Assembly (NCBI GenBank): GCA_034659915.1 | Contig: JAYEID010000012.1 | Span: 1 to 59,686, forward strand | Source: Patescibacteria group bacterium | Lineage (GTDB): Bacteria; Patescibacteriota; WWE3; JAUXAW01; JAYEID01 | DNA length: 59,686 bases | Direction: 5' to 3' | Shown: piece after piece, positions 1-59,686 of the stretch | How the letters are laid out: each line of letters opens with the position of its first letter | How positions within the stretch are numbered: the first letter of the stretch is position 1 | Position numbers and translations under genes: made by a program | Notes under the pieces: generated by a model | What the model was told of the DNA's origin: nothing | What the model saw: only the letters and a program-made list of their open reading frames with translations | Databases searched by the model: none

Positions 1-103
1 AGAGGCAGGGTATTAGCAAGTTCTTATAATGACTAAAAAAGTAGGAGTACATTATATACTCAAATATAGGATAGGTAGCTTACCCCATAGGTCATTAAAA
101 AGG

Positions 104-541
104 TCAGGCAGCACACTTTTTCATAAAACTCGCACTGCCAACCACAAAAGGGGCCATTGCCTCTTCAAGTTTCGATCTTTGTGCCCCAGATTCAAGATCA
201 ATTTGATCTTTCAAAGCATACAACCGAAAGAAATACCGATGGACGCCAGATGGGGGACAGGGTGGATAATAACCAACCTCTCCACTACTGTTTATTCCTT
301 CTACCGCCCCAGCAGGTAGTGAATTCTCTTCTATTTTAGAAGTATCCGCACTTACATTCCAAACTAACCAATGGGTAAATGTGCCTCCTGGAGCATCAGG
401 ATCATCCATTACCAAAACCAAACTAACCGCTTCTGGGGGAATGTCCTCAATTTCCAAGGGGGGACTAATTCCAGCCCCGTTACAAGTATACTTTTGCGGA
501 ATATACTGCTCTTTTTCTAGTACAGAGCTCGTAATTCTCAT
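104..541 (-). CDS. YbhB/YbcL-type PEBP (Raf kinase inhibitor-like) protein
   Basis: 145-aa ORF with PEBP hallmarks: DDPDAPGGTFTHW and GYYPPCPPSGVHRYFFRLYAL. Confidence 0.85.
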   Translation of the reverse strand: MRITSSVLEKEQYIPQKYTCNGAGISPPLEIEDIPPEAVSLVLVMDDPDAPGGTFTHWLVWNVSADTSKIEENSLPAGAVEGINSSGEVGYYPPCPPSGVHRYFFRLYALKDQIDLESGAQRSKLEEAMAPFVVGSASFMKKCAA

Positions 542-618
542 AATGCTGATTTAAAGCTAACAAATTTCTATTAATTATAAGTTAAAAAAGTGTAAGATTT
601 CTTAAAGATTAAAACTTC

Positions 619-2235
619 CTAGCGATACGCCCGGTGCAAGTATTCCTGTACCATCCTGCTAGCATTGAAAAATGAAGCATTTAGCACAATTGCTTGCTTC
701 ATAATATTTTGCCACTTAGCCGGTTTGTTATAAAAAGTAGGAACAATATCCTGTTCTAGTTTCTGGTACAACTCTTCCGAGCCCTCGAAAGCCCACCCAG
801 TTTTACCTTCTACCCAACCCTCACGCCACCAGCCATCCAGTACACTAAGTTGAGGAACACCATTCAATGCACACTTCATCCCGCTTGTCCCTGAGGCTTC
901 CCGCAGTGGCTGGGGGGTATTAAGCCACAAATCCACGCCAGCAACTAAGTCCTTTGCCAAATCTATATTGTAATTTTCAAGATAAACCAAACTTAACTTA
1001 CCAGTAAGTTTCCGGGACAATTTGATAATTTCCCTAATTAATTCCTTTCCCTCCTTATCTCGGGGATGGGCTTTCCCCGCATAAATAATCTGCAACTGAC
1101 CTTGGGTATTTGCAATATCTCTTAGCCTTTCTTTATCCTCCAAAAAGAGCAGGGGACGCTTATAAGAAGTAAAGCGCCGCGCCCAACAAAGAGTTAAAAA
1201 GTCGTAATCAAAGCCAGCGTTTTTTTGACTATTGACATAGTCAATAACCTTTGTTTTTGCCTTTTGGTGCGCTTTCCAGATTTTTTCCTCTTCAATTCGA
1301 GTTGCAGATCTTAATGTAGAAGGATCTCGCCGCCAATCCGGTAGTTCTAAATCATAAAGCTCTTGAAACGGCTCAGAGGTCCAAGTCTGAGCATGTACCC
1401 CGTTAGTAATAGAATGAACTGGGAAATTAGGAAACATAGATCGGGAAATTTGCGCATGCCGCTTTGCAACACCATTTATGTAACCAGACATCTCTAACGC
1501 TAATTCAGTCATATTCAGGCGATCTTTTTCCTTAAGCCCAGAAGGTATTGCTTGAAAAAGAGAGTCACTAAGAACCAACTTCACATCCCTAAGGGGAAAC
1601 TTGTCATGTCCAGCTGGTACAGGTGTGTGGGTAGTAAACTTACAAAATTCGCGAACTTTTTCCCTGCTACCTAGTTGCTTTTGAAGTTCCAAACAAAGAA
1701 ATGAGGAATGCCCCTCATTAAGATGATAGTGCTCAACTGAATCATAACCTAACTCCTGAAGCAGCCGAACCCCACCAACCCCCAAAATAAGTTCCTGCTT
1801 CATCCGATACATATCACCACCGCCGTACAGCTCATTGGTAAGACCTCTATCTTCATTCGCATTTTCCGGCAAATCCGTGTCCAAGAAAAATAATGGGACT
1901 CGGTATCCGGAAACACCCTCAATCAAATACTTCCAAGCAGTAACAGCTACATCTCGCCCCGCCACTTTAACCTGAACCTTAACATCAACAGGTTCTAAAA
2001 AGTCGTCCAACCGCCAACTAACTGGAGCCTCTACTTGCCGATCACCCTCAACCTTCTGGTAAAAGTAGCCTCCACGAGAAAGCAGAGTAACACCTAAAAT
2101 GGGAAGCGAATTGTCTGCGCTTGCTTTTAGAAAATCCCCAGCCAATACACCCAAACCACCAGAGTAGGTGGGTATTCTAGAATCTACACCAACCTCCATT
2201 GAAAAATAAGCAACCTGTCGTCTATCTTCCTGCAT
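619..2235 (-). CDS. glgP: alpha-glucan (glycogen/maltodextrin) phosphorylase, GT35 family
   Basis: 538-aa ORF. YFSMEVG...GGLGVLAGD N-terminus, NGVAKRH motif and the PLP-lysine context EASGTSGMKCALNG. Confidence 0.9.
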   Translation of the reverse strand: MQEDRRQVAYFSMEVGVDSRIPTYSGGLGVLAGDFLKASADNSLPILGVTLLSRGGYFYQKVEGDRQVEAPVSWRLDDFLEPVDVKVQVKVAGRDVAVTAWKYLIEGVSGYRVPLFFLDTDLPENANEDRGLTNELYGGGDMYRMKQELILGVGGVRLLQELGYDSVEHYHLNEGHSSFLCLELQKQLGSREKVREFCKFTTHTPVPAGHDKFPLRDVKLVLSDSLFQAIPSGLKEKDRLNMTELALEMSGYINGVAKRHAQISRSMFPNFPVHSITNGVHAQTWTSEPFQELYDLELPDWRRDPSTLRSATRIEEEKIWKAHQKAKTKVIDYVNSQKNAGFDYDFLTLCWARRFTSYKRPLLFLEDKERLRDIANTQGQLQIIYAGKAHPRDKEGKELIREIIKLSRKLTGKLSLVYLENYNIDLAKDLVAGVDLWLNTPQPLREASGTSGMKCALNGVPQLSVLDGWWREGWVEGKTGWAFEGSEELYQKLEQDIVPTFYNKPAKWQNIMKQAIVLNASFFNASRMVQEYLHRAYR

Positions 2236-2338
2236 AATGTGATTTTATCAAAAAGGGGAAAAAATAAAAGGTTTCTAAAATTCAAACTTAAGGCATAAAA
2301 TAAAAACCGTAAGCTTACTTCTAATTTACTTGGTCCTG

Positions 2339-2542
2339 CTACCAATGCTGAACAATATCTCTAACCCATATCTCAAAATCATTTGCGGAACCCGAGGGAT
2401 TATTCTTGGAACAGTACTCCTTCAAAACTCGCATAATATCGGCGCATTCTTCAAGGGTAATTTCAAAACCCAAACTCCTCAAAAAATTGAGAAAGCTTTT
2501 TTCATCAAAAAGAAGTAAATTTAAATAATAATTGCTAAACAT
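2339..2542 (-). CDS. hypothetical small protein (67 aa)
   Basis: ORF in the gap between two minus-strand genes with a plausible globular composition. No recognisable motif. Confidence 0.3.
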   Translation of the reverse strand: MFSNYYLNLLLFDEKSFLNFLRSLGFEITLEECADIMRVLKEYCSKNNPSGSANDFEIWVRDIVQHW

Positions 2543-2607
2543 GATAAAAGTGTTAAGATATAAATATAGCCCAAAAGAAATTTCTCAAGATTTCTTTTGC
2601 GGTTTTC

Positions 2608-2631
2608 GGGGCTGGTGTAAAAGCCAGCCCC
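2608..2631. terminator. GC hairpin GGGGCTGG-N8-CCAGCCCC between convergently ending ORFs
   Basis: 8-bp perfect stem just downstream of the 2670..4187 stop. The flanks are only moderately T-rich on either strand. Confidence 0.4.
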
Positions 2632-2669
2632 AGCCCTTCTCTTTTGTTATTCTTCAAACATTTCTTTTG

Positions 2670-4187
2670 TTATTCTTCAAACATTGTCAAAATAATTCCA
2701 TCATTTACATTTTTATTGCTGGGTATTATTGTTTTTGCTCCTACTCTCTTAGCAATAGTTTCACCCAAGGCATTGCTAACTACCGCCCCATCTATCCACT
2801 TTGGATTACTAGGCATATAGCTCCGAAGTTCGTCTTTCGGCATCTGACGCATCTTTTCCGCATGTTTTTCCAAAGCACTAATAGATAACTCTTTCGGATG
2901 CTGCCGCGAATAATCGGAATTTTCCAATGGAAAACCAGTTATCAGCATATAATCAAGTTCTCCTCCAGTATAAATAAACAGAAGGTCACCCTCCAGCTTA
3001 CCTATACCTTTTTGATCCAAAACTTCTTCAATCTCACCAACCAGTTTTTTGTAGTCAGTTGCGGAAATTATATCTTCCGCATAATACTTTTCATTAAGAT
3101 CAGTTACACTCAAAGGGAAGCTAACATTCTTAATTATTTCTCCATCCGGATCACTTGTTACCAGCCGGGTAGTACTTCCGCCTACGTTCAAAACAGCCAA
3201 AGGACGTTCAACTCCCGCAAAACTTTCATGAACAGCCTCAAAAACTAAGCGAGCCTCGTCTTCCCCCGTTAAAACCTCCAACTCCAGCCCTGTCTTTTGC
3301 TTTATTGTAGACATAAACTCCTCGGCATTTTTAGCCATCCGCAAAGCACCAGTCCCTACCAACTTCACATCAACTGCACCGCGAGAGTCTGCTTCTTCCA
3401 AAAGCTCTTCAACTGCCTGAAGAGTTCGCTTCCGCGGCAATTCGCCCAAAACTTTTTTTTCAAAGAAGTTTTCTACCAAATTAGTATAAACTGATTTTTT
3501 GTGGACGGTCTCCGCGCTGCCATCCTTATTAACTTTACAAACATAAAGTTTAACTGTGCTAGAACCAAGATCAATAATTCCCAATATCACCGGATAGTTA
3601 AGTTTCTTACCACTCTGTAACTCTGCCTTTTCTCCTATACTATTAAAAATATGCCAATTGCTTTCATCAACATACTTTGGAATACCAATATCACCCCAAG
3701 TTACAAACCTTAGAGGCTGATCTGGCTTATGAGCAAGCCAGAAATAAATCTCCGCCAAAACACCCTCCGGAAAATTGGAAATATGCGCTGAAGTTTCTTT
3801 TCCATCAAACAGCGGACGCTCCTCTCCAAAGACCCACAACTCATCACACCCTTCAAGCAAGGAAAAACAATCCTTTACAACCTCTTCCTTCTTATTTTTA
3901 TGGGAAACGCTACTCAGATAATAATCGAGAGTACCAATAGGGTGAATAGGAACGTAGTTTAAGGAATAAGCAAACTCCCGCATAAAGTTTATGTATTTGT
4001 AAAACCTGCCTCCGCTAGAGAGATAAACTGTTTTTCTAAGATCTCGGTCAGGGTTGTGAGAAATTTTATTTAGCTTTTTCCTTTGCCCCTTATCTAATAA
4101 TTGGGCAAAATTGTCAAAGCTCAACTTGGTGGGGGAGGGAAGGCTATTGCGAGTGTTGAAATTTTTGTCACTTGACATTTGGCACAT
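2670..4187 (-). CDS. fusion protein: N-terminal nucleoside 2-deoxyribosyltransferase-like domain plus C-terminal Ppx/GppA (ASKHA) phosphatase domain
   Basis: The C-terminal part carries ASKHA/Ppx-GppA motifs: IIDLGSSTVKLYV, LVGTGALRMAKN, LNVGGSTTRL. Residues about 50-170 (VYLSSGG...CDELWVFGE...GVLAEIYFWL) resemble the NDT/DUF4406 Rossmann-like fold. Confidence 0.7.
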   Translation of the reverse strand: MCQMSSDKNFNTRNSLPSPTKLSFDNFAQLLDKGQRKKLNKISHNPDRDLRKTVYLSSGGRFYKYINFMREFAYSLNYVPIHPIGTLDYYLSSVSHKNKKEEVVKDCFSLLEGCDELWVFGEERPLFDGKETSAHISNFPEGVLAEIYFWLAHKPDQPLRFVTWGDIGIPKYVDESNWHIFNSIGEKAELQSGKKLNYPVILGIIDLGSSTVKLYVCKVNKDGSAETVHKKSVYTNLVENFFEKKVLGELPRKRTLQAVEELLEEADSRGAVDVKLVGTGALRMAKNAEEFMSTIKQKTGLELEVLTGEDEARLVFEAVHESFAGVERPLAVLNVGGSTTRLVTSDPDGEIIKNVSFPLSVTDLNEKYYAEDIISATDYKKLVGEIEEVLDQKGIGKLEGDLLFIYTGGELDYMLITGFPLENSDYSRQHPKELSISALEKHAEKMRQMPKDELRSYMPSNPKWIDGAVVSNALGETIAKRVGAKTIIPSNKNVNDGIILTMFEE

Positions 4188-4281
4188 TAAGTGTCATTTT
4201 TAATAAAATTAGGTGGCACTTTTTACATACTGGTTTTAGTTAACTATTTTCTAGTTACCTTGTCGAGGAGTTTATAGATTT

Positions 4282-4881
4282 ATGAACGAAATTGTTCGCG
4301 CCTATTTTGATGCGCAACCTAAACAAAAGGAGGAAGAGGTCCTCTGTCACAAAATTGTAGATATTCTTAGTCAAAAAGGCTGCAACGTAATCCAAACCAC
4401 ACTGGGAATAGAATGGGATTACATGGAAGAGTGGGGGAGGGAAGCTGCCACAAATATTTACAGTTCAAAAATCGAGGATATAAAAAGCTCTGATATTATT
4501 GTTCTAGAAATGTCGCGTAAATCACACCTTCTAGACTTCGAAGCAGTAGAAGCTATAAATCAATCCAAACCATCTCTCATCCTCTTTAACAAAAACAAAA
4601 ATGAACGCCCCGACGTTGCTCTACTCGGACACCCCTCTAGCAATTTAAAAATTATTGTATATAAAGAAGAAAATTTGGAAAAAATAATTGAGGATTTTCT
4701 CAAAAAAGCACAAAAGAAAGTTCCCCGGGTACGCTTTACAGTCCGCCTTTCCGAAGAAATAAATAACTATCTAAAATTCCTGAAAGCAAAATTAAAACTA
4801 TCTTCCAAAAACGATGTTGTTAACAAGATACTTGAAGAGAAAATGAAAAACGACCCCGACTATCAAAACATAAAACTCTAA
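4282..4881 (+). CDS. DNPH1/NDT-like domain fused to a C-terminal ribbon-helix-helix (CopG/Arc-like) DNA-binding domain
   Basis: 199 aa, colinear paralog of 8162..8740. C-terminal RFTVRLSEEINNYLKFLKAKLKLSSKNDVVNKIL fits the RHH strand-helix-helix pattern. Confidence 0.7.
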   Translation: MNEIVRAYFDAQPKQKEEEVLCHKIVDILSQKGCNVIQTTLGIEWDYMEEWGREAATNIYSSKIEDIKSSDIIVLEMSRKSHLLDFEAVEAINQSKPSLILFNKNKNERPDVALLGHPSSNLKIIVYKEENLEKIIEDFLKKAQKKVPRVRFTVRLSEEINNYLKFLKAKLKLSSKNDVVNKILEEKMKNDPDYQNIKL

Positions 4882-5149
4882 CGCCCCACAAATAATTCCA
4901 GCCCGCCACAAAAAAACATTGTGACTTTTAAAGGATTTTTTAGTTCTACTAAATAGAGTGCTCATAAATATTACAAACGATTTGGTTGAGTTTCTTCGGG
5001 CTCAACTATTAAAAAAACATAAAGCAGCTGCCTTTGAAGAACCAAGAAAATCACCTACCAAGAGTAAAAGGTTAGCCAAAATCCAAACAAAGTCGGAGCC
5101 AAAATAGGTTATCTTTGATCCCCAGAAAAACCGCGCTTACGTCAGCTGT

Positions 5150-6013
5150 ATGCGGGGGAAATGCATTCAAATCTTTAAGATAAAAAATAAAAACCTTTTC
5201 CTAGAATCTGAAATAAGCCTTCCCGAACATTGCATAGAGCTAGAAACTTTTGACTCGCTGCTACTTGCTACCACCAGTAACTTCAAACGGGGACCAATAG
5301 AAAGAAGCTATCTCTACATTATCAACAAGAACACTCAAGAAATAGTCTCTAAAACTAGGACAGGTGGGTCTTGGAGCAAAGTTGCAAAAAAGCATCCCCA
5401 AAAAAATTTGGTTTTTGTTTCCAACTGGAGAAGTAATAACATCTCAATCATTGATATGGAAAATACGAAATCGCCCAAAATCAAACAGGTAATTCACTGC
5501 GGCAACCGTCCCCGGGGAATAACATTTACCCCAGAAGGCACAGTCTTAGTAGCAGGTTTTTACTCACGAAAACTACATTTCCTTAAAGAAAATAGGGGAA
5601 AATACCAAAAAAGCTCTAAACTTGTCCGGTTCGCGTCAAAAGCTTACAGCGGAAATATGCGAGATGTGCTCGTAACCAAAAATGGTAAATATGCCTACGT
5701 TTCCAATATGGGAAAAAATATGGTTCATAAATTTGATTTAGAAAAGAAAACATTTACAAAATCCACACTGGTAGGAAAATTTCCTAGTTCAATCCGCTTT
5801 TTAAACAATAAAGAAAACGCACTCCTTGTATCATGCAGAGAATCAAATTTCATTTATTTTCTTGACACAAAAAGAATGAAAATTATCGGTCACTCAGAAA
5901 AAACAAGCAAAAAGCCAACAGGACTAGCCCCTGTGCCAAGGGGTTTTCTTTGCACAGCTTTTAGATCAAATACCTTGGAATATCACAAGATTTCGACCAA
6001 TATATTAGTGTAA
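5150..6013 (+). CDS. YVTN/YncE-like beta-propeller repeat protein (possibly 5'-truncated)
   Basis: Repeated blade motifs: LVFVSNWRSNNISIID, YAYVSNMGKNMVHKFD. One more blade-like stretch (VIFDPQKNRAYVSC) lies in frame upstream of the first ATG, directly after a TAG at 5105-5107. Confidence 0.65.
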   Translation: MRGKCIQIFKIKNKNLFLESEISLPEHCIELETFDSLLLATTSNFKRGPIERSYLYIINKNTQEIVSKTRTGGSWSKVAKKHPQKNLVFVSNWRSNNISIIDMENTKSPKIKQVIHCGNRPRGITFTPEGTVLVAGFYSRKLHFLKENRGKYQKSSKLVRFASKAYSGNMRDVLVTKNGKYAYVSNMGKNMVHKFDLEKKTFTKSTLVGKFPSSIRFLNNKENALLVSCRESNFIYFLDTKRMKIIGHSEKTSKKPTGLAPVPRGFLCTAFRSNTLEYHKISTNILV

Positions 6014-6083
6014 AGAAAAGGCGGAGGGTGAAGCCTGCCTAAAACAAGGCAATTTTGCAATTTCAAACCTCCGCAAAAAAAGA

Positions 6084-6488
6084 TCAAACCAAAACCTTCT
6101 CTCCCTCTTCAACTGCTTGTGGGTCAACTGTAGTCCCACCCACATAAACAACCTCGAAAGCACCAAAAAGAATAAGGGTACGCCAATACTCATATTTTTC
6201 AACAAAGTCCTGGATTCTATCCAAGCAATCATTGGCATCACCCGCAGAATCAAACCGCAAAGTGACTGCCCCCTCTTTTTCCCCGCCATAAAAAGTATCA
6301 ATCTCAGAATGTCTGATTACACTTGCGGGAATCTTAAAACCGTTCACAGATCCCACAAAAATAACTCTCTGAAAGTTTAGCTCCACAGGACCAGATTCCT
6401 CTTCGCACGATAGCTGTATCCGAGCCTTATTGAATTCGTCTCTGCGCTGCCTGCCGTTCGGGAAAACCAAAGTAACCCAAGCCGCCAT
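6084..6488 (-). CDS. hypothetical protein (134 aa)
   Basis: Longest ORF in this interval. No motif recognised. Confidence 0.45.
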   Translation of the reverse strand: MAAWVTLVFPNGRQRRDEFNKARIQLSCEEESGPVELNFQRVIFVGSVNGFKIPASVIRHSEIDTFYGGEKEGAVTLRFDSAGDANDCLDRIQDFVEKYEYWRTLILFGAFEVVYVGGTTVDPQAVEEGEKVLV

Positions 6489-6817
6489 TCTACACCAACG
6501 TCCCTATTGTCCACAAGCGGAATTACATTGGAACTTTTTCCGAAAACACAGTATTGAAACTTTACAACCAACACAAAGTCCAAGAAGATCTTTTGGTCAA
6601 AAATATTAAAGATACCTTAACTTCTCGCGCAAATACTGCTGAAGTAGAGTTTTTAGACCCTAACGTTAGCTTTTATGAAGTTATGTAACAGTTTCAAAAT
6701 TACATCAATGAAGGAAAGCGGCTAGGCGTAATTTACCTAACTCCCGGAAGCAAAAAGTCCGGCAATATAAAAGGAATCATAACCGCCTGGGACCTTTATA
6801 AGGGTAAAGAAACATAA
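6476..6817 (+). pseudogene. CBS-domain pair remnant interrupted by an in-frame TAA, with no start codon
   Basis: One frame reads ...YTNVPIVHKRNYIGTFSENTVLKLY...FYEVM, then TAA at 6686-6688, then QFQNYINEGKRLGVIYLTPGSKKSGNIKGIITAWDLYKGKET. Both halves look like CBS motifs. There is no ATG/GTG at the 5' end. Confidence 0.4.
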
Positions 6818-6923
6818 CTACTTTTACTGGCATTTCCAATGGTCTGGTTTCCTATCATAGAACTCCATTGGCCCTCCGCCATCATATCCTCATCTCCACC
6901 ACCATCTGTACCAGGTTTAAAAC

Positions 6924-7643
6924 TTACTTAAATAACAGACTCACACCAGCAATAAAAACAAAAGCATAAATCGCACGCTCTATCCAAATTGGGCTCACTT
7001 TCTTAAAAAGCTCTGTTCCCAAGAACAGCCCCAAAAAGAGGCAAGGTAATGCGAAAAGAACATAACGCAATACTTCTCCAGTTATCCGCCCGGAAAGAAG
7101 GTGTCCCACAACAACAAAAACCCCGGTAATACCCATATAAGTAGCAACCAAATCCTTATTCTCATGTTTAGAAAGGTTTTCGTTTGCAATCGAATAGAGC
7201 CCAATCAAAGGACCATTAACATTAAAGGAAGCACCAAAAAACCCAGCAATAGACCCCATAATAAAACCGCCAACATTGCCCATCTTTAAGAAACTCTCTT
7301 TGCTAAAAAAGTTATAAAGGACGTACACAATAAGAACCACCCCCAAAATCAAAGAGAGTGTTTCCTCCTGAGCATATCCCAAAAATAAAATTCCCAACGG
7401 AACTCCAACAAAAGCTCCCGCAAAAAGCGGAATTAGGTGTGGAGAAAGATTGTGCGTTTTAGTCTTTATAGCAACAATACCAGTAGCAACTAGCGAAATA
7501 ACAGCTACCAGGGGGATAGCAGTAGAGAGAGGCAAGATAAAAGGAAGGAGAGACATTAAAATTGCAGAAATACCAAAACCAATTAGCTCCACTCCAACAC
7601 CAGCAATTAAAAAGGCAATTGCAAAAAGCAAATACTGCACCAT
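6924..7643 (-). CDS. TauE/SafE family sulfite/anion exporter (membrane)
   Basis: 239-aa polytopic membrane protein with the glycine-rich helices and length typical of TauE/SafE. Confidence 0.8.
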   Translation of the reverse strand: MVQYLLFAIAFLIAGVGVELIGFGISAILMSLLPFILPLSTAIPLVAVISLVATGIVAIKTKTHNLSPHLIPLFAGAFVGVPLGILFLGYAQEETLSLILGVVLIVYVLYNFFSKESFLKMGNVGGFIMGSIAGFFGASFNVNGPLIGLYSIANENLSKHENKDLVATYMGITGVFVVVGHLLSGRITGEVLRYVLFALPCLFLGLFLGTELFKKVSPIWIERAIYAFVFIAGVSLLFK

Positions 7644-7698
7644 GCAAAGTCTATTATAACAAAAGCTTATTTCAAAACCACAAAGAAAGAAAAAAAGC

Positions 7699-7766
7699 GG
7701 AAAGAGTAGAACCTGCGTTCTTGCTCAAGAGCGTTGAGCTTTTCTCCCCAGGGGAGTACTCTTTCC
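7699..7766. ncRNA. 68-nt cloverleaf-like structured element, copy A
   Basis: Closing stem GGAAAGAGTA/TACTCTTTCC encloses three hairpins: GAAC-CTGC-GTTC, GCTCAA-GAGCG-TTGAGC, CTCCC-CAG-GGGAG. Second copy at 10934..11001. Confidence 0.55.
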
Positions 7767-7792
7767 GTAATACTGCTCTTCCTAACGCGCAT

Positions 7793-7987
7793 TTAGCGCT
7801 TGGAGGGAGGGGGTCCCTGCTTACTCTCCAACTTGTCCCAAGCGTTTCGGTCCGCTTCTTGCCTGTCTCGGCCCCAAGCTCTCGCTCGGTTTCCAGTCTT
7901 GGTATCCTCAACAGTCGTCGAGCGACCCGTGCCGAGCAGGGCATCTAGAACACCAGTACTGTCATACTTCTTGAATCTTTTACCCAT
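7793..7987 (-). CDS. small basic protein (64 aa), hypothetical
   Basis: ATG preceded by AAGGAGGTGAgactg. Several frames are open here because the segment is GC-rich, so coding status is uncertain. Confidence 0.4.
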   Translation of the reverse strand: MGKRFKKYDSTGVLDALLGTGRSTTVEDTKTGNRARAWGRDRQEADRNAWDKLESKQGPPPSKR

Positions 7988-8042
7988 CAGTCTCACCTCC
8001 TTTCCATCTCTATCTGCAGCTAACTTTTTAAGGTTCGCCAAA

Positions 8043-8071
8043 ATTTTAAAACTACCTAGAAAAACAGGCAA
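8043..8071 (-). promoter_or_regulatory. sigma70-like promoter (TTGCCT-N17-TAAAAT) upstream of the 7793..7987 ORF
   Basis: On the minus strand the -35 is at 8066-8071 and the -10 at 8043-8048, with a 17-nt spacer, about 55 nt upstream of the ATG. Confidence 0.45.
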
Positions 8072-8088
8072 TTCCACATATTTATGCT

Positions 8089-8107
8089 GTGCATAATTTT
8101 TATGCAC
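8089..8107. promoter_or_regulatory. 19-bp perfect palindrome GTGCATAA-TTT-TTATGCAC (candidate operator)
   Basis: 8-bp arms, 18 nt upstream of the predicted -35 and directly downstream of the RHH-domain gene. Confidence 0.4.
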
Positions 8108-8161
8108 GTAAGAACAAAAAATTATCTGAGAAAGTAGGAAAAAGTAAGTAGGGGAGGGGTT

Positions 8162-8740
8162 TTACACTTCTTTTTTAATAAGCTGGCGAATAAACTCCGA
8201 CTTGCTTACCGAGTTTCTCTCAGTAGCTTCATTAAGCATTTTGTCAATTTCTGGCGAGATGTAAAAAGTAAATCTGCGATTAAAAGTATTTTTTACTTCT
8301 TCCAAACACCAATCCAAAACATCTTCCAAAATGTCCTCATCGTAAGCAGACTTAATTAATCGGCTGGAATCAGCCCCGTTTGCAAAAATAGGATTCCTAT
8401 TACTTTTGTAAATTAGTATGGTCGGTTTTTGCTGGGAAACAAGTTGTCCCAGCTGATACCCAGTGTGGATCGAGGATGGATACGAACCTTCAACAACTGC
8501 GCAGTCAGCTTTTGCCATCTGTGAAAACCACTCCTTACTCAACTCATTAAGCTTAAACTCAGGCAAGTTGCTAAATTCCTTTACATCCCCTGAATATAGT
8601 GCTTTGTAAACATCATGGCCTTGACCTTCTAAATAATTTACAATTCTTTCGTAGATATGCTGAAAGTCCGCTTTTTGTTCTTGCGAAGCTGTAAAATATA
8701 TTTTCATCTTTTCTTTACTCCCTAATAAAAAAGCTCCCAT
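8162..8740 (-). CDS. DNPH1/NDT-like domain fused to a C-terminal ribbon-helix-helix domain
   Basis: KIYFTAS...ADCAVVEGSYPSSIHTGYQLGQLVSQQKPTILIY resembles the DNPH1/Rcl core (YFCGS...PSLGVGYELG). The C-terminus RFTFYISPEIDKMLNEATERNSVSKSEFIRQLI is RHH-like. The likely true start is the ATG at 8707 (MKIYFTAS), preceded by AGGGAG. Confidence 0.75.
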   Translation of the reverse strand: MGAFLLGSKEKMKIYFTASQEQKADFQHIYERIVNYLEGQGHDVYKALYSGDVKEFSNLPEFKLNELSKEWFSQMAKADCAVVEGSYPSSIHTGYQLGQLVSQQKPTILIYKSNRNPIFANGADSSRLIKSAYDEDILEDVLDWCLEEVKNTFNRRFTFYISPEIDKMLNEATERNSVSKSEFIRQLIKKEV

Positions 8741-8750
8741 TAAGGGAGCT
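8727..8750 (-). terminator. hairpin AGCTCCC-TTAAT-GGGAGCT plus U-run in the leader of 8162..8707
   Basis: 7-bp stem followed by TTTTTT on the minus strand. The upstream in-frame ATG (8740) lies in its loop. Confidence 0.45.
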
Positions 8751-8778
8751 CAAACCGCGGATTTTCTATATTTCCGCG

Positions 8779-8812
8779 AAAAAAAAAAAAAAAAGCTCCC
8801 TTTTGCGGGAGC
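8779..8812 (-). terminator. strong intrinsic terminator (GCTCCC-GCAAAA-GGGAGC plus a 16-nt U-run)
   Basis: Read on the minus strand this is a perfect 6-bp GC stem followed by the 8779-8794 A-run (T-run on minus). Confidence 0.75.
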
Positions 8813-8858
8813 GTCCAAGAATTATCAAGGTGCTAGTCACTATTCACTTGTTATCAAC

Positions 8859-8887
8859 TTTATAGCACAAAGAGTTTTGGTTGTCAA
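8859..8887 (-). promoter_or_regulatory. near-consensus sigma70 promoter TTGACA-N17-TATAAA
   Basis: On the minus strand the -35 is at 8882-8887 and the -10 at 8859-8864, with a 17-nt spacer. It points toward the 8779-8812 terminator about 45-75 nt away. Confidence 0.55.
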
Positions 8888-9018
8888 ACGTTTTTTACAT
8901 AACATAACATTCATCTGCTCTAAGCCAGAATTGATCATACCCATGCACAAGCCAAAAGTTTGTGCTACCCTAAATTCAAAGCAAAACAAAACAAACCTAA
9001 AAGGGGGTGAATTTATGT

Positions 9019-9261
9019 ATGGTTAAAATAAGAAAGAAAGATAATAGCTTGGAAGATTTTGACCGCGAAAAGCTTCGCCGAAGTGTTTTGGCAGCTGGAC
9101 TTTCAAAGGAAAATGCTAATGATGTTACTAACCAAATTGAAACCTGGGTACAGCAAAGCGAGGATGTCGTCTCCACTGCCCAAATTCGGTCAAAAGTGAT
9201 TAACTTTATGGAATCCAAAAATCCAGAAGCTGCTAAAAACTACAAAAGCTACAAAAAATAA
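9019..9261 (+). CDS. stand-alone ATP-cone domain protein
   Basis: MVKIRKKDNSLEDFDREKLRRSVLAAGLS...VSTAQIRSKVINFM matches the ATP-cone pattern of NrdR/RNR N-termini. SD AAGGGGGTG upstream. The ORF track starts at the GTG at 9007. Confidence 0.8.
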   Translation: MVKIRKKDNSLEDFDREKLRRSVLAAGLSKENANDVTNQIETWVQQSEDVVSTAQIRSKVINFMESKNPEAAKNYKSYKK

Positions 9262-9265
9262 ATTT

Positions 9266-9282
9266 AGACCTCTAAGGTCTAA
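9266..9282. repeat. AGACCT-stem palindrome (TAGACCTCTAAGGTCTA), terminator-like
   Basis: Immediately after the ATP-cone stop. The same stem recurs at 16971, 17061 and 59419, and in the composite repeats. Confidence 0.5.
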
Positions 9283-9450
9283 CAGCCGCTACCCTACAGG
9301 GAGTTTCAATTGCTTGCACACTTTTTTACACTCTTTTAGTTGTTAGTTTATTTCTGAGAGTTCTTTTGAGTACAAAACTAAAAAGGCAATCAAAGGTAAT
9401 ACCTTTGCGAGCAACCACTTACACAGCACTGGGTAGCACACTCCTCGTAC

Positions 9451-10686
9451 CTACTTGGCCAAAACTATAGCAATGGGAAGTTCTCTCCCCGGACCTACTG
9501 CATATTTACCGTTAATATAAAGGGCAGAACTTGCCCCGCCGTCCAAATTCAAGGCGTCCCTTGCTCCCAAAGCTTTCATCGCATAAGCCGATTCTGGCAC
9601 AGTCGCCCCATTAACAAGCGCTAGGTAAAGGTTACTACCATCCACACCAATTGCTCCTCTTAATCCGCGAATATCAGTCTGGTAAGAAGTAAGGTCATCT
9701 ATATCTACCACAACTTCACCTTCTGACAAGAGAGTAGGATAATTAGAAAGCCCAGCAGAACCCGCCTCGCCACCATAATCAGAAGATCTCTGGTAAAACT
9801 TTGCTGAGCTATCTTTAAACGTGGCTAAACCCGTCTTGCTCCAGCTTAGAGCTTCTTTTTGCAACCACCGCCCATTACTAGAATTGTAAAATGCAAAATC
9901 AGTAGAATTTGTTTTATTGGCACAGGTAACGTAATCCGGGGGGCAAAAATAACTAGCACTCATCCCCGCATAACCGCCGTGATCTTTAATATGCTCTTCC
10001 AGAGGTTTAACTGGACAGTTGTCATAACAAGTATCTTCGCTTGCTGAAGAAGTTACTACCCGCACATCAGAAAGAGCAACTTTCACCAAATGCACTCCAA
10101 AGCTTCCTCTCTCTGTATTTACAGTAACAAAGTCGTACCCTTCAATGTCAGAACGAGGAACTTCCCGGGGACGGAGTGACGCCAAGTATTCTTCGTGATC
10201 ATCATCTAAAGAACTTATTATATCCAGCATATTCTCTTTTAAAACATCGAAGTCTTTCTCCAAGAGCAATCCCTCCAAATCTTCCATTTCTTCTAATTCG
10301 TGAGCCACATCTAAGCCTAGTTCCTCATTTCTCTCCAAGTTCAACTTAAGAGAATTGTAAAGGCTGTATATTTCCTTCATCTCCAAATATTCCTTATTTT
10401 CTTCTTTTTCCGATAACTCAGTAAGTTCCTCTTCCAACTTAGATGCTTTTGATTCAACCTTAATTTTTTCAATGTGCCTTAAGTGATCTTCATAAATACT
10501 TCTTTCATAACTTTCTTCTTTCCGACTCAATTCTTGTGATAGGCTTTCCAAGCGCTGATTAACACTTTTTAACTCATGAAAAAGATAATTAACTGTATAA
10601 CCAAAAGACCCCACTATCACCAAAAACACAAATCCAATCAATACTATTTTTCTAGCCCAAATTTTTTGAAGTAGGGAACTCTCCAT
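9451..10686 (-). CDS. membrane-anchored coiled-coil protein with a C-terminal phosphodiester glycosidase (DUF2233/NAGPA-like) domain
   Basis: N-terminal TM helix and an E/K-rich coiled coil. The C-terminus RGAIGVDGSNLYLALVNGATV...ALNLDGGASSALYING is typical of DUF2233. Confidence 0.7.
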   Translation of the reverse strand: MESSLLQKIWARKIVLIGFVFLVIVGSFGYTVNYLFHELKSVNQRLESLSQELSRKEESYERSIYEDHLRHIEKIKVESKASKLEEELTELSEKEENKEYLEMKEIYSLYNSLKLNLERNEELGLDVAHELEEMEDLEGLLLEKDFDVLKENMLDIISSLDDDHEEYLASLRPREVPRSDIEGYDFVTVNTERGSFGVHLVKVALSDVRVVTSSASEDTCYDNCPVKPLEEHIKDHGGYAGMSASYFCPPDYVTCANKTNSTDFAFYNSSNGRWLQKEALSWSKTGLATFKDSSAKFYQRSSDYGGEAGSAGLSNYPTLLSEGEVVVDIDDLTSYQTDIRGLRGAIGVDGSNLYLALVNGATVPESAYAMKALGARDALNLDGGASSALYINGKYAVGPGRELPIAIVLAK

Positions 10687-10824
10687 ATTAGATATATTAC
10701 TACGTTAACCAAACATATAAAAGCAAGCTTACACCGTAGGTCCTTTATAGCATCTTAGTGAAATCTACAAAACAAACACCGAAACGGCGTATCAAACTAA
10801 GTTAAAGCCTGAGCTGAGTAAATA

Positions 10825-10930
10825 GGGGAAGTGGTCTTTACTATTGAACTTGAAATTAAAACAAAGTAAGCAACTTTATGGAAGTCGGAAAACCCGAAGC
10901 TGTTGAAACCAATCAAAACTACAAAAATAA
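10825..10930 (+). pseudogene. decayed duplicate of the ATP-cone gene 3' end
   Basis: AACTTTATGGAAGTCGGAAAACCCGAAGCTGTTGAAACC..AAAACTACAAAAATAA aligns with 9207-9261 of the intact gene. A frameshift and stops lie upstream. Confidence 0.55.
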
Positions 10931-10933
10931 GGA

Positions 10934-11001
10934 GGAAAGAGTAGAACTTTCGTTCTTGCTTAGTGGCCATAAGCTTTATCTCCGCAAGGAGTACTCTTCC
11001 C
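10934..11001. ncRNA. 68-nt cloverleaf-like structured element, copy B
   Basis: Same architecture as 7699..7766. Hairpins are GAAC-TTTC-GTTC, GCTTA-GTGGCCA-TAAGC (C-G to T-A double change versus copy A) and CTCC-GCAA-GGAG. Confidence 0.55.
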
Positions 11002-11090
11002 TTAAACTAGCCACACGTATCTGAGTTTGGCATCTCTATGCCTCTTCCTTATTGGTCCGCGCCTTAAACTAAGACAACCAGCTCTATATG

Positions 11091-11273
11091 CTAGTCATCA
11101 TCCGAACCATCACTGTCCGAACCATCACTATCCGGATCAGGGCAAGGCGATCGGCCGCCAGCCTCTTCGAAGCACCAATTTGCAGCCACCGCATCCTGCT
11201 CACTAGTGTGGACGCGACCATCCGCCGAAATGTAAAGATCTCGCCCTCCTTCATCCTTATCATCTGGGCACAC
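11091..11273 (-). CDS. small acidic Cys-containing protein (60 aa), hypothetical
   Basis: GTG start 9 nt after AAGGAGG. C-terminal DSDGSDSDGSDDD is encoded by a 15-bp tandem repeat. Other frames are also open. Confidence 0.35.
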   Translation of the reverse strand: MCPDDKDEGGRDLYISADGRVHTSEQDAVAANWCFEEAGGRSPCPDPDSDGSDSDGSDDD

Positions 11274-11543
11274 CGCAACTCACCTCCTTTAACCCCGTTC
11301 TCTTCCGCTCCAAACCCAAAGCGCGCCAAACTTGCTCTCAGTATAGTAAACAAAAATAGGTTAAACTTATCACAAAAATATACAGCCAAAGAGAAGGAAA
11401 ACAGAAAAGACCAACTGCTTAAAAAGCCCTAGAAACAGTAACTATGTAAAACATTAATCACATTTTTGTTACAACACAAAGCCTTTTGCAAGAATAGGTT
11501 TTTAACTTGAATTTCTAATCACAAGTGTTAATCTGTTCAAAAT

Positions 11544-12980
11544 ATGAAAAACAAGGTCCGAATTGCTTTTTTTGCTGATCCTCACATTAAGCACAGGAAA
11601 ATCCAATCCCAAACCGACTTTGGCGCCCCTAGCAAATGGCTACCCCGCAAAGCAATCCGCGCTCTTAACGATATAAAACCTAATTATATTTTTGGACTGG
11701 GAGATCTCACTGCTACAGGGCACAAAAAGGACTGGCAAGGATACAAGAGATGGGTCCAAAAGTTAGAAGCTCCTGTCTTTGACCTCATGGGCAACCATGA
11801 CCGCGACTACACGATATTTCAATCTCACAATTACGGAGAAGGCTTTTTCACTGTTTTGGGAAGAGTATCTGCTACCAAGGCAGTGAAGATTGGAAACTTA
11901 ATCTTTATTCTTATCTCGGAAGAGCACGACCCAGAAGGAAACAAAAAACTCTTGACTTCTACAGTACCACTAAGAACCTTCGAATTTATTGAAAAAATAC
12001 TAAAAAAATACTCCCCAGACCATAATATCTTTGTTCTCAGCCACACCTTGCTTCGAGGGACAACTGCACTCTCTAATGATTGGTCATTTAACGATATCAA
12101 CGATTGGAAAACTATTTCCGAAAGATTTTTCCAGCTGTTTGAAAAATATCCCGTGGTAGCGCATTTAACAGGGCATGCGCATATTGACTACCGCTACCGC
12201 GCAAAGCTAAAAGATATTGGTGAAAAAAAGTATAAACAAAAAGTAGGAAAGTTTATAAATGGAAAGGATTTTGAAAGCTTACCTAATACCCACTTTTTAA
12301 ACATGCCTTGCGTAGATACTGCCCACGGTTGGATTGGAAGCAACTTCGCACTACTACGAAAGCTGGGTAAAGCAACAGCTAAAGCTAAGCGCTCTCCATT
12401 CCGCTGGCTGTATATTCAACTAGAAGAAAAGGGACCACCTATCTTTGACATTTTGTACACTTCAAAAATTCACTATATCCTAGGCAGACCGGCTGTCTAT
12501 TACTTGGACGTGGTTCCTGGAAAAGATACTATAAAAATAATCACTCGGTGGGTAGGAAAGAATAAGGATACAGAACAGTACAATGTGGATCTAAAAATCC
12601 CAATTGAGCTTGGAATAACACCACACGCAGAGGTTATTAGCACTGCTCTTAGCTTACAAAACAAAGAAAACCTCCAGATCACTAGAGACAACTGGTTTCA
12701 GATCCCAGCTAGTAAAAAAGGTTGGGGAATCTTTTCGCAAAGATTTACAAAAATGAGAGAATTAATTGGGATCAAAGTAGATGCAAAAAACCTAGAAGAC
12801 TACACTGTCTGGTGGCAAGGCAGTACAACCAAAGGTAAAACCTGGACAACAGAATGGACAAGGACCTTCTCAGAACTAGGTAAGGTCAACGCTGTTAAAA
12901 TAAAAGTTGAGTTCCAAGCGGAAAAATCACCTGCAAAAATAAAAGACATCATAATAAAAACTAAAAAGCCAGCCTCCTGA
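11544..12980 (+). CDS. calcineurin-like metallophosphoesterase with an unknown C-terminal domain
   Basis: Motifs in order: FFADPH, GLGDLTATG, GNHD, LSHT, GHAH. Confidence 0.8.
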   Translation: MKNKVRIAFFADPHIKHRKIQSQTDFGAPSKWLPRKAIRALNDIKPNYIFGLGDLTATGHKKDWQGYKRWVQKLEAPVFDLMGNHDRDYTIFQSHNYGEGFFTVLGRVSATKAVKIGNLIFILISEEHDPEGNKKLLTSTVPLRTFEFIEKILKKYSPDHNIFVLSHTLLRGTTALSNDWSFNDINDWKTISERFFQLFEKYPVVAHLTGHAHIDYRYRAKLKDIGEKKYKQKVGKFINGKDFESLPNTHFLNMPCVDTAHGWIGSNFALLRKLGKATAKAKRSPFRWLYIQLEEKGPPIFDILYTSKIHYILGRPAVYYLDVVPGKDTIKIITRWVGKNKDTEQYNVDLKIPIELGITPHAEVISTALSLQNKENLQITRDNWFQIPASKKGWGIFSQRFTKMRELIGIKVDAKNLEDYTVWWQGSTTKGKTWTTEWTRTFSELGKVNAVKIKVEFQAEKSPAKIKDIIIKTKKPAS

Positions 12981-13104
12981 CACCGTTAGGTAAACTTCTT
13001 TTAGCCTATTCTAAACTCTCACTTTCTCATATGTTATCCTAAATGTTAGAGGACCTTCACAATTAAAAAGTTCAGTCGCAGAAGAACAAGAAAAGGAGCG
13101 TGAC

Positions 13105-15036
13105 ATGAGTAGGTCGAAAGCTGTCCTTAGTATAACCCTTATCATTAGTATACTGCTAGCACCCGTAGTAGGGTGGGGAGCAGTACCACTCCAAGCTTCA
13201 AAGCCTGTTGATAGTTTTAACTTGGAGATCGATATCGAAAATGACGGGAGTATTACTATCCGCGAACTGGAGGTGGGGGATCTAGATATTTCAATCCCGG
13301 TAGACGGAGAAGAGGTTGAAATGCATCTGGATGGACTCCAGTTACGAAACATAAGCACCCGTACCTTGGGAAAACTACTTGCCAACTATGGTATTGAAAC
13401 CGAGATTCCAGAATTTACCCTGGACCCTCAGCAGGTAAGGGTACTGGTAGGTTATGGAGTTGAACACCTTGGGCTACGCAAAGTATCCCACGGAGCATGG
13501 CAAGAGCTAAGCCTCTACATCAACAACACCAAGTCTTTAGAAGCAGGTTTTGCAGATGAGACTCTAGACCTCCTGCTTACAGAAATGCGGTTAAGAAAAG
13601 AGGAAGCAGAGATGCTTAGAAGCTTTCTCTTGAAAGGCGCGGGGCAATTACTAGTTAACCTACCCAAGGCAGAAACAAAACCCTTATTCACCGACCAAGT
13701 CGAGGCTGAGAACAACCCACCGTTAAACACGGTGAGAGTAGGCGCTACACTCTCAGGAACAACTTCTGCTGGGGAAATAATCTCAGTGGGAGGAATAACC
13801 TTCGAGGAAGCAAACAAGGTACTACAAGGTATGGGCATCCCAACCCGTTGGCCCTTCTTAGTAGCCAACCCGTTAACAATCCTAGAGACGGAAACCCTAA
13901 TAGCCAATGCAGGCAGAAACGGATTCCGACTGGAGAGCAACAACGGGCACTGGGCTCAAATAAGGTGGGACCAAGAAGGACGAGAAGCCCTATACAACAT
14001 AGCCCCTGTTGCCTTCGACCTGGCAGAACAGTACAACTACAAGCTCCCTGTTTCGGCAGAAGAAGTTGCGACTGCTGCCTCGCTAGCAGAAGTTGCGCTG
14101 CCCAAAACAGAGCTGGTGCTTACTATTCACAACAGCACAGCACAGGTGGAAAGCAGCCCCAAAATCAAGGTTGGCCAAGTGCTGACATTCGAACTAGACA
14201 AGAGCGGCAATATCTTGCTTAACGGTGTTCCAGCGGGAACAACCTTCCTGGATTACAATTGGCTTGACTATCTAGGACCGGTTGCTGTTAGTTGGGACGG
14301 AGAAGCAAGGGAAGTCCGCTACACTGCAGATGAAGTAGCTTTACCACCAATATTTGTAGCCGAAGATGCTGCTGTCCAAGCAGGTGAAATTGCAGCCAAG
14401 AGCTTCCCGAATAGTCCAACGCTTGCGGAAGCTCCCTGGTCTAAGCTAGATAACTTGCTAGCAAACACCAGCTTAACAGGGATTGTTCTAACCACAGCCG
14501 GAGAAGCGCCCAAAGAGCTGAACTTGGAATACAGTGCAAAAAGTAGCATCGAGCCGCAAACAAGTGTTCTCCCTTCCTTGGCTTTGGATAGGGAAGGGAA
14601 TATTGCACTGGGAAGCGATAAGGCAGCTCTCAACCTAACGCCCTACTTGGAAGAGAATGGCATATCTCTAACAGAGATAGCAAGCCTAGTTCCGCTAGGT
14701 ATTAAAGATGCCAGACTCTCTGTAGATTCCAACCAAGTGGGCATCAACCTCAACGGGGCAAGTAACCCTATAATAGGTCTGCGTTGGGATTACGGATTAC
14801 GGAAGAACGCTTTCAACACAGCAGACAAGGCATTTGGCGTGCGAAACTTCGTAAACCTCACAACCTACGGGATCGCAGACGCAATATTCCCTTACTGGGA
14901 GGAAACCGCCACCGAAATGGTTGCAGGGGGTCGCGGGTTCCAGTGGGGAATCCGAGTGATCATGGTAGAGAATGTAGAAGAGCTACCATCCTCACCCGCC
15001 GAGAACCTTCTCAAAAGACTAGGCATTACGCCCTAG
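13105..15036 (+). CDS. secreted hypothetical protein (643 aa)
   Basis: N-terminal signal-like segment MSRSKAVLSITLIISILLAPVVGWGAVPLQA. Visibly GC-richer and poorer in K/N than its neighbours. No known motif. Confidence 0.7.
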   Translation: MSRSKAVLSITLIISILLAPVVGWGAVPLQASKPVDSFNLEIDIENDGSITIRELEVGDLDISIPVDGEEVEMHLDGLQLRNISTRTLGKLLANYGIETEIPEFTLDPQQVRVLVGYGVEHLGLRKVSHGAWQELSLYINNTKSLEAGFADETLDLLLTEMRLRKEEAEMLRSFLLKGAGQLLVNLPKAETKPLFTDQVEAENNPPLNTVRVGATLSGTTSAGEIISVGGITFEEANKVLQGMGIPTRWPFLVANPLTILETETLIANAGRNGFRLESNNGHWAQIRWDQEGREALYNIAPVAFDLAEQYNYKLPVSAEEVATAASLAEVALPKTELVLTIHNSTAQVESSPKIKVGQVLTFELDKSGNILLNGVPAGTTFLDYNWLDYLGPVAVSWDGEAREVRYTADEVALPPIFVAEDAAVQAGEIAAKSFPNSPTLAEAPWSKLDNLLANTSLTGIVLTTAGEAPKELNLEYSAKSSIEPQTSVLPSLALDREGNIALGSDKAALNLTPYLEENGISLTEIASLVPLGIKDARLSVDSNQVGINLNGASNPIIGLRWDYGLRKNAFNTADKAFGVRNFVNLTTYGIADAIFPYWEETATEMVAGGRGFQWGIRVIMVENVEELPSSPAENLLKRLGITP

Positions 15037-15108
15037 CTATACAAGCGGAAGGAAAAATGTAAGGTCCTCAAAAAGGAAAAAGAAGAGAAGACACGTTCCT
15101 GACTCACA

Positions 15109-15141
15109 AAGCCTTGGCCACCCCTGCCAAGGCTTTTTTTC
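15109..15141 (+). terminator. intrinsic terminator AAGCCTTGGC-N7-GCCAAGGCTT plus T-run
   Basis: 10-bp perfect stem followed by TTTTTTT, 70 nt after the 643-aa ORF stop. Confidence 0.8.
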
Positions 15142-15337
15142 TGGAAAAGGCTAAGCCTCTTAGTTCTTTGCTATACCCCAATTCAGCAACCCAATTTAAA
15201 TACTTAAAACTAAGTCCTCTAAAAATAATTATTCAGATAATATGACTATTGAAACTTCCTAGCTTCTAATATATAATGAGGCCTACGATATAGGCTAGAT
15301 CTATTGGCCGACCATCGGGTGGGAAGAACTCCCACTT

Positions 15338-15352
15338 TTGCTCAATCTTGGC
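15338..15352. repeat. left arm of a 15-bp perfect inverted repeat (TTGCTCAATCTTGGC)
   Basis: Its exact reverse complement occurs at 15957..15971. The pair brackets the whole 15390..15941 CDS. Confidence 0.8.
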
Positions 15353-15389
15353 ACCTAAACAAACATATTCCTAAGGAGGGAAAAAGTAC

Positions 15390-15941
15390 ATGCGGAAGAT
15401 ACTAGCAGTATTGATAGTTCTGACATTGGCACTTACGATCACATCTTCAGCCTTGGCCGACGGTGAAGAGTACACCGAAGGCATTGCCGACAACCCCCAC
15501 AAGATCCGCAACAAGTGGGATCTGTCGGGAACCTTCGAAACGCGCTCCGGATACGATTGGGGAGGGCTTGCTGAAGGAACTTGGACGTACAAGTTCCATA
15601 TCAAAGAAGCAATGGACGGAGAGTACTCCGTCGGCTCGATCCACTTCATTAATGGTGATATCGATGTCGTTGCTCATGTAGAAGCAACGGCAAGGGATTA
15701 CGGTTATTGGAGTGGAAATGAGGGCAACCTCGCAGCAGTAGGCACTACCAACTACAACGACACCACCTATTACTTCATGTTTTTGTACGGGGAACGTTCC
15801 GTCTGGATGGCTCTAAGTACCACCCCTTACGATTCGTACTGGGCTAACCAGACCGTATGGGGAAGTTCCCTGCGAGCATACCAAGTCCACAGCCCCAACA
15901 CCTACGACTTCCCACTCGACTACAAGATGATCAACCAGTAG
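15390..15941 (+). CDS. secreted hypothetical protein (183 aa)
   Basis: SD AAGGAGGG. Signal peptide MRKILAVLIVLTLALTITSSALA. Aromatic and beta-rich mature part. Confidence 0.75.
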   Translation: MRKILAVLIVLTLALTITSSALADGEEYTEGIADNPHKIRNKWDLSGTFETRSGYDWGGLAEGTWTYKFHIKEAMDGEYSVGSIHFINGDIDVVAHVEATARDYGYWSGNEGNLAAVGTTNYNDTTYYFMFLYGERSVWMALSTTPYDSYWANQTVWGSSLRAYQVHSPNTYDFPLDYKMINQ

Positions 15942-15956
15942 TGATCAGCAACATCA

Positions 15957-15971
15957 GCCAAGATTGAGCAA
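15957..15971. repeat. right arm of the 15-bp inverted repeat (GCCAAGATTGAGCAA)
   Basis: Perfect complement of 15338..15352, 16 nt after the stop codon. Confidence 0.8.
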
Positions 15972-15974
15972 CCA

Positions 15975-16033
15975 AAGGTGAGGAGAGGCAACAAGCCTCT
16001 TTGCGCATACGCGCCCTCACCTTGTTTTTTTTT
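15975..16033 (+). terminator. compound terminator (AAGGTGAGG...CCTCACCTT plus T9)
   Basis: 9-bp outer stem encloses the small hairpins GAGGC-AACAA-GCCTC and GCGC-ATAC-GCGC, followed by GTTTTTTTTT. Confidence 0.65.
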
Positions 16034-16039
16034 AAAACT

Positions 16040-16218
16040 TACTAAGCAGAGCTGCCCTTCCATCCAAATTTAAGACATCTCTTGCCCCGAAACTTTCATT
16101 TCATAAACCGCCTCGGGCACTGTTGAATCACTAACAAACGCCAGATAAAGACTATTACCATCTACATCAATTGCGCCTCTTAGTCCGCAAACATCAGTTT
16201 GGTAAGAAGTTAGATTAA
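16040..16218 (-). pseudogene. fragment of a second phosphodiester glycosidase gene (paralog of 9451..10686)
   Basis: DNA aligns with 9520-9700. The minus strand reads NLTSYQTDVCGLRGAIDVDGNSLYLAFVSDSTVPEAVYEMK.., then an in-frame stop where LNLDGG is expected. The 5' part is absent. Confidence 0.6.
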
Positions 16219-16405
16219 CTAACAATATTTCCTTATACTACTACGCTATTAGCTTTCAGAAAAGCAATTAACTCGGGAGGTAGCAACTTCTTTACAAATA
16301 GTGTACAATAACCGTCTGCAACTTAGAGATTTTAACTTAAAATCTCCAAGTAAATTAGCTTTAGTGCACAGAAGTTCAAATAAAAAGGAGAGCTCGTTGA
16401 GTACA

Positions 16406-16912
16406 ATGGGCGCGTTACTAAGCCTGAGTTTGGTACTTTCCGGAACAGCCTCACAATACGCACCGGGAGTAATGGAAGCAACAATCCAGACTCGGCAAAG
16501 CGGAAGAACAGCCTATAATCTACCCAAGAATCTGCCGCCAGTAGATGGCTTTGCAGCTCTAGCTGAGGAGTACTACATAGGGAAAATTGTTTTCTTTCGC
16601 TCCCAGGGAGCAGGCGAGTGGGAAGCGTTCCTTGTAGTAGACTACGCAGGAAAGAGCGATTGGCAAAGCGCAACGGATCACCGCTCTGGTTACCAATGGA
16701 TAAAGACCAGCAGTATTGTTGCAGAAGTAGATGCTGCTACCGGAAGAAGGTGGGGCAAATCCTGGGGAGGTATTCCGGTACAAATGATTATCCCTCCTAA
16801 AGGATCCCTCATATTCCCCTCAAGGCTAGGTAACAGATTGCCTAAACATATGCTAGATAGCTACTCCGAAGCACAACTAGCTGGGTTCACAATCCTCCTG
16901 CCCGAAAAATAA
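16406..16912 (+). CDS. secreted RlpA/expansin-like (double-psi beta-barrel) protein, tentative
   Basis: ATG at 16406 after AAGGAG. Short signal-like N-terminus, then GTASQYAPGVME...AFLVVDYAG...AEVDAATGRRWG, which resembles DPBB lytic-transglycosylase-like folds. The ORF track starts at the GTG at 16301. Confidence 0.5.
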   Translation: MGALLSLSLVLSGTASQYAPGVMEATIQTRQSGRTAYNLPKNLPPVDGFAALAEEYYIGKIVFFRSQGAGEWEAFLVVDYAGKSDWQSATDHRSGYQWIKTSSIVAEVDAATGRRWGKSWGGIPVQMIIPPKGSLIFPSRLGNRLPKHMLDSYSEAQLAGFTILLPEK

Positions 16913-16925
16913 GCCGCAGCCTCTG

Positions 16926-16971
16926 GGTGCTCTTTCAACGTGCGTCCCGCACAAAGAAGAGCACCTTCTTT
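16926..16971 (+). terminator. hairpin GGTGCTCTT...AAGAGCACC plus TTCTTT
   Basis: 9-bp stem with the inner hairpin GTGCG-TCC-CGCAC, just after the 16912 stop. Confidence 0.55.
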
Positions 16972-16987
16972 AGACCTCCGAGGTCTA
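16971..16987. repeat. AGACCT-stem palindrome (TAGACCTCCGAGGTCTA)
   Basis: Perfect palindrome between convergent genes. Family member of 9266, 17061 and 59419. Confidence 0.5.
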
Positions 16988-17060
16988 TAGACGCTGTCTC
17001 CACGGGCTTAAAGGCGTGGTTCTAATTTAGCCCTTTTCAAACCCATCATTACAAGGTTTT

Positions 17061-17078
17061 TATACCTCGGAGGTCTAG
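17061..17078. repeat. AGACCT-stem palindrome variant (TATACCTCGGAGGTCTAG)
   Basis: ACCTC-G-GAGGT core, 7 nt from the rtcB stop. Confidence 0.45.
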
Positions 17079-17084
17079 GAAGGG

Positions 17085-18254
17085 CTAAGCGATAACCACT
17101 GCGAGGGGGGTGAGGGTAATTTCCATCTTTGCCAAACTTTTTTGGTCTTCAACCACACTTTCAATATCTTTGTACGCCCAGGGGGATTCTTCGGGGATAT
17201 CGCTCTTTTTAGCTTTACCTAGAACTACACCGCGCTCTTTAATGTCTTCCATCACTTCCTGAACAGAATACTTCCTTTTGGCTTCTTTACGGCCCATTGT
17301 TCGTCCGGCACCGTGGGCACAAGACTCAAAGCTATCCGGGGTACCCAAGCCTTTGCCAATATAAGAATTGGTACCCAAACTACCCGGAACAATAACCGTT
17401 TCTCCCTCTCGCGCGCGAATTGCACCTTTGCGGTGAACCCAAACCTCCTTACCAAAATGTTCTTCCAAAGCCGCGTAATTATGGTGGGCATTTAACTGCT
17501 CCCCAAACTCAACCGGACCAAAGGTTTCCTCAAAGATTCTCTTAGCTACCTTCAAAATACGACGTCTGTTTTCCCGAGCAAACTTCATTGCTAACTGCAT
17601 AGCCTGAATATACGCCTGTGCATCTCCTGTTTCCAAATCCAAATAAGCTAAATCCCAATCGGGTAAATCCAAACCTCTCTTTTGGCATTGCTTTTGCGCT
17701 TTCTTATGAAAATGTTCAGCAATTGCGTAACCAAAATGGCGGGAACCAGTATGGACCATTAAAGACACCGAACCTTCATCTGTTTTCAAAACATCCACAA
17801 AATGATTACCCCCACCCAATGTACCCAAAGATTTTTTCGCTCGTTTAACCTCATGCTCCAACTCTGGGGGAAGTAAGTTTTTATCTAAAAACCCGGAACC
17901 AGCCTGGACTTTATCGTGAACACGGAAACCCATCGGCACTGCACGCATAACTTGCCCCGTGAAGTGCTGCAGCTTTTCTTCGGCAGCTTCTGCCGCAGGA
18001 AAATCTGTCGAAACGTAAGCCATCCCGCAGCCAATATCTACCCCCACCGCATTAGGGCAAATTGCCGCCTCCAAGGCCAAAACCCCACCGATGGGCATAC
18101 CGTAACCAATGTGGGCATCGGGCATTAGCGCGGTGTGGTGGTAAGCAGGCAAAAGGTTGGACATATTCCTTGCCTGCTGAAGACAATCTTCTTCCAAATT
18201 TTTGGGATCTGTAAAAACGTAAAGAGGAACTCTCTCGGTATCAATTATTTCCAT
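17085..18254 (-). CDS. rtcB: RNA ligase RtcB
   Basis: 389 aa with the RtcB metal/GMP-site motifs PDAHIGYG, GGGNHF, TGSRHFG, HHNYA, CAHGAGR. Confidence 0.9.
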   Translation of the reverse strand: MEIIDTERVPLYVFTDPKNLEEDCLQQARNMSNLLPAYHHTALMPDAHIGYGMPIGGVLALEAAICPNAVGVDIGCGMAYVSTDFPAAEAAEEKLQHFTGQVMRAVPMGFRVHDKVQAGSGFLDKNLLPPELEHEVKRAKKSLGTLGGGNHFVDVLKTDEGSVSLMVHTGSRHFGYAIAEHFHKKAQKQCQKRGLDLPDWDLAYLDLETGDAQAYIQAMQLAMKFARENRRRILKVAKRIFEETFGPVEFGEQLNAHHNYAALEEHFGKEVWVHRKGAIRAREGETVIVPGSLGTNSYIGKGLGTPDSFESCAHGAGRTMGRKEAKRKYSVQEVMEDIKERGVVLGKAKKSDIPEESPWAYKDIESVVEDQKSLAKMEITLTPLAVVIA

Positions 18255-18297
18255 GCCTTTATATTACAACAAGTAACAACCAATACCAAAGTTCTAT

Positions 18298-19086
18298 GTG
18301 CTAAAATATCAAATAATGAGCTTGATAACGGAAAGGGGTTTACGAGAGTTTCTAGAAAAATATACTATTCCTGTTGCTATCAATATTGTCTGGTTAGTCC
18401 CAGCTTTGGGTTTAGCTGCAAGTTATTTTAACCTCCTACCTCATTATGGCTTTCTTTACTCACTATTATTCGCATTTCCCGCTGCTCTTATCCCTTTCAT
18501 AGCTAGGGAAATTCTACAAAAGCGCCAATTACAACAAACCAAAGAGAAAGAATTTAAAGAAAGTGCAAGAGGCGAAAGTTGGAAAGAACCCCACTTTGTG
18601 CGCAATCTAACCAAGAAAGAGAGAAAAATACTGGGTAACCAAGGCAAATTTGCCAAACAGCTGTACCTAAAATCTTTTAAAACAATATTTTTAATCCTAC
18701 TAGGTGTTGTCGCGCTTTCCCTTCTTTTTGGAATAGCCGCTGCAGCAGAATATAGCGCACCACTCCTACCTCAAACTTTAATATATTTTTACATTTTCGG
18801 TACTTTAGCAACTTTTTTTGTAATAAGAGAACATAGCAAAGAAAGAAAAATATACAAAGACTTGCAACTACCAGTAAAAAAGGTCTGCGGTAACCTTATA
18901 AAACAAGAGGATTATTACGACGAAGAAAATTATGATAGAAGACTTATTGTTCGTGGTGTAACCTTTTCCGGAAAATACAATGATATTGATAACTTTTGGA
19001 ACATAGATGAGGAGGATCAGGTAATAATTGAGTACAGTCCAAACACAAAAAAAATCTGGAACCTAAAAACAGTTAACAATAATTAG
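18298..19086 (+). CDS. hypothetical membrane protein (262 aa)
   Basis: Several hydrophobic helices and a charged central loop. No motif recognised. Confidence 0.55.
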   Translation: MLKYQIMSLITERGLREFLEKYTIPVAINIVWLVPALGLAASYFNLLPHYGFLYSLLFAFPAALIPFIAREILQKRQLQQTKEKEFKESARGESWKEPHFVRNLTKKERKILGNQGKFAKQLYLKSFKTIFLILLGVVALSLLFGIAAAAEYSAPLLPQTLIYFYIFGTLATFFVIREHSKERKIYKDLQLPVKKVCGNLIKQEDYYDEENYDRRLIVRGVTFSGKYNDIDNFWNIDEEDQVIIEYSPNTKKIWNLKTVNNN

Positions 19087-19114
19087 CTTTTTTCAAATCT
19101 TACAAAAAGATAGC

Positions 19115-19363
19115 ATGTATTACTTTTATATTCTACGCTGTTCTGATAATTCTCTGTACTCCGGAGTAACAACCAACCCCAAAAGAAGGGTTAAGGAACA
19201 CAATTTTGATAATGTCAAAGCTTCAAAATATACAAGGGCGCGCCGCCCGGTAAAACTAGTTTATACAGAAAAACACAAAAGCAAAGAAAGCGCACTGAAG
19301 CGGGAAGCAGAAGTTAAGAGTTGGAAAAAGAAAGAAAAAGAAAAACTAATCTCTTCTAACTAA
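19115..19363 (+). CDS. GIY-YIG nuclease superfamily protein (UPF0213-like)
   Basis: MYYFYILRCSDNSLYSGVTTNPKRRVKEHN is the GIY-YIG signature. 82 aa. Confidence 0.85.
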   Translation: MYYFYILRCSDNSLYSGVTTNPKRRVKEHNFDNVKASKYTRARRPVKLVYTEKHKSKESALKREAEVKSWKKKEKEKLISSN

Positions 19364-19425
19364 CACATTTTAGAAAAAACCTGTGCTAAGATAGGAAAGG
19401 TAACTAGTAAAGGAGGTGATACTTT

Positions 19426-19926
19426 TTGGCTAAACCATACCAAAACGCAACTACAATTTGCATTATTCTCACAATAATTGCAGTCATTGGAATAATATTA
19501 GGATTTGCAACCGCTAATCCTCTTTTCCCAGTTCTATTACTTTTACCTACTGCCGGCTATGAGCTTTACCGGACAGAAGGGAAAAGTACCAAGTTTGCTT
19601 CCATTGTAATGTTAGCTGTTCTTGTTGCCGAACTAGCATTCATCTTATTTGGTATTAACTTCAATGTTGCTGAATACCTGGGACACTCAGGACAATATAT
19701 TAGCGGTTATTATGTACCTTTCGGTGATATTAAAATTCTTGCTCCATCACTAATGGCGGTAGCTGCTGTAGTTTTAATTAGTAACACAAGGGGAAAATAC
19801 ACAAAATGGCTAGCAGCAATTATTTTTGTTTCAGCTTTTGCTATTGTCCATATTGTTGATCCTACAGCTTTTCAGCAACTGTTAAATGTTGGCGTGAAAG
19901 AAGGAATGCGCAGATTGCGCTTCTAA
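19426..19926 (+). CDS. hypothetical membrane protein (166 aa)
   Basis: TTG start 6 nt after AAGGAGGTGA. Four to five hydrophobic helices. Confidence 0.6.
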   Translation: MAKPYQNATTICIILTIIAVIGIILGFATANPLFPVLLLLPTAGYELYRTEGKSTKFASIVMLAVLVAELAFILFGINFNVAEYLGHSGQYISGYYVPFGDIKILAPSLMAVAAVVLISNTRGKYTKWLAAIIFVSAFAIVHIVDPTAFQQLLNVGVKEGMRRLRF

Positions 19927-19955
19927 GAACACAAATTACCCCAGCCTCCTTAATT

Positions 19956-20462
19956 ATGAAGAGGAAAGTTGTTGTAAATGACAAAATGCAGCAAGGCTAC
20001 ACTTATTACTGCACTGATCCAATAGGGAAAGACTTTCACCCTGAATTTAAACCCGAGTTAACTCCAAAGGAAATGTTGGAGCTTGGTGTTTTTGGCGGCA
20101 AGTACATGACAGATTGCAAAGAAGAGTTCCCAAACAACTGGTTTGAAAATGCTAAATTATCTCCAGAAAAGAAAAATCCAAGCTTAAATTACTTTGGCGT
20201 GGAAGCTTCCATGCCGTTGAAGCACTGGCAAGAAAAGGGCTGGATTTATGAAGAAGATCCCCGCGGCTGGTTCCAATGGTATGCGCGTTATTTCATGGGT
20301 AGGAGAATACCAGAAGAAGACGAGCGGCAAATAAAAAGGTGGAAAGCTTTTCGCAGACATAAAGCTGCAGTGGAAAAGAATTGCAAGAAAGGTAACCTTA
20401 CTTGCAGAAAAAAGCAACGCCAAGCGTTACTCCATTGGGCTTACGATTCAAGAAAGATATAA
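19956..20462 (+). CDS. conserved-looking hypothetical protein (168 aa)
   Basis: Well-formed ORF with a Trp/Arg-rich block DPRGWFQWYARYFMGRRIPEEDERQIKRWKAF. I cannot name the family. Confidence 0.6.
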   Translation: MKRKVVVNDKMQQGYTYYCTDPIGKDFHPEFKPELTPKEMLELGVFGGKYMTDCKEEFPNNWFENAKLSPEKKNPSLNYFGVEASMPLKHWQEKGWIYEEDPRGWFQWYARYFMGRRIPEEDERQIKRWKAFRRHKAAVEKNCKKGNLTCRKKQRQALLHWAYDSRKI

Positions 20463-20780
20463 AAAAGTGCTTGTATGATAAAATAAAAAGCGCGTCAAAT
20501 GCATTCCGGTGGAAAAGCTAGATAAGGAAAGAACTATCCGCTCTCTTCCGTTTTCCTATGTCCGAATCAGAACTATCCTTTGTTAGAAGAAAGGAAAAGA
20601 TGCTTTGAACACAACAATTACTCGGCTCTAGGTTCTGTCTTTTTCTTTTTATAAGCTACTACTAACAGTTTTTCAAAAAAAATCGAAAGTGAAAAAGCCA
20701 AGCAACTGTTGCAAATATTATTACCTCAATCTTACATTAACTTAATTCTACTTTTATCTGTAAGGTGTATATTTACAAGT

Positions 20781-21959
20781 ATGGAAAGCAAAATCCTTAA
20801 AAGAAATGCTGCGCAAAAGGCTGTAATTATAGTGCTAATATCATTTTTTGTTTTGGGAGGAGCTAGTCTATTTATAATTTCTCGAAATAAAGGGCGAGTT
20901 CAACAACTGCTACCATCCACTGCACTCCAAGAAATACAAGAAACAGGACAAAAACCACAGCTAGAAGAATCATCACAAAAAGACACAGAAATTGTAGCTA
21001 AAAATTTAAATATTCCTTGGGAAGTAGTTTTTCTTCCAGGAGGCGACTTGCTAGTAACGGAACGGCCAGGAACCTTACTTAGAATTTCTGAAACTCAAGC
21101 CGAGATTCCCATTCAAGGAGTGGAACACAGAGGAGAGGGAGGACTGTTAGGGCTTGCTCTTCACCCCAATTTCCAAGAAAACAGCTTTATTTACCTTTAC
21201 CTTACAACCCAAGGTGAGGGAGGTTTAGAAAACAGAGTAGAGCAGTACCGTCTAGAAGAAAACCAAGTAGAAAAAACAGCTACTATTATTGACAGCATAC
21301 CCGGCGCAGTTTATCACGATGGGGGAAGGATTAAATTTGGTCCTGACGGTAAGCTTTACATCACTACTGGTGACGCTGGTAATGATAATCTAGCTCAAGA
21401 CGTAAACTCTCTAGCTGGTAAAATACTGCGCCTAAACCCAGATGGGAGCGTACCAGAAGACAACCCCTTCAACAATGCGGTATGGACATACGGGCATCGC
21501 AACCCCCAAGGTCTAACCTGGGACAATCAAGGCAGGCTTTGGGCTACAGAACACGGACCCTCAGGATTACAATCCGGTTTGGACGAACTTAATTTAATTG
21601 AAAGGGGGCAAAATTACGGATGGCCGGAAATACGTGGAGACCAAACTCGAGAAGGAATGGTAACACCAGTTATAGACTCTGGACGGGACACCACCTGGGC
21701 TCCTGCCGGCGCAGTTTATTTGGATGAGAAAATCTTATTCGGAGGGTTGCGCGGATCAGCACTTTACGCAGCAACAGTTTCCAAAGGAAAAATTACACAA
21801 GCGTTATCCTATTTTCAAAACGAGTTTGGTCGTATCCGCGCAGTAACACTTGGACCGGACAATTATCTTTATATAACCACTAGCAACACAGATGGTCGTG
21901 GCAATCCAGCACAAAACGATGACAAGATAATTCGAATCAACCCTCGTGTACTTCGTTAA
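20781..21959 (+). CDS. PQQ-dependent sugar (glucose/sorbosone) dehydrogenase family beta-propeller, membrane-anchored
   Basis: GLLGLALHPNF, HDGGRIKFGPDGKLYITTGD, YGHRNPQGLTWD, NYGWPE. The likely start is the ATG at 20781 (the track begins at the TTG at 20709). Confidence 0.85.
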   Translation: MESKILKRNAAQKAVIIVLISFFVLGGASLFIISRNKGRVQQLLPSTALQEIQETGQKPQLEESSQKDTEIVAKNLNIPWEVVFLPGGDLLVTERPGTLLRISETQAEIPIQGVEHRGEGGLLGLALHPNFQENSFIYLYLTTQGEGGLENRVEQYRLEENQVEKTATIIDSIPGAVYHDGGRIKFGPDGKLYITTGDAGNDNLAQDVNSLAGKILRLNPDGSVPEDNPFNNAVWTYGHRNPQGLTWDNQGRLWATEHGPSGLQSGLDELNLIERGQNYGWPEIRGDQTREGMVTPVIDSGRDTTWAPAGAVYLDEKILFGGLRGSALYAATVSKGKITQALSYFQNEFGRIRAVTLGPDNYLYITTSNTDGRGNPAQNDDKIIRINPRVLR

Positions 21960-22010
21960 AAAACCAAAAAACACTAAGTAGCTATTTTCTTTCTACTGGT
22001 TTATACTTAA

Positions 22011-22418
22011 AGCATAACTGTTTTAAACTTTTTAAAAATTTACATTGCAGCTGGCGTACCATTTTGGATTCTAGATGCGATCTGGCTGGGAATAGTATCC
22101 AAAAATTTTTATCAAAAAGAGCTTGGGTCACTCCTAAGAAAAGATATAAATTGGTCTCCTGCAATTATATTTTACCTACTTTATCCACTGGGCATTACTA
22201 TTTTTGCCCTTGTTCCAGTTAAAGACACAAACTCTCTACAAAAAGCAGCTAGTCTAGGCGCACTGCTGGGTCTTATTGCTTATGCAACCTACGATTTAAG
22301 TAACTTTGCCACACTAAAAGATTGGCCTATTTCTGTAGTTATAACTGACATCTTTTGGGGAATATTTGTAACAGCAACAAGTACTGCTATTGCTTATCTC
22401 CTGCTTAACAAATTTTGA
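22011..22418 (+). CDS. DUF2177-like small membrane protein with no canonical start codon
   Basis: Open frame reads ...KIYIAAGVPFWILDAIWLGIVSKNFYQKELGSLL...YATYDLSNFATLKDWP...LLLNKF. It contains no in-frame ATG, GTG or TTG, which is why it is absent from the ORF track. Confidence 0.55.
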   Translation, partial: SITVLNFLKIYIAAGVPFWILDAIWLGIVSKNFYQKELGSLLRKDINWSPAIIFYLLYPLGITIFALVPVKDTNSLQKAASLGALLGLIAYATYDLSNFATLKDWPISVVITDIFWGIFVTATSTAIAYLLLNKF

Positions 22419-22420
22419 AC

Positions 22421-23212
22421 TTAGTCCTTAGGAGGTAGGGGAACAAAAACACTAGTTTTCTTCTTGTACTCTTCAAATTCTGCATTACCTTCCATCTTCT
22501 TTTCCAAAAGAGGAATTCCCGAAACTTTTAAAATTAAGATTGTAATTGCCAACGGACCAATAATACTTACCAAACCATAGGGATGGGCTAACGCTAATAA
22601 AAACACGCCCCACCACAAAAGAACCTCACCAAAATAATTAGGGTGCCTTGAGTATTTCCACAATCCTGTAGTAAGAAGCTTGCCCTTATTATCCGGGTCC
22701 TTCTTAAATTTATACAGTTGCCAGTCAGCAAGAGACTCGAAAGAAAAGCCTACAACCCAAATTATTAGACCTAATAGATCTGAAATCCAAAAACTGCGTC
22801 CGGAAGTAGAGTGGATTAAGAGTAGGGGAGTAGCAATAACTAAAAGCAAGAATCCCTGCAAAATAAAAACTTGAAAGTAACTATAAACAAGGGCTTTCTC
22901 TCCCCATTGCTCTCGCCACTTTTTATAACGAAAATCCTCATCCCGCCCGCGCCCTCGTAAATATATGTGGGTAGCCAAACGTAGCGCCCACAAAGTAACC
23001 ATGGTTAAACTTAAAATTTCTCGCAAGGTAACCTGACCCTTAGTAAGAAATGCAGTATAAGTAACAACTATAAATCCTAATCCCCACGCAATGTCAGCTA
23101 CTGAGTTATCTTTTCGAAGAGTAGCAACAATAAAAGCAATGTTCAGATGAATGAACAAAATTAGAGCAGGAATCTTAAATATTTCAAGCCAGAACTGAAT
23201 AAAATCCAACAT
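22421..23212 (-). CDS. DUF1295 / steroid 5-alpha-reductase-like membrane protein
   Basis: 263-aa polytopic protein with the C-terminal motif YSRHPNYFGEVLLWWG. Confidence 0.8.
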   Translation of the reverse strand: MLDFIQFWLEIFKIPALILFIHLNIAFIVATLRKDNSVADIAWGLGFIVVTYTAFLTKGQVTLREILSLTMVTLWALRLATHIYLRGRGRDEDFRYKKWREQWGEKALVYSYFQVFILQGFLLLVIATPLLLIHSTSGRSFWISDLLGLIIWVVGFSFESLADWQLYKFKKDPDNKGKLLTTGLWKYSRHPNYFGEVLLWWGVFLLALAHPYGLVSIIGPLAITILILKVSGIPLLEKKMEGNAEFEEYKKKTSVFVPLPPKD

Positions 23213-23267
23213 TATAAAAGAGATAGCATTTAGTTGACTAATCTATTATAATCACAATCAGAACACT

Positions 23268-23735
23268 ATGTCCAATATTATTAAATTTTTTACTTCGCTG
23301 TTAATTACTCTTAGTGCTGGCGGCATTGGTTCTATTTTTACAACGCCAGCTATACCCACCTGGTATGAAACTCTAAAAAAGCCAAAATTTAACCCCCCGG
23401 GATGGGTTTTTGGCCCTGCCTGGACTATTTTATACATACTTATAAGTATTTCCTTTCACCTTATTTGGTCAACGGTGGGTTTTGAAAAAAACAAAAAAGT
23501 TTTAGTGATTTTTGTTATTCAACTAGTTTTGAATGCTTTGTGGTCCATAATATTTTTTGGCTTACAAAACCCAGCCCTTGCCTTCATTGAGATAGTAATT
23601 CTATGGGTAGCGATCCTCCTAACCCTGTTAAACTTTTACAAATTAGATAGGACTGCGGGGCTACTTCTCGTACCTTATCTACTTTGGGTCACCTTTGCTG
23701 CACTCCTAAATTTCTCCATCTGGCAACTAAACTGA
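23268..23735 (+). CDS. tspO: TspO/MBR tryptophan-rich sensory protein
   Basis: 155 aa, five TM helices, W-rich, with WYETLKKPKFNPPGWVFGPAWTILY. Confidence 0.85.
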   Translation: MSNIIKFFTSLLITLSAGGIGSIFTTPAIPTWYETLKKPKFNPPGWVFGPAWTILYILISISFHLIWSTVGFEKNKKVLVIFVIQLVLNALWSIIFFGLQNPALAFIEIVILWVAILLTLLNFYKLDRTAGLLLVPYLLWVTFAALLNFSIWQLN

Positions 23736-23775
23736 AAAACTGTGACAAAACCTCTTTAACTCGTTTCCCTAGTCG

Positions 23776-25239
23776 ATGACTATAAAAAGATACGCAAAGT
23801 CTCTTAAAGACCACAACCTCATCCTAGATACAAACCTCCCTCAAAATCTAGAAATAAGTGGGATCAGTTCCGACTCCAGAAAAATCGAAAAGGGTAATAT
23901 CTTTGTAGCCATAAAGGGTTTAACATTTGACGGGCATCGCTTTATAACAGAAGCAAAACAAAAAGGAGCTGTAACTTTTGTAGTAGAAAAAAAGCTGCCC
24001 CAAGAATACCCCTATATTCAAGTAGCCGATACCAGAAAAGCTTTGGCTTGTCTCTGGTCCACCTATTACAACCATCCGCAAAAGAAGCTTAAAATAATTG
24101 GAGTAACTGGCACAGATGGAAAGACCACCACTACATATCTGATTCAACACTTTTTAAAAGCTGCTAGGTATGAAGCAGGACTGATTTCAACAGTTAAAGC
24201 GTGCTGGAACGACAAAGAAATCCCAACTGGCCAGCATGTTTCCACACCAGAACCCAAAGATTTGTTCAAAATACTTTCTCAAATGGTTAAAGATAACTGC
24301 ACCTACATAGTAGTAGAAACAACCTCACATGGGCTGGATCAAGACCGCGTTTTTGGCATTAACTTTGAAGTAGGCGTACTAACTAACATTACACCTGAAC
24401 ATCTTGATTACCATCACACATTTGAAGAATACAAGAAAACCAAGGCCAAACTTTTCCAAAATTCCCAAATTTCCGTCTTAAATGAAAATGACCCCCAAAT
24501 AAATTATTTTAAAAACAAGGCAAAAGGTGCAATAAAAACATATGACCACAAAAAAGAAAAACTCAACCTAAAATACGACAAGAAAAAATTACCCGGGGAC
24601 TACAACCGAGCTAATATTCTTGCTGCAAAGAAAGCAGCCCGTATCTTTAATGTTTCCGACCGTTCTTTACAAGAAGGACTCAAAAAATTCCAACCCCCAA
24701 AGGGTCGGTTCCAAGAAATAGTTAGCAACCAACCGTTCAAAATTATTATTGATTTTGCCCACACCCCCAACGCTTTAAAAGCATTACTTTCTACTGTTAA
24801 TAAAATCAAAAATAAAAACTCAGGAATAATCTGCGTGTTTGGCTGTGAGGGTGAGCGAGATAAAGGAAAGCGCGTTCCTATGGGCAAAATTTCTGCTCAC
24901 TACGCAAAAATCTCTATCCTCACCGCAGTTGACCCCCGCAACGAGTCCCTAAAATCAATAAACAAAACAATTGCCTTCGGCCTAAAAGTGGGTGGTGCTC
25001 ACAAAATTCACCAAAAAAATATTCATAAATTGGACAACACTAATACAAATAAACACTTTTTTATACAAATTCCGGATCGCGCTCGGGCAATTAAAAAGGC
25101 TTTACAACTCGCGAGAGTAGGGGACTGGGTACTGGTTTTAGGTAAGGGCCACGAAAAAACAATGAATCTTGGCAGCGGGGAGGTACCCTGGAGTGACCAA
25201 CAAGCAATAAAAAATGCTCTCACCACTTTTAGTACGTAA
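23776..25239 (+). CDS. murE: UDP-N-acetylmuramoyl-L-alanyl-D-glutamate--2,6-diaminopimelate (or L-lysine) ligase
   Basis: SSDSRKIEKGNIFVAIKGLTFDGHRFI, GVTGTDGKTTT, DFAHTPNAL. Confidence 0.85.
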   Translation: MTIKRYAKSLKDHNLILDTNLPQNLEISGISSDSRKIEKGNIFVAIKGLTFDGHRFITEAKQKGAVTFVVEKKLPQEYPYIQVADTRKALACLWSTYYNHPQKKLKIIGVTGTDGKTTTTYLIQHFLKAARYEAGLISTVKACWNDKEIPTGQHVSTPEPKDLFKILSQMVKDNCTYIVVETTSHGLDQDRVFGINFEVGVLTNITPEHLDYHHTFEEYKKTKAKLFQNSQISVLNENDPQINYFKNKAKGAIKTYDHKKEKLNLKYDKKKLPGDYNRANILAAKKAARIFNVSDRSLQEGLKKFQPPKGRFQEIVSNQPFKIIIDFAHTPNALKALLSTVNKIKNKNSGIICVFGCEGERDKGKRVPMGKISAHYAKISILTAVDPRNESLKSINKTIAFGLKVGGAHKIHQKNIHKLDNTNTNKHFFIQIPDRARAIKKALQLARVGDWVLVLGKGHEKTMNLGSGEVPWSDQQAIKNALTTFST

Positions 25240-25321
25240 TTAGAGTTGAGAGTTGGGGTTAAATATGCTTAAATTGGCGTAAGCATCCATCTTATCCTCC
25301 TTTCAAAAAAGGAGGTGGCAA

Positions 25322-25693
25322 GTGTCTGAGGAACGGCACATATTCGAGGAGACGGTAAACGAAGAAATTGAAAGGTTGCTGGACGTGCACCTAGCAGAAG
25401 AAGGAATCTACAGGTTAAGGGAAAACCTCAAACTAATCGTCGAGGTTATGTTGAGAATACCACCGGAACCCGTAAGGGAACTAAACACCTTAGCCCGTGC
25501 TTATGTGCAAGGAAACAAAAGTCAAGATGAGCTTATTAATGCTCTCGAGACTTTCCTTGCAAAAATCCCCCCAGAGGCGGTAAGCCTCTTAACCGAACAA
25601 AGGGACGGGACGGGCACTCTGATGAGCAACCTACGCAAAAAGGTAGAGGAAAAACGCCGCTTCGTCAAAACACAGGGGAAAGTATACAGATGA
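25322..25693 (+). CDS. hypothetical helical protein (123 aa)
   Basis: GTG start 6 nt after AAGGAGGTGG. GC-richer than the surroundings. No motif. Confidence 0.5.
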   Translation: MSEERHIFEETVNEEIERLLDVHLAEEGIYRLRENLKLIVEVMLRIPPEPVRELNTLARAYVQGNKSQDELINALETFLAKIPPEAVSLLTEQRDGTGTLMSNLRKKVEEKRRFVKTQGKVYR

Positions 25694-25755
25694 AAAGTGC
25701 AAAAAGGAAATGCGTGAGCTCCACAAACAGGAGGAAAAGATGGCTAGCCCCAAAC

Positions 25756-25807
25756 GTGAAGCGCGCCGTCCCAATGCGGTCCCAACAAAGGCGCTTCACA
25801 TTTTTTT
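25756..25807 (+). terminator. hairpin GTGAAGCGC...GCGCTTCAC plus T7
   Basis: 9-bp stem with a large loop, followed by ATTTTTTT. Confidence 0.55.
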
Positions 25808-25863
25808 AATTGGTAACGCTTTTCCACCATTCAAAATAATACCCCGTTTGCTATACTTAACCT

Positions 25864-27036
25864 GTGCAAATTGAACTTAGCACTGATCAAAGAAAAGTCC
25901 TCAGAAAAATCTGGAAATGGTTTGTGGGGAAAAGACACCCCTTCTTAACCTTTGGTGGTTACGCTGGTACAGGTAAAACCACCATGACAGCACTTTTCCG
26001 CCAAGCTCTAAAGCAAGAATTCCCCGAAGTAAAAGTTGCTTTCTGCTCCTACACGGGAAAGGCAGCTCGTGTTTTAGAAGAAATATTAAAAAACCACCAC
26101 GCACAGTTCCCAGGTGACACCACCGGTACTATTCATTCTCTAATCTATGAACCAGAAAAGGATGAAAAGGGACACATCCTTGGCTGGTATCCAAAAGATG
26201 AATTAAAAGCAGACTTGATAATTGTTGATGAGGCTTCCATGGTAAATAGAAAAATTTGGCACGATTTACTACGATTTGAAAAACCTATTCTTGCTGTAGG
26301 TGACCATGGTCAACTACCCCCAGTCCACGGGGAGTTTAATCTTATGGAAAATCCTAACCTAAGATTAGAAAAAATTCACCGCCAAGCTCGAGGGAACCCT
26401 ATAATTGAATTATCGGAAAAGGTAAGGTCAGGAAAAGAAATACCTTACGGCGATTTTGGTAAAGTTAAAAAGTTAAGACGAGAATCTCCGGAAACGGGAG
26501 AATTAGTGGAAGAGATTCTCAGCGATTATAATGAAGAACTTCTTGTACTAGTAGGTTATAACCGCACGCGTGTACAATTGAACAACGCAATTAGGGAAAT
26601 GCAATACCGAAAGAGCAGGGAACCACAAAGTGGGGACCGCATAATTTGTTTGCGGAATAATCACCGCAAGGGGATCTATAATGGAATGCGCGGAAAGATA
26701 CAACAAATAGAACCCTGGAGAGGTGATAGGGGAAGAACCTTGTGGTACTTTTTAGAAGCTGAGATGGACAACGGGGAACTGTATACGGGAAAGGTTTTAA
26801 AAAAGCAGTTTAATCAAGAAAAAACAATTCAAGAACTGCCTAACCTTTCCTTCAAAGAAATGGGAGATTTGTTTGATTTTGGGTATGCTTTAACTGTGCA
26901 TAAAGCACAAGGAAGCCAGGCTAGGCAGGTGCTGCTTTTCGAAGAGCGGTTTCGCCAAATGGATGACGACGATTGGTTCCGCTGGCTTTACACCGCAGTA
27001 ACAAGAGCAGAAGAAGAGCTGGTTATTGTAGGATAA
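25864..27036 (+). CDS. RecD/TraA/Dda-like SF1B DNA helicase
   Basis: Walker A GGYAGTGKTT, IIVDEASMV, GDHGQLPPV, C-terminal YALTVHKAQGSQ. Confidence 0.85.
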   Translation: MQIELSTDQRKVLRKIWKWFVGKRHPFLTFGGYAGTGKTTMTALFRQALKQEFPEVKVAFCSYTGKAARVLEEILKNHHAQFPGDTTGTIHSLIYEPEKDEKGHILGWYPKDELKADLIIVDEASMVNRKIWHDLLRFEKPILAVGDHGQLPPVHGEFNLMENPNLRLEKIHRQARGNPIIELSEKVRSGKEIPYGDFGKVKKLRRESPETGELVEEILSDYNEELLVLVGYNRTRVQLNNAIREMQYRKSREPQSGDRIICLRNNHRKGIYNGMRGKIQQIEPWRGDRGRTLWYFLEAEMDNGELYTGKVLKKQFNQEKTIQELPNLSFKEMGDLFDFGYALTVHKAQGSQARQVLLFEERFRQMDDDDWFRWLYTAVTRAEEELVIVG

Positions 27037-27061
27037 CTATGTTAATTTTCAAATTAGAATT

Positions 27062-27427
27062 ATGAGCAGTCTTACCACTTTTGAATTACTCTTAATCACG
27101 CACCTAGTAATGGATTGAATTTTTCAAGGCCATAAAGAAGCAACCAAGAAAAGCACCCAACCCAAATATTTGCTCCGCCACAGTTTAATTTACACCCTTG
27201 GATTTATTCCCGCTTTTACCTATCTAAATATAAATCTTCTTTGGCTTGCGCTCCTTTTTACAAGCCACCTTATTCTTGATGAAAGAACGTTTGAAACCTG
27301 GATTATGGAAAAAATAAAGGGAGTAACTGAGAAAAACACAACACCAGAGCTGCACCGCATTGTCTCGACCGGAGTGGATCAGACACTACATATCTTAATC
27401 CTAGCTACCATTACCGCTCTGATATAA
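27062..27427 (+). pseudogene. DUF3307-like membrane protein interrupted by an in-frame TGA
   Basis: ATG at 27062 gives MSSLTTFELLLITHLVMD, then TGA at 27116-27118, then IFQGHKEATKK...HLILDERTFE in the same frame. This matches the H-x3-D-aromatic-x-x-Q motif of DUF3307. Confidence 0.55.
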
Positions 27428-27546
27428 ATCTTAAAGCTTAGTTACTTTTTTCTCCCACGTAAACAGCGCCCCCAAAGACTTGCCTTGGTGGATCCTCTTA
27501 ATTACTAGGGAAAATAAATCAGCTAGGGAAATTATTTTCATTTTTT

Positions 27547-28389
27547 CTAGTTTTTTTTCTCGGAGAGAGGAACTGTATCCAAAAGCAAAATTTTGGAAAT
27601 AGGGGAGATCTCTAGCCTTCCTACTGCTGAACCAGATAAAAGAGCATGTGTAGCACAAATAATTATATCCTTCGCCCCAGCTTGCTTTAAAACTTTTGCA
27701 GCATTAGTAATGGTTCCTCCCGTATCAATAATGTCATCAACAATAACAACTAGCTTATTTTCCACATCTCCAATTACTCGAACCACTTCCGATTGATTGT
27801 GCCCCACCCGTCGCTTGTCCAAAACTACCAAAGGAACTAGCAACAATCCTGCCATTTTCCGACATCTTTTCATTGCGCCAGTGTCCGGAGCTGCAATTAC
27901 CATATCTTCATAATCCTCATCCTTTAAATAATTCGCAAACTGCGGATAGCCTACAAAATGGTCAAAAGGAATATCGTAAAATCCTTGAATCTGATCGGAA
28001 TGTAAATCCACTGTAACTACTCGATCTGCTCCTGCCTTACTAATCAAATTAGCAACCAACTTGGCTGTAACTGGTTCTCTAGAAATAACCTTCCTGTCTT
28101 GCCGAGAGTACGCTAAATATGGACAAATGATATTAATTCTTCTCGCTGAAGCCCTTTTCAAAGCATCAATAGTAACTAAAAGCTCCATTAAGTTTTCATT
28201 AACGGGGTTACCTAATGTCTGAATTAGAAAAACATCATCACCACGAACCTTCTCTTTTATCCGTACGTAAGTTTCTCCATCAGAAAATTTTTCAATCTGA
28301 GTGGGAGTAAGAGGAATTCCCAAATTAGAAGAGATTTTATTAGCCAAATCTGGGTGAGAACTACCACTTATTAGATGGGTTTTTGACAT
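27547..28389 (-). CDS. prs: ribose-phosphate pyrophosphokinase
   Basis: FSDGETYVRI, PYLAYSRQDRK and the PRPP loop VIVDDIIDTGGT. Confidence 0.9.
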   Translation of the reverse strand: MSKTHLISGSSHPDLANKISSNLGIPLTPTQIEKFSDGETYVRIKEKVRGDDVFLIQTLGNPVNENLMELLVTIDALKRASARRINIICPYLAYSRQDRKVISREPVTAKLVANLISKAGADRVVTVDLHSDQIQGFYDIPFDHFVGYPQFANYLKDEDYEDMVIAAPDTGAMKRCRKMAGLLLVPLVVLDKRRVGHNQSEVVRVIGDVENKLVVIVDDIIDTGGTITNAAKVLKQAGAKDIIICATHALLSGSAVGRLEISPISKILLLDTVPLSEKKN

Positions 28390-28424
28390 TACTAATTCTA
28401 ATCTAAGCTAGATTATTTTAAGTT

Positions 28425-29384
28425 TCAAGAACTGTCCCCATCTTCATTTCCACTATGATATTCCTCGTGCACTTCTTTTAATTTCTGGTCAGTAACATGC
28501 GTATAAATCTGAGTGGTGGAAACGTTTTTGTGACCCAAAAGCTCTTGCACCTCTCGCACATCTGCACCTGCACGGAGCAAATCTGTTGCAAAAGTATGGC
28601 GTAAAGTGTGTGGTGTAGCCTCAGTAGTTAACCCTAATTTATGTACATATTTCTTTACCAAGCGCTGCACACTACGAGCAGAAAGGCGGTATGCCTCGTC
28701 CTCATCTTCGCCCTCATCTGGCGCTGGACCGCGGTACCGAATAAACAATGGATCTAAGTCATCCTCTCGAGTCTCTAAATACTCAGAAAGAGCACGCGCT
28801 GCGCGATCACTTACAAACACAACCCTACTTTTTCCACCTTTTCCAACTACTGAAAATTCCCGGGTTTCTAAATTTATCTTATCTCTATTAAGAGAAACAA
28901 GTTCGCTAACCCGCAAACCAGTCGAAAACAGAAGCTCCAAAATAGCCCGATCCCTTTTCCCAATCTTTGTTTTAGAATTAGGAGCAAAAAAAAGTTTTCG
29001 CAGCTCTTCCGATTGCAAAAAATCAATTTCTCTTTCACCAGTTTTTCCCAGCGAAATTTTCTCCGGAGGCATAACCTCTAGCCCTCGTTCAGTAATAAGA
29101 TAACGGAGAAAGCTTCTAAGAGCAATTAAGTGGTAATTACGAGTCTTAGGCTTTAATTTACGACCTTTTTCATTTTTAAAGTCAAAAAGCTTTACTTGGT
29201 AGTCGCGAATTAGAGTAGGGGAGATGGAAGAAACTTTCTTAACATTAGTCCAATTTAAAAATCTGGTAAGGTAGTGGCCATAACTTTCTAAAGTTTTTTC
29301 TGAATAATTTTTTTCCAGTTTAAGGTACTGTAAAAAATTATGAACCAAGTTTTCAACTTGATTTGCTTCTTTTTTGTCACTCAT
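28425..29384 (-). CDS. tyrosine recombinase, XerC/XerD family
   Basis: HTLRHTFATDLLRAGADVREVQELLGHKNVSTTQIYTHV plus an N-terminal SAM-like domain. The likely start is the ATG at 29384 (the track has the TTG at 29423). Confidence 0.85.
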   Translation of the reverse strand: MSDKKEANQVENLVHNFLQYLKLEKNYSEKTLESYGHYLTRFLNWTNVKKVSSISPTLIRDYQVKLFDFKNEKGRKLKPKTRNYHLIALRSFLRYLITERGLEVMPPEKISLGKTGEREIDFLQSEELRKLFFAPNSKTKIGKRDRAILELLFSTGLRVSELVSLNRDKINLETREFSVVGKGGKSRVVFVSDRAARALSEYLETREDDLDPLFIRYRGPAPDEGEDEDEAYRLSARSVQRLVKKYVHKLGLTTEATPHTLRHTFATDLLRAGADVREVQELLGHKNVSTTQIYTHVTDQKLKEVHEEYHSGNEDGDSS

Positions 29385-29941
29385 TATTATTAGTGTATTC
29401 CAAACTAGGAAAGTGGGTCCCAAATCCTAACCCAGTGTTTATAAGAAACGTCGCTCAATGTAGATTATACGACGTATAGGCTTAGATTAACCCATTTCTA
29501 AACAAAAATCAAGCAAGCCAACACCCATCTTCAAGCCTCCTTCAAATCTAAATCCTCATCCAAACAAAAAAATCAAACCTCCTACCCTCAGCAAACTTTG
29601 CGGCTTAATTTTTTACAAAAAAAGGGATAGAAACTACAAAGGGGAGTGCAAAAAAATTAAAAGCAAAAATTGAACAAAAAAACAATTTTTTAGCCAATAC
29701 TTATATCATGTTTAGAAAAAAATTGCCTTAGAAATGCTCTAAGCGGCTCAACAATTATTCCCTATAATAATAGGTTATCCACAAAATAACAAAATAGGGA
29801 AGTTCCAGTTTTCTGAAAAAGTTCGGATATAAATTTAGAGGGAAACCTTTTTGGGGAATTAAGCAAAAAAAAATATAAGAAAAAAATACAAAATAAAACT
29901 TAAAAAATTTAGGCTTGGTATTTTTTTTTGTTTTTTTTGTT

Positions 29942-29955
29942 CCACCAGCTGGTGG
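29942..29955. repeat. P3-type palindrome variant CCACCAGCTGGTGG followed by ATTGGATTTGGAA
   Basis: The same 3' flank (ATTGGATTTGGAA) follows CCGCCGGCCGGCGG inside ychF at 47900. Confidence 0.55.
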
Positions 29956-30092
29956 ATTGGATTTGGAAAGATGAAAAGACTTCAACAATTAAGTTAAGGC
30001 GCCCTTTATTATAGGATAAGTACTAACTACCGTGTTATAGGATAATAATTAGCACTTGCTGCTTCTCGCTGATAAGTCCCCTACTCTCTCAC

Positions 30093-30902
30093 CTACCCAA
30101 CACTAAACTTAAAGATGCTAACCCCTAATAATATAAGCAAAACTAAATATTCAACAATCAAGCGGCTGTTGAGCTTGTGCTCAAAATACTCTCTTTCAAT
30201 TGAAATTCCAACATAGAACGCAGCCGAAATAATCAAACCTCGAAAAAACTGCTCCACGGGGACAAATGCAAAACTAAGAAAAATCTCAAGACAAAGAAAA
30301 GCAATTAGCACTGCGCCAAGAAGAACTCTCCTTTCAAATCCTTTTATCAAAAAGAAAAGAGCGAACGAAAACAGAAATGAGAAAAGAATAACAAAGAAAA
30401 GTTGGAAGATTAAAATCTCCAACCCCTTGAGAAAAACCGTAAAGGAGAAGAAAGATATAATCGTAGTTGCAAGAAAAAGTGTTGTTCGGGCTGGGCGCAG
30501 AAGAGGGATTTCCTCTTCTCTACTCCTTGCAACCTTAAAAATGTTTAAGCTAAGCATCAATGCATAAAAGAAAAAAAGAAAAAATACCACAAACGCAATT
30601 TTAAACCATGTTACTGTATACGGAAAATAATATTGGGTAAGACCTGTACTCAAAACAAAGAAAGTCGGAAAGAGAGAAACAACCAACCAGTAAAAATCAA
30701 AATCTGTTTTTAAAACAAATTTAATTCCCAAAAAAGAGGCAAGGGTAGCAATCCCTATAGAAGCAAGATTATAGGGAAATTCAAAAAAATAAACAAAAGA
30801 AAATAGCAACGAAACAAGAACTGAAAATAAAAAAAAGAGTTGCTTTTTAGAAAATTTAAAAGAAGAAGCCTTATTAATTAAAGTTTGCATTGGTAAATAC
30901 AT
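30093..30902 (-). CDS. hypothetical polytopic membrane protein (269 aa)
   Basis: Phe/Leu-rich with about 8 predicted helices. Confidence 0.6.
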   Translation of the reverse strand: MYLPMQTLINKASSFKFSKKQLFFLFSVLVSLLFSFVYFFEFPYNLASIGIATLASFLGIKFVLKTDFDFYWLVVSLFPTFFVLSTGLTQYYFPYTVTWFKIAFVVFFLFFFYALMLSLNIFKVARSREEEIPLLRPARTTLFLATTIISFFSFTVFLKGLEILIFQLFFVILFSFLFSFALFFLIKGFERRVLLGAVLIAFLCLEIFLSFAFVPVEQFFRGLIISAAFYVGISIEREYFEHKLNSRLIVEYLVLLILLGVSIFKFSVG

Positions 30903-31401
30903 TTTCTACATCCTCATGCTGTTCTAAGATATCGAGCATTTCTTGTACTCTATGTTTTGTTTCTTTGTTTACATCAATATTAAACTGTGGTTCAGATTCT
31001 TTAAAAATATATGCAGTACAACCAGCCTCACCCAAAGAACAATTAAAATTCTCAAAAATTTTCCTAATCTCCGAAAGGGTACGGTTTTTGTTATCGGTCT
31101 CAATTTTAATAAGAAAAGCAACACCACCTGGACCATAACCTTCAAGAACCTGATTCTTGCGTATATAATCGCCTTCTCCAGCTCCTCGTTTTATTGCCCG
31201 CTCAATATTTTCTTTCGGCATGTTATGCTCCTTTGCTTCTTCAATAGCAGATCGAAGCTCAGGATTAAAATCAATATCTTTACCACCCTCTCGTACTGCA
31301 GTAGATATCTGATCTGCAAGTTTTGAAAACAGCTTACCCCGCCGGCGATCCTTCCGTTGCTTTCTATGTTTTATATTTTGCCAATGAGAATGTCCAGACA
31401 T
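30874..31401 (-). CDS. yebC: YebC/PmpR family transcriptional regulator (short form)
   Basis: MSGHSHWQNIKHRK is the canonical YebC N-terminus. The track ORF extends to 31509, but that extension is read from repeat DNA. Confidence 0.8.
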   Translation of the reverse strand: MSGHSHWQNIKHRKQRKDRRRGKLFSKLADQISTAVREGGKDIDFNPELRSAIEEAKEHNMPKENIERAIKRGAGEGDYIRKNQVLEGYGPGGVAFLIKIETDNKNRTLSEIRKIFENFNCSLGEAGCTAYIFKESEPQFNIDVNKETKHRVQEMLDILEQHEDVENVFTNANFN

Positions 31402-31676
31402 AATTAGTAGTAGGCAGTAGTCATCAGTAATCCTCGATCCGCTTTCGGCAGTCATCCTGAAGGAGTCCCGATTTATCGGGACGACTGAAGGATCCCCTGC
31501 AAAAGGCACTGTACAGTAACATCACGGTCGCCGAAGAGGCGACTTCTACCCGTCATTTAAAATTCAAAATCTATTCCCTATTCATTATTTATTATTTAGT
31601 ATTTCGTATTTATTTGGAGCTTCGTATTTCGAATTTTCTTTATTTGTAATTTGTTATTTAGTGTTATTTAGTTATC

Positions 31677-31717
31677 GAGACCTCCAAGGATTAAACAGGT
31701 TAAACCTTGCAGGACTC
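31677..31717. repeat. conserved AGACCT hairpin module of the composite repeat (copy A)
   Basis: GAGACCT-C-CAAGG[loop]CCTTG-C-AGGACTC. The inner stem covaries with copies at 46999 and 55895. Confidence 0.55.
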
Positions 31718-31749
31718 TCAGGTCCGATTCTCCAGTTACGAGTTACGAG

Positions 31750-31773
31750 TCCCTGCCGGCCGGCAGGCAGGTC
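31750..31773. repeat. P1-type GC-rich palindrome (CCCTGCCGGCCGGCAGGCAGG)
   Basis: Other members at 47650, 51497 and 55861. Confidence 0.7.
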
Positions 31774-31843
31774 CAGTCTCTTATCTTTTATTCCTTAACT
31801 CTTATTTCTTATCTCAGCTCAACTTCGTCTTTTTTTTTCTTCC

Positions 31844-32422
31844 TCATTTTTCTTCCTCATTTTTCTCCTGCATTTTCTTCCCCTCTCCCCTACTCTGCTC
31901 TTCCCCACCAAGCTGCTTATCTTCTTCATTTTTTAAAACATTTTTCAAAGCTGCAAAGGGAGCTCGCTCATTTTCCTCTGGAATTAAAGCCACAGCCTCA
32001 TCACCCTCCTCCCCTTGATAGTAACTAACAGCTGCCGGCAGAAGTCTATACGAGCCGTGGGAATCGACTACATGCCAAGCACCATCCTTCTTAGCCAAAA
32101 CACCTCTTATTTCCCGCCGCTTTACTCTTTCCACCTGCTTAAAAAAGTTCCGCCCCTCTTTATCAATCATCTTCAACCGATCCCCATAAACCAATTCTGA
32201 TTTAGAAGCATAGTTCTCAGGAACCTGATATTTTTCACCTTCCTCAGTTACCATTTCATGCCCATTAAAAGTCCCAAAAACACCAGGAAGTTCGCGAGGA
32301 TCACGTTCTTTCGCCTCTTCCAGCTCATTTAGCAACCGCTTAGCTAGATGAATACTCGAAACTGCTGCTGATAATGCTTGGTGTATATTTTGGATTTTTT
32401 TTCTCTCCTTTTTCTCAGTCAT
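31844..32422 (-). CDS. hypothetical protein (192 aa) upstream of the VirD4-like ATPase region
   Basis: Good ORF with a charged tail. No motif recognised. Confidence 0.6.
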   Translation of the reverse strand: MTEKKERKKIQNIHQALSAAVSSIHLAKRLLNELEEAKERDPRELPGVFGTFNGHEMVTEEGEKYQVPENYASKSELVYGDRLKMIDKEGRNFFKQVERVKRREIRGVLAKKDGAWHVVDSHGSYRLLPAAVSYYQGEEGDEAVALIPEENERAPFAALKNVLKNEEDKQLGGEEQSRGEGKKMQEKNEEEK

Positions 32423-32472
32423 TTTGTTTCCTACCTCCTTAGCAAAACTAATAAATTTTTGTAATAGCTTAT

Positions 32473-34959
32473 CTAATCTTCTTCTTTTTCTCTCTGCCTA
32501 GCATCTTCTGCCTTAGCCATACCTAAATCAAATTGTGTTCCATTCCACTTTGCAATTGCTTCCGAAACTGCGCTTTTCCCCCGAGCATATTTCTCGCGGC
32601 TTCTTTCTATTATAGTATTCCTATTACCAGTTCTATACTCCTCATTCAAGGGAAAGGTCACTGCTGAAAAAGGCGGGGAGGTCATACCATCAATCATCAA
32701 TTCCAAATAAACATGGTATTTTTCCAAACTAATCAAATCCTCTTCAGTAAAAACAGGGGTAAATTCCTCCGCCAAAACTTTTGCATCGGGAGCTCCAAGT
32801 GCAAACGAAATAATAGTACCCACATTTCCAAAAACAGCATCCTGCATCTCCTCAGGGAGCTGAGCAACATACTGGTGAGTTATATTCAAACAAAGATGAT
32901 ATTTCCTGGCTTCAGATAAGATAGAAGCAAAAGACCCAGAAGCAAAGTTCTGGAACTCATCAACATATAAATAGAAATTGGGTCGGCTCTCTTCCGGAAT
33001 ATTAACCCTACGCATAGCTTCAAATTGCATTCTCGAAACTAACATCGAACCAAGAATTTCCGAGTCGTCTACACCCAACTTACCCTTTGACAAATTAACC
33101 AAAAATATCTTTCTCTCATTCATAATTTTAGTTAAATCAAAACTGGAATGAGGCTGACCAACAATATTCCTAATAGTAGGAGAGGCAAGAAATTGCCCTA
33201 AGCGATTCTGAATAGGAGCAATTGCTTCTGTAACTAGACGATTATTAGAAAGCATTCCCTTAAACTCATCCTCCCAAAACCTCTTTACTATTGGATCGTC
33301 TATTTTGTAAACAATATAATTCCGGTAATTTTTATCTTGAAGCAAGCGGGTAACTCCTAACAAAGTAGTCCTAGGAACCTCCAACAAAGTAAGAACACAG
33401 TTTCGCAAGATGTGTTCTAGCCGCGGACCCCAAGAAAAGGAAAACCGTTTCCGAAAGACATCAATTAATCCGGAAGCAATTAAACTCTTTTGGTCAGGAT
33501 CCTGCAATTCAAGCATATTAAACCCAAGGGGAAATTCCTTGTCAGCGGGGTTAAAAAGGACCACATCATCAATACGCTCCTCAGGAACAAAGTCTAAAAG
33601 GCGATCAATTGACTCGCCGTGAGGATCAATAAAGGCTACGCCTTCCCCCGCCCGCATATCTTGAATAGCCATATTCTCAAACAGAGTTGTTTTACCTACA
33701 CCTGTTTTTCCAATTGAATAAATGTGCCGCGGCCGATCTTCTCGCTTAATCCCAAACCTAACCATTCTATCCCGAAAGGTAGTCAACCCCAAATAAGTTA
33801 CATCCTCTCCTGCAATTGGTAAATCCAACGGAGGCTCGCCCTTTTTGTAGCGGGACCAAGCAAGTGAGGGCGTTTCCACACTTACATTTGGAAGGTGGAA
33901 CACAGATGCTAGTTCTCCAGTGTTAAGAATATAAACCCAATCTTCTGGAAACTTCCGAGTTCGGTAGTTTTCCAAAAATTCATCAGGATTACCACCAACC
34001 GAACTTCTAGTAAAAGAATTAAGATTAGCAGTACTAAATTGCTTAAAAGAAGCTGAAGCACTTCTCAGCAAGCTTTCTGACTTTTCCGGGGTACTGCCAA
34101 TAGCAATAAGGCGTATGGCTGTTTCAAAACCAACTCTGCTCATTTTCTCTTCCACAGCCTGAATTTCTGTTTGCTGAGAAGGTGTTAGCTGTACTCCACC
34201 GCCTTCTTCCACTTCCACCTCTCTACCTGGATAAAAAATCATAGTGGGTATATCAGTTAAAATAGAAATTACACCATTCATTACACCTTCAGAAATTTCT
34301 CCCAAAGAAAGAGCAGGTCCTCCCACACCAGAACGAACTGCATCTATATAATCATAACCCTCCTGCTGCCAAACGTCTGGGATGGGTCGGAGCAGAATCT
34401 GAATCCACACCTGATCTTCTTCACCCACCTCGGAAAGCGCACCAGTAATAGCTGCAAGGGGGTCTACATCAAAATCAGGAAAGGTTTTGATGGAAAAAAT
34501 ATGACTTTTAGCAAGTTCTATCTTAGCCCCACTTAGGCTCTTACCCAAATCGTCTAATTCTTCTGTATAATCATCTGCTTCTTCAATTTCTGCATTTGGA
34601 TATTGAGCAAAAATCTGGCTCTTAACAAAATCTGTCAGATGCTCCGGAACCCAGGTGTAAAAATATATACCGGCAGAACTAGCTGCAATCTCAAAAGATA
34701 TATGCTCTTGAATTCCAGGAGTTAGACGAAGCAATCCGTGCAGGGAAGCAAACATTTGTTCGGCTGAAAGAGCTCCTTTCTCGTTCTCTTTAGGAACTTT
34801 TATCACCAATACCTTCCCTTTATAAATAGGTTCTTTCATACCTTGTCTAGCTTTTCTTATAGCAAGCAAGGCACCACCAACCAAGGCCACAGCTGCTATA
34901 GCTACAATCAGTGTCACGCTCATCTCCTTTATTGTATGGTCTACAGGGAAAAGAGTCAA
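32473..34959 (-). CDS. membrane-anchored VirD4/TraD/TraG-like (type IV coupling protein-like) P-loop ATPase
   Basis: N-terminal TM helix. Walker A GKTGVGKTT followed by AFIDPHGE, Walker B-like FYLYVDEFQNF, then HLCLNITHQ. The roughly 370-aa N-terminal domain is unassigned. Confidence 0.7.
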   Translation of the reverse strand: MTLFPVDHTIKEMSVTLIVAIAAVALVGGALLAIRKARQGMKEPIYKGKVLVIKVPKENEKGALSAEQMFASLHGLLRLTPGIQEHISFEIAASSAGIYFYTWVPEHLTDFVKSQIFAQYPNAEIEEADDYTEELDDLGKSLSGAKIELAKSHIFSIKTFPDFDVDPLAAITGALSEVGEEDQVWIQILLRPIPDVWQQEGYDYIDAVRSGVGGPALSLGEISEGVMNGVISILTDIPTMIFYPGREVEVEEGGGVQLTPSQQTEIQAVEEKMSRVGFETAIRLIAIGSTPEKSESLLRSASASFKQFSTANLNSFTRSSVGGNPDEFLENYRTRKFPEDWVYILNTGELASVFHLPNVSVETPSLAWSRYKKGEPPLDLPIAGEDVTYLGLTTFRDRMVRFGIKREDRPRHIYSIGKTGVGKTTLFENMAIQDMRAGEGVAFIDPHGESIDRLLDFVPEERIDDVVLFNPADKEFPLGFNMLELQDPDQKSLIASGLIDVFRKRFSFSWGPRLEHILRNCVLTLLEVPRTTLLGVTRLLQDKNYRNYIVYKIDDPIVKRFWEDEFKGMLSNNRLVTEAIAPIQNRLGQFLASPTIRNIVGQPHSSFDLTKIMNERKIFLVNLSKGKLGVDDSEILGSMLVSRMQFEAMRRVNIPEESRPNFYLYVDEFQNFASGSFASILSEARKYHLCLNITHQYVAQLPEEMQDAVFGNVGTIISFALGAPDAKVLAEEFTPVFTEEDLISLEKYHVYLELMIDGMTSPPFSAVTFPLNEEYRTGNRNTIIERSREKYARGKSAVSEAIAKWNGTQFDLGMAKAEDARQREKEED

Positions 34960-35094
34960 ATAGCATCAGAAGAGACGCGCTAAAAGCATGGAACATAAAA
35001 ACATAGAACATAGGAAATAAGAGATACGAGATAATAAATAATAAAAATAAGAAGAAAATATGAAGGGACTATAAAATTACGGGTTCGCCATTTG

Positions 35095-35136
35095 AAAAAA
35101 AAAATCTACCCCCGGACTAAATTCTGGTCCGGGGGT
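35095..35136 (-). terminator. intrinsic terminator ACCCCCGGAC-N9-GTCCGGGGGT plus U10
   Basis: Minus-strand reading gives a 10-bp GC stem followed by the 35095-35104 T-run, 30 nt after the 35167 stop. Confidence 0.8.
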
Positions 35137-35166
35137 GAAGAAAGGAGAGAGACTAGGGAAATCCTA

Positions 35167-36135
35167 TCAAAAAAAGGATTCCTTGTCAAGCCCTAATATT
35201 ACAACAATATCAGCACGACGTGCCCAATTTATGTCACCGCTTAGTTCCCTAATATCATCAATTCCAAAAGCGTTAGAAAGCCTTCGCACAGTATAAGAAC
35301 TTGAATTACGCGCCAAAATAACAGAATTTTCATAATTCTGTCGTGGTGCGTTAGCTACATCCAAAACAAAGCAGCCCAAATTTTCTGCCCAGGAGGCAGC
35401 ATCCCCTGCCAAACCGCTCACCTTTGTTCCGTTTAATATCAAAACCTTAAACCTTTCGCTTTTTATCCTATTATCAGAACATAAATCATCCAAGGAATCG
35501 GGGCTGAGATCTTCTCCACTTGGAAATATCTCATAGCGCTGGTCTTCCCTAGTACTTAGAAACACTTTTGCTAATTTCATAAACTCAGGAAGGGAGAGAT
35601 TACTCCAAAAATAACCTTTAAAACTTCTTAAATAGTGGGGCATTCTAAACACAGTAGTCCAATCAAAACTCGACCAGTCATTACAATCCCCAGAACTATT
35701 AGCCAATTTCTCCAATGCCGCCTTCTCTACTAAAAAGTAACCTTGAATAGGAATATTCAATTCACGAGAAATTTCTGTCAGAGAAAATGCAACGCCACGT
35801 GAAAGAGAAAATCTCCGAGAAGGTAAGTTTATAACAACTACTCGAGAAAGTTGGGGATTAACATGCAACACAGCCGCCTTCTCCAATGAATTATGGGAAG
35901 AGTCTTTTGCCACGAACCAAGCAAAATTAGCTGGGGAATTACTACTCCAGGAAAAATCCACCTCAATATTGTCACCAGCACGGACAAACGGGTGTTTAAA
36001 AACATGGTAGAGGTAAGAAAATGAATAAACCACACCAGCACCAAACACTACAACCAATGCCATACCTACTACCCGTAATTGCTTCTTAATTCGGCTTGTA
36101 ACCCAAATTTTTTTTCTTGAGCGCGATCTAGACAT
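35167..36135 (-). CDS. membrane-anchored protein with a LytR_C (LytR/CpsA/Psr C-terminal) domain
   Basis: TM helix near the N-terminus. The C-terminus KVLILNGTKVSGLAGDAASWAENLG...VILARNSSS fits the LytR_C pattern. Confidence 0.6.
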   Translation of the reverse strand: MSRSRSRKKIWVTSRIKKQLRVVGMALVVVFGAGVVYSFSYLYHVFKHPFVRAGDNIEVDFSWSSNSPANFAWFVAKDSSHNSLEKAAVLHVNPQLSRVVVINLPSRRFSLSRGVAFSLTEISRELNIPIQGYFLVEKAALEKLANSSGDCNDWSSFDWTTVFRMPHYLRSFKGYFWSNLSLPEFMKLAKVFLSTREDQRYEIFPSGEDLSPDSLDDLCSDNRIKSERFKVLILNGTKVSGLAGDAASWAENLGCFVLDVANAPRQNYENSVILARNSSSYTVRRLSNAFGIDDIRELSGDINWARRADIVVILGLDKESFF

Positions 36136-36175
36136 GGGCAGGTTAAAAATCAGGTAAAGTGCTTACTACAACAAA

Positions 36176-36877
36176 TTAAACTACTAATCCCTCTAAAACG
36201 TCCAAAAGTTCTTCCGGTAAGCCTATTTCAAAATATTCAAATTCCCCTGTTTCGGGATGCCGAAAACGGAGGGAAAAGGCATGCAAAAACAAACGGGGAC
36301 ACCACTCTTTGTCACGGCGAAAGCGCTTATCACCACTATACAAGGGATCACCAACTAGAGCGTGGTTAAAAGCAGCAAGGTGTACACGCAACTGATGTGT
36401 TCGACCCGTTTTTGGATAAAGCTCCAAAAGCGTAAAGTGCTTGCCACCCTTTTCAAAATATTTTTGCACAACAAACTCCGTAACTGCAGACCTACCCCCT
36501 TCTACCACTGCCATTTTCCTTCTCTGCTTCGGGTTTCTATCAATAGGTGCGTCTATAACACCCCGTTCAGGCTTAACCTTACCATAAGACAAAGCAAAAT
36601 AGCCTTTTTCCACCTCCCTATTCTTAAACTGACTAAGCAACTTCTCAAATGCCTTTTCTTTTTTTGCTATTAATAGCAACCCTGAAGTGTCTTTGTCCAA
36701 ACGGTGCACAATCCCCGCCCTCCCACCAATACCATTATCAGCAAGGGAAAAATACTTACGCAACTGGTCCTCCAGCGTATCTCCTTCCCAAGTATCACTT
36801 CGATTAACAACCAAACCCGAAGGCTTGTTTACCAACAAAATAGACGGGTCTTCATAAACAACAAACATTATAAACAA
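36176..36877 (-). CDS. RluA-family pseudouridine synthase
   Basis: KPSGLVV...HRLDKDTSGLLLIAK catalytic motif and C-terminal HQLRVH. Confidence 0.85.
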   Translation of the reverse strand: MFIMFVVYEDPSILLVNKPSGLVVNRSDTWEGDTLEDQLRKYFSLADNGIGGRAGIVHRLDKDTSGLLLIAKKEKAFEKLLSQFKNREVEKGYFALSYGKVKPERGVIDAPIDRNPKQRRKMAVVEGGRSAVTEFVVQKYFEKGGKHFTLLELYPKTGRTHQLRVHLAAFNHALVGDPLYSGDKRFRRDKEWCPRLFLHAFSLRFRHPETGEFEYFEIGLPEELLDVLEGLVV

Positions 36878-36887
36878 ATCGCATCAG

Positions 36888-37967
36888 CTAGGAAATAAAC
36901 TTGTCCGCCTTTTCAGCACATTCTTTGCACATAGTTGCTGCAGGATAAGCTCGAAGTCTTTGAGGATCTATCGTCTTGCCGCATCTCTCACATTCGTGGT
37001 AATTTCCCCCTTGCAACCTACTTAAAGCCTTGTCAATTTGGCTACCAAATCGATGCAAAAAATCAGACATTACCTCTACATACTCATGACTTAGAAGCTC
37101 CTCAGCCTCATCACCACTTTCAGCATTATCATCTTCTCTCCCTTCCCTAAAAAATTGATCACCCTGCCTAAGTTGGGTTGTTTCTTTCATAATCTCGTCC
37201 TTCTCGCTTCTTAGCCAATCCCGCAGCTGATTAGATATATCCTCAAGACTTACCTTCTCCTCTTCCCCAAATTTATCCTTACCACTCAGCACACGGTAAC
37301 CCAACAACAAACCACACACTACCATAACAGAAGAAGCTGCCTTTTGAAAAGTAAACAAGCTATCCCCTGAATATAAACTATAAAAATCAAAAACTAAACT
37401 AACTAAGCCCGACCCCACCAAATAAAAAGAAGTTAATGCACCTACCCTAACAGATCCAAAGAGGTTAAAGAATCGCTGCCGCTCAACAACCAAAGCAAGC
37501 ACGAAAAGAACTATATACGCCAAAATTTCAACCCAAATGTGAGGAACAACTAAGCGAGATACCAAAACACCAACAGACCCAAAAGCCTGTCCCAATAAAA
37601 GAGGGGGAACAGCTAAGTCAGCTAGCTTTAGAACAGACCACCCCTTACGCCTAACAAAAAGGTAAAAAGAACCGGCACCAAAAGCAAAACCACCAAGAAA
37701 ATTTAACCCCGAGCCCAATGAACGAAAAACGTCGCTCCAATTGCTCTTAAAAACTGAAAAGTTTATAGCAATAAAAACCAACCTTGCCCCAAAAATTCCA
37801 GCTACAAGACTAATTAAAGAAAGGTCCAATATCTTCTCTTCATCAAAACCCTCTTCCCTAGCCCGCTGCCAAAAAAGAAAAGCTCCCAAAAATACCCCTA
37901 GAGCTAGAAGAATTCCCTGGTAATAAATTGTTACTGGTCCAAGATGTAGAAAAACGGGATCAATCAT
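36888..37967 (-). CDS. fusion: Lgt-like (prolipoprotein diacylglyceryl transferase-like) membrane domain plus C-terminal DksA/TraR C4 zinc finger
   Basis: The N-terminus GPVTIYYQGILLALGVFLGAF...LVAGIFGARLVFI is Lgt-like. The C-terminus IDKALSRLQGGNYHECERCGKTIDPQRLRAYPAATMCKECAEK is the DksA/TraR finger. Confidence 0.65.
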   Translation of the reverse strand: MIDPVFLHLGPVTIYYQGILLALGVFLGAFLFWQRAREEGFDEEKILDLSLISLVAGIFGARLVFIAINFSVFKSNWSDVFRSLGSGLNFLGGFAFGAGSFYLFVRRKGWSVLKLADLAVPPLLLGQAFGSVGVLVSRLVVPHIWVEILAYIVLFVLALVVERQRFFNLFGSVRVGALTSFYLVGSGLVSLVFDFYSLYSGDSLFTFQKAASSVMVVCGLLLGYRVLSGKDKFGEEEKVSLEDISNQLRDWLRSEKDEIMKETTQLRQGDQFFREGREDDNAESGDEAEELLSHEYVEVMSDFLHRFGSQIDKALSRLQGGNYHECERCGKTIDPQRLRAYPAATMCKECAEKADKFIS

Positions 37968-38302
37968 ATAGAAAAAGGTTGCTTAACCTAGCCTTGTCCC
38001 GACTCGCCGTATTCGCAACCCATCAAGTCTTAAAAGATACAGGTCCTTCGCACAAGGTTACGGGCGACACCCCTTCTTCTAAACTCGCTTTGTCCCGACC
38101 TGTCGGGACCGAAGCTCGTTAAGAATGAAGCGCCGTAAATATCTTGCCACTTATGCCGTCCAATTTCGAACGCTCGCTAAAGCAGGTTAAATCACGTTAA
38201 GTTCGAAGGAAACGTGAAATCCCTCGCGGGATTAACGTCCCACTGTGAAAATTAACGAATCGGTTTCGGACTACGTCCTTACCTCTTCGAATTTTCACGT
38301 GA

Positions 38303-38390
38303 TGGTGCCGCGGGAGGGATTCGAACCCTCACGGAGGGTGGCTCCAGCGGTTTTTGAGACCGCCCTGTCTGCCAATTCCAGCACCGCGGC
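38303..38390 (-). tRNA. tRNA-Leu (anticodon CAA), CCA encoded
   Basis: Minus strand reads GCCGCGGTG...CTCAAAA (anticodon loop)...long variable arm GGAGCCACCCTCCGT...GGGTTCGAATCCCTCCCGCGGCACCA. Cloverleaf checked by hand. Confidence 0.9.
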
Positions 38391-38434
38391 ATGCCTTTAT
38401 TTTACCACAAAAACACTACTATTACAGCCAAATG

Positions 38435-39757
38435 TTACCGATCTTCTGCTTCATAAAAACGGGTTCGTTCTCCCCGGAAATACAAGGGTACTTCCCCAGT
38501 AGGGCCGTTTCTCTGCTTAGCAATTGAAAGCCGCACATCTGCTCTATTATCAGGATCAGGACGGTACAAAAACATCACTACATCCGCATCCTGCTCAATT
38601 GATCCCGAAGCTCTAAGGTCGGAAAGCTGCGGACGAGCATCTGTTCTAGATTCTACTGCCCGTGACAACTGGGAAAGAGCAAGAACAGGAGCATTGAGCT
38701 CTCTAGCCATATTTTTAAGAGCCTGAGAAATTTCCGAAACCTCTTGGACCCGATTCTCCAATCCCCTGCCCTGAGCCAACTGCAAATAATCCACCACAAT
38801 CAAGCGCACCCCGTGCTCTAATTGTAATCGACGTGCTTTTATCCTCATCTCAACTACATTCGCGCCCGGAGTATCGTCAATAAAAATAGGAGCCTCTGCC
38901 AGCTCTCCCATTGCCCTCCCAATTCTCTCAAAATCATCTTCCTCCAAATTCCCTGTTGTCAACCTCCAACCATCAACGTCTGCCTGTGAAGCTAACAACC
39001 GGCAAACAAGCTGCTCTTTTGACTGCTCCAAGGAAAAAAAACCAACTGGAATCTCATCGTTTACTGCAGCATACTGGGTAATATTCAACGCTAGGCTTGT
39101 CTTTCCTACGCTAGGGCGCGACGCCAAAACAACCAGATGCGAATCTTGCAATCCCGCTAACATCTCGTCCAAAGAGGGCAAACCAGTAGGAACACCCCGA
39201 AGCTGCTCTGGATTACGGTGTAATTCGTCCAGCTTGTCAAACGCCTCCTCTAAAATACCTCTTACTGGGGAAAAATCCTGCGCAACTTGGTCCCGAGAAA
39301 TGGAAAATAACCGTTGCTCAGCCTGATCCAAAAGGTCACTAGCTTCTTCCTCTTCCTCATACACTGATTCCTGAATTCGAGCAGCTGCTGATATCAATCC
39401 ACGCTTAATAGCGCATTCTTTAACAATTGTTGCGTGATGAGCTGCATGCGCACTTGTTGGAACAGAATTTACTAACTCAGCCAAATATGCAGCCCCGCCT
39501 ACATCTTCCAACTTGCCTTTCTTCCGTAATTCATTAGTCACAGTAATCATATCCAAGGGTTCCCTTCTCTCAAAAAGGGAATAAATTGCCTCAAAAATAT
39601 CTCCATGTTTTTTACTGTAAAAGTGAGAAGGTTTGAGAAATTCAATAACGTCAACAACTGCGTCCTCATCCAAAAGCAGCGCACCTAAAACTGATTTCTC
39701 AGCATCTAAATTTTGGGGCGGAAGTCTTTCTGCCATGTAATAAATCTTCTTGTGCAA
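38435..39757 (-). CDS. dnaB: replicative DNA helicase DnaB
   Basis: PPQNLDAEKSVLGALLL N-terminus, Walker A ASRPSVGKTS, IVVDYLQL, SQLSR. The alternative start MAERL is at 39736. Confidence 0.92.
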   Translation of the reverse strand: MHKKIYYMAERLPPQNLDAEKSVLGALLLDEDAVVDVIEFLKPSHFYSKKHGDIFEAIYSLFERREPLDMITVTNELRKKGKLEDVGGAAYLAELVNSVPTSAHAAHHATIVKECAIKRGLISAAARIQESVYEEEEEASDLLDQAEQRLFSISRDQVAQDFSPVRGILEEAFDKLDELHRNPEQLRGVPTGLPSLDEMLAGLQDSHLVVLASRPSVGKTSLALNITQYAAVNDEIPVGFFSLEQSKEQLVCRLLASQADVDGWRLTTGNLEEDDFERIGRAMGELAEAPIFIDDTPGANVVEMRIKARRLQLEHGVRLIVVDYLQLAQGRGLENRVQEVSEISQALKNMARELNAPVLALSQLSRAVESRTDARPQLSDLRASGSIEQDADVVMFLYRPDPDNRADVRLSIAKQRNGPTGEVPLYFRGERTRFYEAEDR

Positions 39758-39771
39758 AATGCAACAGAGGT

Positions 39772-40386
39772 TTACGCCAACTCCAATACTACAACTTCAG
39801 TATCTTCGTCTAATGTAACATTAGACCGTAATTTAAGTTCTTCTCGCCTATCTAACTCCTCACCCATCTCTTCTATAAACTTCTCCACCGCCGCCAAATC
39901 TCTTAAACCATCGTAATCCATTTTGTAATTCATAGGAATAACAATTCCTGGTTCAATTTGAGCCACCACTTCAGCAGCTTTTTCTGGTTCGATTGTTTCT
40001 ACGCCACCCACTGGCACAAAAAGCACACTAGTCTCCCCTACTTCTGCTAACTGCTCATCAGTCAACACATCGTTAATAGGACCAAGATGCATAAAGCTTA
40101 CTCCATCTATAATAAACTGGTAAAAAGTAGCGCCGTTCAGGGTTCCCGCAAGAACATGAATACCCTCTACCTCATACTCTCCAGGACCAGTAGCTACATA
40201 CTTAAAATCGTGCACAGCTTGTACATTGTTATGCGCGGGATCATCCTTCGTTACCAAAACTAAATCTCCCTTCCTTTCCGGTAGGCTTAAACCGCTAACC
40301 TTCTCTGAAAAGGGATCAATAACAACACTACTACGTTTACCTCTTACTTTGAAGCAAAAATGTCCAAAATACTCAACCTTTAACAT
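39772..40386 (-). CDS. MBL-fold metal-dependent hydrolase (UPF0173-like)
   Basis: MLKVEYFGHFCFKV...VVIDPF. The track ORF extends to 40479 without support. Confidence 0.65.
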   Translation of the reverse strand: MLKVEYFGHFCFKVRGKRSSVVIDPFSEKVSGLSLPERKGDLVLVTKDDPAHNNVQAVHDFKYVATGPGEYEVEGIHVLAGTLNGATFYQFIIDGVSFMHLGPINDVLTDEQLAEVGETSVLFVPVGGVETIEPEKAAEVVAQIEPGIVIPMNYKMDYDGLRDLAAVEKFIEEMGEELDRREELKLRSNVTLDEDTEVVVLELA

Positions 40387-40499
40387 GTGTAAAATACATC
40401 TTACCAAAAACTGAACCACCTGAGAAGACCCTGACCCAAATAACCTACCAAGGCAAGTTTTAACCAACATCCGGTACATGGTATGCGCTACGCTTTGCT

Positions 40500-40625
40500 A
40501 GTTACCAGTTTCCGGTTTCTTCTTTCTTATTCGTAGTATATTCGTTGTACGAATAGAATTTATACCTTAATTATTCGCAATGTATTCGCTATCCCAATGC
40601 TTACTACTAACTACTGATTACTAAT
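40500..40625. repeat. composite repeat fragment, copy E (ATTCGN word array)
   Basis: CTTATTCGTAGTATATTCGTTGTACGAATAGAATT..CCTTAATTATTCGCAATGTATTCGCTATCCC matches the reverse complement of 55660-55860. Confidence 0.6.
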
Positions 40626-40656
40626 ACCAGCTTCTTTTTGCTATAATATTGCCAAC

Positions 40657-41922
40657 ATGAGCAAAAGTAATGAAGATTTACAAAATCTAAAGGGTTTTCG
40701 CGACTTCCTTCCCTCAGAAATGAAAATTCGCAAGTATGTGCTAGGCGTCCTAAAGGATGTTTTCACTTCCTATGGATACGAACCGCTAAAAACTCCTTCT
40801 CTAGAATACGCAGAAACTTTACTTGGAAAATACGGTGAGGAAACAGACAAGTTAGTCTATCAATTTACTGATCAGGGAAATCGACAAGTTGCCCTTCCAT
40901 ATGACCTAACAGTACCAACAGCCAAAATCCTCAGTATGTATCAAGCAGAAATACAAATGCCATTCAAGCGCTACCAAATCCAAAGAATATGGCGGGCAGA
41001 GAAACCACAAAAAGGGCGGTACCGCGAGGTTTTACAATGCGATATTGACATTTTTGGAATTGAAAATCAGTTAGCAGATGCGGAAATCATTACCGTTATC
41101 TACCAAGTCTTTTCCAAACTAGATATACCAAATTTTAAAATATTTATTAATTCCCGACCCGCACTATTCAAAATGCTTTCAAAATTGGGTATAGAGCAAA
41201 ACAAATGGTCTACTACTCTTCAGACTCTAGACAAAATTGATCGAAAGACAAAAAGCGAAGTTGAAAAAGAGCTGGTTGAAAAAGGCTACACGAAAAGCAA
41301 GAGTACAAAGATACTAAAAGAATGGAAAGCTCTTTCTCCCCAAGAAAACGATCCAAAGTTAAAAACACTAGAAACTTATCTACAAGCTCTAGGAGTACCC
41401 AAAGAAATTTACGAGTTTACACCTACCTTGGTCCGCGGTTTAGATTATTACACTGGACCAATTTTCGAAACCAAGGTCACAGAACCAGATTTTGGCTCAG
41501 TAACAGGAGGGGGGCGCTACGACAACTTAGTAGAAAAGCTAGGTGGTCCAAAAACACCTGCAGTGGGTACAACAATAGGATTAGATCGAATTTGTGATGT
41601 AATTAAAAAACTAAACCTACTGGAAGGGAAAGTAAAACCATCTGTGGATCTACTCCTAACCATCTTTAATCCCGATCTTCTTGAAAAAACAATTAATATA
41701 GCGCAAGAAATCCGCTCGCAAGGCTTTTCCACCGAACTTTTCCTAGATCCCAACACCGACCTCCGAGATCAGCTAGCCTATGCTAGTAGAAAGGAAATCC
41801 CTTACGTAGGAATTATCGGACCCCAAGAAGCAAAAGAGGAGAAAATTACTCTAAAAAATATGCAAACTGGAGAACAAACCTTGGTAAGTACCAAAAATAT
41901 AGGAAAAACCCTTGAAAGTTAA
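40657..41922 (+). CDS. hisS: histidine--tRNA ligase
   Basis: Class II motifs: GFRDFLP, FKRYQIQRIWRAEKPQKGRYREVLQCDIDIFG, GGGRYDNL. Confidence 0.92.
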   Translation: MSKSNEDLQNLKGFRDFLPSEMKIRKYVLGVLKDVFTSYGYEPLKTPSLEYAETLLGKYGEETDKLVYQFTDQGNRQVALPYDLTVPTAKILSMYQAEIQMPFKRYQIQRIWRAEKPQKGRYREVLQCDIDIFGIENQLADAEIITVIYQVFSKLDIPNFKIFINSRPALFKMLSKLGIEQNKWSTTLQTLDKIDRKTKSEVEKELVEKGYTKSKSTKILKEWKALSPQENDPKLKTLETYLQALGVPKEIYEFTPTLVRGLDYYTGPIFETKVTEPDFGSVTGGGRYDNLVEKLGGPKTPAVGTTIGLDRICDVIKKLNLLEGKVKPSVDLLLTIFNPDLLEKTINIAQEIRSQGFSTELFLDPNTDLRDQLAYASRKEIPYVGIIGPQEAKEEKITLKNMQTGEQTLVSTKNIGKTLES

Positions 41923-41949
41923 GCCCCAACCTCTTATAATCTACAAGGT

Positions 41950-42264
41950 ATGAAAGAAGATTTGCATCCCAAATACTATCCCGAGGCAAAAGTAACTTGT
42001 GCCTGCGGAAATAAATTCACCTTAGGCTCTACTAAGCCAGAGCTAGAGGTAGAGGTATGTTTCGCCTGCCACCCTTTCTACACAGGCAAGAGCAAGTTTA
42101 TTGACAGTGAGGGGCGCGTAGAAAAATTCGAAAGGAAACGAAAGGAGGCAGAACTTCGCGAAAAGGAAGAAAAAGAAAGGGAAAAGAAAGAAAAAGAGAA
42201 AGAAAAGAAAGAAGAAGAACAACCAAAAACACTCAAAGAAATGCTAGAAAGGATAGAAAAATAA
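41950..42264 (+). CDS. rpmE: 50S ribosomal protein L31 with a Lys/Glu-rich C-terminal extension
   Basis: [21 protein letters not shown] core. About 40 extra K/E-rich residues. Confidence 0.9.
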
Positions 42265-42998
42265 TGCCTCAGATTTCCCCTAGAAGCAACCGTGCCATTC
42301 TTGAAATAAGAGCAGGTACTGGCGGAACAGAAGCTGGCTTATTTGCCAAGAATTTATGGAATATGTACCTGAATTACGGCAAAAGTAAAGGGTGGAAGTT
42401 TAAAATACTTTCCAAAAGTATTGGAGAACTAAAAAGTGTACGGGAAATTACTGCCGCTATCGCTGGCAAAGATGTCTATCAACTACTTAAAAACGAATCG
42501 GGTGTACACCGAGTCCAAAGAATTCCAAGAACAGAATCCTCAGGAAGAATACACACTTCTACAGCTACTGTAGCTGTACTTCCTGTTATTCCCACTAAAA
42601 AGATCAAGCTTAAACCCAAAAACTTGGAAATAGAAACATACCGAGCATCTGGACCAGGGGGACAATTTGTAAATAAAGTTGAAACAGCAGTTCGAGTTAC
42701 ACACAAACCAACCGGAATAACAGTTGAATCCCAAGATTCCCGCACCCAGCAAAAAAACAAAGAGAAAGCTCTAAGTCTTCTCAGAATGAAACTCGCACAC
42801 TTGCTAAGGGAACAAAAGAAAGAAAAGATTGACGATCTTAGGCGTTCCCAGATTGGTAGCGCCGAGCGTTCCAGAAAAATAAGAACCTACAACGTCCCAC
42901 AAGACCGGGTCACCGACCACCGCATTAACAAATCCTGGCGCAATTTAGAAGGAATACTTGAAGGAGATATCGAAGAAATTCTTGCTGCTACCTCATAG
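42264..42998 (+). CDS. prfA: class I peptide chain release factor lacking N-terminal domain 1 (RF1-like)
   Basis: Starts at the equivalent of ILEIRAGTGGTEA. RVQRIPRTESSGRIHTSTATVAVLP and the GGQ motif RASGPGGQFVNK are present. The ATG overlaps the rpmE stop (ATAATG). Confidence 0.8.
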   Translation: MPQISPRSNRAILEIRAGTGGTEAGLFAKNLWNMYLNYGKSKGWKFKILSKSIGELKSVREITAAIAGKDVYQLLKNESGVHRVQRIPRTESSGRIHTSTATVAVLPVIPTKKIKLKPKNLEIETYRASGPGGQFVNKVETAVRVTHKPTGITVESQDSRTQQKNKEKALSLLRMKLAHLLREQKKEKIDDLRRSQIGSAERSRKIRTYNVPQDRVTDHRINKSWRNLEGILEGDIEEILAATS

Positions 42999-43027
42999 CT
43001 AACATTCTAACCAAGTCGGCAAAAAAG

Positions 43028-44155
43028 CTAATCAGTGGGAGCCTCTACCAACTCAGCCTTGAGCGTGATTTCATTACCATTTCGATATACTTCCATAGTT
43101 ATCTCATCCCCAACCGACTTTTGAGCAATAATTTCAGCAAGAGTCTGATTTTCATTCACTGCAGTATTATCAATCTTTGTAATAATATCAGAGGGCTGCA
43201 ACCCAGACTCCTCAGCAGGAGAAGCTGCAACAACTTCCCTCACATAAGCGCCTTCAGGTAAATCCCGTGTTTCTGCTATTTCTGAACTAATTATTACATA
43301 GCTAATACCCAAAAACGGACGAACAATTCGCCCGTGTTTTTCAAAATTTTCCAAGGTTGGCTTTACAGTATTAACAGGAATAGCAAAACCAATATTTTCC
43401 GCACCTTGCGTCATTGCTACATTTATTCCCACAACCTCAGCAGACAAATTGAGCAAAGGACCACCAGAATTACCAAGATTAAGCGCTGCATCAGTTTGAA
43501 TAACATCTTCTAATAGCTGAGCAGTTCCACCAAAAGGGTCAGTAGCAGCTGTAATTCCACGACCAATTCCCGAAACTATTCCACTTGTTACAGCATTAGG
43601 AAATTCACCCAAAGCGTTTCCAATAGCTACCACTTTCTGCCCAACCCTTAATGCGTCCGAGTCACCAAGTTGCAATGATTCCAAACCCTGCGCATCTATC
43701 TTCAAAATTGCTAAATCGTTAAAAGCATCTCGATAAATATCCTGAACCTGATACTCCTCGTCATTATCCAAAACCACAGTATAGCTAGCAGAACTATCCG
43801 AAACCACATGCCGGTTAGTTAAAATAAGACCATCCGAATCTACTATAAAACCAGTACCGACCCCGCCCTCGATTTTCTCTGGTCCTGTTACTGGATTCCA
43901 ACTTACCTTACCCACTAAAATAGAAACAACCGACGGGCGGGCTGCTTCCACTACATCTATTATTGCAGTCTCTTCACTAACAACCTCTCTTTCAACTCTC
44001 GTGGTTACCAGTGGTTCTTGCTGAGACAATGAAGAAAAAATTGCACTAATCTGGTATCCCCCCAGCCGAAAAGCAAGTGCAATTCCTAAAACAACCAAAA
44101 GAATAGTTGCTAATGCTGTATTAAAAATTAAAAAACAGGAATGCCGTTCTTTCAT
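43028..44155 (-). CDS. HtrA/DegP-type trypsin-like serine protease with PDZ domain
   Basis: TNRHVV (His), DLAILKI (Asp), GNSGGPLLN (Ser) and a C-terminal PDZ. Confidence 0.9.
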   Translation of the reverse strand: MKERHSCFLIFNTALATILLVVLGIALAFRLGGYQISAIFSSLSQQEPLVTTRVEREVVSEETAIIDVVEAARPSVVSILVGKVSWNPVTGPEKIEGGVGTGFIVDSDGLILTNRHVVSDSSASYTVVLDNDEEYQVQDIYRDAFNDLAILKIDAQGLESLQLGDSDALRVGQKVVAIGNALGEFPNAVTSGIVSGIGRGITAATDPFGGTAQLLEDVIQTDAALNLGNSGGPLLNLSAEVVGINVAMTQGAENIGFAIPVNTVKPTLENFEKHGRIVRPFLGISYVIISSEIAETRDLPEGAYVREVVAASPAEESGLQPSDIITKIDNTAVNENQTLAEIIAQKSVGDEITMEVYRNGNEITLKAELVEAPTD

Positions 44156-44203
44156 AAATCTTAATCAAGTATAACACAGGAAAATCCTAACAGAAGTTAC
44201 CTT

Positions 44204-45430
44204 TTATTCCCGCAACAGTTGCTTTGCTTTCTCTAGATGGGGGTCTCGGTCCTGCTCTATATCTTGTTCTTCAATTTCAATTTCAAAATCAGGACTTAAA
44301 CCCTCCCCTTCTACACAAGTACCGTTGGGAGTTAGCCATCTAGCTACAGTTATATGAACACCTGAACCATCATCTAAGTCACGCGCATCTTGCACTGTCC
44401 CTTTACCAAAAGTTTGCCTACCTACTAATACAGCTCCTTGGTGATACTTCAAAGCAACTGCCAAAATTTCTGAAGCAGATGCCGAACCGCGATTTACCAA
44501 CACCACTACTGGAACACCAGCAAGCCTTGCTGCTCTAGTACTAGTAAAATCTGTTTCTGGACCTTCTGCAAACTGCTCTTTAATTATAACACCATTATCA
44601 ATAAAATCTGATGCTATTTCTATGGAAGCAGTAAGAACACCCCCCGGATTGTTCCTTAAATCCAATACCAAACCTCTGAGATTTGCCTGAGAACTAATTT
44701 CCCTTATTGCAGAATCCCACTCAGATACGGTTTTTTCACCAAATCTTGATACCCGAACATAATATATACCACTTTCCTCCTGACGCCACTTAACGCTTTC
44801 AAGCTCAATAGTTCCTCTTACAATAGAAACCTCGCGAGCCTCTTCCTCATCTTCTCCCAATAAAGTCAGCACCACCTCTGTACCTGCCTTTCCCCTAATC
44901 TTTGCCACAGCCTCCGACAGCGTAAGATCGCTTGTATCCTTTCCATCAATTTCCAAAATCCTGTCTCCTGCCCTAACCCCAGCAGCCTCAGCAGGAGATC
45001 CCTCAAGAGGAGAGATTATAAGAAGCTGACCCTCACGCATACCCAGTTCAGCACCAATACCCTCATATTCACCATCAATACCTGCCTTAACTGCCTCATT
45101 TTCTGTCGGAGTTAAAAAGGCTGTGTACGGATCACCTGTAGCTTTTGTCAAGCCGGAAATTGCTCCGTAAATTAGATCCTGGGTAACTAACTCATTCCGA
45201 TTCAAGTGATACTTGTAAAGGAGATCCCAAACTTTCCAAAACAAATCAAGGTCGGCACGACTCCTACCTACGCTTTCATTCTGCCTAGAAAGGCTAACAA
45301 CACTATCTAGCCACGTGTTTCTTACCTGGTTAAATTTACCAGAACCAAGGCAATGACCAACCCAAAAGGTAAAAAGGGAAAAAACTAAAGAAAGGAAAAC
45401 TAATCTACGGTATTTAGAAGACATAAACAA
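44204..45430 (-). CDS. S41 carboxy-terminal processing peptidase
   Basis: PDZ followed by LDLRNNPGG and VNRGSASASEI. Confidence 0.88.
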   Translation of the reverse strand: MFMSSKYRRLVFLSLVFSLFTFWVGHCLGSGKFNQVRNTWLDSVVSLSRQNESVGRSRADLDLFWKVWDLLYKYHLNRNELVTQDLIYGAISGLTKATGDPYTAFLTPTENEAVKAGIDGEYEGIGAELGMREGQLLIISPLEGSPAEAAGVRAGDRILEIDGKDTSDLTLSEAVAKIRGKAGTEVVLTLLGEDEEEAREVSIVRGTIELESVKWRQEESGIYYVRVSRFGEKTVSEWDSAIREISSQANLRGLVLDLRNNPGGVLTASIEIASDFIDNGVIIKEQFAEGPETDFTSTRAARLAGVPVVVLVNRGSASASEILAVALKYHQGAVLVGRQTFGKGTVQDARDLDDGSGVHITVARWLTPNGTCVEGEGLSPDFEIEIEEQDIEQDRDPHLEKAKQLLRE

Positions 45431-45479
45431 ATAAGACGCGGCAACCTGTATTAGCTAAAGCTACGAATAAAAAACAAAA

Positions 45480-45716
45480 CTACCTATTAACATAAGAAAT
45501 AAGTGCTGCCTCCCGCGCACGTTTGATAGCAGTGGCTATTTCGCGCTGGTGCCTTGCACAAAGACCTGTTTGCTCTCGTGGACGAATCTTCCCCCGACGT
45601 GTCAAAAACCGTTTCAGGTGCAACACATCTTTATAATCAACATCCCTACCACTTTGACAATAAAAACAGGGTCCTTTATGATAATTCTTTTTTTTATTGG
45701 ATCTTTTTCTCGGCAT
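45480..45716 (-). CDS. rpsR: 30S ribosomal protein S18
   Basis: CYFC...IDYKDV..LKRFLT..GKI.PR..TG.CA.HQR. Confidence 0.92.
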   Translation of the reverse strand: MPRKRSNKKKNYHKGPCFYCQSGRDVDYKDVLHLKRFLTRRGKIRPREQTGLCARHQREIATAIKRAREAALISYVNR

Positions 45717-45829
45717 TTCTTAAAAAAATTTCTAACAAAAATTACAAACACTTCCCGGTAGGCGGGCACTAGCCCGCCCCCGCGGAAAAAAAAAACAGAA
45801 GAGTAAAAATCAATCAAAACTTTGCGGCG

Positions 45830-46273
45830 TTACTCTTCTTCTACCTCCTCGACAATATCCTCATCAACATCCTCTGCTTCCGAACCTTCCTCAACTTCCA
45901 CATCTTCCGTTGCCTCTTCCTTCCTGCCAGATGGCTTCCGACTATCCAACACTACAACTTTGTCAGCAACAATCTCAGTCTTATAGTGGCGTTGCCCACT
46001 TTCATCCTCCCAAGATCGAGTTTGAAGGCGCCCACGCACATATACCTTACTACCCTTAACCAAGAACTGTTCACACACCTTGGCTAAACCATCCCACGCT
46101 ACCACTTCGTGAAGCTGCGTATCCTCCTTCTTCTGCCCATCAGAAGTTACCCACTCTCGGTTAGTAGCCACACCAAAACCAGCCACTGTATGACCGCCAG
46201 ATGTATCACGAACCTCCGGGTCGCGCGTTAAATTACCAATAATTACTGCTAAGTTTTCAGATCGTGCTCCCAT
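45830..46273 (-). CDS. ssb: single-stranded DNA-binding protein
   Basis: NLAVIIGNLTRDPEVR OB fold and an acidic tail. ATG at 46273 after GGAAGGGGGTG. Confidence 0.9.
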   Translation of the reverse strand: MGARSENLAVIIGNLTRDPEVRDTSGGHTVAGFGVATNREWVTSDGQKKEDTQLHEVVAWDGLAKVCEQFLVKGSKVYVRGRLQTRSWEDESGQRHYKTEIVADKVVVLDSRKPSGRKEEATEDVEVEEGSEAEDVDEDIVEEVEEE

Positions 46274-46354
46274 TCTTTGCAACACCCCCTTCCGCAAAAG
46301 AGCAAAATATAATATCTATATGTAAACTACTACGCACTTTAATAAGATCCTTCC

Positions 46355-46633
46355 CTACTTAACAAGCATAAATCTTATAAGGTCATCGTTCATTCCTAAG
46401 GTCTTTTTCAAATAAGCTACATCTGTTTCAGGCACAGAAATTTGCCAAACAAAATAATAGCCTTCCTGAAACCCCTTTATATTATAAGCCAAAGATCGCT
46501 TTCCCCAAGAGTCTTCCTCAATTACCTCTCCCCTACTCTTTTCCACAACATCCCGAATCTGTTCCAAAACTCCTTCTAACTCAGACTCAGCAAAATCTGG
46601 TTTCAAAATAAAAAGCAATTCATAAGTAGACAT
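46355..46633 (-). CDS. rpsF: 30S ribosomal protein S6
   Basis: MSTYELLFILKPD...WGKRSLAY. Conserved rpsF-ssb-rpsR order. Confidence 0.92.
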   Translation of the reverse strand: MSTYELLFILKPDFAESELEGVLEQIRDVVEKSRGEVIEEDSWGKRSLAYNIKGFQEGYYFVWQISVPETDVAYLKKTLGMNDDLIRFMLVK

Positions 46634-47218
46634 AGCGGGCTAAATCTTAACATAAAACAAGTAAATTGTCAGCTATTAGCTATCAACAACCACTCGTCAC
46701 TCTGCGGTCCAATCCGCCCTCCGCTTTCCGTACACCGCGATCATCCTGAAAGAGTTCCCGATTCAATTTAGCAGTCATTCTGAGCCGAGCTTCCAGCGAG
46801 GCGAAGAATCCCCTGCAATAAACTGCAACATCGCGGTCGATTCTTCGTCGGTTTAAGAAAACCTCCTCAGAATGACTTCTAGCCGTCATTTAAAATTCAT
46901 CCCCTATTTCCTATCTCTTATTCATTATCCCTTATTTATTATTTATTATTTCTTTATTTGTTTGGAACTTGGAATTTGTAATTTGTTATTTAGTTATCGA
47001 GACCCGAAGGGACGTACCCTACGCCTGCCGTGTACTCTACGTAGTACTGCGGTGGTGCTGTTCTCCAAGGACTACATCCGTAGACCCCTGGGGTGTGCCG
47101 TATGGTACTACCCTTGCAGGTTCTCTTAGGTTCCAGTCCCTTCCTCCCAATTCACATGAATTTGCTATTATTAAATTCGCAACGTATTCGCTATACTAAT
47201 TCGCATTAATTAGCTATT
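46634..47218. repeat. composite intergenic repeat, copy B
   Basis: Colinear with copy A. Contains a roughly 103-nt nested hairpin (GTCATTCTGAG 46774-46784 / CTCAGAATGAC 46866-46876, inner CGAAGAATC/GATTCTTCG). Also contains an ATTCGC word array at 47160-47215. Confidence 0.75.
46999..47125. repeat. AGACCT hairpin module with a roughly 100-nt insertion in the loop (copy B)
   Basis: GAGACC-CGAAGGG...CCCTTG-C-AGGTTCTC. The loop includes ACCCCTGGGGT (47084-47094). Confidence 0.45.
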
Positions 47219-48352
47219 TCAAATCTTAAACTCAACCACATCACTATCGTGGACAATATAATCTCTCCCACGCACATCAATAATTCCCTGTTCCTTTGCA
47301 GCTAACCACGAACCAGCCTCAATCAGCTCTTGGACTTGAACAACTTCTGCCCGGATAAAATTCTCGGCAAAATCACTATGCACAATTTCAGCTGCCCGCA
47401 AAACAGAAGAACCCTTCTTAATTGGCCAAGCACGAACAATCTCCCCTCCCTTAACAGTGTAGAAAGTAATCAATTCCAAAAGATTATAGCAGCCGCGGAT
47501 TACCTTATCCAAAGCAGACTCCGAAATACAAACCCCCTCTAAGTACTCTTTCCTTTCTTCCGGCGTAAAATCCGCTAAATCCTCTTCCAACTTGGCACAA
47601 ATGGGGATGGCCGAAGATAGGCTACCGCATTCCTCAGCCTCAGGAGCTAGACCTGCCTTGCCGGCAGGCAGGTCCGCAGAAGCCCCTGGGGCTTCTCCTG
47701 CAGCAGCCTCGTCTATATTGGCCACCACCAACTGCGGCTTCATAGTTAATAAATTCAAATCCTCTATCGCCTCTTCCTCTTCTTCTGTAAGCTTTGCTTC
47801 CACAGCCAATCTCCCCTCCTCCAAAACCTTTGACACCTTCTCAACCGCCCTCTTTTTTATTGTTTCTCTCTTATTTACATTTCCTTTTTGGAACTTGGTC
47901 CGCCGGCCGGCGGATTGGATTTGGAATTTCGAAATCCTCTCTAAATCTTTGAGCAACAACTCCGTATTAACTGTTTGCAAATCCTCCGCAGGATCAGCAC
48001 CACCTACCCTTTCCACACCCTCGCCTTCAAAAGCACGAACCAAATGCAACACAACATCCACATTTCTGATATGAGAAAGAAATTCATTGCCCAGACCCTC
48101 ACCCTCATGTGCACCTTTGACCAAGCCAGCTATATCCACAAACTCAATAGCAGCAGGTATTTTTTCTTTTGGATTTAAAACTTCTGCAAGCTGGTCTAAA
48201 TGCTCGTCTTTTACTTCCACCACCCCCACGTTCGGCTCAATCGTACAAAACGCGTATGGAGCGGTATTAGCCACACTACGACCAAGAAGAGCATTAAAAA
48301 GTGTTGATTTTCCAGCATTAGGAAGCCCTACAATTCCTACAGATACATCCAT
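47219..48352 (-). CDS. ychF: redox-regulated ATPase YchF carrying repeat-derived segments
   Basis: [27 protein letters not shown]-terminal TGS-like [13 protein letters not shown]...FIRAEV. Confidence 0.92.
47650..47674. repeat. P1 palindrome inside ychF (GACCTGCCTTGCCGGCAGGCAGGTC)
   Basis: Translated in frame as DLPAGKAGL. Confidence 0.8.
47678..47696. repeat. P2 palindrome inside ychF (AGAAGCCCCTGGGGCTTCT)
   Basis: Perfect 9-1-9 palindrome, translated as GEAPGAS. Confidence 0.8.
47900..47913. repeat. P3 palindrome inside ychF (CCGCCGGCCGGCGG)
   Basis: Flanked by TTTGGAACTTGGT and ATTGGATTTGGAATTTCGAAAT, strings otherwise seen only in the intergenic composite repeats. Confidence 0.75.
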
Positions 48353-48387
48353 AACTTAAGTTTACTATGGAACGCAATCTATTAAAA

Positions 48388-49536
48388 TCAATTTAACTGG
48401 CGCAAGTACTCCTTAGGTTTACTCCAATTTTCATTATATTTCACTGCTAGTTCAAATTGCTCCCGTGTCTTAGCCTCTTCACCTTGTTCCAAATATATCT
48501 CTCCCCGAAGTTGGTAAAGCTCAGAAAAAGCGCGGTTTCCGTTTTCCAAAATTTCATCAGTAATATCAAAAACTTTTTCATAATCACCCAATTCTGTATA
48601 TGCTTTTATCGGCTCAATCTGATACCAGAGCATTCGGCGGGGCAAATCTTCTTGCACCTCTTCAAAAGCTTGAACAGCCTGTTCATATTTGCCTAAATGA
48701 AAAGAACTAGTAGATAGATTGAATTGAGGATAAACATTCTCTGGAGAAAGCTTTGCCTCCTTTTGCGCTCGCCTCAATGCATTTTCCCAGGCTGCCCCTT
48801 CCCTAAATTCCTCACCTAAAATTTCCCTTAGTAATTCTTCATCTTCCTTTTGATAAACTACTATATAGTTATAATTAAAAGGTTGCCACAGTAACAAGAA
48901 ATCATAATAAGAAATTCTTCGGTCTGGTCCCTGATAAGAATCATCCTGAATTATCTTTTGGGCAGAGTCATTGTAACCGCGAACGAGTCTAAAATGACCA
49001 ATATCATCATTAGCATAAAGCCAAGTTTTTACTACTACTGGAAAGCCGTTTGCTGTTAATTTTTTAAGCATTTCAATGTCACCATTTACCCTGTTAACAG
49101 CTCCAAGACCATACTCCTCCGCCCAATCTACAAATTCGTGGGTAAAAATAGTTTTATCATCATTATCCCCTTCCGGATTTTGATATGGCCTCATCTTATC
49201 GCCAATCTCAGCCTGAGAAGCATCCACGCCGTACCAAGATAAAATCATAGAAAGGGTTGCAGGACCGCAATTATTAAAAGATTGATACACATGCTTAGGA
49301 GAATCTAACAATACTTTTTCTCCGGGAGACCTAACACTAATGCCCGAAGAGCCTGTTGCACTTTGCTCTTCCTCCTGAACTTTCTGGACATCTGATTCCT
49401 GCACTAGCTTAGTCCCCTCGCGTACATTTTGCACAAATTTCTCCTCTAGGGGCGGGTCTTCACGCAAAAATAAGAATGAAAACGCCCCCAAGACAAAAAG
49501 CGGTAAAATTATCAGAATCAGCAAAATTTTTTTCAT
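48388..49536 (-). CDS. secreted or membrane-anchored C39-like cysteine peptidase domain protein with C-terminal TPR repeats
   Basis: N-terminal hydrophobic helix. QSFNNCGPATLSMILSWYG (C39-like catalytic Cys context). TPR-like helices at the C-terminus. Confidence 0.7.
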   Translation of the reverse strand: MKKILLILIILPLFVLGAFSFLFLREDPPLEEKFVQNVREGTKLVQESDVQKVQEEEQSATGSSGISVRSPGEKVLLDSPKHVYQSFNNCGPATLSMILSWYGVDASQAEIGDKMRPYQNPEGDNDDKTIFTHEFVDWAEEYGLGAVNRVNGDIEMLKKLTANGFPVVVKTWLYANDDIGHFRLVRGYNDSAQKIIQDDSYQGPDRRISYYDFLLLWQPFNYNYIVVYQKEDEELLREILGEEFREGAAWENALRRAQKEAKLSPENVYPQFNLSTSSFHLGKYEQAVQAFEEVQEDLPRRMLWYQIEPIKAYTELGDYEKVFDITDEILENGNRAFSELYQLRGEIYLEQGEEAKTREQFELAVKYNENWSKPKEYLRQLN

Positions 49537-49575
49537 AATTTTAGTAATTACCAGATAGTTTATTTTATTGAGGAG

Positions 49576-50994
49576 CTATAATAATTTTTGAATTCGGGAG
49601 CCTTCCGGAGTATCTTCAACAGAAAACCCTAATTTTCTTATCTTTTCTCGAACCTTATCTGCTTCATTGTATTCACCAGCTTTTCGAAGCTGCTCACGTT
49701 TTTTAACTAACTTTTCCACTTCCTCAGGAACATGTGTAACTTCCACATTTCCTAGACCTAAGCCCAGAACATGATCAAAATCCGAAACAAGCTTGCGGGC
49801 TACAGATTGAAAAGCAGAGTCTCTTTCTCCCTCTTTGACAACTTCCCACACCACAGACAGCGCTTTTGGCATATTTAAATCATCATTTACTGCTTGAAGA
49901 AACTGTTGTTGATAATAATCCTGCTTTTCAACCAAAGGTTCTGTCAATTGGTAACTTTCCTCGACATTGGCACTTCTCCTTAATTTTTGGCGGAGGCGCG
50001 TCAAGGCGCTCTGGGCCGAGTCTAATGCCTCCCAAGTAAAGTTTAGAGGATGTCGATAACGAGCTGTAAGACAAAGATACCGAAAGGTTAAGGGGTCGTA
50101 TCCTCTTTCCACCAAATCACCAATAGTATAAAGGTTTCCTTCTGACTTACTCATCTTTCCACCCTCAACCTGCAAAAAAGCTGCGTGTAACCAAGTTTGA
50201 ACAAATTTCTTTCCTGTTGCAGCTTCGCTTTGGGCAATTTCATTTTCATGGTGGGGAAAGATATTATCTTGGCCCCCAGTATGGATATCCAACTGTTCAC
50301 CCAAGTACGCCATACTCATTGCACTACACTCAATATGCCAACCAGGATAACCCGTACCCCACGGTGATTTCCACTTCTGGAGATGATTTTCATCCACTAT
50401 CCATAATGCAAAGTCAAAAGGGTTCTTCTTCCCCGGTACTGGTTCAAGCCGCGCACCAGCACGAAGCTCCTCCAAATTCTTCCCCGAAAGCTTCCCATAT
50501 TCTGCAAATTTTGAAATGTCAAAGACCAGATACCTACCAGCCTTGTATGTATAATTCTTTTCTTCCAGGGTCCTGATAAGCTCAATCATCTCTCCAACAT
50601 GCTCTGTTGCCTTAGGCATTACGTGTGGCTGTTGTATATTAAGTCTTTCTAAATCTCTTAAAAAGGCGTTGGTATAAAAATCCGCTATTTCCTCAGGAGT
50701 CTTTTTCTCTTCTCGTGCTGCCTTTTCAATCTTATCCTCACCACTATCCGCAGCCAAATCATCATCGGTCAAGTGACCTACATCAGTAATATTCATTACT
50801 TGCTTAACAGTATAACCATTGTATTCCAAAACGCGCCGAATCAAATCCGACATAATATACCGCCACATGTTTCCAATGTGAGCATACATATAAACTGTAG
50901 GTCCACAGTCATACATTCGTACAAAGTCGTCTTTCAAAGGTTCAAACTCTTCCTTTTTTCGAGATAATGTATTGTAAAAAATCAGCTTAGACAT
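49576..50994 (-). CDS. cysS: cysteine--tRNA ligase
   Basis: [17 protein letters not shown]...[13 protein letters not shown] (HIGH), KMSKS. The track extension to 51081 runs into repeat DNA. Confidence 0.92.
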
Positions 50995-51247
50995 AACTAT
51001 ATAATAACATAGGAAAGGTAAACCATGGGAACATAGAACAAAAAACATGAGAAGAGACTGAAGACAAGAGACTAGTAACAAGAGATAAGAAATAGAAAAT
51101 AATACGGAAGAAATTACAAATCACATCCGCCGGCTGGCGGATCAAGTTCCAAAAACGAAAAATAGAGAATAAGAAAAAAAAATCAACAAGAGGTAACTTC
51201 AAACTTTGAGCAAAAAGTAGTCAACAACAAGCAAAAAATCTGTATCC
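50995..51247. repeat. composite intergenic repeat, copy C (inverted relative to A/B)
   Basis: AAATTACAAAT[CACATCCGCCGGCTGGCGGAT]CAAGTTCCAAA is the reverse complement of the TTTGGAACTTGG..ATTTGTAATTT block of copy B, with a P3 palindrome inserted. Confidence 0.65.
51127..51140. repeat. P3 palindrome variant (CCGCCGGCTGGCGG)
   Basis: One mismatch from a perfect palindrome. Sits in copy C. Confidence 0.7.
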
Positions 51248-51928
51248 CTAAAATTCTGTGCGTCCCTCAAAAGCGTGGGAAAGTGTTACCTGGTCAGCAT
51301 ATTCTAAATCCCCTCCTACCGGCAAACCTTTAGCAATTCGAGTAATCTTTATATTCAGCGACTCTAACTGCTCTTTTATATACATTGCTGTTGATTCCCC
51401 CTCCATCGATGGGTTAGTAGCAATAATTACCTCGGAAATCCGCTCATCGCTTTCCGATTCATCGGCCGCAGCAGGAGAAGCCCCAGGGGCTGGGGAACCT
51501 GCCTTGCCGGCAGGCAGGTGCTGCGGGCTATTTTTCACGCGGTCCACCAATTCATTAATCTTCAAATCTTCAGGACCAATATTATTAACAGGCGAAATAA
51601 CACCATGTAGAACATGATAGAGACCTTTATAATCAGTAGTACCCTCTACCGCCAAAACATCCAACGGGCTTTCAACTACACATATAGTTGATTTGTCCCT
51701 ACCCGAAGAGCGGCAAATTTTACATGGGCTCTCCTCATCAACACTAAAACAAATTTCACAAAGAACAGTCTTCTTTCGCAACTCAAACAATGCCTCAGCT
51801 AACAAGTCCACTTCTTCTTCAGGAACATAAAGAAGATAAAAAGTCAGCCTTTTTGCTGTCTTTGGTCCTATACCAGGAAGCCTTTGCAATGCGTTTATTA
51901 AATTTTGTACTGGTTTTGGTATTTCCAT
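51248..51928 (-). CDS. recR: recombination protein RecR with a repeat-derived in-frame insertion
   Basis: LPGIGPKTAKRL (HhH), C4 zinc finger CEIC..CKIC, Toprim EVIIATNPSMEGESTAMYI. Confidence 0.92.
   Translation of the reverse strand: MEIPKPVQNLINALQRLPGIGPKTAKRLTFYLLYVPEEEVDLLAEALFELRKKTVLCEICFSVDEESPCKICRSSGRDKSTICVVESPLDVLAVEGTTDYKGLYHVLHGVISPVNNIGPEDLKINELVDRVKNSPQHLPAGKAGSPAPGASPAAADESESDERISEVIIATNPSMEGESTAMYIKEQLESLNIKITRIAKGLPVGGDLEYADQVTLSHAFEGRTEF
51474..51491. repeat. P2 palindrome inside recR (GGAGAAGCCCCAGGGGCT)
   Basis: Translated as part of [10 protein letters not shown]. Confidence 0.75.
51497..51519. repeat. P1 palindrome inside recR (ACCTGCCTTGCCGGCAGGCAGGT)
   Basis: Identical 23-mer to the ychF copy. 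Translated as HLPAGKAGS. Confidence 0.8.
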
Positions 51929-51978
51929 TTTTTTTTGCCTACCAGGAAGAAAATAGAAAGGAAAAGTACAAGCCGAGG

Positions 51979-53622
51979 TTAAACTAAGTCATCACTAAAA
52001 ATCTTAGCTGCTTCCTCATCATATTTTTCCAAGCTCTTATGATCCGAGACATTCCCCTTCCCCCCACTCTTTTTTTTGTCCTGCGGAGAGCTCTCCTCAG
52101 ATCCCTCACTACCTTTTTCCTCTTCCGCTTTATTACCTCCTTCACTACTATTATCCGAAACAGAAGCAAAAGAATCCTCCGAGCCCAAAACACACTCCAC
52201 TCGCACAGGAACTCTAATAACATCTTCTATCACTTTTTCAATAAGCGTTTTATTCTTAGTTGAATTTAACTTATCCTTATGAAAAGAGTAAAAAGCTTCT
52301 AGTACCAAAACTTCGCCATCGTAAGATTTGGGCCGGACAGATCTCAGTAGTGCACCAAGAGAGTGGTTATAAGGCTTTACTGAATTTAAAACTTGCTTCC
52401 AATTTTCCTTCACCTTTCTTAAGTTCTGCACACACCTACTCTTAACATAAGCACTTTCAGCAGTAGCGTTCCCATCTTTCTCATTCTTATTTCCCTCAGA
52501 AGCTGTATTTCCCGAATTAGGAGCCTTTTCCTTACTATTTTGAGAAGACTTGCTCTCGCTATTTTCTAAAAAACTTACAACTACCAACTCAAGACCTAGA
52601 GTAGGAATAGGAGAGACTGAAAGGTATTTCTCAGACTGAGTAATTTCATTAATCAATTCCCTATTTCTCGCTACCGTCAAGGACTTTGCCTGTTCACACA
52701 TTTTTCCAAATTCCTCTTCTGAAGCTTCCACCAGCTCCTCTCCAACCTCGGCATTAATAAGCAAAAGATCTCGCAAATAATCCAAAAGGTTGCTATAGAA
52801 AAACTCAAGGTCTCCCCCACTTTCGTAATATTTATTTAGAAAAACCAATGCAGCTTCTTTGTCACTCTCTATCAAAAAATCTACAAAAGATGGGATATCC
52901 AAGTTTCGGCTCCCCCCAACCACGGCATCAACACTTTCTCCTCCAACAATAACCTGCTCCAAAATTGTCTCTGCATCTCGATACGCCCCGCGCGCAGCCC
53001 GTGCTATTTTTCTTAAATCATTTTCTGGCAAAGATACTCCTTCTTTCTCACAAATCATTTTCAACAAATCCACAACCTGATCTTCTCGAGCACGCTTAAA
53101 TTCGAAAATTTGACAACGGGACCTAATAGTTGCTGGAACCCGCTTTGGCTCAGTAGTAGCCAAAATAAAGATAGCATGCTGCGGAGGCTCCTCTAGAGTT
53201 TTTAAAAGCGCATTAAAAGCTTCCCGAGTAAGCATATGAACCTCATCTACCACATAAACTTTCTTCCGACCCTGGGTAGGTGCCAACTTAACTCTATCCC
53301 GCAATCTTCTAACATCTGAAATCCTCCTGTTGGAAGCAGCGTCAATCTCAATTAGATCCATAAACTTGTTTGCCGCAATTGCTTTACAAGAAGCGCACTC
53401 TCCACAAGGCTCGCCAGACCAATTTTTCTCACCAGCTTTCTCACAATTAACTGCTTTAGCCAGCAGTCTAGCCGTGGTTGTCTTACCTGTTCCCCGAGGG
53501 CCTGCGAAGAGATATGCATGCCCTACTCTCCGCTTAGAAAGGGATTTTAAAAGAGAATTCTTAACCGCCTCCAAGCCAACTAGCTCTTCAAATTTCTGTG
53601 GGCGATACTTAGTATAAAACAT
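51979..53622 (-). CDS. dnaX: DNA polymerase III subunit gamma/tau
   Basis: KYRPQKFEELVG, GPRGTGKTT, zinc module C..C..C, VYVVDEVHML, SRCQ. Confidence 0.92.
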   Translation of the reverse strand: MFYTKYRPQKFEELVGLEAVKNSLLKSLSKRRVGHAYLFAGPRGTGKTTTARLLAKAVNCEKAGEKNWSGEPCGECASCKAIAANKFMDLIEIDAASNRRISDVRRLRDRVKLAPTQGRKKVYVVDEVHMLTREAFNALLKTLEEPPQHAIFILATTEPKRVPATIRSRCQIFEFKRAREDQVVDLLKMICEKEGVSLPENDLRKIARAARGAYRDAETILEQVIVGGESVDAVVGGSRNLDIPSFVDFLIESDKEAALVFLNKYYESGGDLEFFYSNLLDYLRDLLLINAEVGEELVEASEEEFGKMCEQAKSLTVARNRELINEITQSEKYLSVSPIPTLGLELVVVSFLENSESKSSQNSKEKAPNSGNTASEGNKNEKDGNATAESAYVKSRCVQNLRKVKENWKQVLNSVKPYNHSLGALLRSVRPKSYDGEVLVLEAFYSFHKDKLNSTKNKTLIEKVIEDVIRVPVRVECVLGSEDSFASVSDNSSEGGNKAEEEKGSEGSEESSPQDKKKSGGKGNVSDHKSLEKYDEEAAKIFSDDLV

Positions 53623-53629
53623 AAGATGT

Positions 53630-53645
53630 GCAGCTCAGAAGCTGC
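53630..53645. repeat. CAGCT-stem hairpin family member (GCAGCTCAGAAGCTGC)
   Basis: 8 nt upstream of the dnaX start. A second hairpin, GCGGCT-GGGA-AGTCGC, follows at 53664-53680. Confidence 0.55.
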
Positions 53646-53755
53646 ATAAAACAATAGTAATTTGCGGCTGGGAAGTCGCGTAAATTGTGATTAAGAAACC
53701 ACACGTAACTCAATAGTAATAGTAATTGACAAAATCCCAAACTACCACCGTACTA

Positions 53756-54295
53756 CTAATCCTCAATCCACTCCTTAATAACAGCTACCAACTCATTTTC
53801 AGTTAAACTCTTGACCATATTCAATTCTTTATCACTAAACAGTGCCAATACATAGTCTGCAGCATCAATCCCTTGCGAAGGTAGACCAATCCCTAATCGC
53901 AAGCGCCAAAAATTCTTCGTACCCAGGGAGCCAATGATAGACTGAACCCCATTATGCCCCGCTGCACCACGATACTTTTGAAGCTTGTAATCACCTAGAC
54001 CAAGGTCCAAGTCATCATGAATTACCAATAAGTTGTCGAGGTCAATGCTTTTTTCTCTAACAATTTCTGCTACCGCTTCTCCCGAAGAATTCATCCCAGT
54101 CTGGGGCTTAAGTAAGAACACATCATCACACTTATACATGACTGCAAAATCTGTACTTGTCTTTTCAAGACTAGAGAAATCCCTACAAATACTTCTAACA
54201 GACCTTAGCAAATCTATAACTAAAAAGCCCGCATTATGGCGGGTATTTTTATACTCTTCGCCGGGATTTCCAAGGCCAACAACTAATTTTGACAT
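53756..54295 (-). CDS. pth: peptidyl-tRNA hydrolase
   Basis: LVVGLGNPGEEYKNTRHNAGF and HDDLD motifs. Confidence 0.92.
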   Translation of the reverse strand: MSKLVVGLGNPGEEYKNTRHNAGFLVIDLLRSVRSICRDFSSLEKTSTDFAVMYKCDDVFLLKPQTGMNSSGEAVAEIVREKSIDLDNLLVIHDDLDLGLGDYKLQKYRGAAGHNGVQSIIGSLGTKNFWRLRLGIGLPSQGIDAADYVLALFSDKELNMVKSLTENELVAVIKEWIED

Positions 54296-54360
54296 AAACT
54301 TCGTTTGAATAACAATTACAGTGCGCTACCCTCAAAAAACTATATGGAGTTCGAAAAGTA

Positions 54361-54374
54361 CAGCTCGAAAGCTG
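54361..54374. repeat. CAGCT-stem hairpin family member (CAGCTCGAAAGCTG)
   Basis: Same orientation and GTACAGCTC...GCTGCAATAAA context as 58068 and 53630. Confidence 0.55.
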
Positions 54375-54555
54375 CAATAAATGCTTGGCCTAAAGGATTC
54401 GCGATAAACAATAGATAAACAATTATGTATCTTTTGTACATGCATCGTATAGCTATTGTATATCAAGCATTTATCTACTGTTTATCCACTGTATATCTAA
54501 CCTTTAACATCTTACCTCTTAAGGGGTAACAAGCTATCAGGATATCTCTAATGCT

Positions 54556-54828
54556 CTAATCATGATGCTTACCCAGAAGATGCAAAACGCCGTGCCGAAT
54601 CAAATCAGCTACTTCTTCCTCAACCTCTTTTCCTATTTCTTTTGCCTGCTCTTCTGCTTTCTCTTTATCAACAACAACCTCACCCAAGAGAAAGATGCCG
54701 TCTTCTGTAGCCTCTTTTATTTCAAAAGAAAGCACATCAGTTACCCCTTCTTGGTCACGATATTTTTCATTAAGCTCTTTCATTTTATTATCATCCACCA
54801 GAGCAAAGGAGATTTTAAACTTAGACAT
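54556..54828 (-). CDS. ybeY: rRNA maturation RNase YbeY, very short form (90 aa)
   Basis: VTDVLSF and the C-terminal zinc motif HGVLHLLGKHHD. Confidence 0.75.
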   Translation of the reverse strand: MSKFKISFALVDDNKMKELNEKYRDQEGVTDVLSFEIKEATEDGIFLLGEVVVDKEKAEEQAKEIGKEVEEEVADLIRHGVLHLLGKHHD

Positions 54829-54856
54829 AATAAATTATTCAAAAAAGGCTTTCAGC

Positions 54857-55303
54857 TCAACCTTCTAAAATATCCACAACAAGCTCCCTAACCTTGCTTC
54901 CCTCCGCCCTACCTTTTACCTTTGGCATTACTGCTCCCATTACCTTACCCAGATCAGCTGAGTCCACAGCACCTAAATCCTCTATACTTTTCCTAATAAT
55001 ATCTCGAATCTCCTGCTCGGAAAGCTGTGTAGGAAGATAGCCCTCAATGATTTCTAGTTCTTTCTCCTCCTTACTAGCGAGGTCTTCCCTCCCACCTTCC
55101 CTGTAAGCTTCTATTGACTCTTTCCGCTTCTTAGCTTCCTTTGAAATTACCTCAATCTCTTCTTCCTCCGACAACTCTCCCCTACTTGCAATTTCAGCAT
55201 TATGCAAGGCTGCCGAAAGCATACGGAGAACTGAAACTTTTAAAGAAGCTTCTTCCTTAATTGCTTTTCTTAAATTTTCTTTTATACGAGAAGTTAAGCT
55301 CAT
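54857..55303 (-). CDS. GatB/YqeY domain protein
   Basis: 148 aa. LKVSVLRMLSAALHNAEI...YLPTQLSEQEIRDII...GKVMGAVMPKVKGRAEG. Confidence 0.85.
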   Translation of the reverse strand: MSLTSRIKENLRKAIKEEASLKVSVLRMLSAALHNAEIASRGELSEEEEIEVISKEAKKRKESIEAYREGGREDLASKEEKELEIIEGYLPTQLSEQEIRDIIRKSIEDLGAVDSADLGKVMGAVMPKVKGRAEGSKVRELVVDILEG

Positions 55304-55485
55304 TTATGATGCTGAGAGAATCGCCATTCAAGTTCTTTTCTCTTTTTCTTCTTTATCTCTGACGGTGGTCTGTAATACTCTCGCTTTTTCAACTCTTCTA
55401 TAATCCCGGCATCATAAACTTTTTGATTAAAGCGGCGAAGCGCTTGCTCAATAGACTCCCCCTCCCGTACCTTAACTTCAGTCAC
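55300..55485 (-). CDS. rpsU: 30S ribosomal protein S21
   Basis: VKVREGESIEQALRRFNQKV...YYRPPSEIKKKK. Confidence 0.9.
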   Translation of the reverse strand: MTEVKVREGESIEQALRRFNQKVYDAGIIEELKKREYYRPPSEIKKKKRKELEWRFSQHHK

Positions 55486-55860
55486 GTGTACTAAATTACA
55501 CCTCCTTATTAAAAAAACTTTTAAACTTAAAATAAATTCTGTCGCTTAAATTTTACACTTTTACAACAAGGTAAGCAAATTATGCCCAAAAAGAAAAAGG
55601 CTTCCCTACAGGAAATAAACAGGTCAAACCTCAACTCCTCCCTATATGAAAAGAAAAATTGGGATAGCGAATCTATGCGAATTGATATAGCTAATTTATG
55701 CGAATTTAACAGTAGCGAATTAATGCGAATTAGTATAGCGAATACGTTGCGAATTTAATATAGCGAATCTGTTACGAATAGTTAAGGTATGAATTCTATT
55801 TATGCTACGAATTGACTACGAATACTACAAATATACTACGAATAAGAGAGAAGAAACTGG

Positions 55861-55881
55861 ACCTGCCTGCCGGCAGGCAGG
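55861..55881. repeat. P1 palindrome (ACCTGCCTGCCGGCAGGCAGG), perfect 20-bp core
   Basis: CCTGCCTGCCGGCAGGCAGG is its own reverse complement. Confidence 0.8.
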
Positions 55882-55894
55882 CACTCGAACCTAA

Positions 55895-55934
55895 AAGACC
55901 TGCGGGGTTTCGGAATCGAATCCCCGGAGGTCTT
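55895..55934. repeat. AGACCT hairpin module (copy D)
   Basis: AAGACCT-G-CGGGG[TTTCGGAATCGAAT]CCCCG-G-AGGTCTT. The inner stem is CGGGG/CCCCG where copy A has CAAGG/CCTTG. Confidence 0.6.
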
Positions 55935-56069
55935 GGTAGATTGCAGAAAGAAGATAAGAAATAGTAAATAGGAGATAAGGGATAAGGGATAGGAGATAAA
56001 AATAAATTACAAATGACAAATGCGGAGAGTGGGGTGCTGTACATCGTACGCGGAATACGGACACCCGAT

Positions 56070-56083
56070 CCGCCGGCCGGCGG
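56070..56083. repeat. P3 palindrome (CCGCCGGCCGGCGG)
   Basis: Identical to the ychF copy. Confidence 0.75.
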
Positions 56084-56294
56084 AGGCGGACGAAGCTCCA
56101 AATAAATACGAAATATTAAATAAGAAATAATAAATAATGAATAATGAATAAGAAATAAAGGGAGGTGGAAAATAATTGCTTATTGTTAATTGCTGACAGC
56201 AGAATGCGGATATCTAATTACTAGTTACTAATCACTAATTACTTACTACTTACTACTCGCTAATTACTAGTTACCAGCTGCTAACTGCTTACCA

Positions 56295-57998
56295 CTAGTT
56301 ACTTCTATTAAGTAGTAACGTCAATCCATCAACACCCGTTACTTTCTCCTCATCCTCTCCTCTCTTCTTAACTTCAACCCCACCATCCTCCAAAGAACGC
56401 GAACTTACTATCACCCGCCAAGGAATACCAATAAGATCTGCATCAGCAAGCTTTTCTCCCGCAGACTGTTCTCGGTCATCATAAAGAACTTCAATATCAG
56501 CTTCCTGCAATTTGTGGTAAACATCTTCCGCCACACCAACCACCTCGGAATCTTCCTTATTTAGATCCAAAAGATGAACCTTATAAGGAGCCACGCTTTC
56601 TGGCCAAATTATACCTTTCGCATCGTGGTGAGTTTCTACCACAGTAGCCATTGCCCGCCCTATTCCAATACCATAAGCGCCCATCCACATTGGTTTTCCC
56701 TCACCATTCTCGTCAACAAAATAGCCGCGGTGGGGCTTAGTATAAAAGAGATCCTGCTTAAAGCAATGGCCAAATTCTATACCCCTTTTCTTTTCCAGCT
56801 TGCCGTGTTCGCAACGAGGACAGAGTTTACCTTCCTCTGCCATAACAATATCTGCAAGAATCTCGTACTCAAAATCACGACCATAATTAACATTAACAGA
56901 ATCTGTCTCTTCTTCCTTTTGTCCCCCAATAAAGTTCTTAACTTTTGTTAATCCCAAATCTCCAATATAAGTAACACCCTCTATCCCCCAAGAATGCACG
57001 TACCCAGGCTTTGTCCCAATTTTGGCTAAATCCTCAGGCTCTGCTGGTTCCAAAGCAGCCACACCCAAAACACGGCGGAGCTTAGCTTCATTTACTTCCT
57101 GATCGCCACGAATAGAAGCAACCACCAAATCCCCATCAGAAGTTTTGTAAACAACATTTTTCAAATATTTATAAAGAGGCTCCCCATAATGTCTAACATT
57201 ATCTTCCATTGTCTTTACCCACTCTGGTTGTTCAATAATCTCAAATGGCCTTTCCTCTTCATCTAAGTTAATTTCTTCCCGTCTAAACTCAGCTCGATCC
57301 TCACTTGCTGCGTAATCACAAGAATTGCAAGTAAAAATTGTAGATTCTCCATCCTCACACAAAACAATAAACTCGTGGTTGTAGTCCCCACCGATAGCAC
57401 CACTCTCAGCTTCCACTGGGACTGGGTCTAGATCAAGCTTCTCTGCAATCCGTAAGTACGCATTATAAAACTTTTGGTAAACTTTCAACGCTTGCTCCTC
57501 GCTCTGACAAAGTGAGTAGGCATCTTTCATCATAAACTCCTTCACCCGTAATAACCCACCGCGGGGGCGCTTTTCATCACGAAACTTACGACTAAATTGA
57601 TAAATTAAAATAGGCAGATCTCTATAACTAGGAGAAAATTTTTTAACCAACTCCACCATCATCCCTTCAGCAGTAGCACCAATTGCAAACTGACTACCAC
57701 TATGATCCTCTGTCAAAAACATCTCTCCTCCAAAAGCAGTATCGCGACTAGTAACTTTCCAAATTTCAAGCGGATGTAAGGTGGGTACTACTAAACGCTG
57801 ACAACCAATACGATCCATTTCATTTTCTATTACTGCTTGGATCTTTGTCCAAACCCTCATTCCAAGAGGAAGAAAAGAGTAAAAGCCTGAAGCTGCTTGC
57901 CGAATAAACCCCCCTTTGTAGAGAAGTTTATGGCTAGGAACAGAAACATCCCGGGGAACAGTCTTTGTTGTTTTTCCAAAAAGATTTGAATATCGCAT
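56295..57998 (-). CDS. proS: proline--tRNA ligase (bacterial type with editing insertion)
   Basis: 567 aa. Class II motifs FRDEKRPRGGLLRVKEF and GAYGIGIGR, plus an anticodon-binding C-terminus. Confidence 0.92.
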   Translation of the reverse strand: MRYSNLFGKTTKTVPRDVSVPSHKLLYKGGFIRQAASGFYSFLPLGMRVWTKIQAVIENEMDRIGCQRLVVPTLHPLEIWKVTSRDTAFGGEMFLTEDHSGSQFAIGATAEGMMVELVKKFSPSYRDLPILIYQFSRKFRDEKRPRGGLLRVKEFMMKDAYSLCQSEEQALKVYQKFYNAYLRIAEKLDLDPVPVEAESGAIGGDYNHEFIVLCEDGESTIFTCNSCDYAASEDRAEFRREEINLDEEERPFEIIEQPEWVKTMEDNVRHYGEPLYKYLKNVVYKTSDGDLVVASIRGDQEVNEAKLRRVLGVAALEPAEPEDLAKIGTKPGYVHSWGIEGVTYIGDLGLTKVKNFIGGQKEEETDSVNVNYGRDFEYEILADIVMAEEGKLCPRCEHGKLEKKRGIEFGHCFKQDLFYTKPHRGYFVDENGEGKPMWMGAYGIGIGRAMATVVETHHDAKGIIWPESVAPYKVHLLDLNKEDSEVVGVAEDVYHKLQEADIEVLYDDREQSAGEKLADADLIGIPWRVIVSSRSLEDGGVEVKKRGEDEEKVTGVDGLTLLLNRSN

Positions 57999-58054
57999 CT
58001 AAATTTTTATTCCTAACTTACGTTACTAGAAAAATATAATAAATTCCTTAACCG

Positions 58055-58140
58055 TCAGCGTTAAGTACAGCTCAGAAGCTGCGTTAAAGTGCAGGCAGAC
58101 CTGCGTAAAGAACTCGGGCCTTTGGCCCTCGCGTTAAAAA
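58055..58140. repeat. array of three short hairpins, each followed by CGTTAAAG-like spacers
   Basis: CAGC-TCAGA-AGCTG (58068-58081), GCAGG-CAGA-CCTGC (58091-58104), GGGCC-TTT-GGCCC (58116-58128). Confidence 0.55.
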
Positions 58141-58321
58141 TGAACCTAACACCACCCTTTTTAACTTCTTAACTCCCTAACTTCTAACAATGTAGAAAAC
58201 CAACAACACAACATATCATCAATTCTTTACAATACTTTACCATTTTTTTACTACACTTAACACTTCAACAAAATAAAAATTAGCATGCCACCAACCGGCA
58301 CTGCTCCCTTTGAATTTGCAA

Positions 58322-59353
58322 TTAAAGCAACCGGTGCACATCCTGAATCGTCACTAAAATTGCCAAAAGTACCAAAAGGGCTATACCCACAGCATTTATC
58401 AGTTGCTTAACCTCTGTCCGGACTTTTTTTCCTTGTAAAACTTCAACCACCACAAAAACAAGTTGGCCACCATCCAATGCAGGCAAAGGAAGAATATTAA
58501 AAAGAGCTAAATTAAGACTAAGAAAAGCTATAAACTGCACAAGATACCTGATACCCATCTGTGAAACCTGTAATGTAGCGCTGTAAACACCAACTGGTCC
58601 CGCAATCTCGGTAGGAACTCGTCCAGCAAAAATAAGTTGTCCTAACATCCAGCTAAGACCATCAACCATATCGCGTAAAACAAAGACACTCTCCCTTAAT
58701 CCCTTTAAAGGTGCTTGAAAGAAAGAAACTCTTTCTAATTTTTCCTCTCCCTCAAAATCTAAGTCAATTCCCAACGGTCCCTGTCCTGGTGGGGGATCTT
58801 TTCTCGGTACTAATCGAAAGGTTTCAAACTCTCCACTATTAGGATTTTTTACAGTAAGCGTAATTTCATTTCCCGCCCTCTTCTGAGCCCTGAGAAACAC
58901 ATCTCCCCTGCTTTTTACCTCCAACCCATCAACTGAAACAATAAGAGAGCCTTCAGAAACTCCTACTTCCTCAGCAGGAGATCCGGCATTAACATTTTCA
59001 ATAGAAACTTCCCCTTCAATATAAGGATACCCCACAGCAAAAAGAGTAGAAAAAAACAACCACCCTAAAACAAAATTAGCCAAGATCCCCGCAACCATAA
59101 CCCCTAACTGTTCTCTTTTAGGCTGAGAATACATTTCCTCTTCAGAAAAACCGCAAAACCCGCCAAAAGGTATCAAGTTTAGAGAAAAAATAGTACCGCC
59201 TATTTTCTTCCCAGCCAAGCGAGGTGGGTAACCAATCCCAAACTCCTCAACCTCCCACCCAAACAAACGAGCTGCCAGAAAGTGTCCAAACTCATGAAAC
59301 AGTACTAAAATAGAGAGAACTAGAGTTGTCCCAGCAATCTGGAAAAAAGTCAT
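58322..59353 (-). CDS. rseP: RseP-like site-2 (M50) membrane metalloprotease with PDZ
   Basis: HEFGHFLAARLFG (HExxH), internal PDZ, C-terminal NLLPLPALDGG. Confidence 0.9.
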   Translation of the reverse strand: MTFFQIAGTTLVLSILVLFHEFGHFLAARLFGWEVEEFGIGYPPRLAGKKIGGTIFSLNLIPFGGFCGFSEEEMYSQPKREQLGVMVAGILANFVLGWLFFSTLFAVGYPYIEGEVSIENVNAGSPAEEVGVSEGSLIVSVDGLEVKSRGDVFLRAQKRAGNEITLTVKNPNSGEFETFRLVPRKDPPPGQGPLGIDLDFEGEEKLERVSFFQAPLKGLRESVFVLRDMVDGLSWMLGQLIFAGRVPTEIAGPVGVYSATLQVSQMGIRYLVQFIAFLSLNLALFNILPLPALDGGQLVFVVVEVLQGKKVRTEVKQLINAVGIALLVLLAILVTIQDVHRLL

Positions 59354-59395
59354 AACAATAAAAATGCAACAAGAACCTTATAACTAGTGACTGGG

Positions 59396-59435
59396 GATCT
59401 AAAAAATAAAAAGTAGCAGACCTAGCTTTTAGGTC
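59396..59435 (-). terminator. hairpin GACCTA-AAAGC-TAGGTC plus a U-rich tail after tsf
   Basis: 6-bp AGACCT-type stem 15 nt after the tsf stop, followed on the minus strand by TGCTACTTTTTATTTTTT. Confidence 0.6.
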
Positions 59436-59449
59436 CTATTCTTCGCGCG

Positions 59450-59686
59450 CTATTCTTCACCAACTGCAATACGGTAAAAATTTCCAATTTCCACATTTTC
59501 CTTTGTCTTTACAGCCATTTCTTGAATTAGATCTTTTATTTTCTTTTCTGGGTCACGGATCCACTCCTGCTCCAAAAGTTCCTCTTTGTCCTCAGGCGCC
59601 ATTGCACAAATCTGCATTGCCAACTCGTATGCCAGATCTTTAAACTCATCCCTATGAGAAACAAAATCGGTTTCTGCACAAAGCTC
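59450..59686 (-). CDS. tsf: elongation factor Ts, C-terminal part (runs off the window)
   Basis: Minus-strand frame reads ELCAETDFVSHRDEFKDLAYELAMQICAMAP...VEIGNFYRIAVGEE, then TAG at 59450-59452. It is not in the ORF track because the start lies outside the window. Confidence 0.8.
   Translation of the reverse strand, partial: ELCAETDFVSHRDEFKDLAYELAMQICAMAPEDKEELLEQEWIRDPEKKIKDLIQEMAVKTKENVEIGNFYRIAVGEE

Follow-up and report, generated by a model that had tools for sequence, protein, structure and literature searches.

Nested GC-rich palindromes in the Toprim loop of a Patescibacteria RecR as probable DNA-level insertions

The recR insert and its palindromic units

The DNA analyzed here, hereafter the window, is a stretch of 59,686 nt from a Patescibacteria group bacterium of the WWE3 lineage (contig JAYEID010000012.1 of assembly GCA_034659915.1). 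Its features are collected in Table 1. The window contains a recR gene in a bacterial gene context, whose product aligns with the RecR chains of the PDB (E = 6e-65), has its homologues in Patescibacteria, and contains the RecR_HhH, RecR_ZnF, Toprim_4, and RecR_C domains of Pfam. The alignment to solved structures (3vdp, 1vdd, and others) breaks into two blocks, between which residues 134 to 160 remain unmatched. These 27 residues bear out an earlier claim, made in a first-pass annotation of this DNA, that RecR carries extra codons; the same annotation had placed them ahead of the Toprim domain, but they fall inside it (Toprim_4 spans residues 80 to 199). In the AlphaFold model, the insert is flanked by a helix (residues 124 to 132) and a strand (residues 166 to 170), both confidently predicted, and residues 136 to 160 are coil with a pLDDT of <50. 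The structure prediction proposed in the first-pass annotation thus returned a predicted disordered surface loop. At the DNA level, the insert stands out by its composition, with a local GC content of up to 65% against 43% for recR and 41% for the window, and the two longest islands of ≥70% GC in the window are found at 51459 to 51531 in recR and at 47643 to 47713 in ychF. The translation is rich in Pro, Ala, Gly, and Ser; the translated insert region includes the stretch KNSPQHLPAGKAGSPAPGAS.

Table 1. Coordinates of the recR insert and of related features in the window
Feature	Position	Strand	Remark
recR coding sequence	51248..51928	-	226-aa ORF
In-frame insert, 81 nt, residues 134-160 (27 aa)	51449..51529	-	No counterpart in solved RecRs
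P1 module, 28 nt	51464..51491	-	Lineage-specific; palindromic core AGCCCCAGGGGCT at 51479-51491
P2, 21-nt "+A" variant of the 20-nt palindrome	51498..51518	-	In recR; coding strand gives LPAGKAG
Outer 8-bp inverted repeat	51466..51526	.	CCGCAGCA (51466-51473) and TGCTGCGG (51519-51526); encloses P1 and P2
ychF coding sequence, 377 aa	47219..48352	-	ORF and translation; two palindromic inserts
Second P1+P2 composite, ~58 nt, in frame in ychF	47651..47708	-	Full-length alignment to the copy in recR
H3-family hairpin element, in frame in ychF	47860..47930	-	Palindrome TCCGCCGGCCGGCGGA at 47899-47914
Spacer H3 element	51110..51180	+	TCCGCCGGCTGGCGGA at 51126-51141; downstream of recR
Further spacer copy of the H3 palindrome TCCGCCGGCCGGCGGA	56069..56084	.	
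Perfect 20-nt palindrome CCTGCCTGCCGGCAGGCAGG	55862..55881	.	Long noncoding spacer, period-7 arrays around
20-nt variant CCTGCCGGCCGGCAGGCAGG	31752..31771	.	Spacer; flanks 87% complementary to those of the copy at 55862
Stand-alone GIY-YIG nuclease gene, 81 aa	19115..19360	+	Pfam PF01541, E = 5.5e-19

Two palindromic units, P1 and P2, account for the GC-rich part of the insert. P2 is 21 nt long and derives from a perfect palindrome of 20 nt, CCTGCCTGCCGGCAGGCAGG, which consists of two abutting 10-nt arms. Both units had been described as palindromes before our analysis, which upholds this for P2 and only in part for P1, since nothing but its core is truly palindromic. In the minimum-free-energy DNA fold of either strand, the outer arms pair around two inner hairpins, resulting in a three-way hairpin with a z score of about -2.4 to -2.7.

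A second copy of the composite in ychF and related palindromes in spacers

The same composite recurs 3.8 kb away in ychF, in the opposite orientation relative to the gene. A 23-mer containing P2, ACCTGCCTTGCCGGCAGGCAGGT, is found exactly at 51497 to 51519 and at 47651 to 47673, as the first-pass annotation had reported, with no such match expected by chance (100 shuffles). The P1 module of recR is 93% complementary to positions 47681 to 47708, within which the segment GGAGAAGCCCCAGGGGCT (51474 to 51491 in recR) has an inverted copy at 47681 to 47698. The reading frame is kept in recR, as had been stated, and likewise in ychF. P2 has its one additional base on opposite arms in the two copies, so that both coding strands yield LPAGKAG. 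Comparison of YchF with its structural homologue (PDB 1jal; E = 3e-82) produced gaps at both of its insert sites. Among relatives, the ychF composite is absent from the genes of L001 and L006, and in that of L003 another insert, of unrelated sequence, occupies the position.

We also recovered the two spacer variants of P2 that had been noted earlier, one of which is a perfect 20-mer. The palindromes are hence not unique to single loci: the DNA is common to two unrelated genes and to spacers. Uniqueness would have spoken against the proposal of mobile palindromes, and none of the refuting outcomes named in the first-pass annotation was observed. P1, by comparison, retrieved no matches in viral contigs and none in 2.0 Mb of other loci. 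We therefore rejected the idea that it is a widespread element; it was found only in recR and ychF of the window, so that two copies identify it as a repeat.

Beyond the features covered by the first-pass annotation, ychF carries a second, different palindromic segment at 47860 to 47930. This H3 element is 79% complementary to the spacer element downstream of recR, is common to L003 and L006, and is missing from L001. Other members of the H3 palindrome family were found at eight other unrelated loci and in the relative L006.

Unrelated inserts at the same RecR junction across Patescibacteria

Alignment of RecR homologues revealed that at least 18 Patescibacteria RecRs have inserts at this same junction, which are unrelated to each other in sequence, rich in hairpins, and often nested, and that others have none, the insert length ranging from 0 to about 75 aa. 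Relatives whose RecR flanks are 73 to 80% identical to those of the window protein have different inserts, and slightly more distant ones lack any. The ortholog comparison that had been called for thus shows the RecR segment to be lineage-specific. The insert DNAs of relatives fold as strong hairpins (dG of -28.3 and z = -9 in L001). The inserts are layered, with newer palindromes lying within the loops or stems of older ones; in L003, one element is nested within another, and the same element is common to its own recR and ychF. Identical insert-bearing RecRs are encoded by independent assemblies. An independent case of P2 at the same junction is seen in a second RecR lineage: P0041 has the 20-mer plus one extra G, P0102 has an empty site, and in P0022 a 42-nt palindrome of unrelated sequence lies 3 nt away. 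Judged from these alignments, the RecR junction is a recurrent insertion hotspot across Patescibacteria. In two relatives with an insert-free RecR (L286 and L287), GC palindromes are less frequent and period-7 arrays nearly absent, to which we give little weight because their GC content (0.51 to 0.52 versus 0.41) confounds the comparison.

A 20/21-nt palindrome family spanning phyla and viruses

P2 is not confined to this lineage: wider searches placed it in a cross-phylum family of 20- and 21-nt palindromes. A scan of genome contigs for P2 variants recovered the 20-mer in at least 120 loci from a range of low-GC phyla, with hosts among the matches listed belonging to Patescibacteria, Bacteroidota, Planctomycetes, Gammaproteobacteria, Thermodesulfovibrio/Thermodesulfovibrionales, Omnitrophota, and others. 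In viral sequence, 35 stretches contain the 20-mer, while three composition-matched control palindromes gave counts of 0, 1, and 0. The 21-mer occurs at 127 sites in 120 metagenome stretches. Carriers in culture include the Bacteroidota Winogradskyella echinorum, Zunongwangia pacifica, Aquiflexum lacus, and Flagellimonas spp. Curated phage and plasmid records contained no true copy and returned only imperfect chance matches from high-GC taxa. No Rfam family matches at gathering thresholds or at E ≤ 1. Literature searches with the 20-mer, its halves, and the peptides LPAGKAG and LPAGRQ gave no occurrence, nor was anything relevant found about palindromic elements of Patescibacteria or about GIY-YIG proteins together with tRNA; the 20/21-nt family is apparently not previously described. 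As to why an identical 20-mer is seen across phyla, horizontal spread on phages and constraint imposed by a conserved enzyme are our guesses.

The two lengths differ sharply in coding status, as counted in ORFs of at least 150 aa. Only 24 of 104 copies of the 20-mer are located in such ORFs, versus 82 of 119 copies of the 21-mer and 80% of random positions (Fisher p = 8e-12). The frame-shifting 20-nt form is strongly depleted from ORFs, and the frame-keeping 21-nt form is near the random rate. Moreover, 46 of the 82 coding 21-mers are read in the LPAGKAG frame (p = 6e-16). Clustering of the 53 host ORFs of the 21-mer yielded 49 unrelated groups, among them DnaE, RNR, PIF1, peptidases, and methylases. 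The bias in frame and peptide points to the translated product, and not the hairpin, as the target of selection.

Insertion sites and association with GIY-YIG cassettes

Sites with and without the palindrome could be paired, and the pairs differ by precisely this unit, inserted into otherwise colinear sequence. In DnaE, the 21-mer corresponds to an exact 7-aa gap relative to the Thermus protein; relatives at 85% identity are without the insert, and other relatives retain copies at the same codon that have decayed by substitution. No target-site duplication is present in L036, in L094, in P0041 compared with P0102, or in DnaE. A purine precedes the unit (position -1) at 96% of sites, coding and noncoding alike. 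Matching heptamer repeats lie beside 10 to 15% of sites, and these flanking heptamers are a misfit for a simple duplication-free insertion model. A model with target-site duplications of fixed length was considered and rejected, as exact direct repeats of 7 to 8 nt are seen at a minority of sites and often within longer tandem arrays.

In 8 of 155 loci, the 20-mer adjoins a small GIY-YIG gene (p ~ 1e-9). Seven of these (L036, L089, L094, L098, L102, L112, and L158) share a single architecture, in which an orphan tRNA fragment is followed by the 20-mer at the left junction, the ORF, and an intact tRNA; in the eighth (L013), the palindrome is on the 3' side of the gene. Pfam PF01541 matches the ORFs of L036 and L098, and the remaining cassette ORFs were recovered by jackhmmer. 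The small GIY-YIG proteins have no NCBIfam model. An alternative reading of these loci, with the 20-mer as a precise insertion in the D-loops of functional tRNAs, proved wrong for the most part: its in silico removal gave back a tRNA at L029 only, and what it interrupts are orphan tRNA 5' fragments bordering GIY-YIG cassettes, with the intact tRNA downstream. The cassettes combine a GIY-YIG domain with a conserved target that is disrupted or duplicated, as in homing endonucleases, an assignment that pertains to the cassettes and lies apart from the recR insert itself.

The window encodes a small GIY-YIG nuclease of its own, which grouped in jackhmmer searches with the 20-mer-adjacent GIY-YIG ORFs of other genomes. 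There is no palindrome beside this gene, nor do the coding 21-mers adjoin GIY-YIG genes. By inference only, its product is a candidate trans-acting factor.

Origin of the recR insert

Taken together, these observations make it probable that the RecR segment is DNA-level baggage, that is, a set of nested small GC-rich palindromic insertions in a permissive Toprim loop. According to this proposal, small GC-rich palindromes would have landed, one within another, in a structurally permissive loop of the RecR Toprim domain, where a length divisible by three and a harmless, Pro/Ala/Gly/Ser-rich translation would account for the persistence of the insert. The palindromes themselves may be mobile but non-autonomous, the bacterial equivalent of the GC clusters of mitochondria; they would enter preferentially at or within hairpins that are already present and then pass a selective filter on frame and peptide. 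The copies in recR and ychF might stem from local copying, either by short-range transposition or by ectopic gene conversion. From the distribution of the palindromes and from the pairs with and without them, we infer that they are selfish and mobile. The mobilizing activity may be that of a small GIY-YIG nuclease, given the 20-mer at the left junction of seven cassettes and the homologue in the window genome; this is the weakest step of the explanation. In a bolder version, which we regard as speculative and rather doubtful as a whole, CCTGCCTGCCGGCAGGCAGG would be an ultra-small (20 nt) mobile palindrome of many low-GC phyla and viruses and the non-autonomous partner of tRNA-targeting GIY-YIG cassettes, entering after a purine without duplication and with a preference for hairpins. 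It would have spawned a 21-nt, frame-neutral LPAGKAG subfamily in essential genes (recR, ychF, dnaE, the RNR gene, and others) and, together with H3 and the lineage-specific families, would be a main source of lineage-specific loops in the conserved proteins of streamlined CPR genomes.

The RecR loop or the mRNA hairpin may have a function. In one alternative explanation, the insert would be an adaptive, lineage-specific, flexible Pro/Ala/Gly linker of RecR, with the palindromy and the likeness to ychF as by-products of similar low-complexity peptides. The low complexity and predicted disorder of the peptide agree with this, and the occupation of the junction in many Patescibacteria RecRs could mean selection for a longer linker. 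We nevertheless consider this reading very improbable, in that the identity is at the level of DNA (an exact 23-mer and a 28-mer at 93% in two unrelated genes, with P1 read from opposite strands), the same 21-mer is present in 49 unrelated gene families and the 20-mer in spacers, and the inserts of close relatives resemble one another in neither sequence nor length, several relatives being without any. Origin on the spot through hairpin-driven replication errors, such as template switching, quasi-palindrome correction, and slippage, would make the hotspot a mutational one and would accommodate palindromes nested in palindromes, the extra base of P2 that apparently switched arms as in quasi-palindrome template switching, and the tandem heptamer arrays beside a subset of sites, which suggest slippage near a hairpin. 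What renders it unlikely is that a local process cannot yield an identical 20-mer at hundreds of unrelated sites across phyla when matched palindromes are essentially absent, and that the pairs of sites show the gain of exactly this unit in otherwise colinear sequence.

The hairpins might also be domesticated cis-acting signals for pausing or termination, for processing by RNase III or another enzyme, for recombination, or for binding by a structure-specific protein. Spacer copies downstream of genes at terminator-like positions (e.g., 51110 to 51180 after recR), the 20-mer in the 5' region of GIY-YIG genes, and the stable DNA and RNA folds are compatible with such roles. Host genes and positions within genes are unrelated, however, copies in DnaE relatives are decaying, the frame and peptide bias concerns the product and not the hairpin, and Rfam offers no matching family, all of which makes a signal quite improbable as the explanation. 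Finally, a synthetic or chimeric palindrome introduced during assembly or library preparation could place an identical short palindrome in the assemblies of many projects, and palindromes can give rise to chimeric reads. Such an artifact would hardly prefer one reading frame or differ in length between ORFs (21 nt) and the DNA around them (20 nt); nor would it be compensated by a nearby +1 base (P0041), decay by substitution in orthologues, recur in independent assemblies and cultured isolates, or be wanting in curated phage and plasmid records. Its probability appears to us close to nil. Insertion of mobile palindromes at the DNA level is accordingly the explanation that we favor, with the qualifications given above for its individual steps.

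Implications of mobile palindromes

In-frame palindromic invaders have so far been regarded as curiosities of Rickettsia and fungal mitochondria. If our explanation is true, the phenomenon would be general in low-GC bacteria, including the CPR, and would provide a DNA-level origin for unexplained lineage-specific loops of CPR housekeeping proteins. The bare 20-nt palindrome would then be the smallest mobile unit known, raising the question of what enzyme or process copies it, a mechanism that is open to experiment in the cultured Bacteroidota carriers. It would also constitute a natural experiment on the tolerance of proteins to insertion, with the same seven residues placed in hundreds of folds and the 20-nt form set against the 21-nt form. 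In practical terms, knowledge of these elements could improve gene calling, by flagging 20-mers that resemble frameshifts, and the alignment of CPR proteins.

Comparison with known systems

The first-pass annotation likened the recR palindromes to the Rickettsia palindromic elements (RPEs), and the behavior is indeed shared: RPEs are palindromic repeats found in frame in many unrelated housekeeping genes, where they encode a fold-compatible peptide, and they have noncoding copies too. The likeness does not extend to family membership. RPEs are ~150 bp long (the criterion being roughly 100 to 150 bp), form ten families with a conserved peptide each, and are confined to Rickettsia, whereas P2 is 20/21 nt (7 codons), the composite ~58 nt, and the insert 81 nt, with hosts of many phyla and no apparent sequence relationship. 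The description of RPEs itself thus sets our elements apart, as size, sequence, and host range all differ.

Short hairpin-forming non-autonomous repeats that are presumed to be moved in trans are also known as REP/REPIN sequences, associated with RAYT, and as derivatives of IS200/IS605. IS200/IS605-type insertion occurs without target duplication and next to a short specific sequence, which resembles the duplication-free insertion after a purine described here. REPs, however, are extragenic, species-specific, imperfect palindromes with a conserved head, while the present copies are intragenic too and identical across phyla. No RAYT or TnpA gene was seen beside any copy, the only recurrent neighbor being the GIY-YIG gene. 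MITEs are defined by terminal inverted repeats, a fixed-length duplication, and a parent IS. The palindromes fall outside this class, with two abutting 10-nt arms and no duplication, and an unsystematic look at the loci revealed no IS with matching ends.

The cassettes recall free-standing GIY-YIG homing genes such as the seg genes of phage T4, in being small ORFs at a tRNA gene with partial duplication of the target and in occurring on phage-like contigs too. T4 SegB is located within a tRNA cluster (PMC2330249). What distinguishes the cassettes is an invariant 20-nt palindrome at their junction, in an orphan tRNA fragment, that is also found alone at hundreds of sites. We know of no such companion palindrome described for seg genes.

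The closest parallel is offered by the GC clusters of yeast and other fungal mitochondria (e.g., in var1). Like the elements reported here, they consist of short palindromic sequences of high GC content within AT-rich genomes. Most are intergenic, but some lie in frame and alter protein length. Their presence is optional among strains, they merge and shuffle into composites in the manner of the layered RecR inserts and of P1+P2, and the target sites of some show terminal repeats or tandem arrays. They differ in that the present elements are bacterial and viral and not part of a mitochondrial genome, in that GC clusters vary widely between mitogenomes whereas one perfect 20-nt palindrome is identical here across phyla, and in that the AG/TAG terminal repeats of GC clusters are read as target duplication, of which the pairs with and without the palindrome have none. 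Nor do the present inserts give any sign of being bypassed in translation. In their behavior, the palindromes are therefore closer to the GC clusters of yeast mitochondria than to RPEs, and they are members of neither family.

The composite palindrome within recR

The palindromes within recR are real, as are the extra codons, put at about 30 in the first-pass annotation: against every solved RecR, the window protein aligns in two blocks, leaving 27 residues (134 to 160) without a match. That annotation had placed the segment ahead of the Toprim start, a position that has to be corrected, as the gap falls inside the Toprim domain delimited by Pfam (residues 80 to 199). In the AlphaFold model (mean pLDDT, 79.9), residues 133 to 165 are predicted to be coil, with a pLDDT below 50 at 136 to 160, flanked by a confident helix (124 to 132) and strand (166 to 170).

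The palindrome loci of recR and ychF coincide exactly with the two longest islands of 70% GC or more in the window, whose overall GC content is 41%, and local GC in the recR insert region reaches up to 65%. The two genes have in common an exact 23-mer, ACCTGCCTTGCCGGCAGGCAGGT (0 expected in 100 dinucleotide shuffles), and a further GC-rich segment, GGAGAAGCCCCAGGGGCT, inverted in ychF. The insert reads, on the coding strand, AGC CCG CAG CA/C CTG CCT GCC GGC AAG GCA GG/T TCC CCA GCC CCT GGG GCT TCT CCT GCT GCG GCC…, the slashes bounding P2, a 21-nt "+A" variant of a perfect 20-nt palindrome (the 20-mer). An outer 8-bp inverted repeat (CCGCAGCA/TGCTGCGG) surrounds two inner hairpins, and DNA folding gives a three-way structure on both strands. 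Since removal of P2 leaves an older hairpin that is intact and coding, P2 lies inside a pre-existing palindrome.

A composite of P2 and the second GC-rich module, P1, is also found in ychF. The best alignment pairs the plus strand of recR with the minus strand of ychF, so the composite has opposite gene-relative orientations; the extra base of P2 is on opposite arms in the two copies, and LPAGKAG is thereby encoded on both coding strands. The composites differ elsewhere by a 3-nt indel, with the frame kept.

Features of the window and of compared stretches (L numbers)
Feature	Position	Strand	Remark
GIY-YIG gene	19115-19360		
ychF	47219-48352	minus	~58-nt P1+P2 composite, as in recR
recR	51248-51928	minus	ORF, 226 aa
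RecR insert	51449-51529	minus	81 nt
P2 in recR	51498-51518		
23-mer	51497-51519; 47651-47673		exact copies
GGAGAAGCCCCAGGGGCT	51474-51491		
GGAGAAGCCCCAGGGGCT, inverted	47681-47698		
Second ychF hairpin	47860-47930		coding; differs from P1+P2; 79% match to spacer directly 3' of recR
H3 palindromes	47899-47914; 51126-51141; 56069-56084		
Long spacer	55304-56294		~1 kb
Long hairpin in that spacer	55897-55936		
Related spacers	31540-31830; 40510-40600; 46870-47216		
Repeat shared by spacers	47169-47216; 55713-55760		48 nt, 98%
Direct repeats	9566-9701; 16086-16221		
Direct repeats	7676-7770; 10911-11005		
Direct repeats	9193-9257; 10863-10927		
cysS ORF	49576-51081		
dnaX	51979-53622		
Element in L003 recR/ychF	L003:907-1734; L003:3330-4541		
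Cassette loci	L036:2100-2480; L094:2125-2515; L098, L089, L102, L112, L158 (viral)		

Other repeats are also present in the window. The H3 family, TCCGCC(A/G)GC(C/T)GGCGGA, a second widely shared group of mini-palindromes, has raw occurrences elsewhere (L006:6914, L018, L032, L037, L081, L106, and L113); its copies lie in spacers, in long ORFs of unrelated genomes, and as the tips of longer hairpins. One unusually long noncoding spacer is a mosaic of repeats common to at least four other spacers and contains period-7 arrays, the perfect 20-mer, an H3 palindrome, and a long hairpin. Three pairs of dispersed direct repeats (65 to 136 nt, 71 to 77% identical) lie in the first 17 kb. DnaX, with a low-complexity Ser/Glu/Gly-rich tail, has 547 aa, versus 417 to 512 aa in relatives with insert-free RecR; for YchF, the figures are 377 and 353 aa. 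Similar inserts may be present in further housekeeping genes of the lineage.

The RecR junction as an insertion hotspot

Homologues of the window RecR are from Patescibacteria, and their alignment bears out the expectation that the segment is lineage specific. The six closest (222 to 275 aa, flanks 73 to 80% identical) have different inserts at exactly the same junction, slightly more distant ones (198 to 206 aa) have none, and several further lineages have yet others, again at this junction. The synteny dnaX-recR-cysS-…-ychF is kept among relatives, and identical insert-bearing RecR proteins come from independent assemblies. The relatives' insert DNA likewise forms strong hairpins. In L001, an outer stem of 13 bp encloses two inner palindromes (dG, −28.3; z = −9), and the L003 insert is an element of the same type with a second one nested inside. 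The nested element also occurs in L003 ychF, at the site of the window P1+P2, and its recR copy has a further 20 nt within its loop. This element (CCGTCATTA…CGTCAGATCCTGAATC…CAAGTTCAGGATGACG) differs from P1+P2. The occupation of both genes in L003 points either to hotspots common to the two genomes or to an ancestral insert that was replaced in concert.

Another RecR lineage offers a comparison with and without the insert at the DNA level. P0102 has the empty site (…GGGTTGGGGAA directly followed by TCGGCGGCGG…); in P0041, the perfect 20-mer occupies this point and the G-run upstream of it is longer by one G, so that the total of 20 + 1 = 21 nt amounts to a compensated frameshift; and P0022 carries, at a distance of 3 nt, an unrelated palindrome of 42 nt. 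Outer stems are common to all three, an onion of palindromes. Separately, in the 315-aa RecR homologue P0008 (Rokuibacteriota), a stretch of about 100 residues occurs twice in identical form (…LSALVAVKERIVYCTICFNV…KVRELL), probably an assembly artifact or a recent tandem duplication.

Distribution and coding bias of the two forms

The palindromes are not unique to the window loci. In a scan of one genome per species, the P2 core was found, among the matches listed, in at least 120 loci, nearly always as the perfect 20-mer CCTGCCTGCCGGCAGGCAGG and usually once per 8-kb locus. P2 is not lineage specific: the hosts include many classes of Patescibacteria, Bacteroidota (cultured isolates among them), Planctomycetes, Gammaproteobacteria, Thermodesulfovibrio and Thermodesulfovibrionales, Omnitrophota, Elusimicrobia, and others, and the flanks are unrelated from locus to locus. 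The 20-mer is present in 35 viral stretches (up to 6 copies per contig), against 0, 1, and 0 for three composition-matched palindromes; curated phage and plasmid records yielded no perfect copy.

The two forms differ in their relation to genes. With ORFs defined as at least 150 aa, 24 of the 104 20-mers listed in loci below 50% GC lie inside ORFs (random positions, 80%). The 21-nt form has at least 127 metagenomic sites and, among the matches listed, lies inside ORFs at 82 of 119 sites in low-GC contigs (Fisher p = 8e-12 for 20-mer versus 21-mer). Among these 82 listed coding copies, 46 have the single strand and phase that read LPAGKAG (binomial p = 6e-16) and 14 have the PALPAGR frame. The window conforms: its two spacer variants, already recognized in the first-pass annotation, are a perfect 20-mer and a 20-nt variant, and 21-mers are in recR and ychF.

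The 53 listed ORFs with LPAGKAG form 49 unrelated clusters, including DNA polymerase III alpha, class II ribonucleotide reductase, PIF1 helicase, S49 and S9 peptidases, MacB/FtsX, and restriction-modification methylases. The clearest case is DnaE, with an exact 7-residue gap relative to Thermus DnaE. The two closest relatives (85% identity) are without the insert, and more distant ones from several Parcubacteria lineages have eroded inserts at the same codon (DLSAGSQGSS, ELPATSSGQAA, DLPLDGTGSG, and DLPAGSGGRDLH in P0127, P0128, P0130, P0133, and P0139, relatives of L230). This pattern is due either to recurrent insertion at a single site or to an old insert that was later lost precisely.

Insertion features and neighboring genes

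In the with/without comparisons, insertion is precise, and no target duplication was found. A purine directly precedes the 21-mer at 96% of sites, coding and noncoding alike, and is therefore a property of the element or its target. Newer palindromic units tend to lie inside or beside older ones. Identical heptamers flank 10 to 15% of sites (0.5% of random positions), often as part of tandem arrays with a locus-specific sequence; in the window, all period-7 arrays are intergenic, mostly near GC palindromes. Arrays such as (GATTTTT)n[P](GATTTTT)n and (GGACAAG)n[P](GGACAAG)n surround the palindrome at L170:7159, L171:7805, L178:9079, L207, L240 (two sites), L253, L275, L116, L129, and L061.

Eight of the 155 20-mer loci listed have a small stand-alone GIY-YIG gene 22 to 214 nt from the palindrome (p ~1e-9), in seven of them in the order orphan 5' tRNA fragment ending in the D-arm, 20-mer, spacer, GIY-YIG ORF, and intact tRNA. 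The cassette genes (~80 aa) are inserted at tRNA genes (Leu, four times; Lys; Arg), with the invariant palindrome exactly at the D-arm break. Because the homologous GIY-YIG gene of the window has no palindrome beside it and the coding 21-mers show no GIY-YIG adjacency, the nuclease link is a lead, not a finding.

Origin of the RecR segment

On the best-supported reading, the RecR segment consists of selfish mini-palindromes that piled up in a permissive loop, with selection retaining copies that keep the frame and give a benign peptide. Evidence for this filtering comes from the contrast between the 20- and 21-nt forms, the preference for one frame, the compensating +1 base of P0041, and the switch of arm that separates the recR and ychF copies. 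The proposal of selfish in-frame palindromes made in the first-pass annotation was essentially right, and the phenomenon is considerably broader than one gene or one lineage.

Hairpin-templated errors that make palindromes on the spot may add to the layering and the arm switch, but as the source they are unlikely, as no local origin can yield the same 20-mer in different phyla when matched control palindromes are absent. A domesticated cis-signal, conceivable for some spacer copies, fits poorly with the diversity of hosts and the decay of old copies and is rather improbable as a general account. That the segment is an adaptive linker is very improbable, for it leaves unexplained the DNA-level identity across unrelated genes and spacers. 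An assembly or library artifact is scarcely credible, given that one frame is statistically preferred, that P0041 has a compensating base, that orthologous copies have eroded, and that inserts recur in independent assemblies.

Comparison with known palindromic elements

Neither the 20-mer nor the LPAGKAG insert is described in the searchable literature, and no account of in-frame palindromic elements in Patescibacteria was found there, although novelty is not proven by a negative search of this kind. The absence of target duplication sets P2 elements apart from MITEs. REP elements with their RAYT genes are a further point of comparison; copies of the present palindrome lie inside genes as well as outside them and have one sequence across phyla. 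Rickettsia palindromic elements, in-frame and fold-compatible insertions in many housekeeping genes, are a functional match for the recR insert. The GC clusters of yeast mitochondria, short and GC-rich palindromes in an AT-rich setting, merge, shuffle, and form tandem arrays and occur in frame in var1. P2 elements fall outside both groups by size, sequence, host, and terminal repeats, with the Rickettsia elements set apart on the basis of their description; of the two, the yeast GC clusters are the closer match.
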